Notes: generated by a model not told the origin, from the sequence alone. 64,000 nucleotides of DNA from Verrucomicrobiia bacterium (GCA_035387945.1 DAOOOX010000003.1:10851-74850); one strand, 5' to 3'; positions 1 through 64,000 are shown, counted from the first letter of the stretch. Numbers and translations are program-made.

Positions 1-160
1 GCCGAAGGCGCGTGCCCTCCTCATAGCGCTTCAGGATCGCTTCCAGGGGAAGTTCGGCGCCCTCCATTTCTTCGACTATTTCCTCGAGCCTTCCCATCGC
101 CTGCTCGAAGGTCATCCCGGCATCTTCGGCCGGGGCCGGTTTCCGCTTCGCCGCGCTCAT
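1..160 (-). CDS. xseB: exodeoxyribonuclease VII small subunit, 5' part; the gene runs off the window start
   Basis: Reverse translation from the ATG at 160-158 gives MSAAKRKPAPAEDAGMTFEQAMGRLEEIVEEMEGAELPLEAILKRYEEGTRLR, which matches the XseB helical-hairpin pattern. It lies 27 nt downstream of xseA. It is absent from the ORF track because it is partial. Confidence 0.7.
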   Translation of the reverse strand, partial: MSAAKRKPAPAEDAGMTFEQAMGRLEEIVEEMEGAELPLEAILKRYEEGTRLR

Positions 161-186
161 GCCTACGCCTCCATCTTGTTTGAATT

Positions 187-1566
187 CTATCGCCCGCGCC
201 GGTCGCTGTCAGCCCCCGGCGCGGTTCCCAGTCCACCCCCCGACCCCTCGACGCCCTCGACCCGTCCACGCAAGATGCCGTCCGCCAACCTCGCCACGAC
301 CGCGTCCCCGGGGCGAACCCCCCGCACCGAGCGAACGATCCTCCCCTCCGCATCCTGAAGCACCGCAAACCCGCGCGCGATCGTCCGCACCGGATCCAGC
401 AACTCGAGGCGCCCCGCGAGGCCGCAGAGCCGCGAGTCCAACAATGCGATCGCGCGCGCGGGCGCGTGCTCCGACAGCGCGGCGGTCGCCACTTCAAGAC
501 CGTGCCGTTTCACCGCCAGGGCGTGCTCCAGCGCCCGACCGCTCCGGTCCACGAGTTCGTCCGTTCTCTGCTCGAGCATCCGGACCACGCGGATCGGTTC
601 CCGGAACGCCGGGCTCTGAACCAGCCTCCCCACCCTTTCGCGGGCACCCTCCACCGTCCGGCGGATCGCCCGACAGCATCGTTCCCACGCGCCCGAAACG
701 CCCGACAGCAGGTCCACCCGATCCGCGACGAGCAACTCCGCGGCCGCGCTCGGGGTCGGCGCCCGCAGGTCGGCCACAAAATCCGCGATCGTAAAATCAA
801 CCTCGTGCCCCACGCCAGAAACCGTTGGCACCGGGCAGGCCGCCAGCGCCCGCGCCACCGCCTCCTCGTTGAACGCCCACAGATCCTCTAGGCTCCCTCC
901 GCCGCGGGCCACGATCACCACGTCGGGCCGGAAGACCCCTGCCCGGTGCCACCTGCCCAAAGTCTCCAGGGCCGCCACGATCTCGCCCGGCGCCAGATCG
1001 CCCTGCACCCGCACCGGAAATATCCGCACCCTCACCTGTGGCGCCCGTCGCCCCAGGACCGCGAGCATGTCCTTCAGCGCAGCGCCGGTGGGCGATGTCA
1101 CCACCGCCACCACCTCGGGAAATTCCGGCAGCGGCCGCTTTCGCCCCGCCTCGAATAGACCCTCCTCCCCGAGTCTGCGCTTCATGGCTTCGAATCGGGC
1201 CTGAAGCGCCCCCGCCCCGTGCGCCACAATTCGCCGCACGACGATCTGGCACTTCCCCTGCGCCTCGTAGACCGTCACTTCCCCAAACACCAGCACCGCC
1301 ATCCCGTCACGCAGTTCCGCGGGCGCGTTCGCCGCAGCACCCCGAAAGAGCACCGCGGGGAGCTGCGCCCGATCATCCTTCAGCGTGAAATAGCAGTGGC
1401 CAGAACCGTGCCTCCGAAAATTTGATATCTCGCCCCGCACCCACACCGCGCCGAATTGCGCCTCGAGTAATTCGCGGGTCGCCCGCGCCAGCGCGCCGAC
1501 CGTCCACACCGACGCCCCCTCGGGGATCCCACCCTCGCGCCCGCGCCCCGCCCCGGCCGACCTCAC
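187..1566 (-). CDS. xseA: exodeoxyribonuclease VII large subunit
   Basis: 459-aa ORF with an OB-fold N-terminus ([25 protein letters not shown]) and the ExoVII catalytic region ([45 protein letters not shown]). Confidence 0.9.
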
Positions 1567-3539
1567 TCCTTCTCCGCGTCCAGAAAACCCTGCAGTTGCC
1601 GGATCCGCGTCGGGTGCCTCATCTTGCGGAGCGCCTTCGCCTCGATCTGCCGGATCCGCTCGCGCGTCACGCGAAACTGCCGGCCGACCTCCTCCAGCGT
1701 CCGGGAATAGCCGTCCACCAGCCCAAACCTCTGCTCGAGCACCGCGCGCTCCCGCTCCGTCAGCGAATCGAGCACGTCGCGAATCTTCTCCTTCAGCAAC
1801 GAGTAGGCCGTCATCTCCGACGGGTTCTCTGCGGACTTGTCCTCGATGAAATCCCCGAAGGTCGTGTCATCGCTGTCGCCGACCTGCGCCTGCATCGAGA
1901 TGGGCTGCTGCGCCATCTTCAGGATCGCGCGCACGCGATCCACGGGCAGCATGATCTCCTCCGAAATCTCGTCGGGCGTGGGCTCCCGGCCCAATTCCTG
2001 GATCAGCTGCTTCTGCACGCGCATCAGCTTGTTGATCGTCTCGATCATGTGGACCGGGATCCGGATCGTCCGGGCCTGGTCCGCGATCGACCGCGTGATC
2101 GCCTGCCGGATCCACCACGTCGCATACGTCGAGAATTTGTAGCCGCGGCGATACTCGAACTTCTCGACCGCCTTCATGAGGCCCATGTTCCCCTCCTGGA
2201 TCAGGTCCAGGAACGACAGCCCGCGGTTGGTGTATTTCTTCGCGATCGAGATGACGAGCCTCAGATTCGCCTCCACCATCTCCGTCTTCGCGCGGTGGGC
2301 CGCGCGAAGCTGTTTCTTCAGCTCGGCATAATTGCCGTGAAATTCCACGGGCGTGAGACGGGCGTCGGCGGCGACCTCCCTCTGGCGCTTCTGGATTTCC
2401 GCGGCCTGGCGCTTGGCCTCCTTGCTTCGCCCCGATTCAAGGTGCTCGATCTGGGACTCCATCTCCGCCAGCTCGCGCGCCTTCACGTCGGCCACGGCCA
2501 CGAATTCCTCGCTCACCTTCTGCTTGAAGTAGAACCTGGCATATTGCTTATCCAGGGTCTGGCACACGCGGCGAAACTCCTTCTGCCGCCGCCCGCGATC
2601 GGCGCGCGTGAGATTCGTGCGGCTCAGGACCCGAAACGCCTTGTCCGCCTTTGCGTTCTGCCCCTCCACCTGTTTGCACAGCCCGCGCAGGCCCCGGAGA
2701 TACCGGTCGCGGCTCTCGATCTTCTTGTCCTGTATGACCCGATCGAACCTCTCCCTCGGCGGATCCGAGAGAAGCTTCTCCGCCACCGAAAGGTACTCCC
2801 GGGCCACGAACCCGAAACGGTGCAGCGCCTGGAGCGCCCCGTGTTCTGCCTCCTCGATCCGCTTCGATATCTCGACCTCCTGCTCGCGGGTCAACAGCGG
2901 CACCTGGCCCATCTGCTTGAGGTACATCCGGACCGGGTCGTCCAAGATGTCGAGCTTCGCGTCGCGCTCGACCTGATCCTCCTCCTGCGCCCCGGGCGGC
3001 TTCTTGTGATCGACGTCCGACGCGCTGATCAGATCGATGTCCAGATTCCGTAAGAAATGAAGGACCGGCTCAACATTCTCCGGAGAACCCTGCGAATCTG
3101 GAAACGCCTCCTGCAGGTCATCGTAGGTCAAGTACCCCTGCTCGCGCGCCAACCGGACCAATTCCCGGACCCGGTTCTGCTGCTCCGGGGTGAGCTGTGG
3201 GGGGGGCGCCGCCGCCTCGGCCATCGTGCCCTTGGCCTTCGCCGGGCGCTCGACCTTGGCAAGGTCCTTCACCTTGGATTTGGCCCGAGCGCCTTTGGCC
3301 CTTCTGGCAGTCTTCGGCGCCGACGGTCTGTGTGTTGCACCGCCGACTTTCCTTGCGACGGCCTGATGGGCCCCATGCCGCTCCGCCCGCCCGGCCGACT
3401 TGCGGTCGGCATGGTCATGGGCGTGTGGTCGGCCCAACCCACCGCGCGAACGCGCGCGCAAAGGCGCCTTCGCTTTGCTTCGGGATCTCGGGTTTTTTGA
3501 GTGGGAATGGCGGTGTACGCGTCGGACGGCTTTAGGCAT
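1563..3539 (-). CDS. rpoD: RNA polymerase sigma-70 factor RpoD. The conserved part starts at MAEAAAPP (ATG at 3224); the ATG at 3539 adds a Lys/Arg-rich N-terminal extension.
   Basis: Region 1.1 ([10 protein letters not shown]), the non-conserved region, region 2 ([22 protein letters not shown]), regions 3 and 4 ([34 protein letters not shown]). It is directly downstream of dnaG, the classic MMS operon arrangement. Confidence 0.9.
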
Positions 3540-3550
3540 GAAGGTAAGAA

Positions 3551-5394
3551 CTACGTCGGGGGGTTCAGGCTCGAAGTCAGTCGGTTAAGATGGTCAAGTT
3601 TTGCCCGTAAGTCAAGTATTTCCCGGTGCAGTTCTGTGGCCCTATCGGCGGCTGGTCCTTCATTCAGAAGTGCCCGCCGCCGTTCGAGTTGCCCATCAAT
3701 CCAGAGGCGCTCGATCTGCGTCAGAGCCCCCGAAATCAACGCCTCCGCATCACCCTGGGGAGCCTGCCTGGCGAGCAGGCCGCTCAGGAATCCGCGCTCC
3801 GATTCGCCAAAGCCCTCCACCCCGGCCGCCGGATCCTCGAGCGCATGATGGCTGTGCGCCTCAAACACCGCGTTCAGCAGCGCGGCCCCGTCGAGCCTCT
3901 CCAACCAGACCGGATCCAGTCGGCGCTGTATGGATGGAATGGCGTCTGGCCTGTGCAAACTCAGGTGCAGCAGGCTCTCGACAAGCCGATGCGGTTTGAC
4001 CCAGGCCTCACGGACGGCCTCTTTCGCCCCGTCGTCTGGAGTTGGCCGAGCCGTCCTCGGTACCCTCGAGTGGCGCCCGAACTCCCCCATCAGCAGGGTC
4101 GCGTCCATCCTCAGCACCCCCGCTGCACGCGCCAGGATCTGCTGCCGCCGCGCGGCATCGGCCACATGCGCGAGGAGATCAAAAATCTCTCGGCGAATCA
4201 CCATGCGCCCCCGATCCGTGCGGGGATCCCACTTCGCCGACAAGTGGTCCAGGAAATGGTCCCAGAAGTCCACGGCGCGCTCGGCCAATTCCCGGAAACG
4301 CTCGACCGAATGGGCCCGGATAAAACTGTCCGGGTCATTCTTCGATCCGTCCGCCTCGTCCGGCAACCTTAGGACGCGCACCGGCAGCTCGGCGCCCGCC
4401 AGCGCCGGGATGCTCCGCGCCATGGCCGTCTGGCCCGCCTCGTCCGAATCGAAGCACAACACCACCTCGTCCGCATAGCGCTTCAGCACGCGCGCCTGGT
4501 GCTCCGTGAAAGCGGTGCCCTGCGGCGCGACCATGTTGCGGACGCCCGCCTGGTGGCACGTGATGAGGTCCAGTTGCCCCTCGCAGACGATCGCCTGGCG
4601 GGTGTCGAGCAACTCGCGCTTGTGCAGGTGCAGGCCGTATAGGACCTTGCCCTTCGTGAAGAGTATCGTCTCGGGCGAGTTGATGTACTTGGCCTCTTTG
4701 GCCATGGGATCCAGCACGCGCCCGCTGAAGGCGATGACGCGCCCGCTCTCCGATTGGATGGGGAACATCAGCCGCCCGCGGAAACGATCATAGATCGGCC
4801 TGGGACCACCCCGCTCGCTGCGGATCACCAGCCCCGCGGCCTCAAGCGCCTCCTCCGCAAATCCGGCACCCTCCGCCCACCGGATCACCGAATCCCACCC
4901 GTCGGGCGCGTACCCTAATCGAAACTCCCGCGCCGTTTCCGCCGTGATGCCCCGCCCCTTGAGATAACTCCGCGCGGGCTCGCCCACCGGATCCTTGAAC
5001 AGGGACCGGTGCCACCACTGCGCCACGCGCTCCATCAGATCCAGCAGCTGGTCCTTCAACCCGGCACCCTCGTCGCCGGACCCGCCCTCGTATCGGCCCT
5101 CCGGAAGCTTGATCCCCGCTCGCTCCGCGAGGAGCCGCACCGCGGCCGGGAAATCCAGATTCTCGTACGTCTGGACGAACTTGATGACATCGCCCCCCTG
5201 ATTGGTGCTGAAGCAGTGCCAGATCTGCTTGGCCGGGTTGACGAAGAAGGACGGGGTCCGCTCCTTCTTAAACGGCGTCAGGCATTTGAACTGAGAGCCC
5301 GCGCGCTTGAGCGGCAGATACGAGCCAACCACATCGACGATGTCATTCGCCGCCTTGACCTGCTCAATGATCTCCGGACCCCAGAATCCTGCCA
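3551..5394 (-). CDS. dnaG: DNA primase
   Basis: N-terminal zinc-ribbon region ([46 protein letters not shown]) and a TOPRIM core ([14 protein letters not shown]). The start is chosen at [10 protein letters not shown]; the ORF extends to 5452. Confidence 0.9.
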
Positions 5395-5493
5395 TCGGGC
5401 GCATCTTCGCGCCCCGTCGCCGCGACGCAAGCGTCTCTGTTCGCCCCCTCACTTTCTGTTTCCCGCCCCACCCTATTCCGCTAAACAGCCCAC

Positions 5494-6777
5494 ATGCTCG
5501 ATATCAAACGCATTCGCGAGAACGCCGCCGCAGTCAAAGCCCGCCTCGGGCTCCGCGGTCCCGCCGCCACTGCCGCGGCCGACGAGTTGCTGGCCGCGGA
5601 CGCCCGCTGGCGCACCGCCATCCAGTCCTACGAGGCCCTGCAGGCCGAGAAAAATCGCATCTCCAGGGAAATCGGCGCGAAGAAAAAGGCCGGGGAGTCC
5701 GCCGCCGATCTCATGGCGCGTTCCGTGCAATTGTCCTCCGAACTCGACGCCACCAAGGGGGATGCCGACGCGAGGGAGTTGGCGGTTCGCGATCTCGCGC
5801 TCCGCACGCCCAACCTCCCGCACGAATCCGTCCCCCCGGGCGCTTCCGCGGACGACAACCCCGAGGTCGGCCGCTGGGGCCAGGCCCCGGCTTTCACGTC
5901 TCCGCCCAGGGATCATGTCGCGCTCGGCACCGCCCTCGGCATCCTCGATTTCGATGCCGCCGCTAAAGTCTCCGGCTCCGGCTTCGTCGTCTACCGCGGC
6001 GCAGGCGCGCGCCTCGAGCGCGCCCTGATCAACTTCCTCCTCGACCTCCACACGCGCGAGCACGGCTACACGGAGATCTCCCCCCCCTTCATCATCTTGC
6101 GCGACGCCATGGTCGGCACCGGCCAGCTCCCGAAATTCGAGGAGGACATGTATCGCGTGCCCGACGAGGGAGGGGATCTCTTCCTGGCCCCCACCGCGGA
6201 GGTTCCCGTGACGAACCTCCACCGCGAGGAGATCCTGAAAGAGGCCGATTTGCCCAAGCGCTACGCCGCCTACACGCCATGCTTTCGCCGTGAGGCCGGC
6301 AGCTATGGAAAGGACACCCGCGGCATGATCCGCATGCACCAGTTCGACAAAGTGGAACTGGTGAAAATAGTCCATCCCGATCACTCCTACGACGAACTGG
6401 AATCACTCCGCCGCAATGCCGAGACGGTCCTCGAGCGGCTGGACCTTCACTACCGCACCGTCCTCCTCTGCGCGGGTGACATGGGATTCGGCGCCGCCAA
6501 GTGCTATGATATCGAAGTCTGGGCGCCCGGCCAAAACCGCTTCCTTGAGGTGTCCTCTTGCTCGAATTTTGAGGACTTCCAAGCCCGCCGCATGAACCTT
6601 CGCTTCAAAGGCACGGATGGCAAGAATCGCTTCTGCCACACCCTCAACGGCTCCGGTACCGCCCTCGCGCGCCTGGTGGTCGCCCTCCTGGAGACCGGCC
6701 AGCAACCCGACGGTTCCGTCAGGTTACCTCAGGTCCTCGGTCCCTATTTGCAGGGGGAACTGGTGATCCGCAACTAG
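5494..6777 (+). CDS. serS: seryl-tRNA synthetase
   Basis: N-terminal coiled-coil tRNA-binding arm followed by class II aaRS motifs (YTPCFRREAGSYGKDTRGMIRMHQFDKVE, GSGTALARLVVALLE). Confidence 0.95.
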   Translation: MLDIKRIRENAAAVKARLGLRGPAATAAADELLAADARWRTAIQSYEALQAEKNRISREIGAKKKAGESAADLMARSVQLSSELDATKGDADARELAVRDLALRTPNLPHESVPPGASADDNPEVGRWGQAPAFTSPPRDHVALGTALGILDFDAAAKVSGSGFVVYRGAGARLERALINFLLDLHTREHGYTEISPPFIILRDAMVGTGQLPKFEEDMYRVPDEGGDLFLAPTAEVPVTNLHREEILKEADLPKRYAAYTPCFRREAGSYGKDTRGMIRMHQFDKVELVKIVHPDHSYDELESLRRNAETVLERLDLHYRTVLLCAGDMGFGAAKCYDIEVWAPGQNRFLEVSSCSNFEDFQARRMNLRFKGTDGKNRFCHTLNGSGTALARLVVALLETGQQPDGSVRLPQVLGPYLQGELVIRN

Positions 6778-6806
6778 TTCGAAAATAGGGCGAATCGACT
6801 GCGTAG

Positions 6807-6826
6807 CGAAGGGCTTGCGCCCTTCG
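6807..6826 (+). terminator. GC-rich stem-loop (cgaagggc-ttgc-gcccttcg) downstream of serS; possible factor-independent terminator without a U-tract
   Basis: 8-bp perfect stem seen directly, 30 nt after the serS stop. It lies in a convergent intergenic region that contains several further hairpins. Confidence 0.3.
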
Positions 6827-6992
6827 GCGGCGGGCCATGGGCAAGATGCCCATGCCACGGTCCTGTGGCACGGGCGTCCCGCCCGTGGCGGCCGAGCGAG
6901 GGCCGAAGCCGGAATGTTGGTAAAATCGCCTTTGGCGATCGGCTTCGCTACGATTTTCCTCCCCGGTGGTCCGGCAGCCGCCGGATGGGATC

Positions 6993-7042
6993 TGGCTCGG
7001 ATGTTTCACAGCCTGCCGGCTGTGAAATTCCGGGTTCTGGGA
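6993..7042 (+). repeat. Copy A of a ~50-bp intergenic repeat containing the hairpin tttcacagcc-tgcc-ggctgtgaaa (7004-7027)
   Basis: About 85% identical to the reverse complement of 44688-44740. Both copies give near-identical spurious translations (FHSLPAVKFRVLG vs FHSLPAVKFRALG). Confidence 0.5.
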
Positions 7043-7050
7043 TCAAGCCT

Positions 7051-8789
7051 TCAACGGCGTTTCACCCTGAAACGCGGACGCTCGAGGCGAGGCCCGCGCG
7101 CTTTCAATTCCAGCAGTCGCGCCCAGGCACTCGGCCCAAACGCAAGCCTGCCTGCCCGGAGCGCCTCGGCCCCAACGCGCTCATAGCGCCCCAGTGCCTC
7201 CGTCACGCCACAGTCGTCGAAATCCGTCAAATCGGACTGGAGCAACCGGACTCGCTCGACCGCCACGAGCGCGTCCAGGACACAGTCCGTATCCGGCAGT
7301 TTGCCGGCCGTCAATTCCGCCTGCCATGCCTTCAGCGCCGCCCGCATCGCCCCGGCACACATCGCCCGATCCGGATCATCCCTTGGAATGGCTGCCAGCC
7401 ACTGGGCCAGGGCGAGTACAAACGTGAAATGCTCGGCGGCGCCCGAATTCCGCGGATCGGCCCACCGCCCGGCGAGCGGCCCTCGCAGGACCTGCCCGGG
7501 CAAGATCCCCAGCCGCAGCCTTCGTCGGGCCGATTCAAGATAGCGGTTATCGCCGGTCGCATCGTAGGCCAGCCCAGCAGATAAACGGTCATGCCATTAT
7601 ACACCCAGTTCGGCGCGATTGGCTCGACCATCGCCCAGCCCGCAGCCTCGCAGGCCATATCAAAGAACTTGGGTTCCTTTGTTGCCTCGTAGAGTTCGTA
7701 GAGCGCCACCCCGCAATGGCTATTGTCCACCTGAAGGCTGCCATCGCCCAGGTCATCGACCACCCAGCCATTGTGCGATGCCCCGGTGTTTGATGCGACG
7801 CGCGAGATGAAGCCCCCGGCGGACACAAATGCCGCATCACCACTGCGACAAAGCGGGAACGGAACAACCCCCTTGCCGCCGCAGTTTTGCGTCCACATTA
7901 TGTAATCGGCCGCCTCCCTCGCGAATTGCAGCCCCTCCTCCCAGCACGGCAATTTCGCGCGCTCTGCCCCCACGCACCCCTGGATCGCGATACCCACCTC
8001 GCGCGGCAACCGGCCGGTCCGCGTCGGATCGAGCCCCACCGCCCACCACTTCCGCTTTTTCAGCTCCTGGAGGTGGGAATCAAAACCCCGCCGCACCTCC
8101 TCCGCGCTCAAAGGGGCCACACCCTCGGACACTTCCAGGAACGGACCGGGCTCTTCGGTCCCTCCATTCCTATGGGCGTAAGCCCAAGCACATGCCTCGG
8201 CGCGCCGCCAGACCCCCGCCTCATCACCCGCCTTCTGTGCCTCGACCAACTCCGCCTCAGCCCGCGCCAGATCACCGGGTGCCATCCGCCTCCGCGATTG
8301 CTCCAGATTCCACGCGTCAAAACAAACGATCCCGATGGGCGTGACCTCCCAGAACAGATCCGCCTGCCGGCAGAGGTCATCCATCGCCCTCGCCACCGTC
8401 GTGGACCGATGCTTCATGCGCACATGGGGACCCCCGGCGCCCGAGAACCTCCGCCCTTCGCCGGCCCTGATCAGGAGCGACAACCCTCTGCCCCTAGCCC
8501 GCCGATAGGCCTCCCCAAGTGTGTGCACGGCACCCACGAGATTTCCCTCGAAAGAGATGTCCCGCAACTCCGTGACGCAAAGCTCCGCGAGTGTGCGACG
8601 AAGCCTCGCCGCGTCCGGCCCGATGTCCGCCTCGTCACGCCAAGGCAACATCCGTGAGCCCGACGGCCCGACCGCCGCCGCGCCCACGACACCAAGGGTC
8701 GGCGCGCCTCCGGCAAAAAGCCACAAAACAACCGTCACGATGTATGCCCGGGCGTGCACACCCCTACTCTGTCGCGCGCCCGCGCGCAT
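7051..8789 (-). pseudogene. Secreted six-hairpin ((alpha/alpha)6) glycosidase-like protein, apparently frameshifted near 7575-7600
   Basis: Frame 1 (8789 down to ~7590) encodes a signal peptide (MRAGARQSRGVHARAYIVTVVLWLFAGGAPTLG) and ~400 aa of non-repetitive sequence. At ...NWVYNGM it degenerates into an Arg/Gly/Pro-rich tail. The +2 frame opens at that same point (after a TAA at 7597-7599) and continues with 160 aa of protein-like sequence (LAYDATGDNRYLESARR...) down to the stop at 7051. Confidence 0.5.
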
Positions 8790-8894
8790 GCAACCCGGAT
8801 CGAAACCCACAATAGAATCGGCGCCGCCCAGCGCCCGCGGGCCGCCGGACGCTCCTTGACTCCAGTTCATTCTGGCATCATCGTTGCTCATAGG

Positions 8895-8985
8895 CTCATA
8901 GGGGAGGCCTCCCGGCCTGAGAGGTCCGTCACCCCGGCGGACGACCCTTGGAACCTGAACCGGGTCATGCCGGCGTAGGAAAGTG
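8895..8985 (+). ncRNA. TPP (THI-element) riboswitch in the thiC leader
   Basis: ggggaggcc...cctgagagg...accc...cttggaacctgaaccgggtcatgccggcgtaggaaag matches the conserved GGGG-CUGAGA-ACCC-GAACCUGAUCCGGGUAAUGCCGGCGUAGGGAA core of the thi-box. It sits ~100 nt upstream of the thiC ATG. Confidence 0.8.
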
Positions 8986-8986
8986 A

Positions 8987-11089
<2,103 letters not shown>

Positions 11090-11192
11090 CGATCCTCAAT
11101 ACTCACTCCGCAACTCCTTCGAACCCAAGTAACTGGCCCATTTCATAAGCGATTTCATTGCTCGAATCGTGCGTGCAATCGCGATTTTATCT

Positions 11193-11222
11193 TGACAAAC
11201 GTCCTTTTGTGGGCGTTATTTG
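11193..11222 (+). promoter_or_regulatory. Candidate sigma-70-type promoter (TTGACA, 18-nt spacer, TTATTT) in the AT-richer thiC/cpaE-like intergenic region
   Basis: A perfect -35 hexamer was seen directly; the -10 is weak. It lies ~100 nt upstream of the 11305 ATG. Confidence 0.25.
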
Positions 11223-11304
11223 GTCCTGCTGAGACGAACGATCCATACGGACGAAAGGACTGTCGAAGCGAAGCGGCGCTAACTTTTTTAACTCGAGGGA
11301 ATCC

Positions 11305-12744
11305 ATGCTAGGGACGCGCAATGTCGAGGTGCCGTCGCGGGTGGAGACGGCCGTCATCCCGGAGCTTTCCGAGGCTTTGAACGGCCATAGCGCGGATGGC
11401 CCGTCTGGGGAGGTGCGCGTGGCCGCGGTGCCCCCGCCGACGCCGAAGAGGCACACCGAAACCCGTTCAATGAGCGGTACCGGTTCGGCGGTGGGTGCCG
11501 CGCGTCATTCGGTGCGAATCCTGATCGTCGATGACGACAGGAACGAATCGGCCAGTCTCCACTGGGCGTTATCCCAGCGGATATCGATGGAGCTGGTGGG
11601 GGTCGCCCGGGATGGCGCGGAATGCCTGAACCTAGCCCGCCGGCACACGCCCGACGTGGTCTTGCTCAAGGACACCGTCCAGGTGGTGGATTGCCTCAGG
11701 GTCGCCGAGACCCTCGCCGATGAGCTGCCCGAGGTCTCGGTGATCCTCATGACGACCGGATGGATCCGGGTGGACACCCGCTGGAGAGACCTCCTGCACG
11801 CCGGGATCGCGGGGTTCATTACCTACCCCGCCCCTCTGGACAGTCTCCTGGAACAACTCAATCACGTGACCGAACACCAGCATACCCTGCGATCACATAT
11901 CGCGTCAAAATCGGTCCCGACGCAGGAGCCCACGGTTGTCGCTAGCCAGCGCAAGGTCGTGGTCTGCACGGGCCCGAGGGGTGGCTGCGGCCGCAGCCTG
12001 CTGGCGTGCAACCTCGCCGTCTCCCTCGCAACGCGCGATCACTCCGTCTGCCTCGTCGACCTGAACAGCGACGGCGGCGACATCGCCTCCCTGCTGGACA
12101 TCCATCCCCACTACAGCGTCGGCGACCTCGCCCTGGCCGCCGAGGACATCGAGCGCGAGATGATCGGCAACGTCCTGGTCCGCCACTCCACCGGGGTCAA
12201 CATCATCCCGGCGCCCCGCTCTGGCACGCTCCAGAACGACTCCCTCACGCCCTATTTCATTCAGCGGCTCGTGAATTTCACCCGCGAGCAACACGAGTTC
12301 ACCATCGTCGATACCCCGGCCGGCCTAACCGGCTCGGCCCGCTCCATGCTCGACATGACCGACGCGATCGTGGTCATGATCGGATTCGACCTCATACGCC
12401 TCCAGCAGGGCGCCGCCTTCATCGACGAATTAACCCAGGACGGACTGGACCCCGCGCGGATCGTGACCGTCCTGGTCAGCGAGAGCGAACTCCCCCTGAT
12501 CCAGTTGGCGGATGCGGAGCGCATACTCAACTCACCGGTCGCCTGCGTCCTGCCTTTTGACCCCACCACGGCCATCGAGTCCGTCAACAAGGGCGTCCCC
12601 TTCGTCATGACGGCCCCCAACAAGCCGTTGTCCAAGGCGGTGCGCGCGGTCGCCCGGCGCCTCCTGGGCAATCTCCATCCGGCGCCCGCCCCGTGGTGGA
12701 AACGAGTCCTCCACCTGACCCAAAACGACAACGACGGCGCCTGA
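11305..12744 (+). CDS. CpaE/TadZ-like protein: atypical receiver domain fused to a MinD/ParA-type ATPase domain with a deviant, Arg-substituted Walker A
   Basis: REC-like VRILIVDDD...DVVLLKD...VILMTT. ATPase domain with VVVCTGPRGGCGRSLLACNLAVSLA in place of KGGVGKTT, a Walker A' (VDLNSDGGD) and a Walker B (FTIVDTPAG). A GAGGGA RBS lies before the ATG at 11305. Confidence 0.75.
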   Translation: MLGTRNVEVPSRVETAVIPELSEALNGHSADGPSGEVRVAAVPPPTPKRHTETRSMSGTGSAVGAARHSVRILIVDDDRNESASLHWALSQRISMELVGVARDGAECLNLARRHTPDVVLLKDTVQVVDCLRVAETLADELPEVSVILMTTGWIRVDTRWRDLLHAGIAGFITYPAPLDSLLEQLNHVTEHQHTLRSHIASKSVPTQEPTVVASQRKVVVCTGPRGGCGRSLLACNLAVSLATRDHSVCLVDLNSDGGDIASLLDIHPHYSVGDLALAAEDIEREMIGNVLVRHSTGVNIIPAPRSGTLQNDSLTPYFIQRLVNFTREQHEFTIVDTPAGLTGSARSMLDMTDAIVVMIGFDLIRLQQGAAFIDELTQDGLDPARIVTVLVSESELPLIQLADAERILNSPVACVLPFDPTTAIESVNKGVPFVMTAPNKPLSKAVRAVARRLLGNLHPAPAPWWKRVLHLTQNDNDGA

Positions 12745-12748
12745 GTGC

Positions 12749-13498
12749 TTACCGGGGGGATGCCTCGTCGGCAGTGTCGGCCGACGCTCGGGGCGAGGCG
12801 CCATGCAGAATCACATCGAGCGCGAGCCCCGTCGCCCGCTCCAAGCCCCTGAGGATGTACCACAGCGCAACCACTGTCACCACGAGACACGGCAGGGTGA
12901 TCACCGGGAGGCTCAGGGCCGTCATCCGGCCCAACTCCTGGTTGAACTCGGGCGTCCCCGGATTGCTTTGCAAGACCCAAGTGGCAAGGGCGAAGTTGAG
13001 GCAGGCGCTCAACAGAAAAGACGCCGCCACCATCCACGAACCCCGGACCAGCAGCGCATCGAAATCCGCCCGCGCATCTCGCTCGGCCAGCGCGCGCTCC
13101 ACGGCCCCGATGTCGATCACCGACGGATTGAGCAGCAGGGATCGGACCAGTGGCTTCCGCGTCCTGAGTGAACCCAGCACGGCCCCTCCGAACACAAGCG
13201 GGATCGCCGCTTCCTTAACCGCAATCCACATCCGATCCAGCCGCAGCAGGCCTATGCCACCCGTGAGCAGGATGCTCGCAAGGCCGATCAGCGACATGGG
13301 ATTCCATTGTCGCCTCTTGATCCGATCCCAGACACCGTAACTCAATGGGAACACCAGCGCCAGCATCAGGGCGCCCGACGGCCCCAGCCGACCCGGCTCG
13401 CTCAGCTTATTCAGCACCGCAACGGGGACGACTATGTTCAGCAGCAGGCTCAGCCATGGATTCTCCCGCCCCCCCGCCGCTCGACATTCCTGCCCCAT
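12749..13498 (-). CDS. polytopic inner-membrane protein of unknown function
   Basis: 249-aa ORF with 5-6 hydrophobic segments (LLLNIVVPVAVL, LMLALVFPLSYGVW, LIGLASILLTGGIGLL, AAIPLVFGGAVLG, VAASFLLSACLNFALATWVL, LPVITLPCLVVTVVALWYIL). Confidence 0.6.
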   Translation of the reverse strand: MGQECRAAGGRENPWLSLLLNIVVPVAVLNKLSEPGRLGPSGALMLALVFPLSYGVWDRIKRRQWNPMSLIGLASILLTGGIGLLRLDRMWIAVKEAAIPLVFGGAVLGSLRTRKPLVRSLLLNPSVIDIGAVERALAERDARADFDALLVRGSWMVAASFLLSACLNFALATWVLQSNPGTPEFNQELGRMTALSLPVITLPCLVVTVVALWYILRGLERATGLALDVILHGASPRASADTADEASPR

Positions 13499-13542
13499 GA
13501 TAACCCTCAGACAAACCCGCCCATGTCACCCGACCAGCGACA

Positions 13543-14703
13543 CTAGAAATCCACCGGGCGGAACGGCGTAACATCCAGGATGTTCGTCCCGATGGCCACC
13601 GTCGTGATCGGCAGCCCACCCCTCGGGATCATCGCCGTCGGCGATGTTTCGACCATCGGCACTTCCACCGCCTCGGCCTCGCGATTCATCACGATCATCA
13701 TGCCCGGCTCGTACTGGACGCCCTCGTTCAGGAGCGACTGGTAATCGAGGATTCCGAGCTTGATGTGCTCGGCCATCCGCAATTGGAAATCGGGGTTGGA
13801 GATCAACTTCCCGTCTTCTGGATTTGAGACGAACCCCCCCTCGATCAGAATCGAGGGACGCTTGCACTGGTACAACACCACGAAACGGGCCCTCTTCACG
13901 CCCCGGTCCAACTTTGCATTGCCCCAAAGCTGGCTCATGCGCCGGTGGACCGCAGCCGCCAGCAGCACGTTGTTGCCGTCATTCGCGTTGCCGGCGAACG
14001 ACTGGAAATCAGACATCCGCAACCTCTCGGACGCCGTCGACGGCGAGCCCGCCGGCGCCAGCGCGTACGTCTCCACGCCCCGCGCCGCAGAATCCCCAGA
14101 GTTGAAATGGAGGCTGACGAAGATGCTGTTCTCGTAGTTTTCCGCCACCGCGGCCCTGTCCGCCAGTTCCTTGAATTCGTCGCGGATGCGCGTCATCACG
14201 ACTTTGAAACCCGCCGCCTCCAGAAGGGGCCTGAGGCGCTTGGCGACACTCAATGTCAGCTGCGCCTCCTCCGTGCTCCATCGGCTCCGCGCGCCCCGGT
14301 CGCCGCCGCCGTGGCCGGCATCTATCACGACGGTCTTGAAGGCCTTGCCAAAGGGAATCCGCTCCGGACGCATCAGCGGTTCGAAAACCTTCACCAGATC
14401 TTTGCGCGAAAGCATCGGCTGCCCGCGGTGCTCGGTCACCGGAAAACACAGCGAGAATCGTACCCCGTTGACCACCGCCTCCTTGCGAGACACCCAAAGC
14501 TCCACGCCCTTGTCACCCGTGCCGAGTTTGACCGAGTCGCCGCTCCGGGCCGGCTGAGGCAGCCGGTAGAACTCCGCCACCTGATCCACCGAAACGTAAT
14601 CCCGCCCTTCGAGTTCGAAGAGATTCCAATTCCAGGTCCCAGGCGCGGGCACCGCACCAAGATATAGCCCCGCCACGGCGGCCTGCAGCGTGGTCACCCA
14701 CAT
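13543..14703 (-). CDS. amiC: N-acetylmuramoyl-L-alanine amidase (Amidase_3, AmiC-like) with an N-terminal AMIN-like domain
   Basis: Signal peptide; VVIDAGHGGGDRGA zinc-binding motif, SLHFNS, and GGFVSNPEDGKLI. Confidence 0.85.
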   Translation of the reverse strand: MWVTTLQAAVAGLYLGAVPAPGTWNWNLFELEGRDYVSVDQVAEFYRLPQPARSGDSVKLGTGDKGVELWVSRKEAVVNGVRFSLCFPVTEHRGQPMLSRKDLVKVFEPLMRPERIPFGKAFKTVVIDAGHGGGDRGARSRWSTEEAQLTLSVAKRLRPLLEAAGFKVVMTRIRDEFKELADRAAVAENYENSIFVSLHFNSGDSAARGVETYALAPAGSPSTASERLRMSDFQSFAGNANDGNNVLLAAAVHRRMSQLWGNAKLDRGVKRARFVVLYQCKRPSILIEGGFVSNPEDGKLISNPDFQLRMAEHIKLGILDYQSLLNEGVQYEPGMMIVMNREAEAVEVPMVETSPTAMIPRGGLPITTVAIGTNILDVTPFRPVDF

Positions 14704-14778
14704 AACTTACTGATAATGCCAGCGATCCGGGAGTCGTCAAGCGGCATGGCCGACCAGCGGCCCAAGAATCGGGTGCCC

Positions 14779-16392
14779 TCACCCGACCGCCGCGAGCACC
14801 GCCTCGACCCGCTTCAATAATTCCGAACCGCTCAATTCCTCGGTCAAGATGTCATCGACAGCGAGGCGCTCCACCTCCTGCTTCTGCCTCAGGGTGAGCA
14901 GGCGGCTGACGACCATGACCCGTTGTTTCGGCAGTCGCTGCCTCATCAGTCGCAGCATGCCCGGCCCCCCTGATCCCGGCCGGTTGATCTCAAGTACCAC
15001 GAGATCGAAATCACCCTCCTGCGCCTTTTCCATCACACCGCTGTTCGGTTCCCCGATGGAAACCTGAAAGCCCGAATCGCGCAGCACGCCCGCCAGCCGC
15101 GGGTTCAACGGTCCCGCGTCTCGCACCAGCAGCACCCTCCGCGCCCCGGCTCCCGCGGCCGATGGCAGCGTCTGGGTCGAGAGTTTCGCCGACAAGGACG
15201 TGCCTTGCGCTCGCACTAGGACTTGCGTCACCTCCTCAGTGAGGATCATCACCCAGAGCGCCCGCCCCCCCACGACGCCCGGCACCGGCAACACCTCGGC
15301 GCGCAATCGTCGCGTGCCCCCGCCCTCCTTGGGCTCCTCCCGATGGAACATGGACGGCTGCCTGGATTTCCAGTCCAGATCGACATCCGTCGCAGAAAAC
15401 CACAGGGGTTCGCCCATCTGGTCTCCCCGCTTCCGGCCTGTGAGCAACTCGAAGCCAGGATTTGCAAAGACCACCGTGGGCTCGCTTTTCTCCGGGGTTT
15501 GCTCCAGGAGCAACAGCCCCTCCGGCAGGGCCGAGCCCACCGCCTCACACAAACGCATCGGCAGGCGTTGCGCCTCACCGAACTCCACCCTCAGCGCCCG
15601 CAGTTCGCTCCGCGCCTTGTCCAACGCCTCGGCCATCGCGCCATCCGTCGATGCCCGCGCCTCGGATGCCTTGGTCTTCTCGTGCAAATCCGCGAGCGCA
15701 GTCCGGAGATCTTCCACCTCCTTTTCGAGCAGTGCCGCGCGCCCCGCTCTCACCAAGAGATCCGACCCGCGCTTTGTTTCCGCCGAAAGATCCCCCAGGG
15801 CCTTCTCGAGCCGCCTCCTGACGTCTTCCAAGTTGCGGTCCAAATCGGTCGACCGGGCAGCCTCCTCCTTCAACTCGGCCCTCGCCCGCACAAGATCTTC
15901 GGCCAACCGTCCCCTCTCCCGCTCCGCCTCTGCCGCGGCCGCCGCGGCATCCGAGGCGTTCTTCTTGAGCCCGTCCAACTCCGCCTTCGCCGCAGCGGCC
16001 GCGCTCTCGGCGCGCGCAAGCTGCGCCCGTAGCCCGCCTTCGGCCCCGATGATGGCAAGTCGAACCCCAAGATCTACCCGGGCAATCGGAGACGCCAGAA
16101 CCTCGTTCGCCCCGGCCCGGAGGTACTCCACCGCGCCCGGCTTGCCGGCCTCAGGCAAAACGGCCATCATGCGAGCTTCCGCCAGCCGATGCCGCGCCCT
16201 GAGCCACCCCGCAAATTGTGTCAATGCTTCGGGCGCATCAGTCCGCATCAAAATCACATCGGGCCGCCCACGATTGGCCGCCAACCTCTCCTCGCCCAAT
16301 GCGCAGGACTCCACGCCATGCCCCATCTCGCTGAGCCAGCCGCCCACCAACGCGGCGGTAGGACCGTCAAGACCCACCAGTAAGATCTTCAT
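14779..16392 (-). CDS. signalling protein: N-terminal pseudo-receiver, ~150-aa coiled coil, PAS-like domain, C-terminal receiver (REC-CC-PAS-REC)
   Basis: MKILLVGLDG...DVILM (degenerate REC); Ala/Glu/Arg/Leu heptad-rich region; C-terminal REC (RVLLVRDAG...DLVVLEINRPG...VMVVS...AVDDILTE). Confidence 0.75.
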   Translation of the reverse strand: MKILLVGLDGPTAALVGGWLSEMGHGVESCALGEERLAANRGRPDVILMRTDAPEALTQFAGWLRARHRLAEARMMAVLPEAGKPGAVEYLRAGANEVLASPIARVDLGVRLAIIGAEGGLRAQLARAESAAAAAKAELDGLKKNASDAAAAAAEAERERGRLAEDLVRARAELKEEAARSTDLDRNLEDVRRRLEKALGDLSAETKRGSDLLVRAGRAALLEKEVEDLRTALADLHEKTKASEARASTDGAMAEALDKARSELRALRVEFGEAQRLPMRLCEAVGSALPEGLLLLEQTPEKSEPTVVFANPGFELLTGRKRGDQMGEPLWFSATDVDLDWKSRQPSMFHREEPKEGGGTRRLRAEVLPVPGVVGGRALWVMILTEEVTQVLVRAQGTSLSAKLSTQTLPSAAGAGARRVLLVRDAGPLNPRLAGVLRDSGFQVSIGEPNSGVMEKAQEGDFDLVVLEINRPGSGGPGMLRLMRQRLPKQRVMVVSRLLTLRQKQEVERLAVDDILTEELSGSELLKRVEAVLAAVG

Positions 16393-16437
16393 CCGCTTCT
16401 CTCCGAACAGCTATGAGCGATTGGGACAGTCGCGAGC

Positions 16438-18003
16438 TCACCGGGTCGGTTGCGCACCCTCGCGAGTGGTCTCCGCTTTGATGACCGCCGGAGCAACGGG
16501 CGCAGGTTCCCGCGCCGCGGCTGGCGGCGCCGAGCTCGTCGTACCCCCGGATTGCGCTTGCGCGCCCGTCTCGGGCTTGACCGGAACCGCCTTCGGGACG
16601 GCCGCCGTCCCCGCCCCCCCACCGGGCGGCGAAACCTCCGCCGCAACGATCTCGACCTTCCGGCTGGGCGCAAACACGAGTTCGACACGGCGATTGACCT
16701 TCACCGACTCCGCATCCTTCCCGGCCCGCCGAGGAAACGCCTCACCTTCCGAGAGCAGCGCCATCTTCGACGCAGGGATTCCGGCATCCGCAAACACCTG
16801 CGCAATCTCTAGCGCCCGCATCGCGCCCGCGTACAGATTCGACCCCTGCCCGGCGACGGTCGGACCGGGGCTCGCGTCCGTGTGCCCCTCGACATGCAGG
16901 CGATATGGCCCGTCGTATGCCTTCACGACCCCCGCCACTTTCTTCATCGCATCGACCACCGCCTCCGCCGGCTTGCCCGAACCCTCGCCATAGAGCGGGA
17001 CTTTCGGTCGAACGAAGACGTACGGCCCGTCCGTTCCCACCTCGCAAGTGTCCCCAACCGCCCCGAGCAGCAACCCCTGCAAGCGCTCCTGTTCGGTGCG
17101 CAAGGTCACGAGATCTGCCACTCGTCCCGCCGCCCCTTCCCCCTCGGCCTGGGCCTTCTTGAGGGCATCCATCTGCCCCTGCAACGCCGCCGATGCCGCC
17201 CGGGCTTCCGCGAGCGCATTGGCGCGCTCTCTGCCCTGCGTTTCTAAGACCGCATTCGCGCGTGCAATATCCGCGACCCGCCCCTCGGCCGCCCGCAGTT
17301 TATTGTCCAAATCTTTCTGGCGCGCCTCGCTTTCCGCCCGCACCGCATTGACCTGCTTCTCCGCCTCCCCGCGAACCAGCTTCGCCTCTTGCTCCGCACC
17401 CAATCGCCAGCCCAAGTACGCCCCGAAACCGCCCGCCAACCCACCAAGCAACACTGCCATCACAATGCTCAGCGGATCCTTCAGGGCCTCCACGAAAATC
17501 GGGCCGCGCGCCACCACCTCGGCGCGGCTCTTGGGCGGCCGTGGGAAACCTCCGGCCTCGCCCCACGATCCACCTGCGACCACCGGGGATGAGGCCACCC
17601 CCGCGACGCTCTCCGCCTGCGGGGCGGTCCCCGCGCCCGGCACACTAGCCCCCGCCGTCACCACCGCATCAGGCGGAACGGCGGTCGCCCCGCTCGGCGG
17701 ACCCACCGGGACCGGCGGCGACGGCGGCGCAATGGACTCAACCCTCCCCGCATCGGATGGTTCGCTCGCGGCAACGCCCGTCGCGGGTTCGGACACGGGC
17801 TCCTCTGGTGGTAGCGTTCCCGCGGGCCAGTACGCATCACCCACGCGCCTCACAGCCCAGGGCACCGCCTCCCCTTCGGTGACCCGAAATGGGGCCCGAA
17901 CCGGGGGAAGATCGCCCCCCAAACTGCCCGCGATATCAGCGTTCCTCACATCGTCCGGGTGCACCCCAGCCTTTTTGATCGGTTCCATCGGCAGGCCAGC
18001 CAT
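16438..18003 (-). CDS. OmpA/MotB-family peptidoglycan-binding protein with a single TM helix and a long coiled coil
   Basis: TM segment IVMAVLLGGLAGGFGAYLGW; coiled coil (EQEAKLVRGEAEKQVNAVRAESEARQKDLDNKLRAAEGRV...); OmpA_C motif VEGHTDASP...NLYAGAMRALEIAQVFADAGIP...NRRVELVF. Confidence 0.8.
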   Translation of the reverse strand: MAGLPMEPIKKAGVHPDDVRNADIAGSLGGDLPPVRAPFRVTEGEAVPWAVRRVGDAYWPAGTLPPEEPVSEPATGVAASEPSDAGRVESIAPPSPPVPVGPPSGATAVPPDAVVTAGASVPGAGTAPQAESVAGVASSPVVAGGSWGEAGGFPRPPKSRAEVVARGPIFVEALKDPLSIVMAVLLGGLAGGFGAYLGWRLGAEQEAKLVRGEAEKQVNAVRAESEARQKDLDNKLRAAEGRVADIARANAVLETQGRERANALAEARAASAALQGQMDALKKAQAEGEGAAGRVADLVTLRTEQERLQGLLLGAVGDTCEVGTDGPYVFVRPKVPLYGEGSGKPAEAVVDAMKKVAGVVKAYDGPYRLHVEGHTDASPGPTVAGQGSNLYAGAMRALEIAQVFADAGIPASKMALLSEGEAFPRRAGKDAESVKVNRRVELVFAPSRKVEIVAAEVSPPGGGAGTAAVPKAVPVKPETGAQAQSGGTTSSAPPAAAREPAPVAPAVIKAETTREGAQPTR

Positions 18004-18024
18004 CCGGCCTCACTTATCAAAACA

Positions 18025-18954
18025 TCAATTCTGGCTCCATTCAAGCATGCGTTCAATCGGCACCAGAGCGCGGGCACGCTGCTCTTCGGGCAGCAGGATC
18101 TCAGGCCCGCCGGTCAACAGGGCGTCGCGGACTTTCTCAAGCGTATTCATCTTCATGTATTTGCACTCCGCGCAGGCGCACTGGTCCGTGGGCCCGGCGA
18201 TGAACTCTTTGCCCGGTATCTCCTTCCGCAACCTGTGCAACATCCCGCCCTCGGTCGCGATGATGAACGCCTTCGCCGGGTGATCTCGGCAAAACGACAC
18301 CATCTTTTCGGTGCTGCAGATCTCGTCCGCCAGCGTCCGCACCGCCCGGGTGCATTCGGGGTGCGCCACCACGGGCGCCCCCGGGTGCTTCTCCCGCGCG
18401 GCCAGGATGCTCTGGTGCGTGAATTCGACGTGCACGTAGCAGTCGCCCTCCCACAGCCGCATGGGCCGGCCCGTCTGCCCCTGGACCCACTCCCCCAAAT
18501 TGCGGTCCGGCAAGAAGAGGATCTCTCGGCCCGCCGGCACGCGGCCCACGATCTTCACTGCATTGCCCGATGTGCAGATGACATCGCTCATCGCCTTCAC
18601 CGCCGCGCTGCAATTGATGTAGGCCACCACATAGTAGTTCTTGTCGCGGTGCTTCTTCAGAAACGCCCCGAGCGCATCGGCGGGACAACTGTCGGACAGG
18701 GAGCAACCCGCCTCCATGTCCGGTATCAGAACCCTCCTGCCCGGATTCACTATCTTCGCGGTCTCCGCCATGAAATGGACCCCGCAGAAGACGATGATGT
18801 CCGCGCGCGCCTCCTTGGCACGATAGGACAGGCCCAGCGAGTCACCCACGAAATCGGCGACGTCCTGGATCTCGGGCACCTGATAGTTGTGCGCCAGAAT
18901 GACTGCGTTCTTGGCGCGCTTTAACTCAAGCACCTTTTCCTGCTGTGGGCTCAT
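18025..18954 (-). CDS. nadA: quinolinate synthase
   Basis: ILAHNYQVPEIQDVADFVGDSLGLS, VFCGVHFMAETAKI, and Fe-S cysteines in ACAECKYMKMNTLEK. The start is at MSPQQEK. Confidence 0.9.
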   Translation of the reverse strand: MSPQQEKVLELKRAKNAVILAHNYQVPEIQDVADFVGDSLGLSYRAKEARADIIVFCGVHFMAETAKIVNPGRRVLIPDMEAGCSLSDSCPADALGAFLKKHRDKNYYVVAYINCSAAVKAMSDVICTSGNAVKIVGRVPAGREILFLPDRNLGEWVQGQTGRPMRLWEGDCYVHVEFTHQSILAAREKHPGAPVVAHPECTRAVRTLADEICSTEKMVSFCRDHPAKAFIIATEGGMLHRLRKEIPGKEFIAGPTDQCACAECKYMKMNTLEKVRDALLTGGPEILLPEEQRARALVPIERMLEWSQN

Positions 18955-19459
18955 GCCTTTTCCTTCCACGTCTGGTTTCGGACCATAACACCAAGGCCAG
19001 TCCGACACAAATGCCGGTGTCCGCGATGTTGAACGTGGCATAGTGCCAGTCCCACGCCGCCACGAAAAAATCGATGAAGTCCACCACGTGTCCCAGTCGC
19101 GCGCGATCGCAGAGGTTGCCCGCCGCCCCGGCTAACACCATCCCCGCGCCCAGCTGCGCCACCCAGTCCCGCCAGTCGAGACCCCTCCCCAACCAGATCA
19201 TCCAGAACAGGATCACTACCGTCAGCACCGGCAGCACTGGCGAATTACGCAAGACCCCGAACGCCGCGCCCGTGTTGGTGCTGAAGATGAACTGCAAGAA
19301 GTCCGGCACGATCACCAGCGGAGGCATATCCTTCAGACAAGCTGACGCCGCCAGTTTTGTGACCTGATCCAGGACAAACCATCCGGCCACGGTCCACCAG
19401 AACACCGCCCCCGGACCATTCCACCGACTCGCGCCCCCTTCTCTGTTCTCTTGCGTCAT
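18926..19459 (-). CDS. lspA: lipoprotein signal peptidase II
   Basis: 177 aa, four TM helices, FIFSTNTGAAFG and NIADTGICVG motifs. It overlaps the nadA start by 29 nt. Confidence 0.85.
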   Translation of the reverse strand: MTQENREGGASRWNGPGAVFWWTVAGWFVLDQVTKLAASACLKDMPPLVIVPDFLQFIFSTNTGAAFGVLRNSPVLPVLTVVILFWMIWLGRGLDWRDWVAQLGAGMVLAGAAGNLCDRARLGHVVDFIDFFVAAWDWHYATFNIADTGICVGLALVLWSETRRGRKRHEPTAGKGA

Positions 19460-19468
19460 GCCATCTCC

Positions 19469-20410
19469 TCAGGATCCCGGACACAGCGCCTTCAGGCGCG
19501 AATACAACGCCTCCAATTCTGGCATCGCGACGCCCGCCGACCGCCCCCGCCGCAGCGGCTCGCCCCAGATCGCCTCAACCTCCACGTCCCGCCCAGCGAT
19601 ATAGTCCAAAAGGCTCGAGGGCCGATACGGCCCCATCGTTCGGCTGCGCTCCACCATATCGTCCGCAAAAGCCGGCTGTATCGCGTGCCCCAGGCGGCCC
19701 GCCGCCCGCACAATCTCCGCCATCAGCCCCCTGGCCCGCGCCAGCAATCTGGCATCCGCCAGCACGTCGGCGACGGTCGCCCCGCCCTCCGCGATGGCGA
19801 GGCCATTGAAGGGGACGTTCCAAACCAGCTTCTTCCAGCGGATCAGCGCCAGGTCGTCGGTCACCTCACACGGTACCCCGGCCCTTGTCATGGCACCCGC
19901 AATCTGTCTCGCGCGTTCGCCCGCCGGGCCCTGATACTCTCCAAGCATCACCAGCCCGTGGTCAAGGTGCGCCACGCGCGCCGGCCCCACCCGATTCAGG
20001 CAAACGAAACACGGGCCCCCCATGACCCTCGATGGACCGAAGTGCGACGCCAACCAATCCTCGTTCCCCAGACCGTTCTGAAGCGTCAGGATGGCCGTCC
20101 CCGCCCCCACCAGTGGACCCACCAGCCCCGGCAGGGACGCATTCGCCGTGGCCTTGGTCGCCACGATGACCAGTTCGCACGGGCCAATCTCGCCCGGCGC
20201 ACGATGACAGTGGGCCGGGAAGATAGTGAAATCGCCCCGCGGGCTTTCGATCGCGACGCCGTGCTCCCGCGCATGATTATAATCGCCGCGCATCAGGAAA
20301 TGCACATCGAGACCCGAACGCGCAAGACACCCCCCGTAGTAGAGTCCCACCGCGCCCGCGCCAACGATCGCAACCCTCCCCGAAAACGACTTCCCTGTGC
20401 CCACCTGCAA
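19469..20410 (-). CDS. panE: 2-dehydropantoate 2-reductase (ketopantoate reductase)
   Basis: Rossmann motif VAIVGAGAVGLYYG; ApbA_C-like region (KLVWNVPFNGLAIAEGG...LLDYIAGRDVEVEAIWGEPLRRG). Confidence 0.85.
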   Translation of the reverse strand: MQVGTGKSFSGRVAIVGAGAVGLYYGGCLARSGLDVHFLMRGDYNHAREHGVAIESPRGDFTIFPAHCHRAPGEIGPCELVIVATKATANASLPGLVGPLVGAGTAILTLQNGLGNEDWLASHFGPSRVMGGPCFVCLNRVGPARVAHLDHGLVMLGEYQGPAGERARQIAGAMTRAGVPCEVTDDLALIRWKKLVWNVPFNGLAIAEGGATVADVLADARLLARARGLMAEIVRAAGRLGHAIQPAFADDMVERSRTMGPYRPSSLLDYIAGRDVEVEAIWGEPLRRGRSAGVAMPELEALYSRLKALCPGS

Positions 20411-20413
20411 ACC

Positions 20414-21172
20414 TCACAGCCCGCTCGGCGCGTCCAGGAACTCCCAAGGCAACCGGAATCGGCGCCCCATCCTGGCCGCGAGCGCCTTCACGCCGAATGT
20501 CTCGGTCGCGTAGTGACCGCCATACAAGATGTTGACCCCAAGCTCGACCGCCAAACCGTGGGTCCAATGGGCGCCCTCCCCCGTGATGAGTGTGTCGATG
20601 CCCTCGGCCACCGCCCGCGCCACCGCATCGCCCGCCGCGCCGCTCACCACCCCGATTCTCCGACACGTCGTCGGCCCGGCCCCGGCGACTCGCGCCGCGC
20701 CGCCAAGCGCTGCCCTCATCCTGCTCACCAACGCATCCCGCCCGACCCGTGTCACCACCAATCGGCCAACCTTCGCGCCTTTCTCCTCAAAAAACGGTCG
20801 GCCAACCCCCAGCCCCAGCGCCCGACACAGCAATACGTTGTTCCCAATGGTCGGATGCAAATCCAGCGGCAGGTGCGACGAATATACCGCAAGACCACCC
20901 CGGATCGCCGCCTCGAGTTTCCGGTAGCACGGCCCCGTGATCGGAACCAGCTCCGACCAGAAAAGGCCATGATGCACCACCAGCAGATCCGCGCCCACCG
21001 ACAGCGCCATCCGAATCGTCCCCTCGTGCGCATCGACCGCCGCGGCGATGCGCGTCACCCGCCCGCCGTTCTCCAACTGCAGGCCATTGCGCGCCCCCGG
21101 CCAATCGCCAACACCGCCGTGCCGCAGCAGGCGGTCCGCGTACTGCACCAAACTGTCGAGTCTTATGCCCAT
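20414..21172 (-). CDS. Nif3-family dinuclear metal-centre protein (GTP cyclohydrolase 1 type 2 homologue)
   Basis: 252 aa; VDAHEGTI...LLVVHHGLFW...NILYGGHYATETFG, characteristic of NIF3/YqfO. Confidence 0.85.
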   Translation of the reverse strand: MGIRLDSLVQYADRLLRHGGVGDWPGARNGLQLENGGRVTRIAAAVDAHEGTIRMALSVGADLLVVHHGLFWSELVPITGPCYRKLEAAIRGGLAVYSSHLPLDLHPTIGNNVLLCRALGLGVGRPFFEEKGAKVGRLVVTRVGRDALVSRMRAALGGAARVAGAGPTTCRRIGVVSGAAGDAVARAVAEGIDTLITGEGAHWTHGLAVELGVNILYGGHYATETFGVKALAARMGRRFRLPWEFLDAPSGL

Positions 21173-21346
21173 CGACTATCAAACCTTTAAAGACTCCTAG
21201 CCCGAACACGCCCCGGCGCCAGAAAAAGTGCAGGCACCAGACGAGAGTTCCGCCCCCGCGCCGTCCGCCGTGTGGCGGACCATCCCGCCCACCACCAACC
21301 GCCCCGCACCACGCCGCATGCAGGATTGCCTGCGCCACGCCCCGGA

Positions 21347-22534
21347 TCACTGTTCCGAATCCGTGAGATTATCCCTCACGATGATCTGCGCGCCCCCATC
21401 ATACAGGAGCGGCGTTCCGGTGTTGTGATCGAAGATGTTCCCGGTGATGATCCAGCGCGTGCAGCCGGAGCCGAGCACCAGGCTGGAGCGATGTTTGTAG
21501 GCGGTGGCATTCCAGCTGAAAAACTGGTTTCCGGTGAACGTAATCGCCTTGGCGTTGCTCGCGGTCATGGCGGCAAATTCCCCGGGTTTGTCTTGCGAAT
21601 TGGAGTGGAATGTGTTCCCCGCAAAAATGTTGTACCGGCAAATGCCGCCCACCCGCAGCTCGCCCATGACAACCGCAGTCTCACGGCTCTCCTCGAAGCG
21701 GTTGTTCTCCAACCGGTTGAAGCTCGAGCCCCCGGTGATCCGCAGCGCGTTCACGTTGCCCCAGTGATAGTTCATAGAGTATGTCCCCGCCGATGAACGA
21801 TCGAGGACGCACCCCGCACGCGGGGCCGCGCCATGGGTGCCAAACTGATTCCCCACGATGTAAAAGTCGTTGTTGCAGACGCTCGAGAGCCCGGCCTCGC
21901 GATTGCCCAGAAGATGGCAGTCGCGCACCGTGTTCGACGAGATCGGTCGGCCTTCATCGCCCTCGAGGCGCACGCCGTCCACCGGAAACTCGGTGACCTG
22001 GCAGCCCTCCACCTTGCAGGAGCTCGAGTTTCGAAAGACTATGCCAGAGCCGACTTTCGCCGCCTTGTCCCCGCGGATCCACAGATCGCGCACCACGCAA
22101 AAACCCGCGCCCTCAAATCTGATCGCGTCTCCGTCGCCGCGCTTCTTCAGAATGGTGCTCCAGCCGCTGCCAAACAACGCGATCCGATGCGCGCCCTTGA
22201 ATTCGATGGTGCCATCGACGGCATACGATCCGGGTCTCAACCTTATGGCGCCGCCCAGTTTCGAAACCCGCGCGACGGCAGCCTGCAATTCGCCCGCAGT
22301 GGACACTTCCACGAAGGCGGGCCCCGTTTCCGATGCGCCTTCGGCAGCCCACATGGGCGCCAATCCCCAAATGAATACGATAATCGAGACCGCACCGATG
22401 CGCGGCGCTTTGATTCCAGCGCGACTACCGCCATCGGGCCCCGACGTCCCACGCCCGATAGCCCTGCACCTCGAATGAACCGACGTTGCGCACTTCAACG
22501 CCTTGCACGTTGCTCCAACTGGCATGCCGCACAA
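21347..22534 (-). CDS. secreted right-handed parallel beta-helix repeat protein (pectate-lyase-fold)
   Basis: Signal peptide; repeated ~22-aa units rich in G/N/I/V with Asn ladders (VRDNLTDSEQ, IITGNIFDHN, ITFTGNQFFS, CRYNIFAGNTFHSN). Confidence 0.7.
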   Translation of the reverse strand: MCGMPVGATCKALKCATSVHSRCRAIGRGTSGPDGGSRAGIKAPRIGAVSIIVFIWGLAPMWAAEGASETGPAFVEVSTAGELQAAVARVSKLGGAIRLRPGSYAVDGTIEFKGAHRIALFGSGWSTILKKRGDGDAIRFEGAGFCVVRDLWIRGDKAAKVGSGIVFRNSSSCKVEGCQVTEFPVDGVRLEGDEGRPISSNTVRDCHLLGNREAGLSSVCNNDFYIVGNQFGTHGAAPRAGCVLDRSSAGTYSMNYHWGNVNALRITGGSSFNRLENNRFEESRETAVVMGELRVGGICRYNIFAGNTFHSNSQDKPGEFAAMTASNAKAITFTGNQFFSWNATAYKHRSSLVLGSGCTRWIITGNIFDHNTGTPLLYDGGAQIIVRDNLTDSEQ

Positions 22535-22590
22535 GCCGAGAATCGACGTCCCCTAGCCCGGGCTGCATGCCGCGACGGGAGACGCCCCCG

Positions 22591-23391
22591 TCACCGCGCG
22601 CACCCCGCAAGGATCTCGCACGCCCGCAGTACCGCCGCGCGATGCGCGGCCACGCGCCGATCCAGAACGAATCCCGAGGGGGTCTCGAGGGTGTAGACGA
22701 TCGGACAGTGGTTCTCGAATAAGAAGATCGCCTCGGGCCAATCGGGGCGCTCTGCGGCGCGCATCCCCGGGCGGATGATCCCGCCCTCCGCGCGATGGCC
22801 GTCGATTTCGTCCCGCCCGTCCGGCCCGATGTGCGACGCCATCGCCCCGAGCAGCGCCTTCGCCATGCCGATCCGCCCCGCGCGGACAACCTCGTAGATG
22901 TAGCTGCCCTCCGCCTCCCAGTCCTCGTGGAGGCAGATTGCCAGATCGAAATCCCCCTGCCCCGAGAGCGCCACGAGGTGTGCCCTCGCCTCATCGGTCT
23001 GGGGATCACGATAGTCACGATTCAAATCAATACCGACGATGTTCGTCCGCGAACCTGCCACCAGCGCATCGGGCGCCAGCGCCGGAAAAAGCACGGCATC
23101 CAAGCCGCAGAAATCGAAACCCTCCTCCAGTAGGGCGGCCAACGCGATTGGCCCCGCGGGCTCGTCACCGTGTATCCCCGCCGAGATATACAGCCTTCGC
23201 GCCCCATCGGACACAGCCGCCCTCCGGAAGCACAGGATCGGCTGCCCACGCTGCCAGCCGATAATCTCCCGAACAAAACCCCCGCCCCAGCGCTGGGACA
23301 TCACCCGCGCCACCGCAACCGCGCCATCAGCATCGACAGATGACACCGGCTCCACCCACGAGATCGCGCTCTTGCCACCCGGCCCACCCAC
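22591..23391 (-). CDS. succinylglutamate desuccinylase/aspartoacylase (AstE/AspA, M14-like) family zinc hydrolase
   Basis: ISAGIHGDEPAG zinc-binding motif, NRDY, and HED in AICLHEDWEA. Confidence 0.7.
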   Translation of the reverse strand: MGGPGGKSAISWVEPVSSVDADGAVAVARVMSQRWGGGFVREIIGWQRGQPILCFRRAAVSDGARRLYISAGIHGDEPAGPIALAALLEEGFDFCGLDAVLFPALAPDALVAGSRTNIVGIDLNRDYRDPQTDEARAHLVALSGQGDFDLAICLHEDWEAEGSYIYEVVRAGRIGMAKALLGAMASHIGPDGRDEIDGHRAEGGIIRPGMRAAERPDWPEAIFLFENHCPIVYTLETPSGFVLDRRVAAHRAAVLRACEILAGCAR

Positions 23392-23403
23392 AGGGCCACG
23401 TGA

Positions 23404-25939
<2,536 letters not shown>

Positions 25940-25947
<8 letters not shown>

Positions 25948-27094
25948 CCTTTTTGCTCTGCTTGCCTCGGTCCGCCGGACCATCGGGGGGCTCCACGACC
26001 TTCCCCGCATCCGGTTTGCCAAGGCCCTTAAGTCTTTCACGGATCAGGTCAGCGCGCAACCCGTCCCGATCCTCCGTCGAAAGTTTCTTTTCCTCCTTGG
26101 CCTGGAGGTGGGCCGGCTGCATCCAGATCATCAATTCGTCCACCGTCTTTCTCAGCTCCTCCGCCATCATCTCCAGCTCGATGCCCAGCCGAATGACGGA
26201 CAGAAGATTCATCGCCTCCTTGGAGGCGATCGAATAGGTGTTGGTCAGGATGCCGTACGCCCGGCCCACATTGTCCGCCACCATCCGCGGCTTGCGCTCC
26301 ATCAGCGATGCCCGCGCGTTCTGCTCGTGCTCGACGATCTGCCGGATCACCTTGCCCAGCCGCGCCATGATCTCGGCCTCGGATTCGCCCAGCGTCATCT
26401 GGTTGGACACCTGAAAGAGGTTCCCCAGCGCCTCGGTCCCCTCTCCGTAGAGGCCCCTGACCGCGAGGCCCAGCTTGCCCACCGCCTGCACGATCTGATT
26501 GATCTGCTCGCCGAGCACGAGCCCCGGCAGATGCAGCATCGCGGAGGCCCGCATCCCCGTGCCCACGTTCGTCGGGCACGCCGTCAGGTACCCAAAATCC
26601 GAGGAGTATGCGAACGGGATCACTCGCTCCAGCGCATCGTCCATCCCCGTCACCGTCTCCCAGACCGATCCGAGGTCGAACCCCGCAGCAAACGCCTGGA
26701 TCCGCAGATGGTCCTCCTCGTTGACCAGTATGCTCACGCCCCGATCACCGCTTATCGCCACCCCGCTTCCGGGGCCCTTCGCCGCATGCTCCCGGCTCAC
26801 GAGATGCTGCTCCACAAGGAGTTGCTTCTCAATCATGGAGAAGCTCTCCATCCCTTCGATCACCAGCGGTTCCCGCATCGCCGGCAGCGCCCGCACCGGT
26901 GGCATCACCGTCTCGTACACTCTCTGGCGCTCGGCCTTGTCCCCCCAGGTGGGGAACGCGTGCCCCTCCAGGTTGCGCGCCAGGCGCAGCCTGCTGCTCA
27001 TCACCACGCTGGACTCCCCGGATGCCGTGCACATCCAGTCCGGCGTGGAGCCGATCAATCTCGATACGATCATCGCCTTAACTATAGGTTTCAT
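25940..27094 (-). CDS. mcsB: protein-arginine kinase McsB (ATP:guanido phosphotransferase family)
   Basis: Phosphagen-kinase core with CPTNVGTGMRAS, EEDHLRIQ, and LGESEAEIMARL. The 3' end overlaps the clpC start (ATGAATAA). An alternative start lies at 27142. Confidence 0.85.
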
Positions 27095-27171
27095 CCCACC
27101 CCTTTCAAGATCACACGCGCATGCGGATTTCCGGTTGAACATGGCCGCCGCCTCCGCAGAATGCCCCCCTC

Positions 27172-27957
27172 ATGAAATTTGTGGCGGTGGCCAATCAGAA
27201 GGGCGGCGTGGGCAAAACCACCACGGCCGTCAACCTCGCCTCCTGCCTCGCAGAGCGCGGACTGCGGATACTGGTGGTCGACATGGACCCCCAGGCCTCC
27301 GCCACCAGCTCCCTCGGCGTCGCCAAAGAACCCGGGCGCAGCATCTATGGTCCCTTCATCGGCCGCGGCACCGCCCGCGACTGCATCCGCCCCACGCCCT
27401 ACGAGAACCTTGCCCTGATCCCCTCCGAGCAGGATCTCGCGGGCATCGAAAACGAGTTCGCCCACATGGAGGATGGCGCCATCCGCCTCCGATCCGTCCT
27501 CGGCGCCCTCCGCGATATCTGCAATTTCAACTTCATCATCATCGACTGCCCCCCCTCCATCGGCGCCATCATGGTCAACGCCCTCGCGGCCTCCGATTCC
27601 ATCCTCGTGCCGCTTCAGTGCGAATACCTCTCATTGGAGGGCCTCACCCAGATCCTCTCCGTCATCGACCGAATCCGCAACGGCCTCAACCCCGCCCTCC
27701 AGATTGAGGGCGTGCTCATGACGATGTTCGACGCCCGCACCCGACTCGCACAGAATGTCGTCAATGACGTCCGAGCCCACCTCGGTGACCAGGTCTTTGC
27801 CACTGTCATCCCAAGAACCGTCCGCCTTGGCGAGGCCCCGTCCTTCGGCCAACCCATCAATCACTACGACAAATTCAGCGCCGGCACCGCCGCCTATCGC
27901 GCCCTCGCCCTCGAGTTCCTCTCCCGCAACGGCACCAACCCGCCCACCGTGACCTGA
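27172..27957 (+). CDS. parA: ParA/Soj-family partition ATPase (orphan; no parB adjacent)
   Basis: Deviant Walker A NQKGGVGKTTTAVNLA, DMDPQASAT, and Walker B FIIIDCPPS; 261 aa. Confidence 0.9.
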   Translation: MKFVAVANQKGGVGKTTTAVNLASCLAERGLRILVVDMDPQASATSSLGVAKEPGRSIYGPFIGRGTARDCIRPTPYENLALIPSEQDLAGIENEFAHMEDGAIRLRSVLGALRDICNFNFIIIDCPPSIGAIMVNALAASDSILVPLQCEYLSLEGLTQILSVIDRIRNGLNPALQIEGVLMTMFDARTRLAQNVVNDVRAHLGDQVFATVIPRTVRLGEAPSFGQPINHYDKFSAGTAAYRALALEFLSRNGTNPPTVT

Positions 27958-28154
27958 TGCCCACTCTCCCGAATCCTCCCGACAACAACGCCCCCCGTAA
28001 CGCTGTCACCCCACTCTAAGATCCCACGGGCATCAGATTTATTGATCAATCCGTGCTCGGGAGCGTGCCTTTTGGTTTCGCCGACAGTTTTTTTCACAAA
28101 AACGCGACATTCTTCTTGCGCGTTAAGAAGTTGTTCTCATATCGTCCGGATTCG

Positions 28155-29588
28155 ATGACAACTTTCACTTATTCCATTTATCCCTCTGCAAAATCTGATT
28201 ACTCGTCTCATCAGTCCGTTGGCCTCATCCTCGCGTTCACCCTGATCGCGAGCTGCGCCTGGGCCGGCGAAATCGTTTCCGATCGCGTCAAGGAGTTGGA
28301 AAAACTCATCGAGGATCAGGGCATCTACCTCGAGACCGCGAAAACCGGTGTCAAACTCGGTGGCTGGGTGAACGCGAGCTACGCGTATAATCTCAATGGC
28401 GGCGCGACCGACACCGGCATCAACGGCACGCCGATCCCCACCGCGGTGGACATCGAGGACTCCAACGATTTCTCCGTCAATTCCGTCCGAATAATCCTGG
28501 AGAAAGCGCTTCCCGAGGAGAATACGTGGGCCGCGGGATTTCGCGTCGACATGGTCTTCGGCGAAGACCAGAAGTGGGGATTCGACAATGAGCCCGGCAT
28601 GGGTGACGGCTCGTCCGCGCTGGCGCTCGAATTCGCGTACGTCACCTTCCGCGCGCCGGTCGGCAACGGCCTCGATTTCCAGTTTGGCAAGTGGCAGGCG
28701 CTCCTCGGCTACGAGTACACCGACCGGGTGCAGAATGATAATTTCAGCGCCGGTCTTCTCGCGTGGTTCCTGGAACCCGCCACCCACACGGGCGTCCTGA
28801 TGACCTATCCCCTCTCCCAGAGGGTCACGGTCAACCTCGGCATTGCCAACGGCTGGAATAACTCCGACAGCAACTTCTTCGACAACAATGTCAATGGCAA
28901 CGGCGATGACGGCCCCTCCGACTGGGCCAAGCTCGTCACCGGCAGCATCGATATCACGAGCCCGGGCGAGAACGCAGAACTCATCATCGGCGCCGCCTAC
29001 TCTTTCGAGGGCGAGGGCTACTTCGGGAACGTATCCAACGGCACGTTCGACGGCAGCGACACCACCGTGGAGAACGCCGGTTTCCTCGCGCTCAACATGA
29101 ACGCTTCGTGGCGGCCAAAGTGCGCCTCGGACAAGCTGCAGTTCGCCATCAACGCCGACCTGCTCAAGGGATTCGATAACCTCCACCGCACCGCGGGCAA
29201 CCCGCCCTACGACCGCGACGAGAACGCCGCCATGGCCTGGGGCGCCGGCATCTACGCGAAATATCAGCTCACCGACTTCCTCTACCTCGCCACCCGGGCC
29301 GAATACATGCACGCCGACGACGGCACCCTCGGGTTCGCCGACGGCCTGGTCCCCGACGGACCGTCCGCCTCGATCGACCGCAACAATGTCTACGTCAGCA
29401 ACACCGACCTCTGGTCCTACACGCTCACCGCCGGCTTCGACCTCTGCGATGCCATGCGCCTCCGCCTCGAGTACCGGCTCGACGCCGCGTCCAGCGACGG
29501 CGGCCACGACGGCGAGGCCAATATCTTCGATAACAACCAAAGCACCCAGCACTCTTTCTCCCTCGATGTCTCATACATATTCTGGTGA
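28155..29588 (+). CDS. outer-membrane beta-barrel porin-like protein
   Basis: Signal peptide (LILAFTLIASCAWAGE); alternating amphipathic beta-strands rich in G/N/Y/F; C-terminal aromatic residue (SLDVSYIFW). The ORF could start as early as 28053. Confidence 0.6.
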   Translation: MTTFTYSIYPSAKSDYSSHQSVGLILAFTLIASCAWAGEIVSDRVKELEKLIEDQGIYLETAKTGVKLGGWVNASYAYNLNGGATDTGINGTPIPTAVDIEDSNDFSVNSVRIILEKALPEENTWAAGFRVDMVFGEDQKWGFDNEPGMGDGSSALALEFAYVTFRAPVGNGLDFQFGKWQALLGYEYTDRVQNDNFSAGLLAWFLEPATHTGVLMTYPLSQRVTVNLGIANGWNNSDSNFFDNNVNGNGDDGPSDWAKLVTGSIDITSPGENAELIIGAAYSFEGEGYFGNVSNGTFDGSDTTVENAGFLALNMNASWRPKCASDKLQFAINADLLKGFDNLHRTAGNPPYDRDENAAMAWGAGIYAKYQLTDFLYLATRAEYMHADDGTLGFADGLVPDGPSASIDRNNVYVSNTDLWSYTLTAGFDLCDAMRLRLEYRLDAASSDGGHDGEANIFDNNQSTQHSFSLDVSYIFW

Positions 29589-29612
29589 CACTCGCGCCGC
29601 CATCGCGGCGCG

Positions 29613-32204
29613 GTGACACCGCCAAAGAAATCACCCCCGATGAAGCTCAGACCGAAAACAGCCCTCATGGTAGCCGGGACCTTTGCCGTCCTGGTCGCCG
29701 CCCTGTACGTCATCCTCTCACGGACGTTCATCCGAAGTTTCGACGAACTCGAAAGGACGCAGGCCACCGACTCCGTCGGCCGCCTCCAGAGGGCCGTGAA
29801 AGAAAACCTCAACGCCATGCTCGTCCAGTTGACCGACTGGTCGAACTGGGACGATTCCTATCTCTACATCCAGGGCAAGAAGCCCGACTTTGACGCCGCC
29901 AACCTGACCCAGGAGATCCTCGAGAACTCGAGTCTCTCGTTCATGGTCTACGTGGATCTCAAAGGCAAGATCATGCGGGTCCACCACCCCGAGGGCCAGC
30001 CGACCCCAGAATCCTTCCTCAAGCTGGTCCTCCCCGGCTCCAAATTCATCCAGCACGAGGGCGTCGGCCCGCCGCCCTGGCCGACCGGCACGACGCCGCG
30101 AATCGGGGGCTTCGTCGACCTCGGTCCCGACGGCGCCTACCTCGTGGGCGCACAGGCCATGACGGACGCAAAGGCCTCCGTTCAGCCCATGGGCACACTG
30201 ATTTTCGCGAGGAAAATCGACGCCAAGTTGCTCGCCCGATTCTCCGAGATCATGCTGTCCGAAGTAACCTGTGAGTTCCTCTCCTCATCCGCCCTCCCGC
30301 CCAACTTCAAGGAGGCCGCCGACGCCCTGGCCAACGAGACCGCCACGCATGTCGAGATGATCGACGAGCAGAAAATGGCCGGCTACTGCCGCTTCGACGA
30401 CCTTGACCACAGGGCGACCGTCATCTTTCGCATGGCGATGCCAAGGGACGTGCACCAGAAGGGCCAGGCCACCCGACGCATCTTCCTGACCAGCCTGGCC
30501 GCCGCCGGCGTCGTCTCCCTCCTCGTGACCCTGCTGCTGCTCGATGCCAACGTCATCAGCCGACTCCGCCGCCTGAGCCAACAGGCCCTCGCCATCGGCC
30601 GCTCCCGCGACTTCTCCGGCCGCGTCGCCACCCGAGGCACCGACGAGCTGGCCGACCTCGGCGGCTCCGTCAACGAGATGCTCGGGGCCCTCCAGGCCGC
30701 CGAGGGATCCGTCCGCGCCGCCGGCGCCGAGATGGAGCGCATCCTCAACACCGTCACCGACGGCCTCTTCCTCATGGACCGGAGACTCGTCATCGGCTCG
30801 AGGTACTCGAAGGCCCTCGAGACCATCTTCATGCGCGCCGACCTCGCCGGCCTGCCGTTCCGCACCCTCATCGAGAGCGCGCTTCCGCCCAAGACCCTCG
30901 AGGCCACCAGCGACTACATGGCCATCCTCTTCGACCCCAATGTCAAAGAGAAGCTCATCCAGACCCTCAATCCCCTCAAGGAGGCAGAATTCAACTTCCC
31001 GGGCGAGGGTGGCCTCTTCGAGACCCGCCACCTGGACTTCCGCTTCCGCCGCGTGATAGACGGCGGCGCCATCGCCGCGGTCATGGCCTCCGTCACCGAC
31101 ATCACCCGCAGCGTCGCCCTGGCCCGCGACCTCAAGGCCGCCGAGGAGCGCACCAACAGGCAGCTCGAGATGATGCTCAGCATCCTCCACGTCGACATGG
31201 GCATGGTCCGCGAGTTCCTCGCGGGCACCCGTGAGGAACTCACCGTCATCGATGCCATCCTCCGCGAGTCCGTGCCGCAGACCTCCGACGAGAACGCGAT
31301 CTCGGGCCACTACCGCGATCGCCTCCGCCGCATCCAGCGCCTCATGCACGCGATCAAGGGCAATGCCGCACTGCTCAAGCTGCGCTTCTTCGAGAATTCC
31401 GCGCACCTCATCGAGACCCGCCTCAAGAAGCTCGCCGAAAAGACCGCCATCGGCGGCCAGGACTTCCTCGGCATCACCCTGGAACTCGCCACCCTCCACG
31501 ACCACCTGGCCGAGGCCAACGGGGTCATCGGACGCCTCACCGACGCCCGCGCCCCGCGCAACGGATCCACCCCTGGCGTCCCAAGCGCGACCACCCACCC
31601 CATCGTCACCTCCATCGATTCCCTGATCGGCGAACTCGCCCAGCGCACCGGAAAACGCGCCGTCCTCCGCCCCGAGAACTTCGATCCCGAACAGATCCCC
31701 TTCCGGTCCAGGAAGACCGTCACCGACATGCTGGTCCAGCTCACCCGCAATTCCATGCGCCATGGGATCGAGGACCCGGACCTGCGCCTCCAACGCAACA
31801 AGCCCGCCGACGGCCGCATCGACTTGTGGACGTGCTCGGACGAGGACTACTTCATCTTCGGCTTTCGTGATGACGGCAACGGCCTCGACCCAGAACGTCT
31901 CAAGACCACCGCCGCCAGGCTGGGCATCGCATCTCGCGAGCAAACGCGCCACTGGAGCCGCGAGCAGGTCTACCAGCTCATTTTCCACCCCGGCTTCACG
32001 ACCGCCCAGGATGCCACCACCGAGGGCGGCATGGGCGTCGGTCTCGACCTCGTCTGCGACCGCATCAGCGAGCTGAATGGCTCCATCCTCGTCGAATCCG
32101 AGCCCGAATACTATTGCCAGTTCTGGATCTGGATCCCCAAGAAGGAGAGCCTGGTCGCGCGATCCAACCGCATCGATTCCACCCTAACCCCGGCGTACGC
32201 GTGA
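29613..32204 (+). CDS. transmembrane CheA-like histidine kinase: TM-CHASE4-like periplasmic domain-TM-HAMP-PAS-HPt-vestigial P3-HATPase_c (P4); no P5/CheW-like domain
   Basis: TM1 ALMVAGTFAVLVAALYVIL; periplasmic WSNWDDSYLYIQG (CHASE4-like); TM2 IFLTSLAAAGVVSLLVTLLLL; HAMP; PAS-like; HPt with LMHAIKGNAALLKL; CheA P4 signatures MLVQLTRNSMRHGIE, FGFRDDGNGLD, LIFHPGFTTAQDATTEGGMGVGLDLV. The protein ends ~25 aa after P4. Confidence 0.8.
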   Translation: MTPPKKSPPMKLRPKTALMVAGTFAVLVAALYVILSRTFIRSFDELERTQATDSVGRLQRAVKENLNAMLVQLTDWSNWDDSYLYIQGKKPDFDAANLTQEILENSSLSFMVYVDLKGKIMRVHHPEGQPTPESFLKLVLPGSKFIQHEGVGPPPWPTGTTPRIGGFVDLGPDGAYLVGAQAMTDAKASVQPMGTLIFARKIDAKLLARFSEIMLSEVTCEFLSSSALPPNFKEAADALANETATHVEMIDEQKMAGYCRFDDLDHRATVIFRMAMPRDVHQKGQATRRIFLTSLAAAGVVSLLVTLLLLDANVISRLRRLSQQALAIGRSRDFSGRVATRGTDELADLGGSVNEMLGALQAAEGSVRAAGAEMERILNTVTDGLFLMDRRLVIGSRYSKALETIFMRADLAGLPFRTLIESALPPKTLEATSDYMAILFDPNVKEKLIQTLNPLKEAEFNFPGEGGLFETRHLDFRFRRVIDGGAIAAVMASVTDITRSVALARDLKAAEERTNRQLEMMLSILHVDMGMVREFLAGTREELTVIDAILRESVPQTSDENAISGHYRDRLRRIQRLMHAIKGNAALLKLRFFENSAHLIETRLKKLAEKTAIGGQDFLGITLELATLHDHLAEANGVIGRLTDARAPRNGSTPGVPSATTHPIVTSIDSLIGELAQRTGKRAVLRPENFDPEQIPFRSRKTVTDMLVQLTRNSMRHGIEDPDLRLQRNKPADGRIDLWTCSDEDYFIFGFRDDGNGLDPERLKTTAARLGIASREQTRHWSREQVYQLIFHPGFTTAQDATTEGGMGVGLDLVCDRISELNGSILVESEPEYYCQFWIWIPKKESLVARSNRIDSTLTPAYA

Positions 32205-32566
32205 AACTGCTTATCGTAGACGATTCGAGTGTTGTCCGGCGAGCCATCCAGCGCCACATCGACGACGGCCGCGTGAGCGAGATCATCGAGGCCAGGAATG
32301 GCGTCGAGGCGGTCACGATGTTCACGGTGCATCGCCCCGACTTGGTCACGATGGACATCACCATGCCGGAGATGGATGGCATCCGCGCCGTAGAGGAACT
32401 CGTCAAGCTCCGCCCCGACGTCCGCATCCTCATCGTCTCCGCGATGGCCGACAAGCACACCGCCATCCAGGCCGTTCGCAAGGGGGCCAAGGGGTTCCTC
32501 CTGAAGCCATTCAACTCCGTGGAACTCAACGAGGCCCTCGAAGAGATCTTGACCGACGGAATCTGA
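32201..32566 (+). CDS. cheY: CheY-like single-domain response regulator
   Basis: VKLLIVDDSSVVRR...DLVTMDITMPEMDG...ILIVSAM...KGAKGFLLKPF. The GTG start at 32201 overlaps the kinase TGA (gcGTGAaa), indicating translational coupling. The ORF track shows a longer form from 32114. Confidence 0.8.
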   Translation: MKLLIVDDSSVVRRAIQRHIDDGRVSEIIEARNGVEAVTMFTVHRPDLVTMDITMPEMDGIRAVEELVKLRPDVRILIVSAMADKHTAIQAVRKGAKGFLLKPFNSVELNEALEEILTDGI

Positions 32567-32582
32567 CCGGAGCCAGACCTAC

Positions 32583-33032
32583 ATGAACGAGGGTGAAATC
32601 CAGGCTTTTGTCGACATCACCGTCAATTACTTCAACCAGATCGGCGGCGAGCCCGCGCGCGTGGAGCCCCCCTACATGCGCAAGGAGGGCGATTCGCCCA
32701 TCCACGACTTCACCGGCGTCATCGGCATCTCCGGCTCAAGGAAGGGCGCCATCTACTTCACCGCCACGTCCAACCTGCTCACGAACGTGCTCGAGGCCCA
32801 CGGTGAAACCCAGATCAGCCAACCCATGCTGGCCGACATGGTCGGCGAAATCGCTAACACGATCTCGGGCAATGCCCGATTCTACTTCGGGCACGAGTTC
32901 ATGATCTCCGTGCCTGTCGTCCTCCTGGGACGCCCGAGCGACATCCGGCTACCGGAGAACATCCGCAGCTTCGTGATCCCCATCTCGTGGCACGGGTCCA
33001 AGGCACACCTCCTGGTCTGCCTGGAGAACTGA
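32583..33032 (+). CDS. cheX: CheX/CheC-family chemotaxis phosphatase
   Basis: 149 aa; DITVNYFNQIGGEP...DFTGVIGISGSRKGAIYF...MLADMVGEIANTISGNA matches the CheX fold signature. It lies 16 nt after cheY. Confidence 0.75.
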   Translation: MNEGEIQAFVDITVNYFNQIGGEPARVEPPYMRKEGDSPIHDFTGVIGISGSRKGAIYFTATSNLLTNVLEAHGETQISQPMLADMVGEIANTISGNARFYFGHEFMISVPVVLLGRPSDIRLPENIRSFVIPISWHGSKAHLLVCLEN

Positions 33033-33038
33033 CCCCGA

Positions 33039-33395
33039 TCAGGCCCGGAATTCGAGGAATTCCACCGGCGCACCGCCGTCGTCGATAAAGGCCACCCAGA
33101 CCCCCGGAAGCGGCTCGAATGGCTCGACGATGACCTTCCTCCCGCGGATCGCGGCCTTCAGATCGTCCACCTTGAAACCCACGTGCGGCACCGTCTTGAC
33201 CAGCGGGTGCATCGGGCTGCCCGGCTCGAACCGCAGCCACTCGATCCCGTGCTCCTGCTTGCTGGCATCCGTGATCCAGATCTTCATCGACTGCAGATAG
33301 ATTTCATTCTCGTGCTTCGCCGCCGTCGGAATCCCGATGTGATGGTACGTCCTCGTCATGACCCCCATTGTCCCCGGCCCACCCCGAGTGGTCAA
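33039..33395 (-). CDS. VOC/glyoxalase-family small protein
   Basis: YHHIGIPT...VAFIDDGGAPVEFLEF pattern of a glyoxalase/bleomycin-resistance fold. The probable start is MTRTYHH at ~33359. Confidence 0.6.
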   Translation of the reverse strand: MTTRGGPGTMGVMTRTYHHIGIPTAAKHENEIYLQSMKIWITDASKQEHGIEWLRFEPGSPMHPLVKTVPHVGFKVDDLKAAIRGRKVIVEPFEPLPGVWVAFIDDGGAPVEFLEFRA

Positions 33396-33419
33396 CTCGG
33401 GATGGTGCGGGTCCGGCCG

Positions 33420-34148
33420 TCATCGCAGATGATCGCCGAGCCGCACCACCCGTGCCCCGGGTGCAGCCCGCGACACAACGGCCCGCCCGAGGTTCACCCA
33501 TCGCCCGCATCGGTCCAGGATCGCGCTGTCCGCCGTCGCCGCGACCGCCTCGCCCTTGGCCAAGACGGCGTCCGGATCGACCACCAGTTCCACCCGCCAC
33601 GGCCATTGCCGGGCCGCCGCGGTCTCTCGCAGCAGGCACGCCAGTTTTCCGCTGTTGGAGACCGGCCGATCCAGCAGCCAGTGGATGTCTCGCGCCCCCG
33701 TCGCCTCTAGCACGCGACCGATCCATTCCACGGCAGACGCAGTCTCTTCCACCCAATGAAACCGCCCGCCCATGCTCGCCATATCCCGGTAGCAGCCGTC
33801 GCGACCCTCGAGCAACACCCCCCCAGCCAGCGCCGCCTCCACCGTCGTCAGCACATTGTACCCATCCACCTGCACCGCGGCGCCGGCAAGATCCCCGATC
33901 GCCACCTCGTGCCCCCGGCGCGAGGCCATCGCATCATCGGAACACGCGCATCGCATGACGGCCGCCCGCTGCCGGTCCGTGAGCGCATATCGATCCCCGA
34001 CCAGCTTCACCGAGGACGTCTGCGCGTACCCCCGCGAGTACAGCCAGCACAGATCCGCCACCGCCTCGCGCAATACGCGTACCGCCTCCGGCGCGAACGC
34101 CCGCGCATCGTCCGGGTGCGGGCCCCGGTGCCGTCGCCTGTCGGGCAT
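33420..34148 (-). CDS. DUF434-like plus NYN/PIN-like domain protein (predicted RNA-binding or nuclease)
   Basis: LCWLYSRGYAQTSSVKLVGDRYALTDRQR resembles DUF434; VDGYNVLTTVEAAL resembles the YacP/NYN DGYNV motif. Low-confidence family call. Confidence 0.45.
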   Translation of the reverse strand: MPDRRRHRGPHPDDARAFAPEAVRVLREAVADLCWLYSRGYAQTSSVKLVGDRYALTDRQRAAVMRCACSDDAMASRRGHEVAIGDLAGAAVQVDGYNVLTTVEAALAGGVLLEGRDGCYRDMASMGGRFHWVEETASAVEWIGRVLEATGARDIHWLLDRPVSNSGKLACLLRETAAARQWPWRVELVVDPDAVLAKGEAVAATADSAILDRCGRWVNLGRAVVSRAAPGARVVRLGDHLR

Positions 34149-34237
34149 GGATCAATATAGGCCCAAATCCATGGCGACAGAGCCGCCGGGCCTAACAGAA
34201 TCCCATTCCTTGACCGGCGGTGCAACGAACCGGCCCG

Positions 34238-36319
34238 CTACTTGGCCCCCGCCTCCAGAGCATCCACCGCCGGCGCCAGCGCGAATCTCAGATACATCGC
34301 CACACTCGGAGATCGCCTCGACGCCTTGTCCGACGCCGCGGCCAACTCCCGCTTCATCGCGCCGAGCGCGGGCCGCGCCTTCTGGCCCAGCAACTGCAGC
34401 GTCCGCGCGGCGTGCACGGCCGCATCGCCCTGTTCTCCCACCAGCGCCGCCTCCAAAACCCCGATCGCGTTGCCGTCCTCGCCCCTCTCGATCAACGCCC
34501 CCGCCGCCTCGATTCTCACCGGCACCGACACGTCCCCCAGCGCCTTAACCAATGCCACGCTCACCCCGGCATCGCCCTCGTCCCCGGCGCGCAGGCCCAC
34601 CACCGCCCAATATCGCACCGCCGCGTCCTCGTCGCGCACCAGGACCAACTGCTGCCTCGTTGCCCCCGGCCTCCCCACCAGATCCGCCGCCTCAAAGATC
34701 TTCCCCACCGGCACCTTTCCCTCCGCCGCCAGCTCGTACGGCGTCGTCCCCTGGCTCCTCGCCCGAAGGTCCGACTCCGGGATGAACCCCAGATCCCGCG
34801 TCTCCAGCACCCACGCCTTCAACCTCGTCCGCATCTGATGCAATACGGTGGCTTTTTCCGCCTCGCCCGCGAGATTCTTGACCTGATACGGATCGGCCTC
34901 GAGGTCATAAAGTTCCTCCAACGGCCGCGTCGGCGCCGTGTAGACCTGCTGCGCCGGCCCCAGCTTACCTTCTCGCGCCAACCGCAACAGCTCGCGGCGC
35001 ATCGGTGATTGATCGGAGAAGCCTTCGGGTGCCGCGTGCGAGAGATGCGGATAGAAATTCCGCGCGTACAGGAATCGCGCGTCCCGAACACAGCGCACCG
35101 TGTCGATCGCTTCGTCCACCCGGTCCCGCGCACCCACGAAAAAATCCGGCCCGCCGGCCCCATCCTTCCCGAGGAACGCCCGCCCCTGCATGTAATCGGG
35201 CGCCGGCAGCCCGGCCAGCGCCAGCACCGTCGGCGCAAAATCCACGAAACTCACGAACCGGTCCACGGTCGAACCCGGCGCCGCGGGCGCAAGGCGCGCG
35301 TACTTCTCGGGAAACCGCACGATCAGGGGCTCCCTCAGCCCGGTGTCCAGCGCCAGCCGCTTATGCCGCGGCATCCCGGCCCCGTTATCACCATAGAAGA
35401 AAACGATGGTTTCGCCCGCCACGCCGTCCTCCTCCAGCTCGCGCAACAACCTCGCCACGTGCTCTTGATCCATCAATGTGATGTTGTCCGCATACCGCGC
35501 CAGCATCTTGCGCACCTCCTGCGTGTCCGGGTAATACGGCGGCACCGGCGCCTTCGCCGGATCGTGCCGCTTCGCAGGCGCCAACTTCGCCAGCCGCTTC
35601 CGCGCCTTCTCCTCCGGCTCGATCGTCGTCGGCGCCTGATGTGTCCCCATATAGTTGAACACGGCAAAAAACGGCTGCCCCGCCTTGCGCCCCCGCCAGT
35701 GCGCCGTGCGGCTGCAGTCGTCCCACGACGCCGCGATGATCGCCCCCTCCCGGCTCGTGTTGTAATCCGTCTTCACGTTGTTGGAGCAATAGTATCCCGC
35801 CCGCCTGAGGTACGACGGGAATCCCTCCATCCGCTCCGGAATCGGAAAATCCGACCGGAGGTGCGGCGTGCCCAGCGTCGTCGCGTAAACGCCAGTGATC
35901 AGGCAGGACCGCGCAGGCGAGCACGCGGGCGCGGGCGCGAAGGCGCGCGTGTACCTCACCCCCTCCGCCGCCATCTTGTCCAAGTTCGGCGTGATGGCAT
36001 ACGCGGTCCCGTAGCACCGCAGGTCCGGGCCAATATCCTCCGTCGTTATCCAGAGAATATTGGGGTTCTCCCCCGCGACCACCACGCCGGCCGCCGCCAC
36101 GCACAGCAACAAAGACGCGGATAGGATCGAGACGAACTCCACCCTGGATCGTGATCGGCACGCCCCACGATTGTCTGCGGCCACCGATGTCGCCGAGCGC
36201 ATCAACTGATCCGCGATGCAACGGCCCTTCACCGATTTGGGCAGATGATCCACCAGCCGCGTGACCCGCAGCGCAAACGCCTTCGTTCGATCCTTCAGTT
36301 CGTTCCTATCCATGGCCAA
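34238..36319 (-). CDS. arylsulfatase-family sulfatase with C-terminal HEAT repeats; the N-terminal ~65 aa resemble a four-helix-bundle (TIGR02436 / 23S rRNA IVS) protein
   Basis: Sulfatase signature PACSPARSCLITG (C-x-P-x-R), NILWITTEDIG. C-terminal HEAT/PBS-lyase-like repeats (DAAVRYWAVVGLRA..., VPVRIEAAGALI...). The N-terminus KAFALRVTRLVDHLPK...IADQLMRSATSVAADN matches the four-helix-bundle family. Confidence 0.85.
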   Translation of the reverse strand: MAMDRNELKDRTKAFALRVTRLVDHLPKSVKGRCIADQLMRSATSVAADNRGACRSRSRVEFVSILSASLLLCVAAAGVVVAGENPNILWITTEDIGPDLRCYGTAYAITPNLDKMAAEGVRYTRAFAPAPACSPARSCLITGVYATTLGTPHLRSDFPIPERMEGFPSYLRRAGYYCSNNVKTDYNTSREGAIIAASWDDCSRTAHWRGRKAGQPFFAVFNYMGTHQAPTTIEPEEKARKRLAKLAPAKRHDPAKAPVPPYYPDTQEVRKMLARYADNITLMDQEHVARLLRELEEDGVAGETIVFFYGDNGAGMPRHKRLALDTGLREPLIVRFPEKYARLAPAAPGSTVDRFVSFVDFAPTVLALAGLPAPDYMQGRAFLGKDGAGGPDFFVGARDRVDEAIDTVRCVRDARFLYARNFYPHLSHAAPEGFSDQSPMRRELLRLAREGKLGPAQQVYTAPTRPLEELYDLEADPYQVKNLAGEAEKATVLHQMRTRLKAWVLETRDLGFIPESDLRARSQGTTPYELAAEGKVPVGKIFEAADLVGRPGATRQQLVLVRDEDAAVRYWAVVGLRAGDEGDAGVSVALVKALGDVSVPVRIEAAGALIERGEDGNAIGVLEAALVGEQGDAAVHAARTLQLLGQKARPALGAMKRELAAASDKASRRSPSVAMYLRFALAPAVDALEAGAK

Positions 36320-36449
36320 ATGCTCGATCTTCCATCGGCAGTCGGCAATCGAAAATCAACAGTGCGCAGTCGCCGCACCAGATGCGCGCAAAACCGAAAG
36401 TCGGATCCCCGCAGATCAGGAACCGGTTGACCGCCACCGAAGAGTCGAG

Positions 36450-36827
36450 ATGGCCTTTGCCTCACATCTCGCCATTGTGGTGGACGACACCGACGCGACC
36501 GATCCCGTGCGCATCGACCCCACCTTCAGCGATGAGGATTGGATCAGAATGGGACGCGTGCCCGGTGCTGATGACAGTGTCAATCCTGCGGTTGTGGATA
36601 GTCCAGGCAATCTGTACGTCGGCGGTAGTTTCATCATAGTTGGCGAGGCAATCGCGAACTGCGTCGCAAAATGGAATGGCACCCAGTGGTCGCCCCTGGG
36701 CTCCGGGATGACCGATTGGATTTCTGCGCTGGCGGTGTCGGGCGCCGACCTATACGCGGGGGGCGAGTTCACCACCGCGGGAGCACACTCCCGATGTCGC
36801 CAGTTGTCAGGCAACGATCCAGAATGA
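36450..36827 (+). pseudogene. truncated remnant (~1.5 blades) of a DUF5122-type beta-propeller repeat protein
   Basis: GNLYVGGSFIIVGEAIANCVAKWNGTQWSPLGSGMTDWISALAVSGADLYAGGEFTTAG is the tandem blade motif of large PVC beta-propeller proteins. Only 125 aa; no upstream domains. Confidence 0.45.
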
Positions 36828-36966
36828 CCGCCTCCCACACACCGGCCCAGGTCTCGTTTCGTTTGAGGCAATTCGGAGTCGCTAGGGCGTTTGAGCTTAT
36901 GCTTGAAACGCGGGCCATTACCCGCTACGCGTGCATCATTAAACGGGACTATACGAATTACGAAAC

Positions 36967-37653
36967 ATGAAGAATCTTAAAACGCAGATGGCTCTGGCAG
37001 GAGCATTGTTCTTTTCCGTTGCGTGCCTGCACGCGCAAAAGATCACCGTCAAGTCGGGTTCATTGGATTTCCTGAAAGGCGAGAAATCACTGAACGTAGA
37101 ATACAGGTACGCCAACCTGACCGTGGGCAAGGATACCGAGCAGTCCTACACCAACAAAAAAGTGGCTGAGTATAACGCGAAAGAAGCGGGCAAAGGTGAC
37201 AAGTGGCTCGAAAGCTGGAAAGCTGATCGGGCCAACCGTTTCGAACCCAAATTCGAGGAGTTAATCAACAAGCAGATTACCGATCAAGGATGCTCCCTAA
37301 AAGTCGGCAAGGACCCCGAAGCCAAGTACACCCTAGTGCTAAAGACCATCGCCATCGAACCCGGTTGGAACGCCGCCGTGATGCGCGCTCCCGCGTCGGT
37401 GAGCACCCAAGCGCAGTTCGTGGAAACCAATGACCGCGCCAAAGAACTTGCGGTGGTTGAAATCCTCAAAGCGCCGGGCCGCGATGTGATAGGCTATGAT
37501 TTTGATGTGGCCTACCGGATTCAGGAAGGATACGCGAAAACCGGCAAGGCACTGGGTGTCTACCTCAGCAAGAATGTTCTCAAATCGAACCCTGCGCGAT
37601 CGCCGATACCTCCGAAATCAAGTCCGGCACGGCCATCTGCGAGATCACGCTGA
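36967..37653 (+). CDS. secreted hypothetical protein encoded on a low-GC (~50%) islet; probable horizontally acquired gene. The 3' end may be frameshifted.
   Basis: Signal peptide MKNLKTQMALAGALFFSVACLHAQ. Lys-rich, AT-richer codon usage unlike the flanks. GC rises and the sequence turns Pro/Ser/Arg-rich after ~37590. Confidence 0.55.
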   Translation: MKNLKTQMALAGALFFSVACLHAQKITVKSGSLDFLKGEKSLNVEYRYANLTVGKDTEQSYTNKKVAEYNAKEAGKGDKWLESWKADRANRFEPKFEELINKQITDQGCSLKVGKDPEAKYTLVLKTIAIEPGWNAAVMRAPASVSTQAQFVETNDRAKELAVVEILKAPGRDVIGYDFDVAYRIQEGYAKTGKALGVYLSKNVLKSNPARSPIPPKSSPARPSARSR

Positions 37654-37800
37654 GGCGGAATTTGCCTTCTGCGGCCATGCGGGCAGGCCCTCCATTGCCA
37701 TCCGATGTGTGACCAGCCGCGCCTGCCCCGATCTTCGCGCCATCCCGCAACACGGCCCTGTTGGATGTCGATTGTTGGGAGCCGAATCCAAAACATCCCC

Positions 37801-38964
37801 TCATCTCCCCCCGCATTTCCTCCGGAACTCCAGCGGCGTCATCCCACGCTCGCGACGGAAATACCGCGCCACGTGCTCCACGCCCTCAAAACCCAGCTCT
37901 AGCGCAATCTGCGACACCGTCAGATTCGTCTCCGCCAACATGCGCGCGATCCGTTCCACGCGGACCCGCCGGATCTCCGCAAGGACCGAGCGCCCCAGCC
38001 GCATCCGGAACCTCTTTTCTAACACCCGCCGCGATAGGCCCGACGCCCTGGCCACCTCATCAACCCGCATCGCCGATGCCCCCCCCTGCCGGATGAAGCG
38101 AAGTCCCTTTACCAGCTGCTCATCGTCCATCGCCAGTACATCGGTGGACTGCCGGGGCACCACCCCCGAGGCCCGAACCACGATTCTCTGCCCGCCCGCA
38201 AGTCGCCCCGCCATCATCCGGTGAAGCACCCGCGCGCTCTCGTAGCCGGCGCGCTCGAATCCGATCGCGACGCTGCTGAGCGGCGGGTCCGATAGCTCGC
38301 ACACCAGCTCGTCATTGTCTGCCCCAAGCACCGCCACCTCGTCCGGCACCCGCAACCCCGCCAACTTGCATGCCTCGATCACACGCTCGCCAACGTCATC
38401 ATTGCATGCCATCACCCCCACCGGCTTCGGCAGCCCCTCCAGCCAGCGCGCCATCCGCCGCTGCTCGGCCCCACCCTGCCCCTCCCCCCTTTGCCCACGA
38501 GAACCAAACTCGTGCACCCGAAAACCCGCCCCCTCCACCGACCCCCGAAAGCTCTCGCCCCTCGATTCTGACCATGGCGCACCCGGCAGCCCGCAGTAGG
38601 CGAACTCGCGAAATCCCCGCTCGAGAAGATGCCCTGCCCCCATCCTCCCGATCGCCGCCGAATCGGTGATCACGTTCGCCACACCGGGCACCGCCTCATG
38701 CCTGTGCCCAAACACCACCACCGGCAGCCCCCGGCGCATCACTTCCCGCACTGGCTCCGTGTCCCTCGCTATCACCCCGTCAGCCGATAAACCCCGCATC
38801 CGCGGCCGCGCCTTTTCCAACCCCCCCGGCTCCCACAGAAATGCCCACGGCCCGTGATGTCGCGCGTAGTCCGCCACTCCCCGCAGCAACGCCCTTCCCG
38901 AAGATCGCGAGGACTCGATCAACAGCACCACCAGCGGGATCCTCCTGCCGCCCCTTCGCGCCAT
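37801..38964 (-). CDS. XylR-like AraC-family transcriptional regulator (periplasmic-binding-protein-like sensor plus AraC HTH)
   Basis: N-terminal PBP-like domain (VVLLIESSRSSGRALLRGV...VGVMACNDDVGERV), C-terminal AraC HTH (VSQIALELGFEGVEHVARYFRRERGMTPLEFRRK). Confidence 0.8.
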   Translation of the reverse strand: MARRGGRRIPLVVLLIESSRSSGRALLRGVADYARHHGPWAFLWEPGGLEKARPRMRGLSADGVIARDTEPVREVMRRGLPVVVFGHRHEAVPGVANVITDSAAIGRMGAGHLLERGFREFAYCGLPGAPWSESRGESFRGSVEGAGFRVHEFGSRGQRGEGQGGAEQRRMARWLEGLPKPVGVMACNDDVGERVIEACKLAGLRVPDEVAVLGADNDELVCELSDPPLSSVAIGFERAGYESARVLHRMMAGRLAGGQRIVVRASGVVPRQSTDVLAMDDEQLVKGLRFIRQGGASAMRVDEVARASGLSRRVLEKRFRMRLGRSVLAEIRRVRVERIARMLAETNLTVSQIALELGFEGVEHVARYFRRERGMTPLEFRRKCGGR

Positions 38965-39189
38965 GGCCCCAGGCTGCCCCTAATTCGCAAAATGGCGATT
39001 CTTTTCACCAAAACGCAATTCGCTCACCCGATCTGGCCGGCACCCCGTTGAAGAACGCCATAGATTCCCCTTATTCCGCACGCGGCCCGATTCGAACGAA
39101 CCCAAAGCCCTGCCCAGCGACCCACGAGACCTCCGATTCTGTTTGACCATGTCCTAAACCAGCCGAAAATTGCGATTAGATTAATAAAT

Positions 39190-41016
39190 ATGGGCTTGCT
39201 CAATCCGGTCCCTGCCGACCGTAGAGGTTGCCGTGTATCCCGGCGCGCGCTCCCAGTGCGATTTCGCGTCAGTGCCACAGCGTTTATCCTTCTGGCCGTT
39301 CATCTTGCGACCGCCACGGCGAATCCGTATGAAGCCGACGCGACCCTGATGCCCAAGGGCAAAATCGACCAGTTCGTCTTTGCAAATCTCAGGAGGCTTA
39401 ACATCCAACCGGCCAACCCATGCTCCGATGCCGTCTTCGTCCGCCGCGCGTACCTCGATGTGATCGGTACCCTGCCCACCGCCAAAGAGACCGAGGAATT
39501 CTTGCGCAGCGAGAACCACGACAAGCGCGCGGCCCTAATCGATCAACTCCTCGATCGCCCCGAATTCGCGGATTACTGGGCGATGAGGTGGAGCGACGTG
39601 CTCCGCGTCAGGGCGGAGTTCCCAATTAACCTCTGGCCAAACGCGGCCCAGGCGTATCACCGGTGGATCCGAGACAGCATCCGCGACAACATGCCCTACG
39701 ACCGGTTCGTGCGCGAAATGCTCACCGCAAACGGCAGCAACTTCCGCGTCGGCCAGGTCAACTTCTACCGCGCCGTCCAAAACAAAACTCCCACCGGAGT
39801 CGCCGAGGCCGTCGCCCTCACTTTCATGGGTACCCGCGCCGATAAATGGCCAAAAGACAAATTGGCCGAAATGGCGGAGTTCTTCTCCAAGATCACCTAC
39901 AAGCCCACAGGCGAATGGAAGGAGGAAATCGTCTTTTTCGATTCCCGCAAGGACCCAGACGCGCCAACCAACGCCGCCCCCCAAACGGCCGCCGAGCCCG
40001 CGACTAATGTAACGATCACCGTCGCGGCCCCACCCCCGCCCACCGAACCCATCAGGACCAATTTCCCGGATGGGATGCCCGCCCGAATCGGGCCCGACCA
40101 AGACCCCCGCGTCGTCTTCGCCAACTGGCTGATCACGCCAAAGAATCCCTGGTTTGCGCGAGCCGCCGTCAACCGTACCTGGGCGTGGCTGCTGGGCCGC
40201 GGGATCATTCACGAGCCGGACGATATTCGGCCGGACAACAAGCCGGTGAGCCCGGAGCTGCTGGACTATCTCGAAAAGGAACTCGCGGCCAACAAATACG
40301 ATCTGAAACACATCATGCGGCTCATCATGAATTCGCAGGTCTATCAGCTCTCGTCCGTCCCGAAAAAGGATACCCCCGAGGCCCGCGCCAATTTCGCCTG
40401 CTATCCCCTCCGGCGGCTGGAGGCGGAGGTCCTCATCGATGCCCTCAACCAGATCACGGGCACGACGGAAACGTATTCCAGCCCCGTCCCCGAACCTTTC
40501 ACGTTCATCCCCGAAGACCAGCGATCCATCGCGCTGCCTGACTCCAGCATCACCAGCTCGTTCCTCGAGATGTTCGGACGGCCCGCGCGCGACACGGGCC
40601 TGCAGTCCGAGCGCGCCAGCGCCCCGACGACCGACCAGCGGCTGTATCTCCTGAACTCCAGCCACATCCAGGACAAGATTGTCAACAGCCCCAAGCTAAG
40701 GACCCTATTCCAGGCCGCCGACCCCGCGCGGGCTCGCAAGTTTTCTAAATCCGACCGGCCCAACAGGCGCGACAGATCCGAAAAGGGCGCCAAAGCGTCG
40801 AACAGGGGACGCGACGCCGAGGACGACGCCCCCAGCGCAGCCAAACCGGCGGAGTTCGCGGAAGCCCTCTATCTCACGATCCTTTCGCGGTTCCCGACGC
40901 CAAAGGAGTTGGAGACCGTGGCCGAATACGCCAAGACCAGTTCCTCCAGGTACGATGTCGCGGTTGACCTCGCCTGGGCCCTGATCAACAACCCCGAGTT
41001 CCTGTATCGCCACTGA
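39190..41016 (+). CDS. DUF1549 (PSD1) + DUF1553 domain protein
   Basis: VFVRRAYLDVIGTLPTAKETEEF...DYWAMRWSDVLRV (DUF1549), AVNRTWAWLLGRGII (DUF1553). It precedes a DUF1501 gene, which is the typical PVC arrangement. Confidence 0.85.
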   Translation: MGLLNPVPADRRGCRVSRRALPVRFRVSATAFILLAVHLATATANPYEADATLMPKGKIDQFVFANLRRLNIQPANPCSDAVFVRRAYLDVIGTLPTAKETEEFLRSENHDKRAALIDQLLDRPEFADYWAMRWSDVLRVRAEFPINLWPNAAQAYHRWIRDSIRDNMPYDRFVREMLTANGSNFRVGQVNFYRAVQNKTPTGVAEAVALTFMGTRADKWPKDKLAEMAEFFSKITYKPTGEWKEEIVFFDSRKDPDAPTNAAPQTAAEPATNVTITVAAPPPPTEPIRTNFPDGMPARIGPDQDPRVVFANWLITPKNPWFARAAVNRTWAWLLGRGIIHEPDDIRPDNKPVSPELLDYLEKELAANKYDLKHIMRLIMNSQVYQLSSVPKKDTPEARANFACYPLRRLEAEVLIDALNQITGTTETYSSPVPEPFTFIPEDQRSIALPDSSITSSFLEMFGRPARDTGLQSERASAPTTDQRLYLLNSSHIQDKIVNSPKLRTLFQAADPARARKFSKSDRPNRRDRSEKGAKASNRGRDAEDDAPSAAKPAEFAEALYLTILSRFPTPKELETVAEYAKTSSSRYDVAVDLAWALINNPEFLYRH

Positions 41017-41045
41017 ACGAACGACGAGAAGAGAGAGGTATCACG

Positions 41046-42428
41046 GTGAACAACCCATACATTCCCACAAGAGGCGTGGCCCCGGACGGCCGCGCCAGCC
41101 GCATCACCCGACGCGAGGCGCTGGGGCGTGGACTCCAGGGGGCCGCCGCCCTCTTGCTGGCCGACTCATGGTCGGTTCGCGCGTTTGGCGCCCCTCAGGC
41201 TCCCCAGGTCAACCCCAAGGCGAAAGCCAAGTCCGTCATCCAGATCTGGATGTGGGGCGGCCCATGCCACCTCGATACTTTCGACCCCAAACCGGGCGCG
41301 GGCAAAGACTACTGCGGGCCGCTGGACAAACCCATCCCGACCAACGTGGACGGCATCCAGATCGGCCAGCTGTTGCCCGAACTCGCCAAGCAGGCCGATA
41401 AGTACTCGATCATCCGAAGCATGACCCATGGGAGCAACGGCCACGAGACGGCCGCGTACATGGTCCAGACCGCGCACACGCCCGGAGACGGACAGAGCTT
41501 TCCCACCGCCGGCGCCGTCGTTTCGCTCTTCAAGGGCTACGCCGGGGGCTACAAGGGCCTCATCCCACCCTATATCGTCATGACGAAACTCCAGGGCCGA
41601 TTCGCCGAGGCCGGCTTCCTCGGCTCGCGCGCCAAGCCCTTCGCCACCGGCGGCGACCCCTCCCAGAGCAAGTTCGTCGTCGAGGGCGTCGTCACCCAGG
41701 GCATCACCGAAGAGCGCCAGAAGACCCGTCGCGACCTCCTGGGCAAACTCAACACGATCGGCCAATCAATGGATCGCGACCCAGAGCTCATCACCGCCGC
41801 ACAGTGCGAAAAGCAGGCCTACGACCTGATCCTCGGCGACGCCGGCAAGGTGTTCGATGTGACCCAGGAATCGGCCGAGATCCGCGAGCGCTACGGCCGC
41901 AACAAGTTTGGGCAATCCTGCCTCGTGGCCCGGCGACTGGTCGAGCGCGGCGTGCCCTACGTCACGATCAACTTCGAGGGCTGGGACACCCATAAGGGGC
42001 ACTTCCAGATCATGACGCGCAAATTGCCCGAATTGGACAAGGGCATGGCCACCCTGCTGCAGGACCTCGCCGACCGCGGCCTCCTCGAAAGCACCATCGT
42101 CTGGTGGGGCGGCGAGTTCGGCCGCACGCCCAAGGTCCAATGGGAACCCCCGTGGAATGGCGGGCGCGGCCACTTCGGCAAGGTCTTCTCGCACGTCGTC
42201 GCCGGCGGCGGCTTCAAGGGCGGCCACGTCGTCGGCTCCTCCACCGAAACCGGCGAGGAGGTCAAGGAACGCCCCGTCTATCCGGTGGATCTCGTGGGAA
42301 GCATCTACGATCTGCTCGGCATAGACGGCGCCGCGAAATTGCCGCACCCGCAGGGACTCGACGTCGCGGTCCTCCCCGCGCTCGACGGCACCGTAAAATC
42401 AGGCGGCCGCCTGACCGAGATCATGTGA
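41046..42428 (+). CDS. DUF1501 (sulfatase-like) protein with a Tat signal
   Basis: Tat motif SRITRREALGRGLQGAAALLLA; DUF1501 core VIQIWMWGGPCHLDTFDPKP...IRSMTHGSNGHE...VVGSSTETGEE. Confidence 0.85.
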   Translation: MNNPYIPTRGVAPDGRASRITRREALGRGLQGAAALLLADSWSVRAFGAPQAPQVNPKAKAKSVIQIWMWGGPCHLDTFDPKPGAGKDYCGPLDKPIPTNVDGIQIGQLLPELAKQADKYSIIRSMTHGSNGHETAAYMVQTAHTPGDGQSFPTAGAVVSLFKGYAGGYKGLIPPYIVMTKLQGRFAEAGFLGSRAKPFATGGDPSQSKFVVEGVVTQGITEERQKTRRDLLGKLNTIGQSMDRDPELITAAQCEKQAYDLILGDAGKVFDVTQESAEIRERYGRNKFGQSCLVARRLVERGVPYVTINFEGWDTHKGHFQIMTRKLPELDKGMATLLQDLADRGLLESTIVWWGGEFGRTPKVQWEPPWNGGRGHFGKVFSHVVAGGGFKGGHVVGSSTETGEEVKERPVYPVDLVGSIYDLLGIDGAAKLPHPQGLDVAVLPALDGTVKSGGRLTEIM

Positions 42429-42429
42429 T

Positions 42430-44505
42430 ATGAAACCTCGCTCATCCCATCTGCCCCTTGGCCTCTTGGCCCTCCTCGCGCTCGCGCCCACCTCCTGGGC
42501 GCAACAGCAGGGCCGCTCGTTCTCCATCGGCTACGTCTATCCCGCAGGGGCCAAACAGGGCACGACGTCCGAACACGTCATCGCCGGCCAGTTCCTCAAC
42601 GGCGCCACCAACATCTACGTCTCGGGCGGCGGCGTATCCGCCACCGTCACCGACTTTATCCACCCCATCAGCGGCAAAGAACTCAACAACGCCCGGATAC
42701 AAGTCGATGAGCTGCTGGCCCGAAAGGCCGTCGTCCAGAAGAACTTCAAGGCGCTGGAGAACTTCAGGAGCTTCAAGAACTCCAAGGACATCAAGAGCAG
42801 CGCGACCGACGACAAGGAGATAGAGGAACTCAAAAAGAAATACGCCAATGCGACATGGACGGCGGCCGACGAAAAGTTGCTGGCCGAGACGAGGAAAAAG
42901 ATGTCCTCCGGCGTCCGCCGCCCCGCCAACCCCGCGATCTGCGAGCTCGTCGTCTGCCAGCTCACGGTCGCCCCCGATGCCACCCCGGGCCGACGCGAAC
43001 TCCGGATCGGCACGACCGCCGGCCTCTCGAATCCGCTCGTGTTTTACGTCGGCGAACTGCCCGAGTTCTCCGAGGCGGCCTCGAAAAATATCGCGGAGCA
43101 GCGCAGTTCCATTGCCAAAACCTCCTTCTCGCCCAAGAAAAAGGGAGCCACGACAAAGTCTGTCATGAACGTCTCCCTTCCCGGGATCATCAACGGGCAG
43201 ATCCTCCCAGGAGAGGTGGACCATTATCATTTCACGGCCAGGAAGGGACAGAAGCTCGTCATCGCGGTCAGCGCGCGCGACCTGATCCCCTATATCTCCG
43301 ATGCCGTCCCCGGCTGGTTCCAGGCCACCCTCTCCCTCTACGATTCCAGCGGCAAGGAACTCGCCTACACGGACGATTTCCGCTTCAACCCCGACCCCGT
43401 CGTCCACTACCAGATTCCGGCTGATGGAGAGTACGCCATCGAGATCAAGGACTCCATCTACCGCGGCCGCGAGGATTTTGTATATCGCATCACGGTCGGC
43501 GAAACACCCTTCATCACCAGCATCTTCCCGCTGGGCGGACCCGCCGGGACCCGGACCGGTGTCGACCTGAACGGATGGAACCTGCCGGCCACCAGGATCG
43601 TCGTCGACGACAGAGATAAGGCCCCCGGGGCCTACCCCATCTCCGTCCGAAAAGATAGCCACGTCTCGAACTTCGTCCCCTTCTCCGTGGACAACCTGCC
43701 GGAATGCCTCGACCAGGAACTCCCCCAAGGCCCTGCGCGCGCGCAGCGCGTCACGCCGCCCGTCATTGTCAACGGCCGCATCCTCAAACCGGACACCGCG
43801 GACACGTTCTCGTTCGAGGGCAAAGCAGGACAGCAGATCGTCGCCGAGGTCATGGCCCGTCGCCTCAATTCGCCCCTCGATTCCTCGCTGCAGCTCACCG
43901 ACGCGGCCGGCAAGGAGATCGCGTTCAATGACGATAACACCGACCGCGGCGCCGGCCTCACCACCCACCATGCCGACTCCTACCTGATCGCCACGCTCCC
44001 CAAGGACGGCACCTACCTCCTGAACCTCAGAGACACGCAACACAAGGGCGGCCCCGAATTCGGATACCGCCTGCGGATCAGCCCCCCGATGCCCGACTTC
44101 GCGCTGCGTGCCGTGCCCTCGACCATCAACGCGCGCGCCGGCTCGAAGATCCCCGTCATCGTCTATGCCCTGCGCAAGGATGGTTTCACCGGCGAGATCG
44201 CAGTCTCGCTCAAGAATCCCCCGCCCGGTTTCATCCTGACCGACGGCAAAGTGCCCTCCAAGGAAGACAAGGTCAAACTCACCCTGACCGCCCCCGAAAA
44301 GCCCAGCCCCAATCCGATAAGCATCGAGTTCGAGGGCCGCGCCAACATCGATGGCAAGGAAATCGTCCGCGCCGCCGTGCCCGCCGACGACCGCATGCAG
44401 GCGTTCGAGTATCGCCATCTCGTCCCTTCCCAAGAAATGTGCGCGTCTGTCTTCGGCCGCGCCGACACCAAGAAGCGAAGCGGCCGCCAGAAAAAGCTGA
44501 ACTGA
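42430..44505 (+). CDS. secreted protein with two pre-peptidase C-terminal (PPC)-like beta-sandwich domains
   Basis: Signal peptide. Two PPC-like segments (GEVDHYHFTARKGQKLVIAVSA...YDSSGKELAYTDD and DTFSFEGKAGQQIVAEVMA...TDAAGKEIAFNDDN). The start overlaps the DUF1501 stop. Confidence 0.7.
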   Translation: MKPRSSHLPLGLLALLALAPTSWAQQQGRSFSIGYVYPAGAKQGTTSEHVIAGQFLNGATNIYVSGGGVSATVTDFIHPISGKELNNARIQVDELLARKAVVQKNFKALENFRSFKNSKDIKSSATDDKEIEELKKKYANATWTAADEKLLAETRKKMSSGVRRPANPAICELVVCQLTVAPDATPGRRELRIGTTAGLSNPLVFYVGELPEFSEAASKNIAEQRSSIAKTSFSPKKKGATTKSVMNVSLPGIINGQILPGEVDHYHFTARKGQKLVIAVSARDLIPYISDAVPGWFQATLSLYDSSGKELAYTDDFRFNPDPVVHYQIPADGEYAIEIKDSIYRGREDFVYRITVGETPFITSIFPLGGPAGTRTGVDLNGWNLPATRIVVDDRDKAPGAYPISVRKDSHVSNFVPFSVDNLPECLDQELPQGPARAQRVTPPVIVNGRILKPDTADTFSFEGKAGQQIVAEVMARRLNSPLDSSLQLTDAAGKEIAFNDDNTDRGAGLTTHHADSYLIATLPKDGTYLLNLRDTQHKGGPEFGYRLRISPPMPDFALRAVPSTINARAGSKIPVIVYALRKDGFTGEIAVSLKNPPPGFILTDGKVPSKEDKVKLTLTAPEKPSPNPISIEFEGRANIDGKEIVRAAVPADDRMQAFEYRHLVPSQEMCASVFGRADTKKRSGRQKKLN

Positions 44506-44513
44506 CCTCCTAA

Positions 44514-44549
44514 CCTGCATATTTCACGCTTCCGCGTGAAATATGCAGG
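44514..44549 (+). terminator. 36-nt perfect palindrome (cctgcatatttcacgc-ttcc-gcgtgaaatatgcagg) 9 nt after the stop; terminator or operator-like element
   Basis: 16-bp perfect stem seen directly. No U-tract. It shares the TTTCAC...GTGAAA core with the repeats at 7004-7027 and 44703-44726. Confidence 0.35.
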
Positions 44550-44687
44550 CTCAAGGGAAAACCGCGCTCCGAAGAACGCGACTTTGAAGGGTCTGGGACC
44601 ACCGGTTCGCGAAACACACTCCGCAACCGCGAAAAAACCCAGTCTTTGCCTGACCTTTCCCAACAAATGGCTTTCATGGCGCGGTTT

Positions 44688-44740
44688 TCCCAGAGCCCGG
44701 AATTTCACAGCCGGCAGGCTGTGGAATATCCGGGCTAACG
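44688..44740 (-). repeat. Copy B (inverted orientation) of the ~50-bp hairpin-containing intergenic repeat seen at 6993-7042
   Basis: The reverse complement reads agcccggatattccacagcctgccggctgtgaaattccgggctctggg, against gctcggatgtttcacagcctgccggctgtgaaattccgggttctggg for copy A. Confidence 0.5.
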
Positions 44741-44915
44741 CGGGGGCCCGATGCCACAGCCGCATTGGGCCTGCGCTTGCCGAAGACTGGCTCTGGGCCC
44801 TCAGCCGTGGGCAGGAGAGTGGCAGCCGGGTGCGTTCATCTGTTCGTAAATTGGTGATATTTGTACGCGATCTGGCGTTGCCGCCCCCACGCGACAATGC
44901 CTAGCGTCCCGGTTG

Positions 44916-47420
44916 ATGACCCGCCGCACACTTTCCCTTGCCGTTCACCGGATCGCCTTCGCCGTCGCGATGCTCGCCCACGGCGCCGCCGCCGCCGCGC
45001 CAGCCACCCAGATCACCGTCCGCGCCGATCGGCCCGGGGCGACGGTCAGCCCCACCCTCTGGGGGCTTTTCTTCGAGGAGATTAACCACGCTGGCGACGG
45101 CGGCCTCTACGCGGAAATGATCCAGAATCGCTCCTTCGAGGAGACACTGCCCGTCGAGGGCTGCACGATCGACGGCACCGAGTGTCGGGCGCCGGACTTA
45201 CCAGACTACGTGAGCGGAAACTCCAAGCACTTCACGGTCCCCTGGACCTTCCCCTCTCCGTGGCCCGCCTGGTCGCTCGAAACCAACGGCCCGCCCGCCG
45301 CAATGTCCCTCGAGTCCGAACGACCCGCCCACCCCAAAAATGTGCGATACCTCCGCCTCACGATCCCCACCGGCGCCTCGCCACGGCTTCTCAATGAGGG
45401 TTACTGGGGCGTCAGCGCCAAGGCCGGCGCTGATTACGACTTCTCGTGCCGCGCTCGCGCCGCCGCAGGCTTCTCCGGCCCTCTCGAAATCGGCATCTTG
45501 GACCACAACGGTCAGGTCATCGCCAAATCCTCCACCCCACCCGTCACCAAGGACGCGTGGCACAAGTATGAAGCGACGCTCACCGCAACCACCACCGATT
45601 CCCAAGCCCGCTTCTTCCTCAAACCCCTCTCCGCTGGCCAACTCGACCTCGACGCGGTCTCGTTGTTCCCGCGCCACACTTTCAAGGATCGTCGCAACGG
45701 CTGTCGCCCCGACCTCGCCCAGCTCCTCGCGGACCTCAGGCCCGCCTTCCTTCGCTTCCCCGGAGGATGCGTCGTCGAGGGCGCCACCATGGAGAACCGC
45801 TATCGCTGGAAGGAAACCATCGGTGACATCGCCGCACGCCCCGGCCACTGGAGCCTATGGGGCTATCGGAATATCGACGGGCTCGGCTATCACGAGTTCC
45901 TCCAGCTCTGCGAGGACATCGGCGCACAGGGCATGTACGTCGTCAACTGCGGGCTGTCCTGCACCGGCCGCAACGGCGACTTCTGGCCCGAGGACCGCAT
46001 CCATGAGCTGATCCAGGACACGTGCGATGCCGTCGAATATGCCCTCGGCCCAGCCGACTCGAAATGGGGCGCCGAGCGCGCCAAGAACGGCCATCCCGCC
46101 CCATTCCCTTTAAAGTATCTCGAGGTCGGCAACGAGAATTTCGGCCCCCGCTATGAGACCTATTACCGCCTCTTCGCAAGGGCGCTGAAGGACAGATGGC
46201 CCCAGATCACCCTCATCTGCGACGTCGGCCTGGCCGGTGCCGATGTCCACGACCAGCATTTCTATGTCGCGCCATCCTTCTTCTTTGAGAATTTTCATCG
46301 CTACGACGCGCGCCCCGGCCCCGAGTCCCCGCCGAAAGTCTACGTCGGAGAATACGCCGTCAACCGCGATGTCGGCGCCGGCAACCTCCTCGCCGCACTC
46401 GCAGAATCCGCATTCATGCTCGGCATGGAGCGCAATAGCGATTACGTGATCATGGCCAGCTACGCGCCACTATTCTACAACGTCAACGACCGCAGGTGGC
46501 CCGTCAACCTCATCGGTTTCGACAACGCCCGCTCCTTCGGCCGCGCCAGCTACTACGCCCAGAAGATGTTCGCGAACAACCGCCCCGACGTCATTCTCGC
46601 ATGCGAATCCACATCCCCGAACCTTGAACTCCCAGGGCCCGGCGGTGCCGCTGGCGTCGGCACGTGGGCCACCCAAACCGAATTCAAAGACATCCGCGTC
46701 ACGCGAAACGGAAAGACCCTCTTCGAAAGCAATTTCTCCAAGGGCCTGGGAGCATGGCGGACAAAAGGCGGCACGTGGTCCGTCGCCGAGGGCATCCTGC
46801 GCCAATTGGGACCTGACCGCGGCGCGCGCGCCCTCATCGGCGATAACACGTGGCGCGATTACACCCTCTCCCTCAAGGCGCGGAAGATCTCCGGGGCCGA
46901 GGGTTTCCTCATCCTGTTCCAGACCCAAAAGGACAACGCCAAGAATTGGTGGAATCTCGGCGGCTGGGGCAACAAACAGCACGGTCTCGAGGTCCACGGC
47001 GTCGATGCCCCACGCGTCCCCGGCACCATTGAGACAGGGCGCTGGTATGACATCCGCGTCGAACTCGACGGCCCCCGCATCAGATGCTTCCTCGACGGCC
47101 AGCTCATCCACGAAGTCACTCGCCGCCCACTGCCCTCACTTTACGCCGGCGCCGGAAGAACAGACTCTGGCGAAATCATCCTCAAAGCCGTCAACGCCGC
47201 CGCCAAACCGCAGACCGCCCAGATAAACATCACGGGCATCGGCACCATCGGCAAGACCGCGAAGGTCTCAACCCTGGCACACCCCGACCCAGAGGCCGAA
47301 AACTCCCTCGGCGAACCCCGCAAGATCGTGCCCGTCGAATCCACAGTCGACATCCCCGGTCCCTCTTTTTCCCATGCCCTCCCCGCCAACTCCCTGACCA
47401 TCCTCCGGCTCACACCATGA
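44916..47420 (+). CDS. GH51-type alpha-L-arabinofuranosidase with an N-terminal beta-sandwich and a C-terminal DUF1080/LamG-like domain
   Basis: Signal peptide. GLFFEEINHAGDGGLYAEMIQNRSFEE, the (beta/alpha)8 core (LRFPGGCVVEG...LEVGNENFG), and a C-terminal jelly-roll region (WRDYTLSLKARKISGAEGFLILFQ). Confidence 0.8.
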   Translation: MTRRTLSLAVHRIAFAVAMLAHGAAAAAPATQITVRADRPGATVSPTLWGLFFEEINHAGDGGLYAEMIQNRSFEETLPVEGCTIDGTECRAPDLPDYVSGNSKHFTVPWTFPSPWPAWSLETNGPPAAMSLESERPAHPKNVRYLRLTIPTGASPRLLNEGYWGVSAKAGADYDFSCRARAAAGFSGPLEIGILDHNGQVIAKSSTPPVTKDAWHKYEATLTATTTDSQARFFLKPLSAGQLDLDAVSLFPRHTFKDRRNGCRPDLAQLLADLRPAFLRFPGGCVVEGATMENRYRWKETIGDIAARPGHWSLWGYRNIDGLGYHEFLQLCEDIGAQGMYVVNCGLSCTGRNGDFWPEDRIHELIQDTCDAVEYALGPADSKWGAERAKNGHPAPFPLKYLEVGNENFGPRYETYYRLFARALKDRWPQITLICDVGLAGADVHDQHFYVAPSFFFENFHRYDARPGPESPPKVYVGEYAVNRDVGAGNLLAALAESAFMLGMERNSDYVIMASYAPLFYNVNDRRWPVNLIGFDNARSFGRASYYAQKMFANNRPDVILACESTSPNLELPGPGGAAGVGTWATQTEFKDIRVTRNGKTLFESNFSKGLGAWRTKGGTWSVAEGILRQLGPDRGARALIGDNTWRDYTLSLKARKISGAEGFLILFQTQKDNAKNWWNLGGWGNKQHGLEVHGVDAPRVPGTIETGRWYDIRVELDGPRIRCFLDGQLIHEVTRRPLPSLYAGAGRTDSGEIILKAVNAAAKPQTAQINITGIGTIGKTAKVSTLAHPDPEAENSLGEPRKIVPVESTVDIPGPSFSHALPANSLTILRLTP

Positions 47421-47527
47421 GTCAGGGGCTCATGGTTCCAAACGCCTAAACGAGGATGGGCGGCCAGGACCTGCCACCCATCCAGAATTGCCTTTTGCCC
47501 CCGCCTCCTGTATCCACCGTACACGCT

Positions 47528-49168
47528 ATGCCCGACGCACCGGCGCCCACCCACGGCCTGCCCCCGCGCCGGATCTCCGAGGTCGCCGCGGAACTCGGCC
47601 TCGACCTCGAACAGATCCTGCCTCACGGCCACCATATCGCGAAAATCCCCATCGCGGAGCTACAGAAACGCGCCTCCGCACCCGACGGACGCCTGATCCT
47701 CGTCTCGGCGATGACGCCCACGCCGCAGGGCGAGGGAAAGACCACCGCCACCATCGGCCTCGCCGACGCCCTCCGGTGCCTCGGCCGCAAGGCCATGATC
47801 TGCCTCCGCGAACCCTCCCTCGGCCCCTACTTCGGCATTAAGGGCGGCGGCACCGGCGCTGGACGCGCGCAGGTGGTCCCCGCCGAGGATATCAACCTGC
47901 ACTTCGTCGGCGACATGTACGCGGTCGAGAAGGCCAACAACCTTCTCTGCGCCATGGCCGACAACCACCTCCAACACGGCAACGAGCACGGCCTCGACCC
48001 CCGCCGCATCGTCCTTCGCCGCGTCATCGACCTCAACGAGCGGTCGCTCCGCGACATCATCGTCGGCCTCGGCGGCCCCATGCACGGCGTGCCCCGGCGC
48101 GACGGTTTCAACATCACCCCCGCATCCGAGGTCATGGCCATCCTCTGCCTGGCCAGGGATTACGCCGACCTCGGCGACCGCATGAGCCGCATGATCGTCG
48201 GATTCACCTACAAGGGTGAGCCCGTCCGCGCCGATTCCCTCCAGGCCGTCGGCGCCATGCAGGTCCTGCTCCGAGACGCCGTCCACCCCAACCTCGTCCA
48301 GTCCCTCGAGGGCACCCCCGCCTTCGTGCACGGCGGCCCCTTCGCCAACATCGCACAGGGCACCAACACCGCCATCGCCACCCGCCTGGCGCTCAAACTC
48401 GCCGACATCGTCGTCACCGAGGCCGGTTTCGCCACGGACCTCGGCGCGGAGAAATTCTTCGACATCAAGTGCCGGTCCGCCGGACTCAACCCGTCGGCCG
48501 CAGTCATCGTCGCCACCGCCAAGGCCATCGAGTACCACGGCGGCTTCAAAACCCACGGCGGCTCAGGAAACCTCGCGAAACATATCGAGAACATCCGCCT
48601 CTTCGGCGTCCAACCCGTCGTCTGCATCAGCCGCTTCCCAGACGACTCGGCGGCCAACCTCCGCAAGATCGTCAAATTCTGTGAGTCCCTGGGCACCGAG
48701 GCCGTGGTCTCAGAGCACTACGACAAGGGCGGCACCGGGGCAGTGGGCCTCGCGCAAGCGGTTCTCCGCGCAACGGCCAGGCATCGCCGCCGTGAACCGC
48801 GTTTCCTCTACCCCCTCGATATGCCACTGGATAAGAAAATTGAGATGGTCGCCAAGAAGCTCTACGGCGCCGACGGCACCGACTTTGATCGCCGCGCGCG
48901 CGAGGACCTCCAACTCCTCGAAAAGCAGGGCCTCTCCAGACTCCCCGTCTGCATCGCCAAAACCCCCCTGTCTCTCTCCGACAACCCTGCCCTCCGCGGG
49001 CGACCCTCCGGTTTCCGGATCACCGTCAACGAGCTTCGCATCTCCGCCGGCGCGGGCTTCGTCGTCGCCATCTGCGGGAACATCGTCACCATGCCCGGAC
49101 TCCCCAAAGTACCCGCCGCCGCGCGGATCAAGGTGCTGCCCTCCGGCCACGCCACCGGGTTGACCTAA
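47528..49168 (+). CDS. fhs: formate--tetrahydrofolate ligase
   Basis: ILVSAMTPTPQGEGKTTATIGLADAL...LGPYFGIKGGGTGAGRAQVVP...EKANNLL is diagnostic of FTHFS. Confidence 0.9.
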   Translation: MPDAPAPTHGLPPRRISEVAAELGLDLEQILPHGHHIAKIPIAELQKRASAPDGRLILVSAMTPTPQGEGKTTATIGLADALRCLGRKAMICLREPSLGPYFGIKGGGTGAGRAQVVPAEDINLHFVGDMYAVEKANNLLCAMADNHLQHGNEHGLDPRRIVLRRVIDLNERSLRDIIVGLGGPMHGVPRRDGFNITPASEVMAILCLARDYADLGDRMSRMIVGFTYKGEPVRADSLQAVGAMQVLLRDAVHPNLVQSLEGTPAFVHGGPFANIAQGTNTAIATRLALKLADIVVTEAGFATDLGAEKFFDIKCRSAGLNPSAAVIVATAKAIEYHGGFKTHGGSGNLAKHIENIRLFGVQPVVCISRFPDDSAANLRKIVKFCESLGTEAVVSEHYDKGGTGAVGLAQAVLRATARHRRREPRFLYPLDMPLDKKIEMVAKKLYGADGTDFDRRAREDLQLLEKQGLSRLPVCIAKTPLSLSDNPALRGRPSGFRITVNELRISAGAGFVVAICGNIVTMPGLPKVPAAARIKVLPSGHATGLT

Positions 49169-50074
49169 ATGTCCTCCAGCGCGCGTCTTCCCGGCACCCC
49201 ATGCGCCATGGATGACTACGAACTCTTGGACAGCGGCGACGGCCGCAAATATGAGCGCTTTGGTCAATACCGGCTCATCCGCCCCTGCGCGCAGGCAATC
49301 TGGAGGCCTCAGAAAAGCCAATCGGACTGGATGAAGGCAGACGCCACCTTCGATCGCTCACAGGGGAATCGATGGAATCTGAAAACGGGATTGCCGGAGG
49401 AGTGGTCTATCACCGTCTCGGGGATCCGGTTTCGCCTCTCTATTACCGCCTTCGGTCATCTCGGCATTTTCCCAGAGCAACGAGACTCATGGGCATGGAT
49501 CACCCGAAGGCTCGGCGCCTTCGTCAAAGGGACTGGAAATCATGCCACGGTCCTGAACCTCTTCGCCTATTCCGGTGGTGCCACCATGGCCGCCGCACGG
49601 GCGGGCGCCCGGGTCTGCCATGTCGACGCATCCAAGGGGATGGTCACATGGGCGCGGGAAAACGCCGCCCTCAATGGCCTCGCCGACGCACCCATCCAAT
49701 GGATCGTTGACGACGCCAATCGCTTTCTGGATCGCGAGATCAGGCGCGGCAAGAAATACGATGCCATCATCCTCGACCCACCCACGTTCGGCCACGGTCG
49801 GCGCAACGAAATCTACAAGATCGACGAGAAACTCTCCGCGACCATCGATAGATGCGGCTCACTCATGTCGGAATCGCCCGCCTTTATCCTCCTGTCATCG
49901 CACACGCCCTACTGCACGCCAGTCGCCCTCGCGAATGTCTTGCAAGCCATCACCCCAAGAACCGGTGGTCCCGCGCTCCAGTGCGGCGAGATGCTCCTCA
50001 CAGGAGAACAGGGCGTCCTGCCCCTCCCGAGCGGCACCTACGCGAGATGGTCACCGTCCGCGGAAAAAACATAA
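49169..50074 (+). CDS. class I SAM-dependent (rRNA) methyltransferase, RlmI/YccW-like C-terminal type
   Basis: YELLDSGDGRKYERFG...VLNLFAYSGGATMAAARAGARVCHVDAS...AIILDPPTFG. The ATG abuts the fhs TAA. Confidence 0.75.
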   Translation: MSSSARLPGTPCAMDDYELLDSGDGRKYERFGQYRLIRPCAQAIWRPQKSQSDWMKADATFDRSQGNRWNLKTGLPEEWSITVSGIRFRLSITAFGHLGIFPEQRDSWAWITRRLGAFVKGTGNHATVLNLFAYSGGATMAAARAGARVCHVDASKGMVTWARENAALNGLADAPIQWIVDDANRFLDREIRRGKKYDAIILDPPTFGHGRRNEIYKIDEKLSATIDRCGSLMSESPAFILLSSHTPYCTPVALANVLQAITPRTGGPALQCGEMLLTGEQGVLPLPSGTYARWSPSAEKT

Positions 50075-50143
50075 CGGCGCGGCACTCGCTCCGAAATCCC
50101 GCCCGTGAAACGCGCGAGCCTTCTCGCATGCGTTTTTCGTCCC

Positions 50144-53100
50144 TCACTTTGGCGCCCGGGCAACGCGAACGCGGTCCGGCTCGCCCAGCGGCCCGAACCG
50201 AAGGGTGTCCACACCCCAAGGGCCGGTTACGGTCACCACGTCCGATCCGCGTTCCGCGATGCACCGAATGGCGACGGCGGGTCGAGAATCACGAAACGGA
50301 GTCAGGGCCCAGGCGAGCGTGACGGGGCCCTCTGCCCGAACCTTATAATCGAGACAAGGCCGCGGCTGCCGACGGGCAACCAGCCCCCACCCGAGCACGG
50401 GATCCTCGCGACCCTTGACGATCTCCAAGGTCAGCGCGGGATTTGGCGCGGGAGTCACCTGCAAATTCGCGGCCCGTGGCTCGGTGCCCCACGCCGCGCC
50501 AGTCTCCGGATCACGGTCGGCGTCGTTGCTATCAAGATGCCAGAGAATGTCGTAGTCGTGTTTCCCGGCTCCCTCGAGCCTATCGACGACAACCCAGTAG
50601 TCCGGTTTCACAAACACGACCGTCCGGTGGTGGACCATCTTGACCTCGTGCTTCGGACCATAGCCGCGGTCGTACGCACCATCGGCGGCATCGAATTCAG
50701 GCGTGGTGACCCACAGGTTTCTGCAGGGCGCGGCAGTCTCGTACGTTTCCTTAAGCCCCCTGCGGTGTTGTTCTTGGCCATCGACAATAATGGTGTTGTG
50801 CGACCACGTGCCCAGCACATGCCGGCGCCACTTGCTCTGGTCGTATGAGTAAACGCCCCCTTCCGTCAGGAGCGTGCGGCCGAGCGCCCAGATGAATAGC
50901 GTGAGCTTGTCCTCGTGCTGGTGGCCGATCCCGTACGGCCCGGCCTCGAAATGGAGGTATTTGTCCTCGGTCCCCCACCCCGATCGCATGACGTACCACC
51001 CGGCGTATGGGAGCGCAACCGAAGTGGCTTCGGGACGGCGCCCCTCCACACCCCGGGTCGCGGCCCACAGAAAATCCTCCCTGCCGAAAAGCCCCGCCCC
51101 CTCGCGGAGCGATTCCATCACGGCCGTCGGTCCGGCGTCGTTGAGCGGCGGGAGGAAGCCCTCCGGCGTCATGACGCGAAGGTTGTAATCATACATGCGC
51201 TCCAGCAGCCGCTGGTACTGCGGCGGCATGTCCACCGCATTGAGGTGCGCCAGGCGCAAGAGGCCGACGAAATTCCTGAGCGAAACCTGATGGTAGCCGG
51301 TCGTGAGTTCTTTCTGCGCCCCATCGGGATAGACCTGGCGATCAAGCTCGGCGCTCAGACGATCGATCGCGGTCTTCCGCCACAGTGCGGCATCGCGGCA
51401 CTCGGGCAACAGGATGCCGAGGTGCCCCAGGCCATTGCATTCCATCGTCACCCAGTTGCCCTCGTGTTCTGGATGCTCCACCGTGATGCGCATCAGGTGC
51501 CGCGCGTGCTCGATCCAGGACTTCAGAAAAGTCACCAGATCATCGGCGGTGAGCGAGGGCGAACCCAGGAAACGGCACAAGGCGTCCGGCCACGTTCCGG
51601 ATGTGCGAATACCGGCCTCGATCGTTCGCCACGTCAGGGTTTCGTTGCCGGTGGAATAACGGGGCAAGGGATTGTCCTCGATCCATGAGCGCATCTGCGC
51701 GATCCACTCCTTCGCGTACTTCTCGTCCCCCGTCCGCCAGTAGGCATCGCCGAGCGCATTCCAATCGGGGAAACGGTTGAGGCCATACGTCCACTCGCGG
51801 GTAAAGGCCGGCTCGGTCGGCGGCAGCTTGTTCGCCTGCCAGTTGATCCGCTCCCCAACGAAGAATCCGCCATGAATATGGCGGCAGACGTTTTCGGCGG
51901 CCCGGACATCGGGCGTTTCCGATTCGCAGATGATCGTGATCCGGTCCCCGGTGGCCTTTCCCGACCAAAGCCAGAAGCTCAGCGCCGCCCACGGCGTCCA
52001 GTCTCTGGGGACCGCCTCGCAGGCGACGCCACCGGCCGGATTCGTCCAGAGACCGGATTGTTTGCCGGACTTCGCAACCCCACTGAGCGGGACCAGCCCG
52101 CGCCATGCGTCGAAGGCGAATGATGCCTCGAAATCGCCGAGGCCTTGGGGCGCCGCACCCTCCAGTCGGATATCATCGAAGGCAAGGCGCGTGTCGGGCT
52201 TGGGTTTCCGATCACCATAGGTCGCGCTGAACGAAAGTTTGTTGATATGCTGCCATCCGATGGGTTTTCGCGATGGCTTGAACTGGCTCAACGGAATCGT
52301 GAATTGCTTCCAGCCCTCGAAGTTAATCGTGATCGCCGTGCCGAAGTAGTCCCAGCCCTCGCTCCCGCCTTTCACGGGCACCGTCCCGCTCGGCCGCTCG
52401 CGCCAGTCGAACCACCACTTCGGTGTCGCCCGATCGCGCATGTGTCGCAACATGGCCTCCTTGGCCGCGCGCATGTCGGCGCGTCCAACCGCTTCCTTCA
52501 CCGCCGCGAGATCGGGACGCGAAAGATCCAGTTGGGCGAAGAACTCCGCGTCGTCGATCCCGGGCCCCGGCCGAGGCGGATTGACCACCAGCTCAAATTG
52601 ATCCAGCCGCAGATCCGCTTCCGGGTGCGGTGTGTTGCCCCAGCCCGCGGCCGTGAGCGTGATCCCGTCGACGTTGTCCCAGCCCCTGGGCGAACGAGTG
52701 CCTCCCGGTCCACCTACCGGAAGGACGATCTGTTTCCAGCCCACAAAGTTCAACGCGATGGTGTAGCCCCAGTAGTCCTCACCCTTGGTGGCCGGATTCT
52801 CCGAAGAGATGATCACTGTCACGCGAGCCGGAACGGCCTTGGCGCTGTAGAGCCAATAGCGCAATTCGTGGTACCCCGTCCAATCCTTCGGAACGTTCGG
52901 CACCGAGAGCGCTGGGTGTGCCGGATGATTGCGCCAAACGACCGCCCCGTTGCCGGACTTCGCATCGGCGGTTGTCACCTGAACCCCCGGAATGGCCGCC
53001 GCGGCCTCGCAATCCCAAACCACCAGGGGCGATGGCTTCGCGGATGCTGGACCCCCGTGGGCCGCGCCCAGGCTAACCCAAGCGATCGGCGTTATCACAA

Positions 53101-53173
53101 ACAGGGCAAGGCAAACGCTCGTCACCAATGGTCTCATGGACACATGGAAATGCTTCACAATGCTACTGCCCAT
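50144..53173 (-). CDS. secreted heparinase II/III-like (alginate-lyase-fold) polysaccharide lyase with N-terminal beta-sandwich domains
   Basis: (alpha/alpha)-toroid region (YAKEWIAQMRSWIEDNPLP...WRTIEAGIRTSGTW) followed by Hepar_II_III-like YAGWYVMRSGWG...LHFEAGPYGIGHQHEDKLTLFIWALGRTLL...HNTIIVDGQEQ. The probable start is MRPLVTSV at ~53137. Confidence 0.8.
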   Translation of the reverse strand: MGSSIVKHFHVSMRPLVTSVCLALFVITPIAWVSLGAAHGGPASAKPSPLVVWDCEAAAAIPGVQVTTADAKSGNGAVVWRNHPAHPALSVPNVPKDWTGYHELRYWLYSAKAVPARVTVIISSENPATKGEDYWGYTIALNFVGWKQIVLPVGGPGGTRSPRGWDNVDGITLTAAGWGNTPHPEADLRLDQFELVVNPPRPGPGIDDAEFFAQLDLSRPDLAAVKEAVGRADMRAAKEAMLRHMRDRATPKWWFDWRERPSGTVPVKGGSEGWDYFGTAITINFEGWKQFTIPLSQFKPSRKPIGWQHINKLSFSATYGDRKPKPDTRLAFDDIRLEGAAPQGLGDFEASFAFDAWRGLVPLSGVAKSGKQSGLWTNPAGGVACEAVPRDWTPWAALSFWLWSGKATGDRITIICESETPDVRAAENVCRHIHGGFFVGERINWQANKLPPTEPAFTREWTYGLNRFPDWNALGDAYWRTGDEKYAKEWIAQMRSWIEDNPLPRYSTGNETLTWRTIEAGIRTSGTWPDALCRFLGSPSLTADDLVTFLKSWIEHARHLMRITVEHPEHEGNWVTMECNGLGHLGILLPECRDAALWRKTAIDRLSAELDRQVYPDGAQKELTTGYHQVSLRNFVGLLRLAHLNAVDMPPQYQRLLERMYDYNLRVMTPEGFLPPLNDAGPTAVMESLREGAGLFGREDFLWAATRGVEGRRPEATSVALPYAGWYVMRSGWGTEDKYLHFEAGPYGIGHQHEDKLTLFIWALGRTLLTEGGVYSYDQSKWRRHVLGTWSHNTIIVDGQEQHRRGLKETYETAAPCRNLWVTTPEFDAADGAYDRGYGPKHEVKMVHHRTVVFVKPDYWVVVDRLEGAGKHDYDILWHLDSNDADRDPETGAAWGTEPRAANLQVTPAPNPALTLEIVKGREDPVLGWGLVARRQPRPCLDYKVRAEGPVTLAWALTPFRDSRPAVAIRCIAERGSDVVTVTGPWGVDTLRFGPLGEPDRVRVARAPK

Positions 53174-53221
53174 GGCCGGTAGGCTATTGCCGAGCCCAAA
53201 TCACCACAATACCCTCTTTCC

Positions 53222-56200
53222 ATGATTGGCATCGTCCCGGCCGTTAGACCCGTAGGCAGATTGCTCGCGTGGACGGTTTTCGGCCCTCGAGCAGAAAGAC
53301 CCAACTTCTCACGCGCGACTGCCCTTTTCTGTTTGGCCGTCATTCTTACGGCACCCGCCTGCCACGCCGCTATCGAACCCCACGATGGCGCCGTCACGCT
53401 GTCCTCCCCTTCCGGCGAAGTTCGCTTCAGAACGGCCAACGGCTCCATCCTCGCGGTCACGCCCAAGGGCACCACCAGCTCGGTCTGGCAGAGCGGCGAA
53501 TCCGGCCTTTGGGCCGCCCGTTTCGCTGACGGCGCCGTCCTTGATGCTGCCCGCTTCCATGCCACGAACGCGGTGAACGCATTCTCGTGGAAACCCGGAC
53601 CAGACACGAACTCCCTGGCGCTCACGTACATCTCGTCCGCGCTCACCGTCCGCATCACTGCTCGCCCGAAGCCCGACGGCATTGAGCTCGCTGCCGAAAT
53701 CACCCCCGCCTCCCAACCGCTCCTTCGTATCGACCTGCCGGGCCGCCTCCGCTTCGCGCCCGATTCGGTCACACGATTCGTCATGCCCCACAACGGCGGT
53801 GTCGGCGTCGGCGCCGCATTTAACCGCAAGTTCTTCGAGCCGCAGCCCAATGATCGCCCGTCCGGCTGGATGCCCGCGACTGTAGGCCCCGGCGGCTACA
53901 GGGCCCTGTATGGCGGCCCGCTCGATCAGCGCCCCACCCATGACCCTCCCGTCAACCTCACGATCACAGACGACGGCCGCCGCTGGCTGCCTCCCGCCGT
54001 CGCCTCCCGCATCGTGGCCGCCAAGGCCGTCGTCAATCGACCGCCCACGCGCGCGCAGGCCGACACGATCTTGATCGACTCTCCCAACGGTCCCTATTTT
54101 TCAGGCAATCACCTTGGCGGAAACGGATACCTGTGGCGAATCGGTGGCGGCGTGGGCAAAGACGATGTTGCCACCGCTCTGACCCTCGTCTCGGCCACCG
54201 TCGACAGGCTCGCCGCCACGGCACCCAACGGACGCGCCCGGATCGGCCTCGTGAGCCTCACGAGTGGACCCGAGCGCGGCAACTGGGCCGAAGTCCCCAT
54301 TGCCGACTGGCGCGCTCGCCTCGGCGCGATCGCGGCGCGCTCTCGCGGGCGCGTGACGTTCACCGAACTCGCATCCCCGCAGGCGATGCTCGCCGCCGCT
54401 CGTCAATCGGACTTCCTTTGCATCCTCAACCCATATGGCGAAGGGATTCCCGCCGACAGTGACGCTGGCCTTCCCGATGTGATCGATTCAATCCGCGCCT
54501 ATGTTAAAGCTGGCGGCAATTGGTTCGAGGTTGGCGGCTATCCTTTCCATCAAGTGCTTCGCCCCCTGCGCTATCTCTCCTATGAGACCGCCTACCCCGT
54601 GGCGTTCTCAGACTTCCTGCACCTCGAAGCCAGCGCCGGCACCGCCGCGCTGTACCGCATCCAGCCGCGCACCGTCAAACAGCCCTGGAACGCCGCCAGC
54701 CAACACGACGCCATCTTCATCCCGGGCTCGCTCCGCTGCGGCGGCGATGAACACGGTGGCTACTGCGACCACGCGTACGGCACCTACGTCCGCCCCGGCG
54801 AGACCTGGCGACCCCCCCCCGTTCGCATGACCCTCGGCACGCCCGTCTACGACGATCTCGCGCGCTACTGCGCCGCCAATGGCCTCACCCGCGCGCTCGC
54901 CGCCAAACTCAAGCCCGACACCCTCGCCCGCCTCAGGCGCTCCGTGCTCGTCTATCTCGTCGGTCCGTGTCCTGACAAAGTCTCCGCCCTCGACCGCCTG
55001 CCCGTGCCCACCCTCATCCACTTTGCCGATTACCTGCGCGGCGGTTTCGATAAAGAATACCCCGACCATCTCCCGCCCAAACCTGACTTCGGCACACCAG
55101 AGGAGTTCCGCGCCTTCTTCGATCGCGCACACGCCCTCGGCCATCTGATCAGCCCCTACACAAACCCGACGTGGTGGTGCGACCACCCCAAAGGCCCCAC
55201 TTTCGAGCGCGAGGGCGACGCCCCACTCCTCAAGACACTCGAGGGCAAACCACACTACGAGAGATATGAGAAGAACGACGGCTGGACCATCACCCTCTGG
55301 CACCCGGCCGTCCAGGCCGCCAACCGGCTCACCGTCCGCCAGTTCACGCAGGAGTATCCGGTGGACATCCTCTTCCAGGACCAGTGCGGCGCGCGCTCTT
55401 GGCTCTACGACACCAACCCCGCGTCACCCACCCCCTACGCTTATAGCGAGGGCATGATCGCCATGGTGGATGAGGATAGCCGCACCGTCCCGCTCGGCAC
55501 TGAGAACGGATGGGATCGCGTCGCCAATTACGAGGCGCTCCTCTGCGGCATGTCCTGGGGCATCGTCCCGACAGAGCACCGGCCCAGTTGGGTGCGCCTG
55601 TTCAAGGCCCAATACCCGCCCGAGACATGGACGATCTTCCCCCTCGCCCAGGCCATCGCGCACGACAAGACCGTCCTGCTCCACCACGACCTAGGCCAGT
55701 TCATCACGAACGATCAAGTCCTGTCGTGGTCGCTCGGCCTCGGTTACAGCCTCAGCTATCGGCTTGCCGCCGCCGGTCTCGCCCAGGACGTCCCCCGCGA
55801 ATGGCTCGCATGGCTCGATCGTCTCCAAAAGTCGGTCTGCGCCCGCTACATCGGCGAACCGCTCGCCGATTTCAGCCACGACCGCGCACCGCTTTTCGCG
55901 GCGGGTGGCGATCCACGTCGCGAAGATGACGACGGCGTGATTCGCGCGACCTACGGCCCCGTGCGCATCGTCGCCAACCTCGGCCCCGTGCCGCGCACGG
56001 TCGATGCCCACGCCCTCGCACCCTTCGGCTTCCACGCGTCATCGCCGGGAATGAGCGCCGGACTTCTCGCTGGCACTAACGCCGATGGCTCACCCTCGCG
56101 GACGGCGTTCGTCACCGAAACCGCCAAAGTCAAAGCCGATGTCTGGGTCTATGCGCCATCGCTATGCAGCGTCGCGGTGCCGTCGCCCTTCTCCGGTCGC

Positions 56201-57151
56201 GTGCGCGTCATCCTGGATGGCGCTCAGCCCATCATTACGGACGTCGCCGACAGCCATGTCACCCTCGCTCTCCCGGCGCACGATGAAAAGCCCCGCGTTC
56301 TCCCTCCGCCAAGTATCAAGGATCTTGCCCCGCACGACTGGCCCGGTCCGAAACCGGCCATCGGCATCATCGACCTGGGCCCAGGCATCTCACCCGCCTC
56401 AACTGCGATCCGCCCCGCCGACTGGCACGCCGCGTTCGAGGCTTCGGCGCTGGCAAAACAGCACGGCGTGGCCGTGAGGACCCTGTCCCGGTACCAAGAC
56501 ATCACCGCCGCCCTCGCCGCCGGCCCGCAGTCATGGTTCGCGATTATCAACCCCTACGGCGAATTCATCCCTGCGCCAGATGCCGGACGCTGGCGCGAGA
56601 CCCTCGACGCGATCCGATCATACGTCAACAATGGTGGTTCGTGGTGGGAGACAGCCGCCTACCCGTTCTATCAGCCAGTGCACCGAGCGGATAGCGGCTG
56701 GAAGATCGACCACTGCGGTCCCGCCGGCGCCGCTGCCCTGACCATCCCGGTCGGCGACGGCGAGGTCAATGCCCCCGCAGAACCACTCCACGCGACCGAA
56801 ACCGGTCGCGCCTGGCTGGGCGAGACGCTCGCCGCAAAGATCGAAAAGAGCCTGAGCGCCGTGAACCGCGGCGTCCCCTCTACGGAGTCCGCACCTGCCA
56901 CCGTTCTGGTCGCCAGTGCGTCAAACGGCTTTATCGGGGGCTATCGGCTCGGCGGCTGGGGCTACCTGTGGCGCGTCGGCGGCTTCAATCCGAATCCGGA
57001 TGTCGTCGTGCCCGTCGCGGTCGCCGCCACCCTGCACCAATACACGCATCCGATCACCCAACCCCTACCATCTGGCGCCCGCTATCTCTGGCACGCCCAG
57101 GTCCACCCCGAGCCACGATCCCTCTGGGAGCGCCTCCGCAGGCGCTTCTAG
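53222..57151 (+). CDS. large secreted hypothetical protein (1309 aa) with an internal duplication of a ~200-aa module; candidate novel carbohydrate-active enzyme
   Basis: Signal peptide. Module copy 1 (~aa 300-470: PNGPYFSGNHLGGNGYLWRIGGG...CILNPYGEGIPADSDAGLPDVIDSIRAYVKAGGNWFEVGGYPFHQV). Copy 2 (~aa 1040-1260: FAIINPYGEFIPAPDAGRWRETLDAIRSYVNNGGSWWETAAYPFYQPV...SNGFIGGYRLGGWGYLWRVGGF). Confidence 0.7.
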   Translation: MIGIVPAVRPVGRLLAWTVFGPRAERPNFSRATALFCLAVILTAPACHAAIEPHDGAVTLSSPSGEVRFRTANGSILAVTPKGTTSSVWQSGESGLWAARFADGAVLDAARFHATNAVNAFSWKPGPDTNSLALTYISSALTVRITARPKPDGIELAAEITPASQPLLRIDLPGRLRFAPDSVTRFVMPHNGGVGVGAAFNRKFFEPQPNDRPSGWMPATVGPGGYRALYGGPLDQRPTHDPPVNLTITDDGRRWLPPAVASRIVAAKAVVNRPPTRAQADTILIDSPNGPYFSGNHLGGNGYLWRIGGGVGKDDVATALTLVSATVDRLAATAPNGRARIGLVSLTSGPERGNWAEVPIADWRARLGAIAARSRGRVTFTELASPQAMLAAARQSDFLCILNPYGEGIPADSDAGLPDVIDSIRAYVKAGGNWFEVGGYPFHQVLRPLRYLSYETAYPVAFSDFLHLEASAGTAALYRIQPRTVKQPWNAASQHDAIFIPGSLRCGGDEHGGYCDHAYGTYVRPGETWRPPPVRMTLGTPVYDDLARYCAANGLTRALAAKLKPDTLARLRRSVLVYLVGPCPDKVSALDRLPVPTLIHFADYLRGGFDKEYPDHLPPKPDFGTPEEFRAFFDRAHALGHLISPYTNPTWWCDHPKGPTFEREGDAPLLKTLEGKPHYERYEKNDGWTITLWHPAVQAANRLTVRQFTQEYPVDILFQDQCGARSWLYDTNPASPTPYAYSEGMIAMVDEDSRTVPLGTENGWDRVANYEALLCGMSWGIVPTEHRPSWVRLFKAQYPPETWTIFPLAQAIAHDKTVLLHHDLGQFITNDQVLSWSLGLGYSLSYRLAAAGLAQDVPREWLAWLDRLQKSVCARYIGEPLADFSHDRAPLFAAGGDPRREDDDGVIRATYGPVRIVANLGPVPRTVDAHALAPFGFHASSPGMSAGLLAGTNADGSPSRTAFVTETAKVKADVWVYAPSLCSVAVPSPFSGRVRVILDGAQPIITDVADSHVTLALPAHDEKPRVLPPPSIKDLAPHDWPGPKPAIGIIDLGPGISPASTAIRPADWHAAFEASALAKQHGVAVRTLSRYQDITAALAAGPQSWFAIINPYGEFIPAPDAGRWRETLDAIRSYVNNGGSWWETAAYPFYQPVHRADSGWKIDHCGPAGAAALTIPVGDGEVNAPAEPLHATETGRAWLGETLAAKIEKSLSAVNRGVPSTESAPATVLVASASNGFIGGYRLGGWGYLWRVGGFNPNPDVVVPVAVAATLHQYTHPITQPLPSGARYLWHAQVHPEPRSLWERLRRRF

Positions 57152-57162
57152 TCTGAAACTTC

Positions 57163-57181
57163 GCACGCGTTTGGCGTCTCG
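57163..57181 (+). terminator. stem-loop ggcgtctc-gca-gagacgcc 12 nt after the 1309-aa gene stop, followed by a second hairpin gccgcctg-tat-caggcggc (57198-57216)
   Basis: Two consecutive 8-bp perfect stems seen directly; no U-tract. Confidence 0.3.
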
Positions 57182-57557
57182 CAGAGACGCCCCACAAGTC
57201 TTGTAGGCCGCCTGTATCAGGCGGCATCGGGTGTCAAGTTTCCCCATGAATGATGCGGCGCGTCCGCGCGCCAGAGGCGGGGCCAGCCAGAAACAACACG
57301 CGGTGATCGCGATCGCAGGGCGGGCGCTCCAGTCCGATATCCCAGCTCGCGGTAACATCGTATCCCAGCGGGCGAGTGCCGCTGGACGCCGCGCGGACCA
57401 CCGCATCTAACCCGGGTGCCCGCGCGGCCGATCGCCTGCACCCGTTCGCAAAAAGGTGAACTTTCTGCGCAAATTGGCGTTGTCCGCTCGACGCGTCACG
57501 TCCTACGGTTGGATCCCGACCGCACCCGGTCTCACGCACCTGCAAACGAGAAAGCCT

Positions 57558-59120
57558 ATGAAAAAGTCGCCCGTTGGCACGCTCCTGCTCCACATCGCAT
57601 TCGCTCTGGCTGCCGTCTCCTCCCCGGCCGCTGACGATGGCACGGCGCCCAATCGCCTGGTGATCCATGCCGACCAGGGGAAAGAGAAAATCAACCGCAA
57701 CATCTACGGCCATTTTTCCGAACACCTCGGCCGCTGCATCTACGAGGGGATCTGGGTCGGCGAGGATAGCCCCATCCCAAACACCCGCGGCATCCGCAAT
57801 GACATCGTCGCCGCACTGAAGCGGATCAAGATCCCCCTCCTCCGCTGGCCCGGCGGCTGCTTCGCCGACGAGTACCACTGGAAAGACGGCATCGGCCCAA
57901 AGGATGCCCGCCCCACCATGATCAATACGCACTGGGGAGGGGTCACCGAGAATAACCATTTCGGCACGCACGAATTCCTCGACCTCTGCGCACAGCTGGG
58001 CTGCGAGCCATACCTCTGTGGCAACGTCGGCAGCGGCGCCGTCCTGGAAATGCAACAGTGGGTCGAATACATCACCTTCGACGGCGTCAGCCCCATGGCA
58101 GAACTGCGCAAGGCCAACGGCCACCCCGATCCATGGAAATTGAAATATTTCGGCATCGGCAATGAGAACTGGGGATGCGGTGGCAACATGTCCGCAGAAT
58201 ACTACGCCGACCAATACCTGCGCTATGCCACCTACGTGCGCAACTTCGCCGGTAACACCATCTTCAAGATCGCCTGCGGCCCAAACCGCGACGACTACCA
58301 CTGGACCGAGGTCCTCATGCAGCGCTGCGCCAGGCGCATGAATGGACTCGCGCTGCACTTCTACTGCGGGACGGGAAAGAAGAGCCGCTCCGCCACCGAA
58401 TTCGATGAGGGGGACTGGTTCCACAATCTCAAGACCGCCCTTCGCATGGAGGAACTCGTCACGAAACACTCCGAGATCATGGACCGCTTCGACCCGGATA
58501 AGAAAGTCGGGCTCATGGTCGATGAATGGGGCGCTTGGCACGCCGTTGAGCCGGGCACCAACAAGGGCTTCCTCTACCAGCAGAACAGCCTCCGCGACGC
58601 CCTCGCCGCCGGGCTCACCCTGAACATCTTCAACCGCCACTGCGATCGCGTCCGCATGGCCAACATCGCCCAGGTGATCAACGTGCTCCAGGCCATGATC
58701 CTCACGGACAAAGAAAGGATCACCCTCACGCCGACCTACCACGTCTTTGAGATGTTTGTCCCCCACCACGACGCCATCCGGCTCCCCGACGAGCTCACCA
58801 CCGCCGACTACTCGATCGGAGGGGAGAAGATCCCCGCCCTGAATGCCTCGGCCTCCCGCGACGCGGCCGGCAAAATCCACATCACCCTCTGCAACCTCGA
58901 CCCCAATAGGCCCGCCCCGATCGAATGCGAGCTTCGCGGTGCCAAGGCCTCGCGTGTCTCCGGCCGCGTTCTCACCGCCCCAGAGATCACTGCCCATAAT
59001 ACCTTCGACCAGCCCGAGCGCGTCAGACCCGTCGCCTTCGACGGCGCGAGACCGAGCGCCAACGGCTTCTCCGCCACGCTCCCGCCAAGATCCGTTGTCG
59101 CCCTCGAGATCCAGCCATGA
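57558..59120 (+). CDS. abfA: alpha-L-arabinofuranosidase, GH51 (AbfA type)
   Basis: Signal peptide [21 protein letters not shown]; [23 protein letters not shown]...[21 protein letters not shown]...[13 protein letters not shown] (catalytic acid Glu region). C-terminal beta-sandwich. Confidence 0.9.
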
Positions 59121-59317
59121 CCGATCTGGAAACAGGCTGGCAATCCCATCGACGTCGCCATCCGCGCCCACAAGCGGATACACGGCGAACTCTAGGATCA
59201 CCTGAGCTCGGTGAGGCAGACAGTCCAGTCTGCCGACGCATGCCGAAGCCATCGCCGCGGACAGGATTGCCCGCGCCACACTCGAGCCCATCACCACCGC
59301 CGATGCCACCCTCCGCG

Positions 59318-61702
59318 ATGGCCACGACGATCACCTGCGCCCCTCGTCGGTCGATCGGCCCCATCGCCCTCCTCGTCATCGGCTGGCTGATCCCTCTCGC
59401 GCGCGCTGCCGCCCCCGAACCCGGCCTCGCCAGTGCCAGGGCCCACCCATTTCCCCTCACCGCCATCCGCCTGCTCGATTCCCCCTTCAAAGACGCGCAG
59501 GCGCGCGACGCAAAGTACCTCCTCGATCTCGATCCCGACCGCCTGCTCCACGCGTTCCGCGCCTACGCGGGCCTTCCCACCACCGCACAACCGCTCGGTG
59601 GCTGGGAGGACCCGAAATGCGAACTCCGGGGCCACTTCGTCGGCCACTACCTATCGGCTTGCGCCCTCATGTATGCCTCCACGGGCGACATTCGCTTCAG
59701 GGACCGTGCCGCCGTCATGGTTGCCGGGCTCGCCGAATGCCAAAAGGCACTCGGACCTTCCGGCTATCTCAGCGCGTTCTCCGAATCCTTCTTCGACCGC
59801 GTCGAAAGCGGCGAACGTGTCTGGGCCCCCTACTACACCCTCCACAAGATCCACGCCGGCCTGCTCGACATCCACGCGCACTGCGACAACGCCCAGGCCC
59901 TCGAGGTGGCAAGGAAGTTTGGCGACTGGGTCAAAGCCCGCACGGACCGCCTCGATGACGCGCGGATGGAAACCATGCTCAAGGTCGAGCACGGCGGGAT
60001 GATCGATTGCCTCGCCAACCTCTCCGCCGCCACGGGCGATGCGAAATACCTCGCCACGGCCAAGCGCTTCTATCACCACGCCGTCCTCGATCCCCTCGCC
60101 CGGGGCGAGGACAAGCTCGCCGGCCTCCACGCCAACACCCAATTCCCCAAAATCATCGGCCTCGCGCGCCTCCACGAACTCACCGGCGATCCCTCGTTCC
60201 GCGCCGCCACCGAATTCTTCTGGGACCGCGTCGTCCACCATCACTCTTACTCGCTCGGCGGCAACAGCGACCACGAGCATTTCGGCCCCCCCGACGCGCT
60301 CTCTGACCGCATCAGCCCAACCACCGCCGAGTCCTGCAACACCTACAACATGCTCAAGCTCACCCGCCATCTGTTCGCCTGGGATGCATCGCCCGACCGG
60401 GCGGAGTTCTACGAGCGCGCCCTCTATAATCACATCCTGGCCTCGCAGGATCCGAAGACCGGCATGATGGCGTACCACATCCCCGTCTTCGGCGCATGGT
60501 TCCACCCATACAACACGCCCCTCGATTCCTTCTGGTGCTGCACCGGCACCGGGGTCGAAAACCACGCCAAGTACGGCGACAGCATCTACTGGCACGACGA
60601 CGACAGCCTGTTCGTGAACCTTTTCATCCCCTCCACCCTGACATGGAGGGAGAAAGGCATAACCCTGACACAGAGGACGTCTTTCCCCGACGAGAATATC
60701 ACGCGGCTGGAGTGGACCTGCGAGAAACCAACCCCGCTCTCGCTCCGGATCCGATGCCCGGCGTGGATCGCGTCGCCGGCCACCTTCTCCATCAATGGCG
60801 AACCCATGTCGCCCAGTGGCAAACCGGGCACCTATGCGACCCTCCGGCGCGAGTGGAAGAACGGCGATCGCATGGAGATCCATCTCCCCATGTCCCTCCG
60901 CCTGGAAGCGATGCCCGATAACCCCAGGCGCGCCTCGGTCTTTTGCGGCCCCATCCTGCTCGCCGGCGAACTCGGCACCGAGGGCATTGCGCCCCCCATG
61001 CCCTACGCCAAACGCCAGACCGATTTCTTTTCCCAGCCCCCGCCGCCCCAACCTATCCTGGTCACCGGCGACCGCGCTCCCGCCGAATGGCTCCAGCCCG
61101 TCGCCAGCCGCCCCCTCACCTACACCACCCGCGGCGTCGGACGGCCCTCCGATGTCAGGCTGAGCCCTTTCTATCGGCTCCACCACCAGCGCTACGCCCT
61201 TTACTGGGACCTCATGACGGAATCCGATTGGGAAAGTCACAAGACCGCCATCGAGGCCGCGCAGCGCCACGAGCGCGAACTGACCGCCCGCACCATCGAC
61301 TCCATCCCCATTGGCACTTTCGAGGTGGAACGAAACCACAGCCTCCAGGGAGAGAACACATCCACCGGCAATTTCCGGGGCCGCGCATGGCGTCACGCGA
61401 CCAATGGCGGCTGGTTCTCGTACGATCTGAAAATCCCCGCCCAAGGCCCGGCCGAACTCCTTTGCACCTTTTGGGGCTCCGATCGCGGCAACCGCACGTT
61501 TGACATCATCGCCGACGGTCAAAAACTCGCCACCGTGGACCTTGAGGAGAATCGCCCCGGCCAGTTCTTCGATGCCACGTTTCCCATCCCCGCCGAAGCC
61601 ATCACCGGCAAGAGGAAGGTGACGATCCGCTTCCAGGGCCACCCGAGCAACTTTGCAGGCGGGGTCTTCGATGTCCGGATATTGAAGGGTCCAGCGCCAT
61701 GA
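59318..61702 (+). CDS. GH127/GH146-family (DUF1680) beta-L-arabinofuranosidase-like protein
   Basis: Signal peptide MATTITCAPRRSIGPIALLVIGWLIPLARAAAPE. DUF1680 six-hairpin core (HFVGHYLSACALMYASTGD, APYYTLHKIHAGLLD, ESCNTYNMLKL, WCCTGTGVENHAKYGD). The ORF opens at 59117, overlapping the abfA stop. Confidence 0.8.
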   Translation: MATTITCAPRRSIGPIALLVIGWLIPLARAAAPEPGLASARAHPFPLTAIRLLDSPFKDAQARDAKYLLDLDPDRLLHAFRAYAGLPTTAQPLGGWEDPKCELRGHFVGHYLSACALMYASTGDIRFRDRAAVMVAGLAECQKALGPSGYLSAFSESFFDRVESGERVWAPYYTLHKIHAGLLDIHAHCDNAQALEVARKFGDWVKARTDRLDDARMETMLKVEHGGMIDCLANLSAATGDAKYLATAKRFYHHAVLDPLARGEDKLAGLHANTQFPKIIGLARLHELTGDPSFRAATEFFWDRVVHHHSYSLGGNSDHEHFGPPDALSDRISPTTAESCNTYNMLKLTRHLFAWDASPDRAEFYERALYNHILASQDPKTGMMAYHIPVFGAWFHPYNTPLDSFWCCTGTGVENHAKYGDSIYWHDDDSLFVNLFIPSTLTWREKGITLTQRTSFPDENITRLEWTCEKPTPLSLRIRCPAWIASPATFSINGEPMSPSGKPGTYATLRREWKNGDRMEIHLPMSLRLEAMPDNPRRASVFCGPILLAGELGTEGIAPPMPYAKRQTDFFSQPPPPQPILVTGDRAPAEWLQPVASRPLTYTTRGVGRPSDVRLSPFYRLHHQRYALYWDLMTESDWESHKTAIEAAQRHERELTARTIDSIPIGTFEVERNHSLQGENTSTGNFRGRAWRHATNGGWFSYDLKIPAQGPAELLCTFWGSDRGNRTFDIIADGQKLATVDLEENRPGQFFDATFPIPAEAITGKRKVTIRFQGHPSNFAGGVFDVRILKGPAP

Positions 61703-61845
61703 AGCGTGCCGCCAATTCCGCCCCGGAACCTCCGGTCGCGCGAGGAAGCGGCCCGGGCACGGTCCCCCGCCGCCGAAATCCAGCCGCATCCAATGACACC
61801 ATCACCAATGACAAACCCTCAGATCGAAGCAATTAGGTTAACCCC

Positions 61846-63276
61846 ATGAAAACGAACACAAACCTCACCCTCGGCATCATCGTCGGCAACCGCGGCTTCT
61901 TCCCCGACCACCTCTGCGACGCCGGCCGCACCAAGATCCTGGCCCTGCTCAAGAAACTCGGTATCGACACCATCGTCCTCCCCACCAATGCCACGAAATT
62001 CGGAGCGGTCGAATCTCTGGCCGACGCGCAAAAATGTGCCGACCTATTCCGGGAGAACGCCGCCACCATCGACGGGATCCTGGTCACTTTGCCCAACTTT
62101 GGCGACGAGCGCGGCGTGGCCAACGCCATCCGATGGTCCGGCCTCCGCGTCCCCGTCCTCGTGCACGCCTTCGCCGACGAACCCAAGATCATGACGATCC
62201 GCGACCGGCGCGACAGCTTCTGCGGCAAGATGTCCGTCTGCAACAACCTCCGCCAATACCGCATCCCCTTCACCCTGACGCGGCTCCACACCGTCGATCC
62301 CGATAGCCCTCGCTTCGCCGAAGACCTGCAGGATTTCTCGGTCGCATGCCGCGTCGTCCGAGGCCTCCGCAACCTGCGCATCGGCGCCCTGGGCGCGCGC
62401 CCCACCGCCTTCAATACCGTCCGCTATAGCGAGAAACTCCTCGAGGGAGCCGGCATCAGCATCGAGACCCTCGACCTCTTCGAACTCTTCGGCTGGATCG
62501 GGAAAATGAAGGACGAAGATAAACCCGTGCAGGCAAAACTCAGGGCGATCACCTCGTACGTCCCGGCCAAATCCATCCCGGCCCCGGCACTGATGAAGAT
62601 GGCCAAGTTCGGCGTCGCCGTGGATAAATGGATGGCGGACACTCGCCTGCAGGCCACCGCCATCCAATGTTGGACCGCCATGGAGGAGTTCTTCGGCGTG
62701 GTCCCCTGCACCCTCATGAGCATGCTCAGCAATATGGGGCTCAGCAGCGCGTGCGAGGTCGACATCATGGGCACCGTCGCCATGTACGCCATGGTCCAAG
62801 GCTCCGGTCGCCCATCGGCACTCGTGGATTGGAACAACAACTACGGCGACGATCCCGACAAAGGCGTCATCTTCCACTGCTCCAATCTTCCCAAGGACAT
62901 TTTTGTGACGTCCGGCGATGGCGCCCCCGTCATGGACTATCAGGAGATCATCGCCGGCACCGTCGGCAGGGAGAACACCTACGGCACCGTGGTCGGGCGA
63001 GTGAAGGCTGGCGGCTTCACCTACCTGCGCGTCTCCACCGACGACACCGCCGGCAAGATCCGCGCCTACCTCGGCGAGGGCGAACTCACCGACGACCCCC
63101 TCAAGACTTTCGGCGGCTTCGGCGTCGTCAAAATCCCGCGCTTCCAGGCCCTCCTCGCCCACATATGCGAAAACGGTTTCGAGCACCACGTCGCCGTCAA
63201 CCCCGCGCGCGTCTCGCACGGCCTCAAGGAAGCCCTCGCAAAATACCTGGGCTGGGATGTCTACCTGCATGCCTAG
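61846..63276 (+). CDS. L-fucose-isomerase-family sugar isomerase (probable L-arabinose isomerase of FucI type)
   Basis: 476 aa with the FucI-family N-terminal Rossmann-like and C-terminal domains (GIIVGNRGFFPDHL...ANAIRWSG...GKMSVCNNL...DWNNNYGDD...IFHCSNLP). It lies between arabinofuranosidases and ribulokinase. Confidence 0.75.
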   Translation: MKTNTNLTLGIIVGNRGFFPDHLCDAGRTKILALLKKLGIDTIVLPTNATKFGAVESLADAQKCADLFRENAATIDGILVTLPNFGDERGVANAIRWSGLRVPVLVHAFADEPKIMTIRDRRDSFCGKMSVCNNLRQYRIPFTLTRLHTVDPDSPRFAEDLQDFSVACRVVRGLRNLRIGALGARPTAFNTVRYSEKLLEGAGISIETLDLFELFGWIGKMKDEDKPVQAKLRAITSYVPAKSIPAPALMKMAKFGVAVDKWMADTRLQATAIQCWTAMEEFFGVVPCTLMSMLSNMGLSSACEVDIMGTVAMYAMVQGSGRPSALVDWNNNYGDDPDKGVIFHCSNLPKDIFVTSGDGAPVMDYQEIIAGTVGRENTYGTVVGRVKAGGFTYLRVSTDDTAGKIRAYLGEGELTDDPLKTFGGFGVVKIPRFQALLAHICENGFEHHVAVNPARVSHGLKEALAKYLGWDVYLHA

Positions 63277-63334
63277 CTCGGAATTCCATCGCCTCGACAC
63301 CTAACCTGATCCCACGCACAATCCCAGATCAGCC

Positions 63335-64000
63335 ATGAAACCCCAATTCGCCATCGGACTCGACTACGGCACCAACTCGGTCCGCGCCCTGATCGTCAAC
63401 TGCGCAAACGGCCGCGAGATCGCCACCGCTGTCTGGAATTTCGCACACGGCACGAAAGGCGTCATCCTCTCGCGCGATCCCAACCTCGCACGTCAGCATC
63501 CCGCCGACTACGTCACGGGCGCCGAGAAGACCGTCCGCGCCGCGCTCGCAGCCGCCAAACGCTCGGTCCGCGGCTTCAGGCCCGAGCAGATCATCGGCAT
63601 CGGCGTCGACACGACCGGATCCACCCCACTCCCTGTCGACGCGGACGGTCGCCCGCTCGCCTTCGACAAGCGTTTCGCCAAGAATCCCGCCGCGATGGCG
63701 TGGCTGTGGAAGGATCACACCGGCGTCGCCGAGGCCGCCGAAATCACCGCCCTCGCCCGCGAGATCCGCCCCCAGTATCTGGCGAAATGCGGTGGCACCT
63801 ATTCCTCCGAATGGTTCTTCAGCAAGATCCTTCACTGCCTGCGCACGAGCCCCGAGGTCTTCGATGCCGCGCACATGTGGGTCGAGTGCGCCGACTGGAT
63901 TCCCGCCATGCTCACCGGAACCGAGCACCCCGACAACCTCTCCATCGGCATCTGCGCGGCCGGCCACAAGGCCATGTTCCACAATTCCTGGGGCGGCTAC
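63335..64000 (+). CDS. araB: ribulokinase (FGGY family), 3' end outside the window
   Basis: FAIGLDYGTNSVRALIV...GIGVDTTGSTPLPVD...WLWKDHTGVAEAAEITALAREIRPQYLAKCGGTYSSEWFFSKILH is the typical AraB N-terminal domain. Confidence 0.85.
   Translation, partial: MKPQFAIGLDYGTNSVRALIVNCANGREIATAVWNFAHGTKGVILSRDPNLARQHPADYVTGAEKTVRAALAAAKRSVRGFRPEQIIGIGVDTTGSTPLPVDADGRPLAFDKRFAKNPAAMAWLWKDHTGVAEAAEITALAREIRPQYLAKCGGTYSSEWFFSKILHCLRTSPEVFDAAHMWVECADWIPAMLTGTEHPDNLSIGICAAGHKAMFHNSWGGY

Follow-up and report, generated by a model that had tools for sequence, protein, structure and literature searches.

A class III-type sensor histidine kinase with a CHASE4–HAMP–PAS input, encoded with a porin, CheY and CheX in the Verrucomicrobiae

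Introduction

Class III histidine kinases (HKIII) were reportedly described in 2017 by Adebali, Petukh, Reznik, Tishkov, Upadhyay and Zhulin in J Bacteriol. They are said to join one or more sensory domains to Hpt and to a CheA-like HATPase_c domain, to lack dimerisation and CheW domains, and to have a single-domain response regulator and CheX as partners, other chemotaxis genes being absent; the same authors reportedly gave the class a 'narrow phyletic distribution' and noted pilT in the same genome. An unorthodox soluble chemoreceptor (MCP) is said to lie near many, not all, HKIII genes, and the output proposed for the class is reportedly type IV pilus motility. We know of no solved structure or biochemistry for class III kinases. 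Literature searches for the name 'class III histidine kinases' mostly lead to an unrelated fungal class.

CheA (HKII) contains four domains in 100% of cases, the dimerisation and CheW domains included, and has no sensor of its own (Berry, Andrianova & Zhulin 2023, PMC10782961). The HPt and ATPase domains of the kinase described here are homologues of CheA P1 and P4, and both systems reset CheY with a CheC/CheX-family phosphatase; the kinase differs in having neither dimerisation nor CheW domain and in carrying its own TM1–CHASE4–TM2–HAMP sensor. Because two of the four universal CheA domains are missing and a sensor is present, it is not a CheA. FixL, WalK/VicK, the engineered YF1 and other PAS-linked class I sensor kinases likewise have a sensor and HAMP/PAS domains joined by helices to a phospho-acceptor bundle and an ATPase, but their bundle is a DHp hairpin, whereas the present kinase has a monomeric HPt bundle on a flexible tether and an ATPase of CheA lineage.

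The locus lies in a 64-kb stretch of DNA, referred to here as the window, from a contig 267 kb or more in length. In our judgement a bbp2 porin gene, the sensor kinase gene, cheY and cheX probably form a four-gene operon that encodes a complete HKIII-type phosphorelay, for which a chemoreceptor array is not needed. The kinase family matches HKIII as the class is reportedly defined and as Adebali et al. 2017 is paraphrased in PMC6501615. The window kinase thus belongs to a class that already has a name and very many members but has seen little study, and its design is not new.

Layout of the locus

Table 1. Features of the locus; Pfam residue numbers follow the ORF at 29613–32204.
Feature	Coordinates	Strand	Residues	Support
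BBP2/OmpL-like outer-membrane beta-barrel porin gene	28053..29588	+		Pfam BBP2, E 2.5e-42
Class III-type sensor histidine kinase	29640..32204	+	854 aa	Starts of relatives; exact match to NCBI HPA16640.1 (854 aa)
TM1 (TALMVAGTFAVLVAALYVILS)	29658..29720	+		Kyte-Doolittle peak 2.5
Periplasmic CHASE4 sensor domain	29796..30269	+	62–219	Pfam CHASE4, E 1e-23
TM2 (IFLTSLAAAGVVSLLVTLLLL)	30480..30542	+		Kyte-Doolittle peak 2.4
HAMP	30552..30698	+	314–362	Pfam HAMP, E 1.5e-8
PAS	30762..31100	+	384–496; flanking helices 364–380 and 498–525	AF2 and Foldseek
HPt four-helix bundle, homologous to CheA P1	31197..31550	+	529–646	Pfam Hpt, family HMM, AF2 helices
Flexible Pro/Gly linker, 16 residues (APRNGSTPGVPSATTH)	31551..31598	+	647–662	AF2
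CheA-type P4 ATP-binding kinase domain	31599..32138	+	663–842	N, G1, F and G2 boxes intact
cheY-like single-domain response regulator	32201..32566	+	121 aa	Pfam Response_reg, E 6.9e-28
cheX, predicted CheY-P phosphatase	32583..33032	+	149 aa	Pfam CheX, E 1.3e-18; 16 nt after cheY

The ORF at 29613–32204 (+) is present, and the preliminary description placed the kinase start at its GTG; the nine codons before the ATG at 29640 (MKLR...) are without support. This ATG is the true start, because all relatives start there and HPA16640.1 is identical. The arrangement downstream was described correctly: cheY begins with the GTG at 32201 and shares bases with the kinase TGA (GTGA), and cheX follows (Pfam Response_reg and CheX); the block closes with cheX, and the gene after it converges from the minus strand.

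The beginning of the block was placed one gene too late. The unit of kinase, cheY and cheX stands as first reported, but in the close clade the BBP2 porin gene, overlooked before, is the first of a conserved four-gene block. It lies directly 5' of the kinase gene on the same strand in 6/6 close-clade loci (the window and L001–L005), with a gap of 51 nt to the kinase ATG in the window, and its linkage is kept regardless of the genes beyond it, which differ between these loci. None of the other 78 related loci has the porin gene, and its co-conservation upstream of the kinase in the close clade appears to be new here. The gene probably starts with the ATG at 28155, which would give the porin a signal-peptide-like N-terminus. 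A scan for promoters and terminators across 27000–33600 gave counts no higher than in shuffled sequence, and the operon structure is therefore read from spacing and synteny only.

Membrane-spanning input and PAS domain

The kinase is ordered TM1–CHASE4–TM2–HAMP–PAS–HPt–16-residue linker–CheA-type P4, followed by the stop codon, and has no P2. Pfam matches to CHASE4 and HAMP, two transmembrane peaks and a structure model of the PAS domain agree with the transmembrane CHASE4–HAMP–PAS input proposed at the outset. In an alignment of close relatives CHASE4 varies more than any other region, and the cytoplasmic half is 70–84% identical among clade members. None of the 60 other family members sampled has the two-pass CHASE4 and HAMP input; seen only in a small Verrucomicrobiales clade, it appears to be new here.

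The PAS domain went undetected in a Pfam scan of the kinase. The AlphaFold2 model of residues 363–506 has a pLDDT of 93.9, its top 50 Foldseek matches in the PDB are all PAS domains (FixL, DosP, LOV and WalK-PAS among them), and the nearest structural neighbours are dimeric FixL PAS domains. The same domain is present in 134/149 family representatives, which were chosen on HPt–P4 similarity only; being conserved together with HPt–P4, it belongs to the family core and is not a private sensor of the window kinase. The kinase thus has the CHASE4–HAMP–PAS input ascribed to it, but the PAS part is not its own in the sense first intended. That this Pfam-missed PAS is part of the family core appears to be new here.

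Phosphotransfer and ATPase domains

The Pfam Hpt match (residues 531–609) scores 26.0 bits against a cutoff of 24.6, which is marginal for a single sequence at 1.4 bits above. Hpt is detected in 54/60 relatives, and the H-x-x-K-G helix of the family HMM aligns to residues 4–76 (P1) of genuine CheAs with iE values of 1e-8 to 1e-17, so that the HPt assignment holds up against profile thresholds. The predicted phospho-acceptor is His579 (codon CAC at 31347–31349, motif MHAIKGNA); in the family alignment His579 is kept in 64/65 sequences, Lys582 in 65/65 and the Gly of the motif in 64/65.

The ATPase is present in a single copy with about 25% identity to CheA P4, and Pfam HATPase_c matches residues 706–844 (E 1.2e-12). 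In a phmmer search of the PDB only CheA P4 domains match (1i58, E 8.5e-19, query 672–841), and Foldseek aligns the P4 model to 1i5c, 8pf2 and related entries with TM scores of 0.8–0.86 and rmsd values of 2.2–3.2 Å. The CheA-type nature of both HPt and P4, part of the original proposal, is borne out by these matches. Residues N713, H717, E720, D754, G755, G808 and G810 are invariant in 65/65 P4 sequences; with phospho-His motif and ATP-binding boxes invariant or nearly so in 65 members, the kinase is predicted to be catalytically competent.

The overall order of PAS, helices and ATPase also resembles that of PAS-histidine kinases, and Foldseek returns alignments to YF1, VicK and ThkA that are long but of poor fit (rmsd 21–27 Å). 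Together with the marginal Pfam Hpt score, this could be taken to mean that the protein is an ordinary class I sensor histidine kinase with a diverged DHp hairpin, its likeness to CheA being superficial. We regard this as highly improbable. Pfam finds no HisKA-family domain in the window kinase, and the His helix aligns specifically to CheA P1 (H-x-x-K-G); the model has a four-helix monomeric bundle that a disordered tether connects to the ATPase, where a hairpin would adjoin it without a gap. CheA P4 is the sole match of the ATPase in the PDB and NCBIfam, with 123.7 bits for NCBIfam CheA_Halo over residues 702–836 against about 25 bits for class I kinases, and the partner proteins are CheY and CheX in place of a DNA-binding regulator.

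The linker occupies the place of CheA P2 and P3, and P4 begins right after it; it is a low-confidence segment, with AF2 pLDDT below 50 at core residues 292–296, in a soluble cytoplasmic core modelled at a pLDDT of 91 (the structure models being single-chain predictions). The homologous P1 and P4 blocks are about 34 model positions apart in the family, as against about 255 residues in genuine CheAs, and Pfam finds no H-kinase_dim (PF02895) in the window kinase or in 60/60 relatives. By profiles and models, P3 is thus absent rather than reduced: its loss was rightly noted, with no profile or structure match to be found, while the idea of a P3 shortened to about 15 residues gives way to a disordered linker of 16. 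At the other end, 21 residues follow P4 before the stop codon, and CheW (PF01584) has no Pfam match in the window kinase and occurs in 0/60 relatives. The reported lack of P5/CheW is accordingly confirmed by profile and by structure.

A widespread family linked to cheY and cheX

An exhaustive HMMER search returned 525 cluster representatives at E<=1e-30, where a word-indexed search with the whole protein had returned just four full-length relatives, badly underestimating the size of the family. The best 150 of the 525 representatives all have collinear HPt–linker–P4 and end 0–25 residues after it (median 4). A Pfam census of 60 relatives found HATPase_c in 60/60, and their N-terminal sensors vary widely (PilJ, Reg_prop/Y_Y_Y, GAF, PAS, HAMP, dCache, ammonium transporter and 7TMR-DISM). 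The array-free kinase design is, on this comparison of sequences, selected and not accidental, because so many representatives share collinear best matches and an end point, lack CheW and H-kinase_dim in 60 of 60 cases and carry diverse sensors.

The same data bear on whether the gene is what is left of a chemotaxis operon in decay, that is, a cheA without its 3' end fused to a sensor gene and no longer functional. Some cultured verrucomicrobial hosts of the family (Rubritalea, Persicirhabdus) have been described as non-motile, as such a remnant might lead one to expect. Conservation data effectively refute it and leave it next to no probability: the cytoplasmic half keeps the identity given above with all catalytic residues invariant, the coding signal in GC3 is strong (0.89), the genes are translationally coupled, and the protein terminates at the same point in 149/149 representatives.

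The kinase gene is embedded in a conserved neighbourhood. As the preliminary description had anticipated, linkage to cheY and cheX is conserved across phyla: both are adjacent and on the same strand beside 76/89 related kinase copies, and 4 of the 13 exceptions lie at contig ends. The hosts of the 89 copies belong to the Verrucomicrobiota, Eremiobacterota, Calditrichota, Gamma-, Beta- and Alphaproteobacteria and Spirochaetes, a list that is a lower bound since the genome scan used a 10-sequence alignment and two peptide patterns, which favour this subfamily. Clustering of neighbouring ORFs at 83 loci yielded no further universal partner (MCP, CheW, PilT and others), only clade-specific synteny.

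Like HKIII as reportedly defined, the window kinase has an N-terminal sensor, Hpt and CheA-like HATPase_c domains, no P3 or CheW, and CheY and CheX as neighbours. It differs in its two-pass CHASE4 and HAMP input, its Verrucomicrobiae host, its upstream BBP2 porin and, within the 64-kb window, in having no soluble MCP nearby. With 525 representatives in several phyla, the family also seems to extend far beyond the 'narrow phyletic distribution' reportedly noted for the class.

Independence from a receptor array

A Pfam scan of the roughly 45 proteins of the window found no MCPsignal, CheW, CheR, CheB or PilT, in keeping with the earlier statement that MCP, CheW, CheR and CheB are missing from it. 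No recurrent MCP-like neighbour emerged from the 83 loci by clustering of ORFs, as distinct from an MCP profile.

These absences have to be weighed against the possibility that the protein is one half of a split CheA, contributing P1 and P4, with a protein carrying P3 and P5 encoded elsewhere and docking to an MCP/CheW array. The window covers only part of the contig, so that MCP, CheW, flagellar or pilus genes may lie outside it, and a soluble MCP is said to lie near many HKIII genes. A transmembrane sensor with HAMP would be redundant with an MCP, and no CheW, MCP or P3–P5 gene is found in the window or recurs beside the 89 related kinases. Bipartite CheAs do exist, as in Cereibacter sphaeroides CheA3/CheA4, but there the CheW domain is present in both halves (Berry et al. 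2023, PMC10782961), against 0/60 members of this family. A split CheA is consequently improbable. The array-independent architecture put forward in the preliminary description stands; calling the system a version of the chemotaxis pathway goes beyond the data.

CheY, CheX and candidate outputs

The predicted phospho-acceptor of CheY is Asp52, and the equivalent cheY of relatives also encodes 121 aa. D7, D8, D52, S/T80, F/Y99 and K102 are kept in 83–88 of 88 linked homologues, the window protein having S80 and F99. CheC/CheX/FliY phosphatases are said to share the active-site motif D/S-x3-E-x2-N, reported by Park et al. in 2004. CheX has this motif as D85-x3-E89-x2-N92, with Glu kept in 94/94 and Asn in 79/94 linked homologues.

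No CheY-P target is encoded in the four-gene block. Two candidates named earlier as possible outputs were rejected. The orphan ParA (27172–27957) lies upstream of the porin gene in the window only and is unlinked in 3/3 relatives examined, where GHMP kinase or unrelated genes are found. Nothing ties the REC-containing proteins at 11305–12744 (REC and a ParA-type ATPase, CpaE/TadZ-like) and 14779–16392 to the kinase module: they lie more than 13 kb from the kinase, with housekeeping genes between (amidase, NadA, PanE, ClpC, McsB and others).

A possible signalling mechanism

A periplasmic ligand, for which the co-encoded porin may be the way in, may change the CHASE4/TM/HAMP dimer. This change would be relayed by the conserved PAS domain together with the helices on either side of it, and these probably also provide the kind of dimer contact for which CheA has P3; the dimerisation role of HAMP/PAS and the role of the porin are what we infer. 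The signal from PAS and helices would govern the phosphorylation of His579 on HPt by the tethered P4. From His579 the phosphoryl group would pass to Asp52 of the single-domain CheY and be removed quickly by CheX, so that the signal would track ligand level in real time without methylation-based adaptation.

A bolder reading, which we put forward as speculation and consider doubtful, is that PAS is the defining regulatory and dimerisation element of the class, one domain taking on the jobs of P3 and of P5/CheW/receptor, with a distinct gating of the CheA-type ATPase; in this clade it would be combined with an envelope-spanning pathway from porin to CHASE4 to kinase and with a non-flagellar output.

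The kinase, at first sight a unique 'array-free CheA', shares its design with the many other members of a very large signalling class found across several phyla, and the class bears on a question of design, namely how a CheA-type ATPase is controlled without receptor arrays. The locus is a tidy experimental candidate, with a defined periplasmic sensor, a soluble core and cognate CheY and CheX in the operon, and it offers two new leads in the conserved PAS domain and the envelope-protein linkage. For annotation, proteins that combine HPt with a CheA-like ATPase but lack CheW should neither be named CheA nor be counted as a chemotaxis system; relatives are at present annotated inconsistently in databases as 'CheA', 'CHASE4 domain-containing protein' or 'ATP-binding protein'. 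Linkage to an envelope protein is also seen elsewhere in the family, the protein being a TonB_C protein in gammaproteobacteria and a porin in this clade.

The kinase gene and its modelled structure

The open reading frame at 29613-32204 (+), which the preliminary description took as the kinase gene, is real, and its GC content at third codon positions (0.89) is what genes of this 64% GC window usually show, but the start lies further downstream. The alignment places the start Met of all four close relatives (62-78% full-length identity) at the ATG at 29640, and the 854-aa product from this codon is an exact match to NCBI HPA16640.1 ('CHASE4 domain-containing protein [Verrucomicrobiae bacterium]', 267-kb contig); the kinase gene is therefore 29640-32204. 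Pfam gives no match to CheW, H-kinase_dim or PAS in the kinase.

Domains of the kinase (residues numbered from the GTG at 29613) and neighbouring genes of its block
Feature	Position	Evidence
Two hydrophobic segments flanking CHASE4	aa 16-36 and aa 290-310	
CHASE4	aa 62-219	Pfam, E 1e-23
HAMP	aa 314-362	Pfam
Hpt	aa 531-609	Pfam, 26.0 bits vs cutoff 24.6
HATPase_c	aa 706-844	Pfam
BBP2 porin gene	28053-29588 (+)	
cheY	32201-32566 (+)	
cheX	32583-33032 (+)	

A confident AlphaFold2 model of residues 363-863 (pLDDT 91.1), based on an alignment of 65 family sequences, starts with a linker helix and a five-stranded α/β domain. These are followed by a long helix and a four-helix bundle, whose second helix bears His579, and then by 16 residues of low confidence (APRNGSTPGVPSATTH) and an α/β ATPase, which matches CheA P4 structures with TM 0.8-0.86 and rmsd 2.2-3.2 Å. 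Modelled alone, the α/β domain reaches a pLDDT of 93.9 and PAS domains make up all of its top 50 PDB matches, with dimeric FixL PAS first, so the PAS domain called in the preliminary description, and unseen by sequence profiles, is borne out. The CheA dimerisation domain (P3) had been described as reduced to ~15 residues; the short stretch is indeed there, but HPt and P4 are not separated by any helical hairpin in the model, and P3 is absent, not shortened.

Relationship to CheA

CheA P4 domains are the sole solved sequence relatives of the kinase (PDB sequence search, E about 1e-18), and the NCBIfam CheA model scores 124 bits on residues 702-836, compared with about 25 bits for class I kinase models. 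Across 65 family members there is little or no variation in the phospho-His motif or in the N, G1, F and G2 boxes. Genuine CheAs, defined here as proteins in which Pfam finds Hpt, H-kinase_dim, HATPase_c and CheW, are matched by the family-core HMM as two separate blocks, positions 169-242 corresponding to CheA 4-76 (P1, including H-x-x-K-G) and positions about 270-471 to CheA about 331-524 (P4). These blocks are about 255 residues apart in CheA, whereas about 34 positions separate them in the kinase family; after P4, CheA continues for >300 residues, whereas the kinase ends after 21. As CheA has four invariable core domains, with CheW in 100%, and no input domain (Berry et al. 2023, PMC10782961), the kinase is not a CheA by these criteria. 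It has a catalytic core of CheA descent, without any of the array-coupling parts.

Size and architecture of the family

An exhaustive HMMER search of 1.84 billion representatives with residues 500-863 (HPt to C-terminus) returned 525 matches at E<=1e-30. The best 150 of these are all collinear over the full query, and in every case the match reaches the C-terminal end of the protein; at most 25 residues (median 4) follow the core, and 0 to about 1,200 precede it. A Pfam census of 60 family members found HATPase_c in 60, Hpt in 54 and neither CheW nor H-kinase_dim in any, with N-terminal sensors that include PilJ (12), Reg_prop/Y_Y_Y (10-11), GAF (5), PAS (4-5), HAMP (3), dCache (2), an ammonium transporter and 7TMR-DISM; CHASE4 was restricted to the small clade to which the window belongs.

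The PAS block was searched for with an HMM built solely from five sequences of the close clade, which detects it in 134 of 149 representatives. As these were chosen on HPt-P4 similarity alone, the conserved family core is PAS-HPt-tether-P4. Twelve representatives with a late-starting core match are short proteins (281-405 aa) and, since they begin inside the core, are probably gene fragments.

Public names for family members range from 'chemotaxis sensor kinase CheA', 'signal transduction histidine kinase' and 'HPt domain-containing protein' to 'CHASE4 domain-containing protein' and 'ATP-binding protein'. Given this inconsistent naming, chemotaxis systems may be overcounted where the count relies on CheA annotation.

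The cheY and cheX partners and gene neighbourhoods

The cheY gene starts with the GTG at 32201, overlapping the kinase stop as GTGA, an overlap that the preliminary description had already given, and cheX begins 16 nt past the end of cheY. The 121-aa cheY product equals its relatives' proteins in length; D7, D8, D52, S/T80, F/Y99 and K102 are conserved across linked CheY homologues, and linked CheX homologues likewise conserve the active-site motif D/E-x3-E-x2-N (Glu in 94/94).

A scan of GTDB species genomes identified 80 loci with a family kinase, in Verrucomicrobiota (Verrucomicrobiales, Opitutaceae, Akkermansiaceae, Chthoniobacterales, Rubritalea, Persicirhabdus) and in Eremiobacterota, Calditrichota, Steroidobacteraceae and other Gammaproteobacteria, Uliginosibacterium, Alphaproteobacteria and spirochaetes, a host list that is a lower bound, the two peptide patterns of the scan favouring the window's subfamily. 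Linkage in related genomes, the check proposed at the outset, is conserved: cheY and cheX are both adjacent on the same strand in 76 of 89 kinase copies, and 4 of the 13 exceptions lie at contig ends. Kinase-Y-X is the commonest order among these copies, with about 14 kinase-Y-X-X and six Y-X-kinase, the latter mostly in spirochaetes.

The BBP2 porin-kinase-121-aa REC-CheX block is whole in three relatives with differing flanking genes, and the porin linkage is confined to the close clade (six loci, the window and related loci L001-L005). Directly upstream of the kinase, on the same strand, 24 loci (L011, L013, L014, L016 and 20 further gammaproteobacterial ones; representative L078:1801-3897 (+)) encode a protein of ~700 aa that carries a TonB_C domain (Pfam E 1e-20) at its C-terminus. 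Together, the TonB_C protein and the porin of the window's clade suggest a recurrent coupling of family kinases to cell-envelope proteins. Clustering of neighbouring ORFs from 83 loci revealed no other neighbour common to the whole family.

Tandem CheX pairs follow cheY in L032, L040-L042, L045-L047, L050, L051, L054, L080 and other Opitutaceae/Akkermansiaceae loci, and kinase-Y-X-X loci carry two more conserved same-strand downstream proteins (representatives L034:4836-6110 and L054:8682-9551) with no meaningful Pfam match. The inverted order cheY-cheX-kinase occurs in the spirochaete loci L057, L067, L068, L074 and L077. Two family kinases lie a few kilobases apart in L012 and L018 (Eremiobacterota), L027 (Calditrichota), L051 (Verrucomicrobia) and L009; in L027 neither cheY nor cheX adjoins the tandem kinases.

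Class identity and proposed mechanism

Class III histidine kinases (HKIII), described in 2017, reportedly combine sensory domains with a CheA-like kinase that has no dimerisation domain, and are said to be paired with a single-domain regulator and CheX, often with a soluble chemoreceptor. They reportedly occur also in genomes without chemotaxis genes and always together with pilT, from which a role in type IV pilus motility is said to have been proposed. The kinase belongs to this known, bioinformatically defined class: it fits the HKIII as reportedly defined by Adebali et al. 2017, a study that is paraphrased in a citing paper (PMC6501615). The preliminary description, an array-independent CheA-like receptor kinase coupled to CheY and CheX, was accurate and held up in the checks that could have overturned it, but overestimated the novelty of a class already known. 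Possible additions to the 2017 description are the membrane input through CHASE4 and HAMP, the linkage to a porin gene, the recognition of PAS as part of the core and a phyletic spread that metagenomes now show to be much wider. To our knowledge, the class is experimentally untouched.

In the proposed mechanism, CHASE4 would bind a ligand and the signal would pass via TM2 and the HAMP dimer to PAS and its flanking helices, which would govern how readily the tethered P4 can reach His579. CheY Asp52 would then receive the phosphate, and CheX would remove it. The output of the kinase-CheY-CheX module is not encoded locally.

Other genes in the window

Pfam annotation of about 45 window proteins detected no MCP, CheW, CheR, CheB or PilT, in line with the first reading for the former four. 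Housekeeping genes (XseA, RpoD, DnaG, SerS, ThiC, NadA, PanE, ClpC, McsB) and polysaccharide-degradation genes (sulfatase, heparinase, arabinofuranosidases, PSCyt2/PSD1/DUF1501) were recognised in the same set. Two genes converge on the cheX end, encoding a protein of 118 aa with no Pfam match (33039-33395 (-)) and a DUF434/DUF5616 protein (33420-34148 (-)); L001 has the DUF5616 gene downstream as well, whereas L002 does not.

The 479-aa protein at 11305-12744 (+) combines an N-terminal receiver with an ATPase of the ParA/MinD type, as CpaE/TadZ pilus-assembly proteins do, and no other pilus genes were recognised near it. In the 537-aa protein at 14779-16392 (-), a C-terminal receiver domain alone was recognised, the N-terminal ~420 residues having no Pfam match. 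At 23404-27142 (-) of this verrucomicrobial DNA, the gene for a ClpC-type ATPase (878 aa) adjoins that for an McsB-like ATP:guanido phosphotransferase (protein arginine kinase), a pairing best known from Firmicutes.
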